The position numbers were made by a program, and so were the translations under genes. A stretch of 21,445 nt of DNA from Promethearchaeota archaeon (GTDB lineage: Archaea; Asgardarchaeota; Lokiarchaeia; Sigyniarchaeales; SOKP01): NCBI GenBank assembly GCA_048939995.1, contig JBHLOY010000026.1, positions 1 through 21,445 on the forward strand. Direction: 5' to 3'. Below, one piece after another: positions 1-21,445 of the stretch (position 1 is the first letter of the stretch; every line of letters begins with the position of its first letter). The notes beneath the pieces are model-generated. The model was not told the DNA's origin and ran no database searches. It worked only from the letters and a program-made list of their open reading frames with translations.

Positions 1-99
1 AATCCAACAGAGATAAAAAGAAAATTAAGAGAACTCGAATTTGATATAAAAAAGTCTCTATTCTTTGAAAAAGATAAAAATCAAGGTCAAGAGAGATAA
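1..99 (+). CDS. 3' end of an upstream gene (partial), product unknown
   Basis: Frame 1 is open from the window edge: NPTEIKRKLRELEFDIKKSLFFEKDKNQGQER, then TAA at 97-99. An AT-rich intergenic region follows. Confidence 0.6.
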   Translation, partial: NPTEIKRKLRELEFDIKKSLFFEKDKNQGQER

Positions 100-270
100 C
101 CTAAAACTAAAACTTCTTCTTAATATAAATCATTTTAGTTACCAGAAAAACTTGTTAATATTTCAATATACTATTAGCAAATCTATTTATAATTTTAGTT
201 TGTATTAATATTATTAAATATTATTGGGTAAAATCATATTTTAAATAATAAAATTAATGGTGACTATAAT

Positions 271-981
271 ATGCTTTCTCCATTTGGATGGATTGATGGA
301 ATTACTGCTTCTGGAGTGGTTATTTTTGGCATAATTTTTGGCTTATTTTTTATATATAAGGCAAGAAAGACAAATGCTAAGATATTGAACTATTTAGGTT
401 TAGCGAATTTATTTGCGGGATTAATGTATTTAGGAGTATTTGTAGATTTTTTATATGTCCTAATATCACCGACTCATACAAACATAGATAATACATACGG
501 GATGGTTGGGATTTTAAGCTATATCTGGCTTGCACCGGCAATTATTACCTCAATATATATCGGTGCGGAGCTTCAAATACCCAAATTCAAATGGTTTGTT
601 GTAGCATTATTCGTAATATTAAGTGTATTATTCGAAATTCTAATTTTTATCGATCCATTTAATGCATTTAATTTTGTTGATCCACCTGCTCCAGGGATAT
701 TATTAATCGATTATAATGTAATAATATTCTCTATTGCAGGCATTATGATGGCTGTTTTTCTCTTAAGCATAATAGTTCTACTTGGAATTGGTTTTTTAGT
801 TAAAAGCATTCAATCAACAGGTATATTAAGAAAAAAATTTCTATTGTTATCCTTGGGGTCAATATTCTTCTGTGTTTTTGGGTTGTTAGAAGGTTTGACT
901 GAACCCGGTTATACGGTAATTTTTGTGAGAATTGGATATTTAAGCAGTTTTTGGTTTATGTATTATGGCTTGAAAACCTAA
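271..981 (+). CDS. Stand-alone seven-transmembrane membrane protein (HisKA-7TM-like sensor fold), function unknown
   Basis: 236 aa with seven hydrophobic segments. Basic clusters follow TM1 (KARKTNAK) and TM3 (KFK) and precede TM6 (RKK). A GGTGA SD-like motif lies upstream of the ATG. Confidence 0.8.
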   Translation: MLSPFGWIDGITASGVVIFGIIFGLFFIYKARKTNAKILNYLGLANLFAGLMYLGVFVDFLYVLISPTHTNIDNTYGMVGILSYIWLAPAIITSIYIGAELQIPKFKWFVVALFVILSVLFEILIFIDPFNAFNFVDPPAPGILLIDYNVIIFSIAGIMMAVFLLSIIVLLGIGFLVKSIQSTGILRKKFLLLSLGSIFFCVFGLLEGLTEPGYTVIFVRIGYLSSFWFMYYGLKT

Positions 982-985
982 ATTA

Positions 986-995
986 TTTTTTTTTT
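986..995 (+). terminator. Oligo-T archaeal terminator candidate
   Basis: A T10 run begins 4 nt after the stop codon of the 7TM gene. Confidence 0.5.
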
Positions 996-1101
996 ATTTA
1001 AATTTTGTTTTTGACTATTTTAAATTTCAAATTTCGGAAAATACAAAAATTTTGAAGATTTTTCTTATTAAAAAATACTATCATCTATCTAGGTTTATAG
1101 C

Positions 1102-2133
1102 TTGTATGAATATAAATCAGAGATCAACAAAATTAAAGATGTTTTTCAGATTAAGATTGATGTTCCGTTTGCTGTTAAATTTGTTTGTCTTTATCTTTTT
1201 GAGATTGAAGATCAATTAATTCTTATAGATGCAGGACTTAATATAGGAAATTGGAGTAAAAAACTTCTTTCAGCTTTAAATGAAATAGGATTTTCTATTC
1301 ATGATATTGATTACTGTATTATTACACATATTCATTTGGATCACATTGGATTAGCAAGAACTTTAAAGCGGAAGAATGAGAAGCTGAAAATAGTGATGAA
1401 TGATATAACTCATCAGATTCTAGAATGGGAAACTAACGATGATAACATAGGAGAAATGACTTACCAAGCTGAGAATATTGCCAAATTAATGATAAAATAT
1501 GGAATAACGGATGAAGATGTGAAAAAAATAGTTCAATTTTTTACATTTTGGCCACAATATTTACGATATCAGAAGGCTGATATAATTGTACGAGATGGGG
1601 ATAAGATTTTAGATAATTTGGAAGTAATTTGGACTCCAGGTCACAGCTTTGGTCATATATGTATTTTCAACACTAAACAAAAATTTCTTTTTTCTGGAGA
1701 CCATATCCTTTCTAGGATAACCCCTCACATAGGAAACTTTATTATTCCATCTGCTTTGTCTGAACAATATCAAGGCTATGACTTTGACAATATATTACAT
1801 CATTATTTGAAATCTTTGGATAGAATTGATGATTTAAACCCAAAAGTGATCTTTCCAGCCCACCAAGAAATTATATATGAACCTCATGAACGAATAATAG
1901 CAATTAAAGAACATCATAAAAATAGACTTAATGAAATTTCCGATTTAATAAATAATAATCCAATGACACCATTAGAAATTTCTCAGATTCATTTTGGTTC
2001 TAATCTTGATGAAATTAATGCATATATGGCACTAAGTGAAGTATTAGGGCATTTAAAGTATTTGGAGCGCCAAAAAAAAGTCAAAATTAAAGAAGAAGGA
2101 GGAAAAATATATTATTATATTAATAATAAATAA
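1102..2133 (+). CDS. MBL-fold metallo-hydrolase with C-terminal winged-helix domain
   Basis: Motifs THIHLDH (HxHxDH), TPGHSFGH, FSGDH and PAH. The C-terminal MTPLEIS...LGHLKYLE segment is wHTH-like. TTG start. Confidence 0.88.
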   Translation: MYEYKSEINKIKDVFQIKIDVPFAVKFVCLYLFEIEDQLILIDAGLNIGNWSKKLLSALNEIGFSIHDIDYCIITHIHLDHIGLARTLKRKNEKLKIVMNDITHQILEWETNDDNIGEMTYQAENIAKLMIKYGITDEDVKKIVQFFTFWPQYLRYQKADIIVRDGDKILDNLEVIWTPGHSFGHICIFNTKQKFLFSGDHILSRITPHIGNFIIPSALSEQYQGYDFDNILHHYLKSLDRIDDLNPKVIFPAHQEIIYEPHERIIAIKEHHKNRLNEISDLINNNPMTPLEISQIHFGSNLDEINAYMALSEVLGHLKYLERQKKVKIKEEGGKIYYYINNK

Positions 2134-2159
2134 TTATTATAATATTAAATCCAAAATAG

Positions 2160-3062
2160 GTGCAAAAAATGAAATTAATGCGAACTCCGGAAGAAAGATT
2201 TCAAGAGATTACTGATTTTCCTTTCGAAGCCCGATATTTAGAAATTGATGGGATAAGAATCCATTTTATCGATGAAGGGTCTAAAGACAAAGACTGTATT
2301 CTATTAATGCATGGTGAACCCTCATGGAGTTATTTGTATAGACATATGATTCCCATTCTTATAAAAGCTGGATATAGAACTATTGCTCCAGATTTAGTAG
2401 GTTTTGGAAGATCTGATAAACCTAGTGAACAAAGTGACCACACATACCATAAGCATGTAGAATGGATGACAAAATGGGTTAAGGTACTAAACCTTAAAGA
2501 TATTACCTTATTTTGCCAAGATTGGGGTTCTTTAATTGGATTAAGAGTTGCTATTGAGAATCAAGAACGTTTTAGTCGAATTGTTTTATCAAATGGAGGA
2601 TTACCAACTGGAGAGCAAAAGACGAATGATGCTATTATGCAATGGCGGGAGTTTTCAAGAACTTCTCCAAGGTTTGATATAAAATCAATTATGCAATCTG
2701 GAACTATTTCTAAATTGTCTAAGGAGACACTAAAAGGCTATAATGCTCCATTTCCTGATGATTCCTATAAGGCAGGTCCTCGTATCATGCCATCTTTAAT
2801 TCCAATTAGTAAGACTGATCCGGAACACGGGGCAAATAAGAAGGCAATAGAGCAGTATAGGAAATGGGAAAAACCATTTTTAACTGCTTTTTCAGATAGT
2901 GACCCAATTAGTAAAGGAGTCGATAAATTCTGGCAAAAAATAGTTCCAGGAGCAAAAGCACAGGATCATGTTACAATTAAAAATGCGAGTCATTTTGTCC
3001 AAGAAGATAAAGGACCCGAGTTAGCTGATGTTATTATTAATTTTATTAAGAACATTTTATAA
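2160..3062 (+). CDS. Haloalkane dehalogenase, HLD-I subfamily (alpha/beta hydrolase)
   Basis: RTPEERF N-terminus, MHGEPSWSYLY, PDLVGFGRSDKP, nucleophile elbow QDWG (D121/W122), cap Trp (W162), acid D248 and base H278 in HFVQED. GTG start, with an alternative ATG at codon 4. Confidence 0.9.
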   Translation: MQKMKLMRTPEERFQEITDFPFEARYLEIDGIRIHFIDEGSKDKDCILLMHGEPSWSYLYRHMIPILIKAGYRTIAPDLVGFGRSDKPSEQSDHTYHKHVEWMTKWVKVLNLKDITLFCQDWGSLIGLRVAIENQERFSRIVLSNGGLPTGEQKTNDAIMQWREFSRTSPRFDIKSIMQSGTISKLSKETLKGYNAPFPDDSYKAGPRIMPSLIPISKTDPEHGANKKAIEQYRKWEKPFLTAFSDSDPISKGVDKFWQKIVPGAKAQDHVTIKNASHFVQEDKGPELADVIINFIKNIL

Positions 3063-3692
3063 TTTTTTTTTACATTCCTTAATATGTTTGCATTCTAATC
3101 TTCGAAATGTAAATTGCGGGCACGAACAACTCCAAGATCCTTCTTCTGTATACTTGACAATATATTTCTTATTGGGATCACTAGAACTTCGTATTTTCCA
3201 TTGTTTTTCCAGAACATCAGCTATTTTACTCTTCTCTGGCTTAATTGGATTTTCACTTGATAGTAAGTCTTTCAAAAATTCTTCCAATTTGTTGACTCCA
3301 TGCTCTTCTGGGATAATTTTTAAGGCAAAATTATCGTATTCAGTAGGCTTATAATTAACTTGGGCAGCTCCATTTTTAAAAAATTTAGCTACAGTACATG
3401 CATAAGGAAGTCTTTTATTTTTTCGAATATAATCCACTAAATTGATAATTAATAATTCTTTTACTTCTTTATTATCAATAATATTTGTTCCCTTATCGGT
3501 AATTTTATGATAACGAATTGTAGGAAATCTCTCTCCTTCTTTAATTTGTTTATGAATTAAGATATCTCCTTCCTTAACCTCATGATTAGGTAAATTTGAA
3601 ATGCTTCTTTGAAAACCAAAATTAGAAGAATGAAGATGAAGCCACCAATCTCCCTCTAAATCATCTTGAATACCATTAATATTAATCTTCAT
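3057..3692 (-). CDS. Hypothetical protein with C-terminal SWIM-type zinc finger
   Basis: C-terminal YIV...WSCSCPQFTFRRLECKHI matches the SWIM CxCx(n)CxH pattern. The N-terminal ~160 aa were not recognised. Confidence 0.8.
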   Translation of the reverse strand: MKININGIQDDLEGDWWLHLHSSNFGFQRSISNLPNHEVKEGDILIHKQIKEGERFPTIRYHKITDKGTNIIDNKEVKELLIINLVDYIRKNKRLPYACTVAKFFKNGAAQVNYKPTEYDNFALKIIPEEHGVNKLEEFLKDLLSSENPIKPEKSKIADVLEKQWKIRSSSDPNKKYIVKYTEEGSWSCSCPQFTFRRLECKHIKECKKKL

Positions 3693-3839
3693 TTCATCAC
3701 AGACTAATGATTAATGTCTTAATATACAATATAATTTGCTTATATTTAATTTTATAATTATTAAAATGAAACTAAATAATCTAGTGAAAAATTTATTACT
3801 CCTCTAAACTAATTGTAGTAATGATTTTCTGATAAATTT

Positions 3840-4301
3840 TTAGTAACTTGGGCGCAATTCGCCGTTTGGCGTCTTAATCCCTTTTAGCACTACGCATACC
3901 CTTTCTACACTTTTAATATCACTTCTACCTCTAAAGTTCTCTATTAATGCATCAAGTTCTGTTATCTCAGGAACATTAACTTTTAATAGAATACCACATT
4001 CACCTGCCAAAAAGTAGACTTCTTCACACTGAGGCAAAATCTGAGTTTCTCTAATTAATTCTTTTATTTCTGACTGATTTTTTGGAACTAAGGTTACGAA
4101 AGCATAAATACATCTTTCTTCCTCTCGACAAACTTTAATTGTGAATTTTTCTATGACTCCATCTTCTTGTAATCTAATTACACGCTTTCTAACTGTGGAC
4201 TCAGAAAGATCCACTTCCTTCCCTATCTCATGATAAGGTCGTCGTGAATCTTCAATCAACATTTCCAATATTTTTTTATCCTTGTCATCCAGATTTTTCA
4301 T
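3840..4301 (-). CDS. Lrp/AsnC family transcriptional regulator
   Basis: LDDKDKKILEML..DSR..YHEIG...LSESTVRKRV.RL...GVI is an AsnC-type HTH, followed by a RAM-like domain. Confidence 0.93.
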   Translation of the reverse strand: MKNLDDKDKKILEMLIEDSRRPYHEIGKEVDLSESTVRKRVIRLQEDGVIEKFTIKVCREEERCIYAFVTLVPKNQSEIKELIRETQILPQCEEVYFLAGECGILLKVNVPEITELDALIENFRGRSDIKSVERVCVVLKGIKTPNGELRPSY

Positions 4302-4405
4302 AATTAACCCTCTTTCTGGTTATTAATGTTCTTTTACTTTTTAAAAAAAATATTTACTTAAATTAAAAAATATAATATTTTTACTTTCTTTTTATTTTCA
4401 ATTAC

Positions 4406-5359
4406 TTATTTAACGTATTCCGGGAAGTCTTTTAATAATGGTGCAAAAAGCCTTTCATATTCAACTGCCATTGTATGTACGCCTGCTGCTTTGGTTGTTT
4501 TTTTGATTTCCTTAATAAATGGTTCAAAGAACTCAATGTTTATCTTATCGAGTGCAGCATATTTAGCTGGTTTGTTACCCTTATTCTCCTTTTCTGCTTT
4601 TTTAAGTGACTTAAGAAGGTCTTTTGGAACTGAGACTCCAGGTATGTAGTTATCAAAATACCAGGCAATCCCATAAGATTTCAGTGGAAAGACACCTAAA
4701 AGTACAGGAACATTGAATTGCTCCAACTCCTTAAGGAAATCTTTAGCTTCATCAATATCAAATGCCGTTTGTGTTTGAATAAAGTCAACCCCTTGTTCTA
4801 CTTTACGGCCAACTTTAAGAATCTCTGGCTCACGTGGGTTACTATTTGGATTAGCAACGCATCCGTAATTCATTTCAATCTTACCACCCTCAAGTTCATT
4901 CCCTTCATAATCAGTTCCCTCATCGATCATGATCGAAAGCATTTCACAAAACTGAGTACTATCTATATCATAAACAATTCTTCCTTTTTTGTGATCTCCA
5001 AGCGATGTATGATCTCCTGTTAGAGTTAAAATATTTTTCAATCCTAACACAGCTCCTGCTATAACGTCCCCAAATAAGGCAACGCGATTGCGGTCCCTAA
5101 CAGTGACTTGCCAAACTGCTTCAAGCCCTACTTTTTCCTGAATTAAATAACTCGGCACCAATGAAGACATATAGGCATCTCCCTGTGGTCCATCAGTGAC
5201 ATTTGCTGCTATAATTTTCCCAGTTTTCTTCATTTCTTCAGCAGAATGAAATATTTCATTTAGACTAAGTATCTTTTTAGGTTCTAGCTCACCAGTAAAT
5301 ACAAAATGGCCTTCCTCAATCGCTTTGCATAAATTACTGTATGCTGGTCTTTTTCCCAT
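4406..5359 (-). CDS. metF: Methylenetetrahydrofolate reductase, catalytic subunit MetF
   Basis: TGELEP, NVTD, RDRN, LTGDH and FIQTQ motifs of the MTHFR flavoprotein TIM barrel. Directly abuts metV. Confidence 0.92.
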   Translation of the reverse strand: MGKRPAYSNLCKAIEEGHFVFTGELEPKKILSLNEIFHSAEEMKKTGKIIAANVTDGPQGDAYMSSLVPSYLIQEKVGLEAVWQVTVRDRNRVALFGDVIAGAVLGLKNILTLTGDHTSLGDHKKGRIVYDIDSTQFCEMLSIMIDEGTDYEGNELEGGKIEMNYGCVANPNSNPREPEILKVGRKVEQGVDFIQTQTAFDIDEAKDFLKELEQFNVPVLLGVFPLKSYGIAWYFDNYIPGVSVPKDLLKSLKKAEKENKGNKPAKYAALDKINIEFFEPFIKEIKKTTKAAGVHTMAVEYERLFAPLLKDFPEYVK

Positions 5360-6058
5360 TTAGTCCTTCACCTCCTCCTTTTCTTCTTCTACATTTGTGT
5401 ATTCTTTATAAATTTCCATATATCCAGGACTAGTTGAGGTTCTATAATCTCTCGGGCCTCTATACTTTTTAAATAAATCAAGTCTATTGAATTCTTTTAG
5501 ACGTTTCCAAATTTCAACCCAAGCGCATGGAACAGTATATCCTCTGACTTCACACATTCCATCAACCATCCCTCCGCATGGTCCATTACTCAAATGTTTT
5601 GCGCAACCAGCTCTTGGACATAATCCTCCAGTTTCTCCAATGATACAATCTCCGCAAGTTTCACATAGTTCGATAAAATTATTCTCCCCATTACTTTGTG
5701 CTCCTCCAAACATACTATTTTGAGCAGGGAAGGTGAGTTTCTCTGGTAAAACTTTATTCATCATAACGACACCTAAGCCACATGCTAAGGTTATAATAGC
5801 TTCATAATCATTTAAGATTGGCCTTATAGTTGTAGCAGCAATTCTATCATCACATTGTCTTAGTACTGTAATGGATTTCCATTTAAGAGTTTTCCCTTCA
5901 GTTCTTGCTTTTAGTTCTAGAAGTTGTCCCAATAATTTAGCCTCATTCAGAGATCGAGGTGGCTGGCAACATCCATCACAGCCGGCTACTAAAATTTTTG
6001 AATATGGTCTAATATATTCGTATATTTCAACAATATCTTTTAATTGGGTTATGATCAT
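5360..6058 (-). CDS. metV: MetV, Fe-S/Zn subunit of methylene-THF reductase (MTHFR_C domain)
   Basis: Cys-rich pattern GCDGC, RQCD, ACGLG, CETCGDC, GGLCP...CAK.LSNGPCGG, CEV and CAW. Confidence 0.92.
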   Translation of the reverse strand: MIITQLKDIVEIYEYIRPYSKILVAGCDGCCQPPRSLNEAKLLGQLLELKARTEGKTLKWKSITVLRQCDDRIAATTIRPILNDYEAIITLACGLGVVMMNKVLPEKLTFPAQNSMFGGAQSNGENNFIELCETCGDCIIGETGGLCPRAGCAKHLSNGPCGGMVDGMCEVRGYTVPCAWVEIWKRLKEFNRLDLFKKYRGPRDYRTSTSPGYMEIYKEYTNVEEEKEEVKD

Positions 6059-6104
6059 TTTCTACAACTCTTTATTTTTTAACTTTTTTTTGAATTAAAA
6101 AAAT

Positions 6105-6989
6105 TTATGTGATTAGTTTTTCAATTAATTTGTTAGGTTTTACACTTCTACTTGTAAGACTTAAATCTTCAATACTAACTCCTAAAGCTACTGCCATAAG
6201 TTCTGCCAAATAAAGAACAGGAATATCCAATTCCTTCCCAGACTTTCTAGCGATAATTTTTTCCTTCCTATCATATTGAGTTACACAAGCAGGGCAGACG
6301 GCAATTAAGGCATCAACTTCCTCACTAAATTCACATAATTCTGTCATTTTTTCCTCTACAAGTTTCTCCCCGATTTCATCCTGTAGACGAGCGCAATAAC
6401 CACAACATTCTAATTTCGTAGCAAAATTTATGGTATTTGCTCCTAATGCTTGAAGTATAATATCTATTTTTTCTGGTTTTTCCGGATGATCAAAACGCAT
6501 TATTTTACTTGGTCTAACGAGGTGGCATCCATAATGTACAGCAAGATTTAAGTCATCTAAGGGTTTTACAACTAGGTTTTTTATTTTGTCAAGCATTTTG
6601 GGTTCAGTGAATAATTCAACAAAGTGATAAACCTTTGTTTTTCCTTCATACTCATGATTTATCTTCTTCAATAATACATTAATTTTCTTTAAATAATCTT
6701 TATCCTCTTCTAATAAGACGCTTACAGTCTTTAATGTTTCATAGCATCCAGAACATATAGTAAGTACATTTAATCCCATTTTTTCGGCTATTGAGAGATT
6801 TCTTGCTCCGAGAGTCATCCATGTATCAATATTTAAAGATTGTAAAGAAACGGGTTCTGGACAACAGCTTACGCCCGGCATTTCTTTTAAATTTAAACCT
6901 AAAATACTTGCAACATCTCTAAATGCTTTTTCAAGATGAGGAAGTTTTAAAGGTATTGTGCAACCTAGAAACAAAGCATAATCTACCAT
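6105..6989 (-). CDS. hdrB: Heterodisulfide reductase subunit B
   Basis: Two CCG-type domains: FLGC..SCCP..CSGC and HYGCH..CCG..CPAC. Confidence 0.93.
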   Translation of the reverse strand: MVDYALFLGCTIPLKLPHLEKAFRDVASILGLNLKEMPGVSCCPEPVSLQSLNIDTWMTLGARNLSIAEKMGLNVLTICSGCYETLKTVSVLLEEDKDYLKKINVLLKKINHEYEGKTKVYHFVELFTEPKMLDKIKNLVVKPLDDLNLAVHYGCHLVRPSKIMRFDHPEKPEKIDIILQALGANTINFATKLECCGYCARLQDEIGEKLVEEKMTELCEFSEEVDALIAVCPACVTQYDRKEKIIARKSGKELDIPVLYLAELMAVALGVSIEDLSLTSRSVKPNKLIEKLIT

Positions 6990-7523
6990 TTACTTATCAA
7001 CCTCCTTTTTGATTATAAGATTTCCCAATCCCGTTTCATTAATTATTAATTTAATTTCCTCTAGATTGGGGGGAATAATTTCTGGTAAGCCTAATCTTTC
7101 TCTCCTTCGATCAACATTCTTCTTCAAACCTTCAGTATAGGGCACTACAAAACCATTATCGTAAATAACCTCAACTGTACTGGAATATTCCTTAGGGATT
7201 CTTCCTTCATTTGCAGCTAAATTTCGTAATAAAGCTAAAATGAAAGAGTAATCAACATTTTTAGGACATCTTTCAGTACATCTGTGACATAACGAACATG
7301 TCCAAATTGCGTTACTTGATAATACTTCTTCTTTCAGACCTAAAAGACATGATGCTACTACTCTATGTGGTTGTAGATCAACATATTCCGTAACTGTACA
7401 GCCAGAACTGCATACTCCACACTGAATACATTTTAAAAGTGATTTTGCACCTACTTTCTTTGCAATTTCATAGCGAAAGTTCAAGTCTAATTCCTTAGCG
7501 TTCTTTTTTAACATTTCAGACAA
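6990..7523 (-). CDS. hdrC: Heterodisulfide reductase subunit C
   Basis: CIQCGVCSSGC and IWTCSLCHRCTERCP provide two [4Fe-4S] motifs. RRERLGLP tail. TTG start with upstream AAAGGAGG. Confidence 0.92.
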   Translation of the reverse strand: MSEMLKKNAKELDLNFRYEIAKKVGAKSLLKCIQCGVCSSGCTVTEYVDLQPHRVVASCLLGLKEEVLSSNAIWTCSLCHRCTERCPKNVDYSFILALLRNLAANEGRIPKEYSSTVEVIYDNGFVVPYTEGLKKNVDRRRERLGLPEIIPPNLEEIKLIINETGLGNLIIKKEVDK

Positions 7524-7526
7524 TTT

Positions 7527-10500
7527 TTAAGTCCCCTCCTTTACTTTCTTCTTTTTAGATTCGAATCTATCACCAGTTTTCGGTAAGGGTCCAATTTTTT
7601 TTACTTTATTTACAAATTCTGTTACTACTTGAGAAAAACGCTTTCCTTCACTTGCGGAAACCCATTCAAGCTGAAATCGATCCGAACTTATTCCTACTTT
7701 TTCTAGCAAAACTTTGATTTCATTATATCGTTTAAGCATGTCATAATTACCTTCTAAATAATGGCAATCTCCAATATGGCATCCACCAATAAATACCCCA
7801 TCGGCACCTTCTAAAAAAGCTTGCAAAATGAAATGTTTTGGGATTCTTCCTGTACACATTACCCTAATAGGTCTAATATTTGTTGGGTATTGAAATCGAC
7901 TTACACCACATGTATCTGCTCCAGCATAACTACACCAGTTACATAAAAATGCAATAATACGAGGTCTCTCATCAACAAATTCTCCTCTAACAGCCTCATG
8001 AATCATAGGGTATATTTGTTCGTCAGCAAAATGGCTCATTGTAATAGCTCCTGCTGGACATGCTGCCGAACAATCCCCACATCCTTTACACAATAAAGGA
8101 TTAGATTGTGAAACTAAAATAGGATTATCAAAGTTGACACCAATGGCACCAAAATTACAGACTTCTTCACATTTTTGGCAGGCTATACATAATGCAGGAT
8201 TTACTACTGAAACTAAAGGTTCGTTTTCAACCTCTCCAGAGAGGAGTGGAATTAAAGCATGAGCCGCAGCACCTCTAGCTTGTGAAATTGAATCGGAGAT
8301 TCCTTTAGGGCTATGACAAGTTCCTGCTAAAAATATTCCATCTGTAGCAAAATCAACGGGCCTTAATTTTACATGAGCTTCTAAGAAAAATCCATTCTGA
8401 TCTCTAGCGCATTTTATCATTTCTCCTAATTTTTGAGTATCGTGGGGAATTAATGGTGTTGAAAGTACTAATCTATCTGCTTCAATTGTAAGATCAGTTT
8501 GAGTTAAGATATCTTGTACTCTTACCTTCAATTGTCCATTTTTATTATCAACAGTTGGATATTCATTAAATCGAATATAATTTATATTCTCTCGAGCTTT
8601 CCAATAAAAAGGCTCTTCTTCAGTTCCAACTCGTATATCTCGATAAAGCACGTAAATATTTGAATTAGGATATGTCTCTTTTACATATAAAGCATGTCTA
8701 ATGGATTCAGAACAACAAATCAGAGAACAATATGTGACTCCATTACCTCCTTCTGGTTGGCGTGACCCTACGCAATGAATAAAAACAAGTGTTTCACCGT
8801 CTTTTAATTCTTTATTTCTTAATATTCCTGATAACTCTAATTGAGTAATAACATTTTTATTCTCACCATAATGATACCACCCTATAGGTTTATACTCATA
8901 AGCACCAGTAGCAATAATTATAGTTCCAACATTTAGGTTAATAGTATTGTCTTCTGGAATATTTCTTAACTTAACCTTAAAATCACCAATTGAACCTTTT
9001 ACCTCGATTACTTCAGAATTTAAATAGCTACTTATATTTTTCAGATTATTATAGTCTTTTAATTGATTTTTTAGATATGTTTCAGAGTCGATTCTATCAG
9101 AATTAATTTTATAAATTAGATTTAACTGCCCTCCTAACTTGTCTTCTTTTTCAACCAGATGTACTCTAAATCCTTTATTAGCGATGTCCATTGCTGCACT
9201 CATCCCTGTAACTCCTCCTCCGACTATTAGTGCTTCCGGAATAACCTTACCTTTAATCTTGTATTCTGGTTTCTGATAAATTGCTCTGGCTACACCCATC
9301 CTTATTAAATCTTTAGCTTTATCTGTTGCTTTTACATTGTCTTTCATATGAACCCAAGAATCTAGTTCCCGTATACTAACAAAATTGAAAAGATATTCGT
9401 TTAGTCCAGCTTCTCTAATAGTTTTTTGAAACAATGGTTCATGAGTCCGTGGTGTACATGCAGCAACCACCACACGGTTCAGATTAAGTTCTTCAATTTT
9501 ATCTTTTATGATATCTTGGGTTAATTGCGAACAACTGTATTTATTTTCTTCCGAATAGACTACATTGGGAAGGGTTTTAGCATATTCTACTAAAGAAGGT
9601 ACATCAATATAACCTGCAATATTAATACCACATCGACAAATAAAAACTCCTATACGTGGTTCATCACCCGACAAAATGTTTTTCAAAGGCGGTAATTGAA
9701 TTTTTTGATCCTCCTCACTTAAGGGTGTAGCGTGACTCGCTGCTAGCGCAGCAGCACCACCTGCTTTAGCAACTGAATTGGCTATATCGTCTGGAGATTG
9801 ACAGGAACCAGTTACATAGATTCCGGGTTTAGTAGATCTTAAATCTTCTGTTGAATCAGCTGTTTTAAAAAACCCAAATTCATTTTGTTCAATCCCTAGA
9901 ATTTTAGCGAGTTTATCAGCATCATTCCGTGGAGTTACAGCATTCGCGAGTACTACAAGATCATATTCATCAACATCAACTTCTCCAGTATCTAAATTAG
10001 CTGATTTTACGATTAGATTGTGATTTTCTGGATTTTCTCTAACATCTCCGGGGATACCATGATGATACTCTAACTTATATTCTTCTCTTGCCCGTACGGT
10101 AAATTCATCCTGATTTTTTCCAATAACTCTAAGATCATTGAAGTAAATGGTGACATTTGTATCAGGAGAATGTTCTCTCGTAACTACAGCTTCCTTTGTT
10201 TGATACATGCAACAAAATTTAGAACAATATGCGCATAAATCTTCATTTCTAGAACCAACACAACTGATAAATGCTATTTTATGAGCATGTGCTTTATCTG
10301 AAGGACGTAAAATCTCTCCCCCCGTGGGACCAGATGCACTTAATAAGCGTTCATATTGCATGGCAGTTATTACATTCGGATATTCTCCATAGTGATATCT
10401 ATCTAATACTGAAGGATTAAGCTGGTCAAAGCCTGTTGCTACAATTATAGAAGCTACTTTATAATTTACAATTTCATCTTTATCTTCCCAATTAATAGCA

Positions 10501-11015
10501 CCTGCTTCACATTCCTTTTCACAGATTTTACAGGCATTTTTTGTTAAATATAGGCATTTTTCTGGGTCTATTACTGCTTTACGTGGAACTGCCTGAGGAA
10601 ATGGAATGTAAATTGCTGTCCTATTACCCATACTTTCCTCAAATTCGGAGGGAATTTTTTTCATTGGGCATTTTTCAGAGCATACTGCACAACCTGTGCA
10701 TACGTCCCAATTTACATACTTAGCCTTCTTTAAAACTTTAACATCAAATTCTCCTTCTGAACCATTTACTTCTTGTATCTCAGAATATACTAATAAATCA
10801 ACGTTCGGGTGACGAGATACTTCAACCATTTTTGGGGCCAAAATACAGATTGAGCAATCTAAAGTAGGAAATGTTTTATCTAACTGCGCCATCCTGCCAC
10901 CAACGGAGGATGTTCTTTCAACAAGAATTACTTTATAACCTTGTTCAGCTAATGTAAGACTTGCCTCTATCCCTGATATTCCACCACCAACAATCATTAT
11001 ATTATTACTTGCCAT
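7527..11015 (-). CDS. hdrA: Heterodisulfide reductase subunit A-like fusion: two HdrA flavin modules plus C-terminal MvhD domain
   Basis: Module 1: VGGGISG, GGRMAQLDKTFPTLDCSICIL, ferredoxin insert, CVGSR..CSKFCCMY. Module 2 (from ~9660 down): RIGVFICRCG, AACTP, VGGGVTG, CVGSR..CSLICC, two CxxCxxCxxxC. MvhD domain (~7970-7527): FLCNWCSYAGAD, RVMCTGR, GCHIGDCHY, WVSASEG. Confidence 0.95.
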   Translation of the reverse strand: MASNNIMIVGGGISGIEASLTLAEQGYKVILVERTSSVGGRMAQLDKTFPTLDCSICILAPKMVEVSRHPNVDLLVYSEIQEVNGSEGEFDVKVLKKAKYVNWDVCTGCAVCSEKCPMKKIPSEFEESMGNRTAIYIPFPQAVPRKAVIDPEKCLYLTKNACKICEKECEAGAINWEDKDEIVNYKVASIIVATGFDQLNPSVLDRYHYGEYPNVITAMQYERLLSASGPTGGEILRPSDKAHAHKIAFISCVGSRNEDLCAYCSKFCCMYQTKEAVVTREHSPDTNVTIYFNDLRVIGKNQDEFTVRAREEYKLEYHHGIPGDVRENPENHNLIVKSANLDTGEVDVDEYDLVVLANAVTPRNDADKLAKILGIEQNEFGFFKTADSTEDLRSTKPGIYVTGSCQSPDDIANSVAKAGGAAALAASHATPLSEEDQKIQLPPLKNILSGDEPRIGVFICRCGINIAGYIDVPSLVEYAKTLPNVVYSEENKYSCSQLTQDIIKDKIEELNLNRVVVAACTPRTHEPLFQKTIREAGLNEYLFNFVSIRELDSWVHMKDNVKATDKAKDLIRMGVARAIYQKPEYKIKGKVIPEALIVGGGVTGMSAAMDIANKGFRVHLVEKEDKLGGQLNLIYKINSDRIDSETYLKNQLKDYNNLKNISSYLNSEVIEVKGSIGDFKVKLRNIPEDNTINLNVGTIIIATGAYEYKPIGWYHYGENKNVITQLELSGILRNKELKDGETLVFIHCVGSRQPEGGNGVTYCSLICCSESIRHALYVKETYPNSNIYVLYRDIRVGTEEEPFYWKARENINYIRFNEYPTVDNKNGQLKVRVQDILTQTDLTIEADRLVLSTPLIPHDTQKLGEMIKCARDQNGFFLEAHVKLRPVDFATDGIFLAGTCHSPKGISDSISQARGAAAHALIPLLSGEVENEPLVSVVNPALCIACQKCEEVCNFGAIGVNFDNPILVSQSNPLLCKGCGDCSAACPAGAITMSHFADEQIYPMIHEAVRGEFVDERPRIIAFLCNWCSYAGADTCGVSRFQYPTNIRPIRVMCTGRIPKHFILQAFLEGADGVFIGGCHIGDCHYLEGNYDMLKRYNEIKVLLEKVGISSDRFQLEWVSASEGKRFSQVVTEFVNKVKKIGPLPKTGDRFESKKKKVKEGT

Positions 11016-11142
11016 ATTTGATCATTTTTTATTTCTAAATTATGTTTTTCCAATATTTTTCTAAAATAAATAGCCCTTTTTGAAAATGATTGTTTAGTTT
11101 AAAAACTAATATCGTTATAATTAACAAATTAAATCATATATC

Positions 11143-11158
11143 TATATAAATATTTCCT
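11143..11158 (-). promoter_or_regulatory. Archaeal BRE/TATA promoter candidate for the hdr-met operon
   Basis: The minus strand reads AGGAAATA-TTTATATA, about 130 nt upstream of the hdrA ATG. Confidence 0.55.
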
Positions 11159-11227
11159 AAATTGGATTTTTTTTGTCAAATTTATATTGTTTTTGATCAT
11201 TTTTAAGATAAAATCTAAGGGATTTAG

Positions 11228-11252
11228 TAACTTTTTTTAACAAAAAAAGTTA
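11228..11252. repeat. Perfect 11-bp inverted repeat with 3-nt spacer
   Basis: TAACTTTTTTT-AAC-AAAAAAAGTTA lies between the pepD stop and the hdrA promoter. Confidence 0.6.
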
Positions 11253-11363
11253 AACTTGATTAATAGAGCTTGATCTAATAAAATTTGAATGACAGATATG
11301 AGATTTAATTATTTTAAAAATCAAATGTTTTTAACAGTTTTTAGGAATTTAAGAGCAATAGAC

Positions 11364-12884
11364 TTATCTCTTTTCAGTTCTTTTTATGTTATTGAGAATA
11401 GCTATTAAGAATCTCCATATTTTTTCAACACTACTAATTTTCAACCGCTCATTTGGAGAATGGCCATCTTTAATTGTTGGTCCAATTGAAATCATTTCCA
11501 TATTAGGGAAATATTTAGTAAAAGAATTACATTCACATGTTCCGTGGGTTGCGTTGATTTTAGCCTCTATGTTAAATAATTTCTGATATATCTCTCGAGC
11601 TAAGTTTAAAAAATTTAAATTAAAATTTGGAGACCAGCTTGGATAATCTAAATCAAATAAAATACTAAATTTCAAGTCCATCATATTTAAAAGATCAAAA
11701 ATTTTTTCATTTAATACGTATTTTTCATATTCAGAAGAACTTCTTTGAAGTGTCTGGAAAATTATTCTACTTTCTTCTGTTTTTAGTGTTCCTAGATTAG
11801 AAGAAGTCTGAACTAAATCTTTTATTTTTGGATGCATTGAAATCAGTCCATCTGGTATAAGATATAAATAACTTAACAATTTATTCTGAAAATTTTCTTG
11901 AAAGCTAGTGTAATCTGAATAATCTAGTAATTTTTGAACAGAAATTCTAATAGTTTTCTCAATTCCATTGAATAGATCCTTAATATAGCTAAAAATATCT
12001 TGAATAAAAGTATTTATTTTAGAAAAGCTGCTCTTCTCAGCATAAATTACCACTTGAGATTCTCTAGGTATTGAATTATGATGAGTGCCTCCGTTTAAAG
12101 AATTAATATAAATTTTGAATTTCTTATTCAATTTCCATAATATTTGTGAGAGAAGCTTTATTGCATTAGCACGCCCTTTATTAATATCAACTCCTGAATG
12201 ACCCCCTATTAAATCCCCTAAGGAAATTTTAATTGGGATAAGTTCTGTTTCATTACCTTCTAAAGATTTTCTTTTTATTTTTAATTCAATTATATTATGT
12301 ATTAATCCAGCGGATCCTATTATAATCTCATTCTCATCTTCGGCATCAAGATTTATTAAATAATCACTGCAAATTAAACTAGTGTCTAATTGAAGGATAC
12401 CCATACCTTTCCCTTCCTCATCTACAGTGAACACTAAATCTAATTCTAAAGGAGCAAAATTCAGCTCCCCATTATACACTTTTTTCATTATTGATAGTTG
12501 ATACGCAATACCAACACCATTATCTGCCCCCAAGGTTGTACCTTCCGCAGTTAACCACGTTTCGTGATCTTCATCTATAAGTTTTAATTTTAATGGATCT
12601 TTCGAAAAATCATGTTGTACTCCCTCTATCTTATTACATACCATATCCATATGGCATTGTAAAACTATTTTTAATTGTTTTTCTGAGTTCTGCGCTTTTG
12701 ATGGAATTTTTACAACGATGTTTCCTACTTGATCAATTTCCACAAGGAATTTGAACCTCTCAGCTTCTTTCCTTATAAACTCCCTTATTTGGGTTTCGTT
12801 TCTTGTACACCTTGGGATTCTAGAGATTTGGTATAAATAATCCCAGAATTCTGGTGGATTACCTAATAATGCTAAATTTTCCAC
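11364..12884 (-). CDS. pepD: Aminoacyl-histidine dipeptidase (peptidase M20C)
   Basis: LQCHMDMV, GTTLGADNG, TVDEE, GGHSG.DI..GRANA, SIGPT and HSPNER. GTG start. Confidence 0.92.
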   Translation of the reverse strand: MENLALLGNPPEFWDYLYQISRIPRCTRNETQIREFIRKEAERFKFLVEIDQVGNIVVKIPSKAQNSEKQLKIVLQCHMDMVCNKIEGVQHDFSKDPLKLKLIDEDHETWLTAEGTTLGADNGVGIAYQLSIMKKVYNGELNFAPLELDLVFTVDEEGKGMGILQLDTSLICSDYLINLDAEDENEIIIGSAGLIHNIIELKIKRKSLEGNETELIPIKISLGDLIGGHSGVDINKGRANAIKLLSQILWKLNKKFKIYINSLNGGTHHNSIPRESQVVIYAEKSSFSKINTFIQDIFSYIKDLFNGIEKTIRISVQKLLDYSDYTSFQENFQNKLLSYLYLIPDGLISMHPKIKDLVQTSSNLGTLKTEESRIIFQTLQRSSSEYEKYVLNEKIFDLLNMMDLKFSILFDLDYPSWSPNFNLNFLNLAREIYQKLFNIEAKINATHGTCECNSFTKYFPNMEMISIGPTIKDGHSPNERLKISSVEKIWRFLIAILNNIKRTEKR

Positions 12885-13227
12885 TTTATTTACACCGCAT
12901 AAAAAATATTTGCTTTGATTGAATTAATTTAATATTATTCCATACTCTTTTTTAATATTATCTAAATCTTTAATTATGAAGCCGTGTTAATGGGTAGGAA
13001 GTATTATACACCCTATAAAATTTAATTATTATTATCTAAGTAAATAATAAAAGAAAAGAATCAATATTTAAGCAATCTTATGCTAAAGATACCTTCAAAA
13101 TTATAGATTAATTATTATTTGATGAATTTAAACAGACTCATATTATCTATATATTAATCGAAATAATAAAACAAAAAAAGTTAATAGAACAATAATAAAA
13201 CATAATTGAGAACTTAACTTCGACAAA

Positions 13228-13908
13228 ATGAAAATCGTTGTATCAGGTCCATTACAATGTGGAAAATCGTCTTTCATTAAACATTTTGATGAAAATGCTT
13301 TAAATGTTGAGGCAAAGGCAAGGGATAATAAGTATTATACTGTTGGTATGGACTTAGGATGTGTAAAGTTAAATGGTTTTGATGTATTTCTTTTTGGAAC
13401 TCCGGGATTACTAAGATTTAACGTTATGAGAGATGTTGTTTTAAAAGGGACTGATGGGATTATTTTTATATTTGATGCGGCTCATCCTGAGAAAGATGAA
13501 GATGCGATTATAATTTTAAACTCAATAAGGAAAGTAATTAAGCAAGATGTTCCAATTATATTTTTAGCTAATAAACAGGATATGGCAGGAGCAAGGCATC
13601 CTGAAGTTTTAAGGGCTCAAAATTACTTACCTCAAGAGGCAGTAGTTTTTCCCACAAGTACAAGAACAGGAGAAAATCTTGATGACGTATTAAAGCAACT
13701 TGTTAATCAAATTTATGAACATTATGCTTCCTTAATCGAAATATTACGCACTTATGAAGACAATATCGAAGGTTTAGCAGAAAAATTAAAGAAAGATCCA
13801 ATTGAAATGAGAGATTTCTTAAATAATCTTGAAATAAAACGTTTTATTGAAATTGATCGTTTTAGTCGAACTTTTAAAGTCAAAGAAGGATTAAAAATTT
13901 TAATCTAA
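13228..13908 (+). CDS. Small GTPase (MglA/CvnD-like ATP/GTP-binding family) with C-terminal winged-helix-like extension
   Basis: G1 GPLQCGKS, G2 TVGMD, G3 FGTPG, G4 NKQD and G5 PTST, plus about 60 extra C-terminal residues. Confidence 0.88.
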   Translation: MKIVVSGPLQCGKSSFIKHFDENALNVEAKARDNKYYTVGMDLGCVKLNGFDVFLFGTPGLLRFNVMRDVVLKGTDGIIFIFDAAHPEKDEDAIIILNSIRKVIKQDVPIIFLANKQDMAGARHPEVLRAQNYLPQEAVVFPTSTRTGENLDDVLKQLVNQIYEHYASLIEILRTYEDNIEGLAEKLKKDPIEMRDFLNNLEIKRFIEIDRFSRTFKVKEGLKILI

Positions 13909-13925
13909 TTATTAAGCGGTTCTTT

Positions 13926-15836
13926 TTAGGAAATATCTAAGGGAGAAATTTCATCATTATTATGTTTGATGCTTAATTCATTTAAATCACTTATTTGCTG
14001 ATTAAGAATATTCCAGAAGAATTTAGGTACATCTTTCTCACTCAGATACATTTTTTTTATTCTCTCTAATTTTCCAATTACTTTTTTTATTCTAATTGAA
14101 AATTGTTGTCTATAATCATGCTGTGAATATTCTTTGTTAAGATAGATGCTAAATAAATATTTTAAATCGTTATATTTTGGAATATAGCCAATAGGGGTTT
14201 TAATCCCATCAAATTCATTATGTGTTCGACCCTCAGCCCACATAATCCATACTAATTTATCTAATATTCCATTCAGATATTTCCCTTCTTTATTTTTTAG
14301 AAAATAATTTGTGGCAAACACTTTAGGTGGAAACTTTAGACGAGACCCAAAACGTTGATGATTAGTTAAATATTTTGATAAAGGAACGACTAAGAAATCA
14401 AGATTAGCCATTGGTTGCTGAGTTCTAACTCCTTCTGCACCAATTGTAGCTGAAGTTGTTTCAGATTCAATAGAAGCTCCTAAAAAAACACCATGTTCCC
14501 AGTTAAGACTTTGAACTACTGGAGGCATTGTATCACTATCCCGGCCCCCATAAAGAATCCCATGGACTGGTACTCCGTCTGGATTATGGAGATTCTCATC
14601 TGCATTTCTTAATTCTTCTATACGAATAGTATAACGAGCATTTGGATGAGCATGTGGTATTTCTACTCCATTATCATCTTTTTTTCCTTTATCCCAATCA
14701 CCTGAAAAATTAAAACCACTATCTGGAATTTCTCTTCCATCTCCGATCCAATAAGGTGTTCCATCTTTTACTAAAACATTCGAAAAAATGGTTTCTCGAG
14801 GTGTTGTAAGAGCCTTAAATATCACAGGATCATCTTTAGCATTTACATCTTTAATAATTCCAAAAATTCCTCTTTCAATATTTACTGTGTGCGCATATCC
14901 ATCATCCCAGACTCGAAGATAGGCTATATCATCTCCAATAATAGTTTGACCGGGAAGCATTGCTGTTGACGTCTTGCCACATGCCGACGGAAATGCGCCA
15001 CAAAAAAATGAAGACCTGTTCTTTCCTTTTGGATGAAGGCTCATTATAAAGTAATGTTCGGCTAGCCAATCTTCATTGTTTGCTTTATAAATTGCTAAAC
15101 GTAAGGCAAGTTTTTTTAATCCGAGTGAATTTCCAGCATATTGATTATTTACTGAAAGTACACTCCCTTCTTGTAGATCAATATATATTCTACGCTTCTT
15201 TAAATTTTTTGTAACGGGTGGATCTCCATATAGTTCTCCTGAAGAATGTATAAAATAGAAAAAGTCTTCGGAATCATTCAAACTCTTAAATTCTTCATAT
15301 CCTGCTCGGTACAGGAGGTCTTCTGAATGAGCTACATAGAAAGAATCAGTTAATTGGAGAGCGAGTAACGAAAATTTAGAGTTTTTTGGTCCTAAACAGT
15401 AAAATCTAACTAAGCATTCATGTCCATTCATACAACCATCCATTATTTGTAAGACTTCTTTTAAACCTTCTTCTCGATCCATAGTATTTATCCAAGGATA
15501 TGCATCCTCTTCTTTTTTTGGAACTAAAACTTGTGTATTTTCTTTATCTCTTGCTTGATCATGATTTGACATATTAATAAATCCATCGTAATGAACTGTA
15601 TGCCCTTCTAAAGATAATGGTGTCTCTTCTTTAATTTCTATTGCTTTCTGCATAACATAATTAATATCTTCTTCTGTATCTGAAATGACTGTGATTTTAC
15701 TAGGTTTACATAAATCAACAAATTCCTTCACAATCTTTAGTACTTTTCTATTATTCAAGGCATAAAGCTTTTCAAAATTCTCTCGTGTTAATATTTTAGC
15801 TTCAATATATTGCTCAAAATGGTTAATATAATTCAT
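13926..15836 (-). CDS. pckG: Phosphoenolpyruvate carboxykinase (GTP)
   Basis: DQARD, YAGNSLGLKK, WLAEH, AFPSACGKT, GDDIA, HPNARY and YGGRD. Confidence 0.95.
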   Translation of the reverse strand: MNYINHFEQYIEAKILTRENFEKLYALNNRKVLKIVKEFVDLCKPSKITVISDTEEDINYVMQKAIEIKEETPLSLEGHTVHYDGFINMSNHDQARDKENTQVLVPKKEEDAYPWINTMDREEGLKEVLQIMDGCMNGHECLVRFYCLGPKNSKFSLLALQLTDSFYVAHSEDLLYRAGYEEFKSLNDSEDFFYFIHSSGELYGDPPVTKNLKKRRIYIDLQEGSVLSVNNQYAGNSLGLKKLALRLAIYKANNEDWLAEHYFIMSLHPKGKNRSSFFCGAFPSACGKTSTAMLPGQTIIGDDIAYLRVWDDGYAHTVNIERGIFGIIKDVNAKDDPVIFKALTTPRETIFSNVLVKDGTPYWIGDGREIPDSGFNFSGDWDKGKKDDNGVEIPHAHPNARYTIRIEELRNADENLHNPDGVPVHGILYGGRDSDTMPPVVQSLNWEHGVFLGASIESETTSATIGAEGVRTQQPMANLDFLVVPLSKYLTNHQRFGSRLKFPPKVFATNYFLKNKEGKYLNGILDKLVWIMWAEGRTHNEFDGIKTPIGYIPKYNDLKYLFSIYLNKEYSQHDYRQQFSIRIKKVIGKLERIKKMYLSEKDVPKFFWNILNQQISDLNELSIKHNNDEISPLDIS

Positions 15837-15966
15837 ATTAAGTGCTTGAATTTAAATTAAAATATTAAATAGAATATGCTTAAACAAAAGAAAGATTGTT
15901 AAAAAGTTAGACGATTTTCAATGTGGCAATATTTACCCATTTTTAAAAATTGATTAGTTTGGTTAT

Positions 15967-15998
15967 AAAAAAAAAATTTAAAAAAACGAAAAAAAAAA
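15967..15998 (-). terminator. Oligo-T terminator candidate for the thermosome gene
   Basis: Three A-runs on + (T-runs on -) lie immediately after the stop codon at 15999. Confidence 0.5.
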
Positions 15999-17588
15999 TT
16001 ATTCTAATCCTGAAGTTTTAGATCCTTTCGCATTAATAATTCTATCAACTCTTAATATTAAATTTGCCAGTTCACTTCCTGACTTTAAGACATGATTTAT
16101 TAATGCTGCAGGTTCAACGATACCCTTTTTAAAGTTGTCCCCTATTGTATTAGTAATTGTATCTATTCCAATCCATTTGTCTTCCCCAGTTTTGTGTTTA
16201 GCTCTTAATTCAGTCATTTTTTCGATCTCATCTAATCCAGCATTCTTAATTAATGTTATTGGGATTTCTTCTAATGCCAATGCGAATGCCGTAATTGCAA
16301 GTTGTTCTTTTCCACTGACCTGATTTGCATATTCCCTCAATCGTTTTGCTAGCTCGACATAAATGGCGCCTCCACCAGCTACAATTTTTTTAGTATCTAA
16401 AGTTTTTGCGATAACCGATAAAACATCATGTAAAGTTATTTCTGCTGTGTTTAGTATTTTTTCTAAACCTCCCTTCAATAAGATTGAGACGGATTTTGGA
16501 TTTTTACAGCCAGAAAGTATTGTGTAATCATCTTTATCTAACTTTTCAAATTTAACAGTAGCAGCATATCCAAGATCGTCTTCTGATAATGAGGTTAGGT
16601 CATCAACTTGTTTTGCACCCACTGCCTTTAGTACTGCTTTTAAATCATCTTCTCCAACATTTTTTATAGCTGCTATATCTTCTCGAGCGAGATAAGCACC
16701 AAATTTATCAGAAATGTCCTGGCTGTTAATTATGAGATTTACTCCTGCTTCTTTAAAAATATTTAAATAATCTATCAAGATTTTCTCTTCTTGGTCTAGG
16801 AATCGTTGAATGTCTGAAGGACTAGAAATCTGAATTTGAGCATCAAACTCTGTTTTCACAACATCAAGCTTTCTTCTTATTACAGCAATTTTTGCATCTT
16901 TAATTATTTCAGGCATAGAAGAATTGACTTTCTCTTTCTGTAGATAAATACCGTTTACTAGTTCTGATTCTTTAAGAGATTTTCCGGGCGCCTTTACAAT
17001 TTTTACATTATTAACTTTTGAAAATGTTTTGCCTTCCTCATCTCTTATATGATTAATAGCTTTTAAAGCTAAATCTGCGAAAAAATCTCTTAAACCGACA
17101 ACATCCTTCGAATTCATTGATGTTTTAGCTATATCCTTAAGAACTTTTTCATCAGAGATAGAAATTTCTTCAGAAATGTCATTTAGAATGGAAAGTGCTT
17201 TATTTGCCGCTAATCTATAACCATGTGTAATAGGTTTTGGATGAATATCCTGGTCTATAAGATCTAAAGCATTAGCTAATAATGCAGCAGAAAAAATTAC
17301 TGCTGTTGTAGTTCCATCTCCAATTTCTTCATCAATTGCCTTTGCTACATTTACCATCATATTCGCTGCAACATTTTCTATATCAAGATTTTTTAAAATC
17401 TCAGCCCCATCATTAGTAATCGTTACATCTCCCATAGAATCAACAAGCATCTTATTCATTCCCTTTGGACCGAGAGTGGACCTAACTGTTTCGGTAATGC
17501 CCATCATCGCTTTGATATTTTGATTTCTAGCTTCTTTCTCACGTACTTGCTCAGTACCCTCTTTTAAAATCAATATTGGTACAGACAT
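15999..17588 (-). CDS. ths: Thermosome subunit (group II chaperonin)
   Basis: [34 protein letters not shown], helical protrusion [15 protein letters not shown] and LILRVD. Confidence 0.95.
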
Positions 17589-17659
17589 CTATTATTCACT
17601 TTGATCTTATTGTTTTGAATTTTTTAATATCACGTGATTAAAGAATTTTATGATTTAGA

Positions 17660-17746
17660 GATCATTATAAAAACTAATCGAATTTTTTGTGTAAAATTGA
17701 AATTTTTTTAATTACAAATGGTAAGTTATAAATATTGTTCACAATA
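17660..17746. promoter_or_regulatory. Divergent archaeal promoter region (ths / lrp)
   Basis: TTTTATAA on - at about 17664-17671 (ths) and TTATAAAT on + at 17726-17733 (lrp). The latter is followed by the palindrome TATTGT-TC-ACAATA. Confidence 0.45.
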
Positions 17747-17793
17747 AATTATATTGAATTCCTATTATTTTATACATTTATACCGAGTCAAAA

Positions 17794-18255
17794 ATGAAAA
17801 AAGAAAAAATTTTAGATGATATTGATAGAAGCATAATTCGAATTCTTCAAGAAAATGCTAAAACTTCTTATCGTGAAATTCATGATGCTCTTGGAATTTC
17901 CATTGGAACGATTCATAATCGCTTAACTAAGTTAGAGAGTAATGGTATTATTGAAGGTTATACATTAAAATTAAATAATGAAAAACTTGGGTATAAACTG
18001 ATATTTTTAATAAGAATCCAAATAGATGGGAAACATACAACAGAAATTTTAAATGATATTAAACAAATACCTGAAGTGTGTTCAATATTTCATACCACAG
18101 GAGAACAATCTGCTTGCTTAATATGCCGGTTTAAAGAAGCTGAAGATGTTCATAATTTTATTAGGGAATTGAATGAGAAGCCTTATGTTACAAAGACCAT
18201 TTCAAATATGGTTCTTAAGGAATATAAGAATTCTTCATCGATAATTGGTCTTTAA
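17794..18255 (+). CDS. Lrp/AsnC family transcriptional regulator
   Basis: LDDIDRSIIRILQENAK.SYREI...LGISIGTIHNRL.KLE..GII.GY HTH, plus a RAM domain containing TTGE. Confidence 0.94.
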   Translation: MKKEKILDDIDRSIIRILQENAKTSYREIHDALGISIGTIHNRLTKLESNGIIEGYTLKLNNEKLGYKLIFLIRIQIDGKHTTEILNDIKQIPEVCSIFHTTGEQSACLICRFKEAEDVHNFIRELNEKPYVTKTISNMVLKEYKNSSSIIGL

Positions 18256-18257
18256 AA

Positions 18258-18494
18258 GGTTATTCTTCTTTATCACTAGCTTTTTTAAATTTACGAGCAT
18301 ATGTAATACGCAACGAGCTTCATGAAGTTGATGATGAGTCCATAAAAATTTTAGGACCTAAACATAGTATTCCAGGAATATTTATCAGTGCCTTATCAAT
18401 CTTATTCTCATTCGTAAATGTCTACATTTTTTTAGCTTGCTTCTTTTTAGTTCCTGCATTATATTTTGTTCCTGAAATAGTTCGTATAAAATAG
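18258..18494 (+). pseudogene. 5'-truncated membrane protein gene remnant, resembling the C-terminus of TMEM175/DUF1211 channels
   Basis: Open frame with no ATG: GYSSLSLAFLNLRAYVIRNELHEVDDESIKILGPKHSIPGIFISALSILFSFVNVYIFLACFFLVPALYFVPEIVRIK, then TAG. An in-frame TAA lies upstream at 18225-18227, inside the lrp gene. The family call is by eye. Confidence 0.55.
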
Positions 18495-18579
18495 AATATA
18501 ATCAAGAATAACTAAGTTATATGTATGGAAATATTTGAATCTGAAACCTTACATTAAAGTCTATTTCCTTTACCTGCTT

Positions 18580-18939
18580 TCATTCTTTATCTTCATTTGT
18601 CATTCTATTAATCTGTATCGTGCCTGACATATTTTTGATATGCTCACCACCTGATATGACATTTCCCAACTCATATAAACCGCTTGCATACCCAAAACTA
18701 TCATAAAACAGTACCACGTCTCCCCAGGGCGCATAATATGCAAGCGTCCCAGAGTGTGCATTTGCCAAAGGTGTACCAGTTGTATCAAGTTTTTTTGGTG
18801 GATAAAAGATCTTTTCATTGTTGCCGTAATTTTCAACGCTAATCGTTAAGGGCAACTGTTCATAGAGTTCTTTGGAAGCTTGGCTGTTATTGAGCACAAA
18901 TACTATTGTATTGCCATTCGTTTGTATATTAATTTGCAT
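18580..18939 (-). CDS. Cyclophilin-like fold protein (Cyclophil_like2-type)
   Basis: L.NSQAS..L..QLPL....YGNNEKIFYPPKKL...GTLAYYAPWGDVVLFY...LYELG matches this family pattern. Confidence 0.85.
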   Translation of the reverse strand: MQINIQTNGNTIVFVLNNSQASKELYEQLPLTISVENYGNNEKIFYPPKKLDTTGTPLANAHSGTLAYYAPWGDVVLFYDSFGYASGLYELGNVISGGEHIKNMSGTIQINRMTNEDKE

Positions 18940-19040
18940 TTTTATTTTCCCCTAATTTTGAGTTCTTTTATCTCAGAATGTAAATAAAGTTCTTTGTGGT
19001 TGTTTTCACAATCTTAAAATGCTTAATATGTAAATAAATC

Positions 19041-19055
19041 TTATAAATATTCGAG
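19041..19055 (-). promoter_or_regulatory. BRE/TATA promoter candidate for the cyclophilin-like gene
   Basis: The minus strand reads CGAATA-TTTATAAG, about 100 nt upstream of the ATG. Confidence 0.45.
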
Positions 19056-19074
19056 TCAACTATAAACAGCTTTT

Positions 19075-19779
19075 TTAATCGTCTTTTAAATTTACTTCCT
19101 CTATTCGTTTAGCTGTTTCATGTACCATTTCTCGTATTTTTCTCCTATTTAAAGTCTCCATTGTATCAATTTCATTTATAATCACATCTAAACAATCTGT
19201 CGCAGTTTTAAACTTTTCCGTTCTTTTTTCAATTATCTCTAACATTTCCCTTTGCCAATCCCTGAGACTTTTGAAAAAAATCATTGCATCTTCGATTGTT
19301 TCAAATTCCTTTATTTTACGTTTTAACATATGTTCCATACCCTTCACTGGATTTATTTCTGCTAGAGTTCCAAAAATGTTCGCCCATTTTAACTTAAGAT
19401 CCTCTAAAAATTTCTTACCCTCGAGAGTGATTAGATAAAATTTGTTAGATCTCCCATCAATAATTTCTTCATTTGCTTTTAAATAACCTTTCTCTTCTAA
19501 ATCTTGGAGAGTTCGTACAAGTGTTCCTCTAGGAAGATGGTATTTTTCTTGTAACTTATAGCCAGTTATTCCCTCTATATGCTCTGAGATTATTAATAAT
19601 AACATATAATCTCTTATTTCCTGAAAAGATTCTCTGCCTATAGGAATAGGTGTTCTTGAATAACCCACGGGATAAGGAGGCAATTGTCCAAAAGGAGGAG
19701 GTCCGCGAAATGGGGGTTGAGAGGAAGATCTATGTTTTTCTGGAGGATTTTGTCTCATAAATCCATTACTCTGCTCCAA
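19075..19779 (-). CDS. PadR-family winged-helix regulator with Pro-rich N-terminal extension and helical C-terminus
   Basis: LLLIISE..GITGYKL...RGTL..TL.DLEEKGYL...GRSNKFYLIT.EGKKFL......W. TTG start, or ATG at codon 8. TTTATATA lies upstream at about 19815-19822. Confidence 0.85.
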   Translation of the reverse strand: MEQSNGFMRQNPPEKHRSSSQPPFRGPPPFGQLPPYPVGYSRTPIPIGRESFQEIRDYMLLLIISEHIEGITGYKLQEKYHLPRGTLVRTLQDLEEKGYLKANEEIIDGRSNKFYLITLEGKKFLEDLKLKWANIFGTLAEINPVKGMEHMLKRKIKEFETIEDAMIFFKSLRDWQREMLEIIEKRTEKFKTATDCLDVIINEIDTMETLNRRKIREMVHETAKRIEEVNLKDD

Positions 19780-19943
19780 TAAATTTTAAATTTTTTCTGA
19801 ACACTTCTTATAACCTATATAAATTGTAAAATTGTATTTGACCAATTGTGCATATTTTCGCTACTATAAATATTCAATTCTTTCATATTCAGAAATTATC
19901 AAAGTATTAAATTATTTCATTAGATTATAAAAAAATTGGAACA

Positions 19944-20684
19944 TTAAATTTTTAATTCGAATGTGTCATAAGCAGAAAGGGTGGCTTTAAATATCGGTTT
20001 TGCTTTATCTACAGCCTTCTTTCGCGATTCTAAAGTTGGAAATAAACTGGCATCGAAATGAGTAAGTATTAACCTTTTAACATTAGATTTCAGTGCGACA
20101 GTGGCAATTTCTTCAGGCTTTAAATGTGCCCACCCCCATTCTTCTTGACCTAATTTATAAGAACATTCACTTATTAGTAGATCTGCGTTATTTGATAACT
20201 CATAAAGTGCATCGCAGACTCCTGTATCCGTACAATATGAGATAATCTTTTTCTCTAACTTGATCCTAAATCCTAAGCATTTATCTGAATGAATTAAAAG
20301 CCTACAGGAAAACGGAATAGGATTATCATAATCTTTCTCCTCAATTTCCAAAATTTCGATTTCATAAGGAACTTCTTCAAACGGAGAAGTATAAGGATGC
20401 TTGATTATAGTATTTAGATCCTCCTTAGTTCCCTTATAACCAATTATTTCCACATTTTGTTTAAACCTAAATTTATTGAGAACATGAAGACCTATTATAT
20501 GGTCTAGATGTACGTGACTGAGAAATAAAATGATTGGCTTATCTTCCTTAACGTACTCATCTATTTTATGGAGACCATCCCCTGCATCAAGAATGACATA
20601 ATGATCATTTGAATCAATCAATGTGGAAGTTGTATTATTAAAAGTTGAGTACCAACCATTAGTTCCTAGGAAAATTATCCTCAA
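19944..20684 (-). CDS. RNase Z/BN-like MBL-fold metallo-hydrolase (short form, no obvious long exosite)
   Basis: FLGTNG, LDAGDG, SHVHLDH, YCTDT, ADLLISEC, AHL and LILTHF. TTG start. Confidence 0.88.
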   Translation of the reverse strand: MRIIFLGTNGWYSTFNNTTSTLIDSNDHYVILDAGDGLHKIDEYVKEDKPIILFLSHVHLDHIIGLHVLNKFRFKQNVEIIGYKGTKEDLNTIIKHPYTSPFEEVPYEIEILEIEEKDYDNPIPFSCRLLIHSDKCLGFRIKLEKKIISYCTDTGVCDALYELSNNADLLISECSYKLGQEEWGWAHLKPEEIATVALKSNVKRLILTHFDASLFPTLESRKKAVDKAKPIFKATLSAYDTFELKI

Positions 20685-20725
20685 TTTCTCACAACTCTTT
20701 CTAAAAACTCATATACCCATCGAAT

Positions 20726-21445
20726 CTATAGCGGTGGAAGTCCCAAGAGCATTTTGCCTACCATCTCTTTTAGCTTCTCGGAAGTGGAAAAATGCAGGGT
20801 GAGACCTCTGGCATCGCGGTAGTGACGCTCGAGCGGGAACTCCCGACTATAACCAGCACCTCCATGCACCTGCAAAGCCATATTAGCTACATCAATCGCC
20901 ATCTCGGTCGCGTTAAGTTTGGCCATGTATAAAGGGAGTGGCGAAGGTGGTTGCTGGCTATCTATCTGCCGGGCGGCGGAGTAGGTCAATTCTCTTGATG
21001 CCATCAGCGCCGTTGTCATCTCTGCAATCATAAACTGAATACTCTGATAGCTGGAAATGGGCTTCTCACCATTTTGCCTTGTCTTGGCATGTTCGGTAGC
21101 AGCATCGACTGCAGCCTGGGCAATCCCTAGTGATATAGCTGCCATGCCCAGCATAGCATGGCTAGCATATGCCGGACCGACACTCATATAACCGTTCTCA
21201 GGTCCCAGAAGATTCGTTTTGGGCACCCGGCAGTTTTTGAATATCAAATCTCCATTGGAGGCGCCACATAACCCCATAAAATCTGACTTCTTGCCAAAAT
21301 AGAAGCCGGGAGTACCTTTCTCGATGATAACGGCAGATAGGTCTAGGGGTGTTGTCGCTCCATCGGTGCGGAGTACGACAATGTAAACTTGTGCTTGTTC
21401 AGCTCCTGTTATTAAGGTCTTCGTTCCATTTACAATGAAACTGTC
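20726..21445 (-). CDS. Acyl-CoA dehydrogenase-fold flavoprotein (partial; 5' end lies beyond the window)
   Basis: The frame is open to the window edge (DSFIVNGTKTLITGA...EKGTPGF..GK...MGL), so the ATG at 21277 is internal. Contains F.NCRVP..NLLG, AAISLGIAQAA, QSIQFMIAEM, MAKL and QVHGGAGY..EFPLERHYRDAR. Confidence 0.9.
   Translation of the reverse strand, partial: DSFIVNGTKTLITGAEQAQVYIVVLRTDGATTPLDLSAVIIEKGTPGFYFGKKSDFMGLCGASNGDLIFKNCRVPKTNLLGPENGYMSVGPAYASHAMLGMAAISLGIAQAAVDAATEHAKTRQNGEKPISSYQSIQFMIAEMTTALMASRELTYSAARQIDSQQPPSPLPLYMAKLNATEMAIDVANMALQVHGGAGYSREFPLERHYRDARGLTLHFSTSEKLKEMVGKMLLGLPPL

Follow-up and report, generated by a model that had tools for sequence, protein, structure and literature searches.

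The window, a stretch of 21,445 nt, comes from a genome of the Promethearchaeia (Loki) and carries five intact co-oriented ORFs on the minus strand between positions 4406 and 11015. Their coordinates and spacings (3, 0, 46, and 0 nt) agree with those given in an earlier annotation made from the DNA alone (hereafter, the sequence-only reading). The genes and associated features are the following:

11150-11143, minus strand: putative TATA-box candidate TTTATATA, located 135 nt from the start of hdrA and preceded by a purine-rich, BRE-like stretch
11015-7527, minus strand: hdrA(x2)-mvhD fusion, 1162 aa
9726-11015, minus strand: HdrA module 1 (residues 1-430), with an FAD/TrxR domain, Cys54, an inserted 2x[4Fe-4S] ferredoxin domain, and Glu222/Lys274
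8001-9674, minus strand: HdrA module 2 (residues ~448-1005), with an N-terminal Fe-S domain, a second FAD/TrxR domain, and a C-terminal 2x[4Fe-4S] domain
7572-7967, minus strand: fused MvhD [2Fe-2S] domain (residues ~1017-1148; Pfam FlpD, E 3e-51; PDB MvhD matches)
7523-6990, minus strand: hdrC, 177 aa, TTG start, 2x[4Fe-4S] subunit
6989-6105, minus strand: hdrB, 294 aa, with both non-cubane cluster motifs plus an extra Cys199 (CCG-x-C)
6058-5360, minus strand: metV, 232 aa, Fe-S/Zn subunit with the Gln32-Pro-Pro-Arg-Ser36 motif typical of Hdr-linked copies
5359-4406, minus strand: metF, 317 aa, flavin methylene-tetrahydropterin reductase of an Asgard/Bathyarchaeia clade
3840-4301, minus strand: lrp/asnC regulator gene, 104 nt downstream of metF

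Pfam and NCBIfam matches back the gene identities (FlpD, E 3e-51; CCG; Fer4_8; DUF5981, E 2e-28; MTHFR, E 1e-24), with HdrB and HdrC scoring 270 and 103 bits against equivalog cut-offs of 345 and 160, respectively. The upstream TATA/BRE candidate noted in the sequence-only reading is present and, although the DNA around it is very AT rich (24% GC), 21 of 29 relatives have a matching box 127 to 156 nt upstream of hdrA. Scanning the region for sigma-70 promoters and terminators, a method ill-suited to archaea, yielded only chance-level signals. The lrp/asnC gene comes after metF in 75/80 related loci and probably belongs to the operon unit. As also read earlier, no mvhAG, fdh, flx, or mcr ORFs occur in the window; the genome does have mvhGA-hdrCB and flx-like hdr clusters at other sites. 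In all 80 related loci, the gene immediately ahead of metV is hdrB (66), an HdrA(x2)-MvhD fusion (12), or an HdrA-GltD-MvhD fusion (2), counts that are not independent because the surveyed genomes are kin. The metV-hdr arrangement extends to the Helarchaeales and another Asgard class. Given this conserved synteny, two outcomes that the sequence-only reading had named as contrary to its proposal, an arrangement unique to the source genome and a MetF working alone, are not what was found.

Alignment of the HdrA fusion to 5ODC_A equated Cys54 with Cys197 and Glu222/Lys274 with Glu356/Lys409. Module 1 lacks the N-terminal and C-terminal Fe-S domains, whereas module 2 lacks Cys197 and the inserted ferredoxin domain and carries Ser729/Arg773 in place of the E/K pair (Ser in 61/64 and Arg in 59/64 type I fusions). 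Cys54, Glu222/Lys274, and the inserted ferredoxin domain of module 1 are invariant in 75/75 related fusions, as are 33 of the 33 HdrA/MvhD cysteines tested. Neither Pfam nor NCBIfam detected a GltD NAD(P)H module in the 1162-aa protein. Judged from these residues and domains, the FAD of module 1 would be the bifurcating flavin, and the fused HdrA, which has one E/K flavin and a ferredoxin-exit domain but lacks an NAD(P)H module, would represent one functional half of an HdrA dimer. Each of the ten cysteines that bind the HdrB clusters is retained in 71 to 72 of 72 homologues, in which His156 is also conserved, and the extra Cys199 is invariant (72/72); an extra Cys occurs in 20/120 HdrB proteins of a wider comparison. 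Loss of the HdrB GAGGG loop was considered as a further special sign and rejected, because most non-methanogen HdrB proteins vary at this loop and only the extra Cys is specific. The Fe-S and flavin motifs regarded as intact in the sequence-only reading are conserved among relatives, and its Hdr flavin-bifurcation module with fused MvhD is supported by the single E/K-bearing flavin within a type IV-like MetVF-Hdr-MvhD cluster. Its further suggestion that HdrB uses a non-CoM/CoB disulfide may hold. MCR, ComA, and cysteate synthase were not found in the source genome, where ComDE-like genes are present, and this weighs against the disulfide-coupled mechanism proposed below.

MetF residues Glu24, Asp116, Gln197, and Phe235, invariant in 80/80, correspond to E. 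coli Glu28, Asp120, Gln183, and Phe223, as read from motifs and an alignment with Thermus MTHFR. A homologue search started from MetF gathered close Loki sequences only. In a quick tree, which contains no Moorella or ANME-1 sequence, MetF falls in a clade of Asgard sequences and one Bathyarchaeia sequence (SH-aLRT 94), with the named bacterial sequences outside. Recent transfer of metF from bacteria was rejected, since the gene is family-wide and clusters with archaeal sequences. The protein scored 44 bits against TIGR00676 (cut-off, 294), and MetF of this type is always accompanied by metV and hdr genes across the 80 loci; with neither MetE nor a MetH pterin domain found in the genome, these data speak against a lone NAD(P)H-dependent enzyme for methionine synthesis. 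All 12 MetV cysteines are invariant (80/80). Profile searches revealed no kin of MetV among solved structures, Foldseek returned nothing at E ≤ 0.001, and VIA-align found generic Rossmann-like folds only (best Z 9.1, rmsd 3.2 over 107 residues), so that these lists offer no support for docking through resemblance to MvhG. The predicted complex, which covered only the pair of MetV and the C-terminal-ferredoxin/MvhD arm, scored 0.72 (best control, 0.00), on a scale whose mark is reached by 58/80 solved complexes and 2/110 mismatched pairs. Its runs share at least 83% of contacts, with a partner pLDDT of at least 88. The contact residues P33, P34, R35, L49, and K50 are invariant in the 80 Hdr-linked MetV proteins and replaced in 14/14 stand-alone ones. 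MetV is predicted by this model to dock on the arm where hydrogenase or formate dehydrogenase enter in methanogens, and MetVF, HdrA(x2)MvhD, and HdrBC probably form one complex.

The source genome encodes FwdA, Ftr, Mch, Mtd, CdhA/C/D/E-type subunits, RFA-P synthase, CofH, and two MtrH proteins, and the family as a whole has Fwd, Ftr, Mch, Mtd, and ACDS. Mer was above the cut-off in 0/144 genomes of the order versus 6/7 genomes of other orders, and Fhs was found in 0/127 genomes of the family. The possibility that a broken fwdA signals a defunct pathway was dismissed, since a bulge-helix-bulge insert accounts for the break. Loki-3 archaea have been described as assimilating CO2 through an almost complete H4MPT Wood-Ljungdahl pathway in which Mer is missing (PMC8027215). 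Among the genes that the sequence-only reading had singled out as informative, FolD, Cdh subunits, mvhGA-hdrCB, and ComDE-like genes are encoded in the source genome, and Fhs, Mer, ComA, and cysteate synthase were not found there. Because Fhs and Mer are missing while Fwd, Ftr, Mch, Mtd, and ACDS are kept, we consider methylene/methyl-H4MPT a somewhat likelier substrate than folate. The "bacterial-type folate step" of the sequence-only reading is not supported by an archaeal-clade MetF and a genome whose H4MPT pathway comes without Mer, Fhs, AcsE, and MetE. In the literature searched, no MetF has been demonstrated on H4MPT, for which PMC9012536 offers a proposal only, and type IV-like MTHFR is known from bacteria and untried in any archaeon.

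We propose that, in Loki-3-type Asgard archaea, one soluble complex converts methylene- to methyl-tetrahydromethanopterin and back as part of the archaeal Wood-Ljungdahl pathway, where it would stand in for the missing F420-dependent Mer. Module 2 of HdrA would serve as the entry arm through its C-terminal ferredoxin domain, MvhD, and the N-terminal cluster, and module 1 would hold the ferredoxin exit along with the only bifurcating FAD. On the entry arm, MetV would occupy the position that MvhAG/FdhAB have in methanogens. The predicted docking and the HdrA domain set are the reasons for placing MetVF at a mid-potential port that would exchange electrons with ferredoxin and a disulfide. With MetV so placed, methyl-H4MPT oxidation would deliver its electrons partly to ferredoxin and partly to the disulfide at HdrB; in the opposite direction, reduced ferredoxin and thiols would jointly feed methylene-H4MPT reduction by confurcation. 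Methyl-group oxidation, the reverse direction envisaged in the sequence-only reading, is a live option, whereas methylene-THF reduction that generates reduced ferredoxin, its other suggestion, is disfavored by an HdrA without NAD(P)H-binding module and by MetV predicted at the entry arm. The potential of methylene-H4MPT is about -320 mV. The mean potential of ferredoxin and CoM-S-S-CoB (-420 and -140 mV, respectively; PMC5861303), -280 mV, is near this value and 80 mV below that of methylene-H4F (-200 mV). HdrA domain complementarity and the E/K pattern fit the electron path of PMC9012536. Also in favor of the proposal, in other Asgard lineages metVF is near a true mer in loci of four genomes and adjoins mtrH in others. 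Ferredoxin was not used in Moorella (PMC13391211), which counts against ferredoxin coupling, and coupled bifurcation/confurcation in vitro has not been proven even in bacterial complexes. Whether ferredoxin and a disulfide are partners in strict bifurcation is, in our view, an evenly balanced question, and we would put the whole proposal, a soluble MetVF-HdrA(x2)MvhD-HdrBC acting on H4MPT in place of Mer, at about an even chance.

A type IV methylene-tetrahydrofolate reductase acting on folate and coupled to an Hdr flavin, as in Moorella and Sporomusa, would have the same parts list as these bacterial complexes and the same conserved MetF catalytic residues. The characterized MetVF enzymes found in the literature use folate, MtrH-family proteins include the folate-using MtgA, and the presence of FolD and FolP in the source genome counts against the H4MPT reading. 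This alternative is nevertheless unlikely in view of the absence of Fhs from the family, the archaeal MetF clade, and an HdrA without NADH module. Moreover, enzymes for methyl-THF use were not found in the source genome: apart from FolP and a DHPS-like protein, no match to the AcsE/MetH pterin domain emerged, nor did MetE. Its methionine synthase candidate matches PRK06052, which we take to be the folate-independent MesC type. Genera g14 and g17, two single-contig genomes among them, have Fhs but neither CdhC nor this MetF type, nor did the members searched yield FwdA, Mtd, or CdhA; genomes that bear Fhs without ACS are also without this MetF.

Even with H4MPT as substrate, the Hdr module could relay electrons from ferredoxin or some other partner as a wire or adaptor without bifurcating them, with HdrB being structural or blocked by its extra Cys, which is invariant and adjoins a cluster motif. 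Type II MetVF gets its electrons directly from ferredoxin (PMC8760232), and the partner module varies among loci, with a GltD/NAD(P)H insert in L049 (910-aa protein), L127, and L130 and an FrhB-like gene heading the unit in L043. hdrBC also seems dispensable beside metV, to which it is not adjacent in 14/80 loci, but 9 of these 14 have an hdrCB pair or a second hdrA set further upstream. The retention of all ten HdrB ligands and the invariance of the module 1 signature render this option improbable. We assign similarly low probability to the idea that Mer is replaced by a stand-alone MetVF or, as suggested in PMC8027215, a divergent luciferase-like F420 enzyme, leaving the operon as an accessory, condition-specific methyl-oxidation enzyme. 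Most genomes do encode a second, stand-alone metVF, located at C4:11874-13499 in the source genome, and genus g3 (89 to 100% complete) has this copy only, yet keeps CdhC and FwdA; the operon is therefore not required by every ACS-bearing Loki. Helarchaeales retain both Mer and the Hdr-metVF cluster. LLM-family proteins from many genomes reach 120 to 172 bits on the Mer model, and the source genome encodes an LLM-family protein at C11:270943-272013, but true Mer scores 390 to 500 bits, and eight genomes that are 92 to 100% complete (G021, G045, G071, G073, G083, G097, G115, and G121) combine CdhC and Hdr-linked MetF with no Mer-like match at all. Furthermore, the Hdr-linked MetF type occurs in about 104/126 genomes of the family.

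Replacement of Mer by the Hdr-linked complex thus remains our preferred reading, and the operon probably supplies the step long noted missing from the Loki carbon-fixation pathway, as a concrete family-wide candidate for the Loki-3 Mer gap (PMC8027215). A more specific version, a soluble bifurcating methyl-H4MPT:ferredoxin/disulfide oxidoreductase in which MetVF would replace the hydrogenase on an asymmetric HdrA made of one chain, and the extra Cys of HdrB would serve a new thiol carrier, is put forward only tentatively. The operon bears on the parallel switch from Mer to MetF in ANME-1 (PMC9012536) and on the question of the electron partners of bacterial type IV MTHFR (PMC13391211). It makes a simpler test case because it looks soluble, has one signature flavin and a ferredoxin-exit domain, and comes with natural variants (with or without hdrBC, GltD insert, FrhB-like neighbor); it also offers specific residues to mutate. 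It further bears on Asgard redox balance in acetogenic or syntrophic growth.

Novelty is limited by what is already in print, and the "new system" of the sequence-only reading has to be toned down: Ca. Syntrophoarchaeum has MetFV-HdrA-MvhD clusters, for which H4MPT use and direct funneling into bifurcation were proposed (PMC9012536), and MetF/MetV of ANME-1 and Ca. Syntrophoarchaeum are the proposed Mer substitute (PMC9012536, PMC10322722). Consistently with that proposal, MetF here belongs to an archaeal group with Bathyarchaeia and Asgard sequences; however, the Syntrophoarchaeum case is a remark on two genomes in which no hdrBC is named, whereas here the operon is family-wide, includes hdrCB and lrp, and occurs in non-alkane-oxidizing Asgard archaea. 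The type IV MTHFR of Moorella thermoacetica, MetFV-HdrABC-MvhD (Mock et al. 2014, as relayed in PMC9430772, PMC8760232, PMC5861303, and PMC13391211), shares, as far as these accounts describe it, the same six components in one cluster and a tandem HdrA that contains two TrxR-like flavin domains and shows Cys197/N-terminal domain complementarity. By the same accounts, it differs in having two E/K flavins instead of one, an unfused MvhD, and a GltD NAD(P)H module that the type in the window lacks (one variant has GltD), and the Loki operon is set apart by its archaeal MetF clade and by a genome with H4MPT enzymes and neither Fhs nor AcsE. Sporomusa ovata HdrCBA-MvhD-MetVF resembles the Loki operon in the two flavin domains, with E/K in the first only, and no GltD domain, and its MetVF interacts with Hdr/MvhD in pull-downs (PMC9430772). 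The S. ovata HdrA, however, has no inserted ferredoxin domain, which is kept here, and a membrane quinone link was proposed for it, with electrons reaching MetV via HdrCB (PMC9430772); our model places MetV on the MvhD arm, the only pair predicted. Unlike methanogen HdrABC-MvhAGD/FdhAB-MvhD (PDB 5ODC), the Loki complex would have a single-chain asymmetric HdrA pair and MetVF in place of the hydrogenase. HdrB shares two non-cubane cluster motifs with its methanogen counterpart but reads CCGYCAR instead of CCGAGGG at the loop, in a source genome where neither MCR nor a complete CoM route was found. The fusion may also resemble QmoAB of sulfate reducers, in which an HdrA-MvhD fusion comes after a short HdrA-like flavoprotein; from QmoAB it would be distinguished by the lack of a membrane QmoC or APS reductase and by the ferredoxin domain inserted in module 1.

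The operon is real and conserved. Its five minus-strand genes, on contig C33 of a 3.75-Mb genome (98% complete, 5% contaminated), are separated by gaps of 3, 0, 46, and 0 nt, as read earlier from the sequence alone, and Pfam, NCBIfam, and PDB searches upheld the gene identities of that reading: a double HdrA fused to MvhD, HdrC, HdrB, MetV, and MetF. Of 29 relatives, 21 share the TATA-like octamer suggested upstream, at a comparable distance. Features around the operon are as follows.

Window 3057-3692, minus strand: protein of 211 aa with a weak SWIM zinc finger at its C terminus, flanking the operon
104 nt downstream of metF, minus strand: lrp
Window 4406-11015, minus strand: the operon
Window 11150-11143, minus strand: TATA-like octamer
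Window 11364-12884, minus strand: M20 peptidase, flanking the operon
Window 13228-13908, plus strand: small Ras/Arf-like GTPase

In many relatives, the GTPase gene is found upstream of the operon in divergent orientation, adjoining PEPCK and a thermosome gene; neither the SWIM-finger protein nor the M20 peptidase was found beside the operon in the 20 relatives compared.

A synteny survey placed metV directly after hdrB (66 loci), an HdrA(x2)-MvhD fusion (12), or a shorter HdrA-GltD-MvhD fusion (2) in all 80 named loci, with lrp next after metF in 75 of them. The hdr-metVF link extends to Helarchaeales (L045, L047) and, with changed gene order, to another Asgard class (L149); the invariable core is HdrA-MvhD plus MetVF, while hdrBC and additional modules vary. 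MetF homologues occur in 138 of the 151 genomes of the class, most of which carry two types, and by our own count the window's type is found in ∼104 of 126 family genomes. In this Loki lineage, the operon probably has a central metabolic role. The second type has no hdr neighbors in this genome or in most loci seen; here it is a stand-alone metV-metF pair (C4:11874-13499; L137) with 44% and 37% identity to the window's, located 7 kb from a PRK06052-type methionine synthase. A quick tree placed the window's MetF within a Lokiarchaeia clade (SH-aLRT 100) nested in an Asgard plus Bathyarchaeia group (SH-aLRT 94), separate from sequences named Clostridioides and Brocadia. This placement argues against recent bacterial import and against the bacterial-type step of the sequence-only reading.

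Several loci differ in layout. L049:6344-9076, L127, and L130 encode an HdrA of 910 aa that carries a GltD/NAD(P)H insert and is fused to MvhD, directly upstream of metVF and without hdrBC. An FrhB/FpoF-like gene, possibly an F420 link, heads the hdrA-metVF unit of L043 (9208-10350), where the second metVF pair adjoins it divergently. In another Asgard family (L160:9249-13496, L161, L162), the genes after metV-metF are mtrH, an MtrA-like gene recognized by eye, and another mtrH. True mer lies 0.2 to 4 kb from metVF in several Asgard lineages (L153, L154, L157, L164), L047:1119-2759, 3.4 kb from the hdrA-mvhD-metVF unit, encodes an N-terminally extended Mer of 546 aa, and an NCBI genome carries a 1038-aa MetF-CdhD/AcsD fusion in a cooS-hdrA-mvhD-metV-acs cluster (L169:8001-11117).

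Alignment of the HdrA fusion to the methanogen Hdr-Mvh structure 5ODC and 75 related fusions showed a division of labor between its halves. Module 1 comprises the FAD domain, Cys54 (=Cys197), an inserted ferredoxin domain, and Glu222/Lys274 (=Glu356/Lys409), none of which varies among the 75 fusions. Module 2 comprises an N-terminal Fe-S domain, a further FAD domain whose Glu/Lys is Ser/Arg in the window's type, a C-terminal ferredoxin domain, and MvhD. Being complementary in their domains, the modules would together contain exactly one electron path of this kind. Among the genome's dozen or so HdrA-like genes, four carry TGA in frame in place of the second DCxxC cysteine codon (the window's Cys57), making them selenocysteine candidates:

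C8:5545-7398, HdrA paralogue
C17:74325-76208, HdrA paralogue
C21:21698-23494, HdrA paralogue
C26:42798-44447, HdrA paralogue

Complex prediction with MetV and HdrA residues 930-1150 scored 0.72, versus 0.00 for the best control; 58 of 80 solved complexes reach the score mark, as do 2 of 110 mismatched pairs, counts that apply only approximately because we used our own alignments. Runs agreed in at least 83% of contacts, with partner pLDDT of at least 88. The MetV loop after Cys27/Cys30 is predicted to pack against Cys946 and Cys986 in the C-terminal ferredoxin domain and against an MvhD helix. A memorized MetV complex is unlikely to underlie the model, since our search found no solved MetV structure; the HdrA-MvhD arm itself is well known. 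Independently of the model, 80 Hdr-linked MetV proteins all keep the predicted contacts Pro33, Pro34, Arg35, Leu49, and Lys50, which are replaced in all 14 stand-alone ones, a pattern for which common ancestry may partly account.

HdrB retains all ten cluster cysteines. An extra Cys199 (CCG-x-C), present in 72/72 linked copies, in none of the genome's six other HdrB paralogues, and in 20 of the Helarchaeales copy's 120 closest homologues, could take part in the chemistry or close the site. ComD is present in the genome (a ComD/ComE-like pair at C28:55472-56526 exceeds the TIGR03845 cutoff), though no ComA, cysteate synthase, or MCR turned up there.

Which pterin MetVF uses was weighed from gene content. 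H4MPT-side genes (FwdA, Ftr, RFA-P synthase, CofH, Mch, Mtd) accompany CdhA, CdhC, CdhD/E-family subunits, and two MtrH. The folate step of the sequence-only reading keeps FolD and FolP in its favor, but AcsE/MetH pterin domains and MetE were not found in the genome, and Fhs is absent from all 127 family genomes. Mer over the cutoff is also missing (best match, 121 bits versus 349); among these genomes, which are kin, it was detected in 0/144 of this order versus 6/7 of the class's other orders, and in eight near-complete genomes that carry ACS plus Hdr-linked MetF there was no Mer-like match whatsoever. A Mer gap was reported in Loki-3, with only a distant COG2141 candidate proposed (PMC8027215). 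Two sister-family genera, including two single-contig genomes, have the reverse gene content: Fhs is present, CdhC and the window's MetF type were not found, and neither were FwdA, Mtd, and CdhA in the members searched. Together with metVF lying near mer or mtrH elsewhere, this tips the balance modestly toward H4MPT as the substrate. Against such a role of the operon, genus g3, where stand-alone metVF was the only type found, manages with that pair alone, and the literature searched contained no MetF demonstrated to use H4MPT.

The genome's fwdA, located outside the window, carries an insert:

C17:377423-377452, minus strand: 30-nt in-frame insert containing TGA

It folds as a canonical bulge-helix-bulge, and its removal yields a single 573-aa frame matching relatives; 22 other genomes have no stop at this position. 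A strict genome scan gave five motif matches, versus six in the shuffle, and the fwdA match alone joins a frame.

With MetVF on the entry arm, the methylene/methyl couple would be the mid-potential partner. The methylene-H4MPT potential is about -320 mV. Ferredoxin (-420 mV) and a CoM-S-S-CoB-like disulfide (-140 mV) average -280 mV (PMC5861303). As the H4MPT couple lies close to this mean, the reaction could go in either direction, while methylene-H4F (-200 mV) would permit reduction by confurcation only. If the modeled arm holds, the complex would with neither pterin generate reduced ferredoxin during methylene reduction, which was the first option of the sequence-only reading. Mvh-Hdr and Flx-like Hdr clusters encoded outside the operon could recycle thiols and ferredoxin. 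For the cellular direction, CO2 fixation or acetogenesis and acetyl-CoA or methyl oxidation both stand.

The sequence-only reading had ranked the operon as a candidate new system, a status it loses: its parts list is identical to that of bacterial type IV MTHFR, and MetFV-HdrA-MvhD clusters are described in Ca. Syntrophoarchaeum, with Asgard MetF grouped with the ANME-1 type and H4MPT use with direct coupling to HdrA proposed (PMC9012536). No publication on the Loki operon turned up in our search, which was mostly blind to subscription literature. In the bacterial enzymes, the second electron carrier is still unidentified and ferredoxin was not used in Moorella (PMC13391211). The window's fusion lacks the GltD NAD(P)H module of Moorella HdrA but keeps the inserted ferredoxin domain absent in Sporomusa (PMC9430772). 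The predicted complex would function like type IV MTHFR, differing in its probable substrate, HdrA build, and HdrB.
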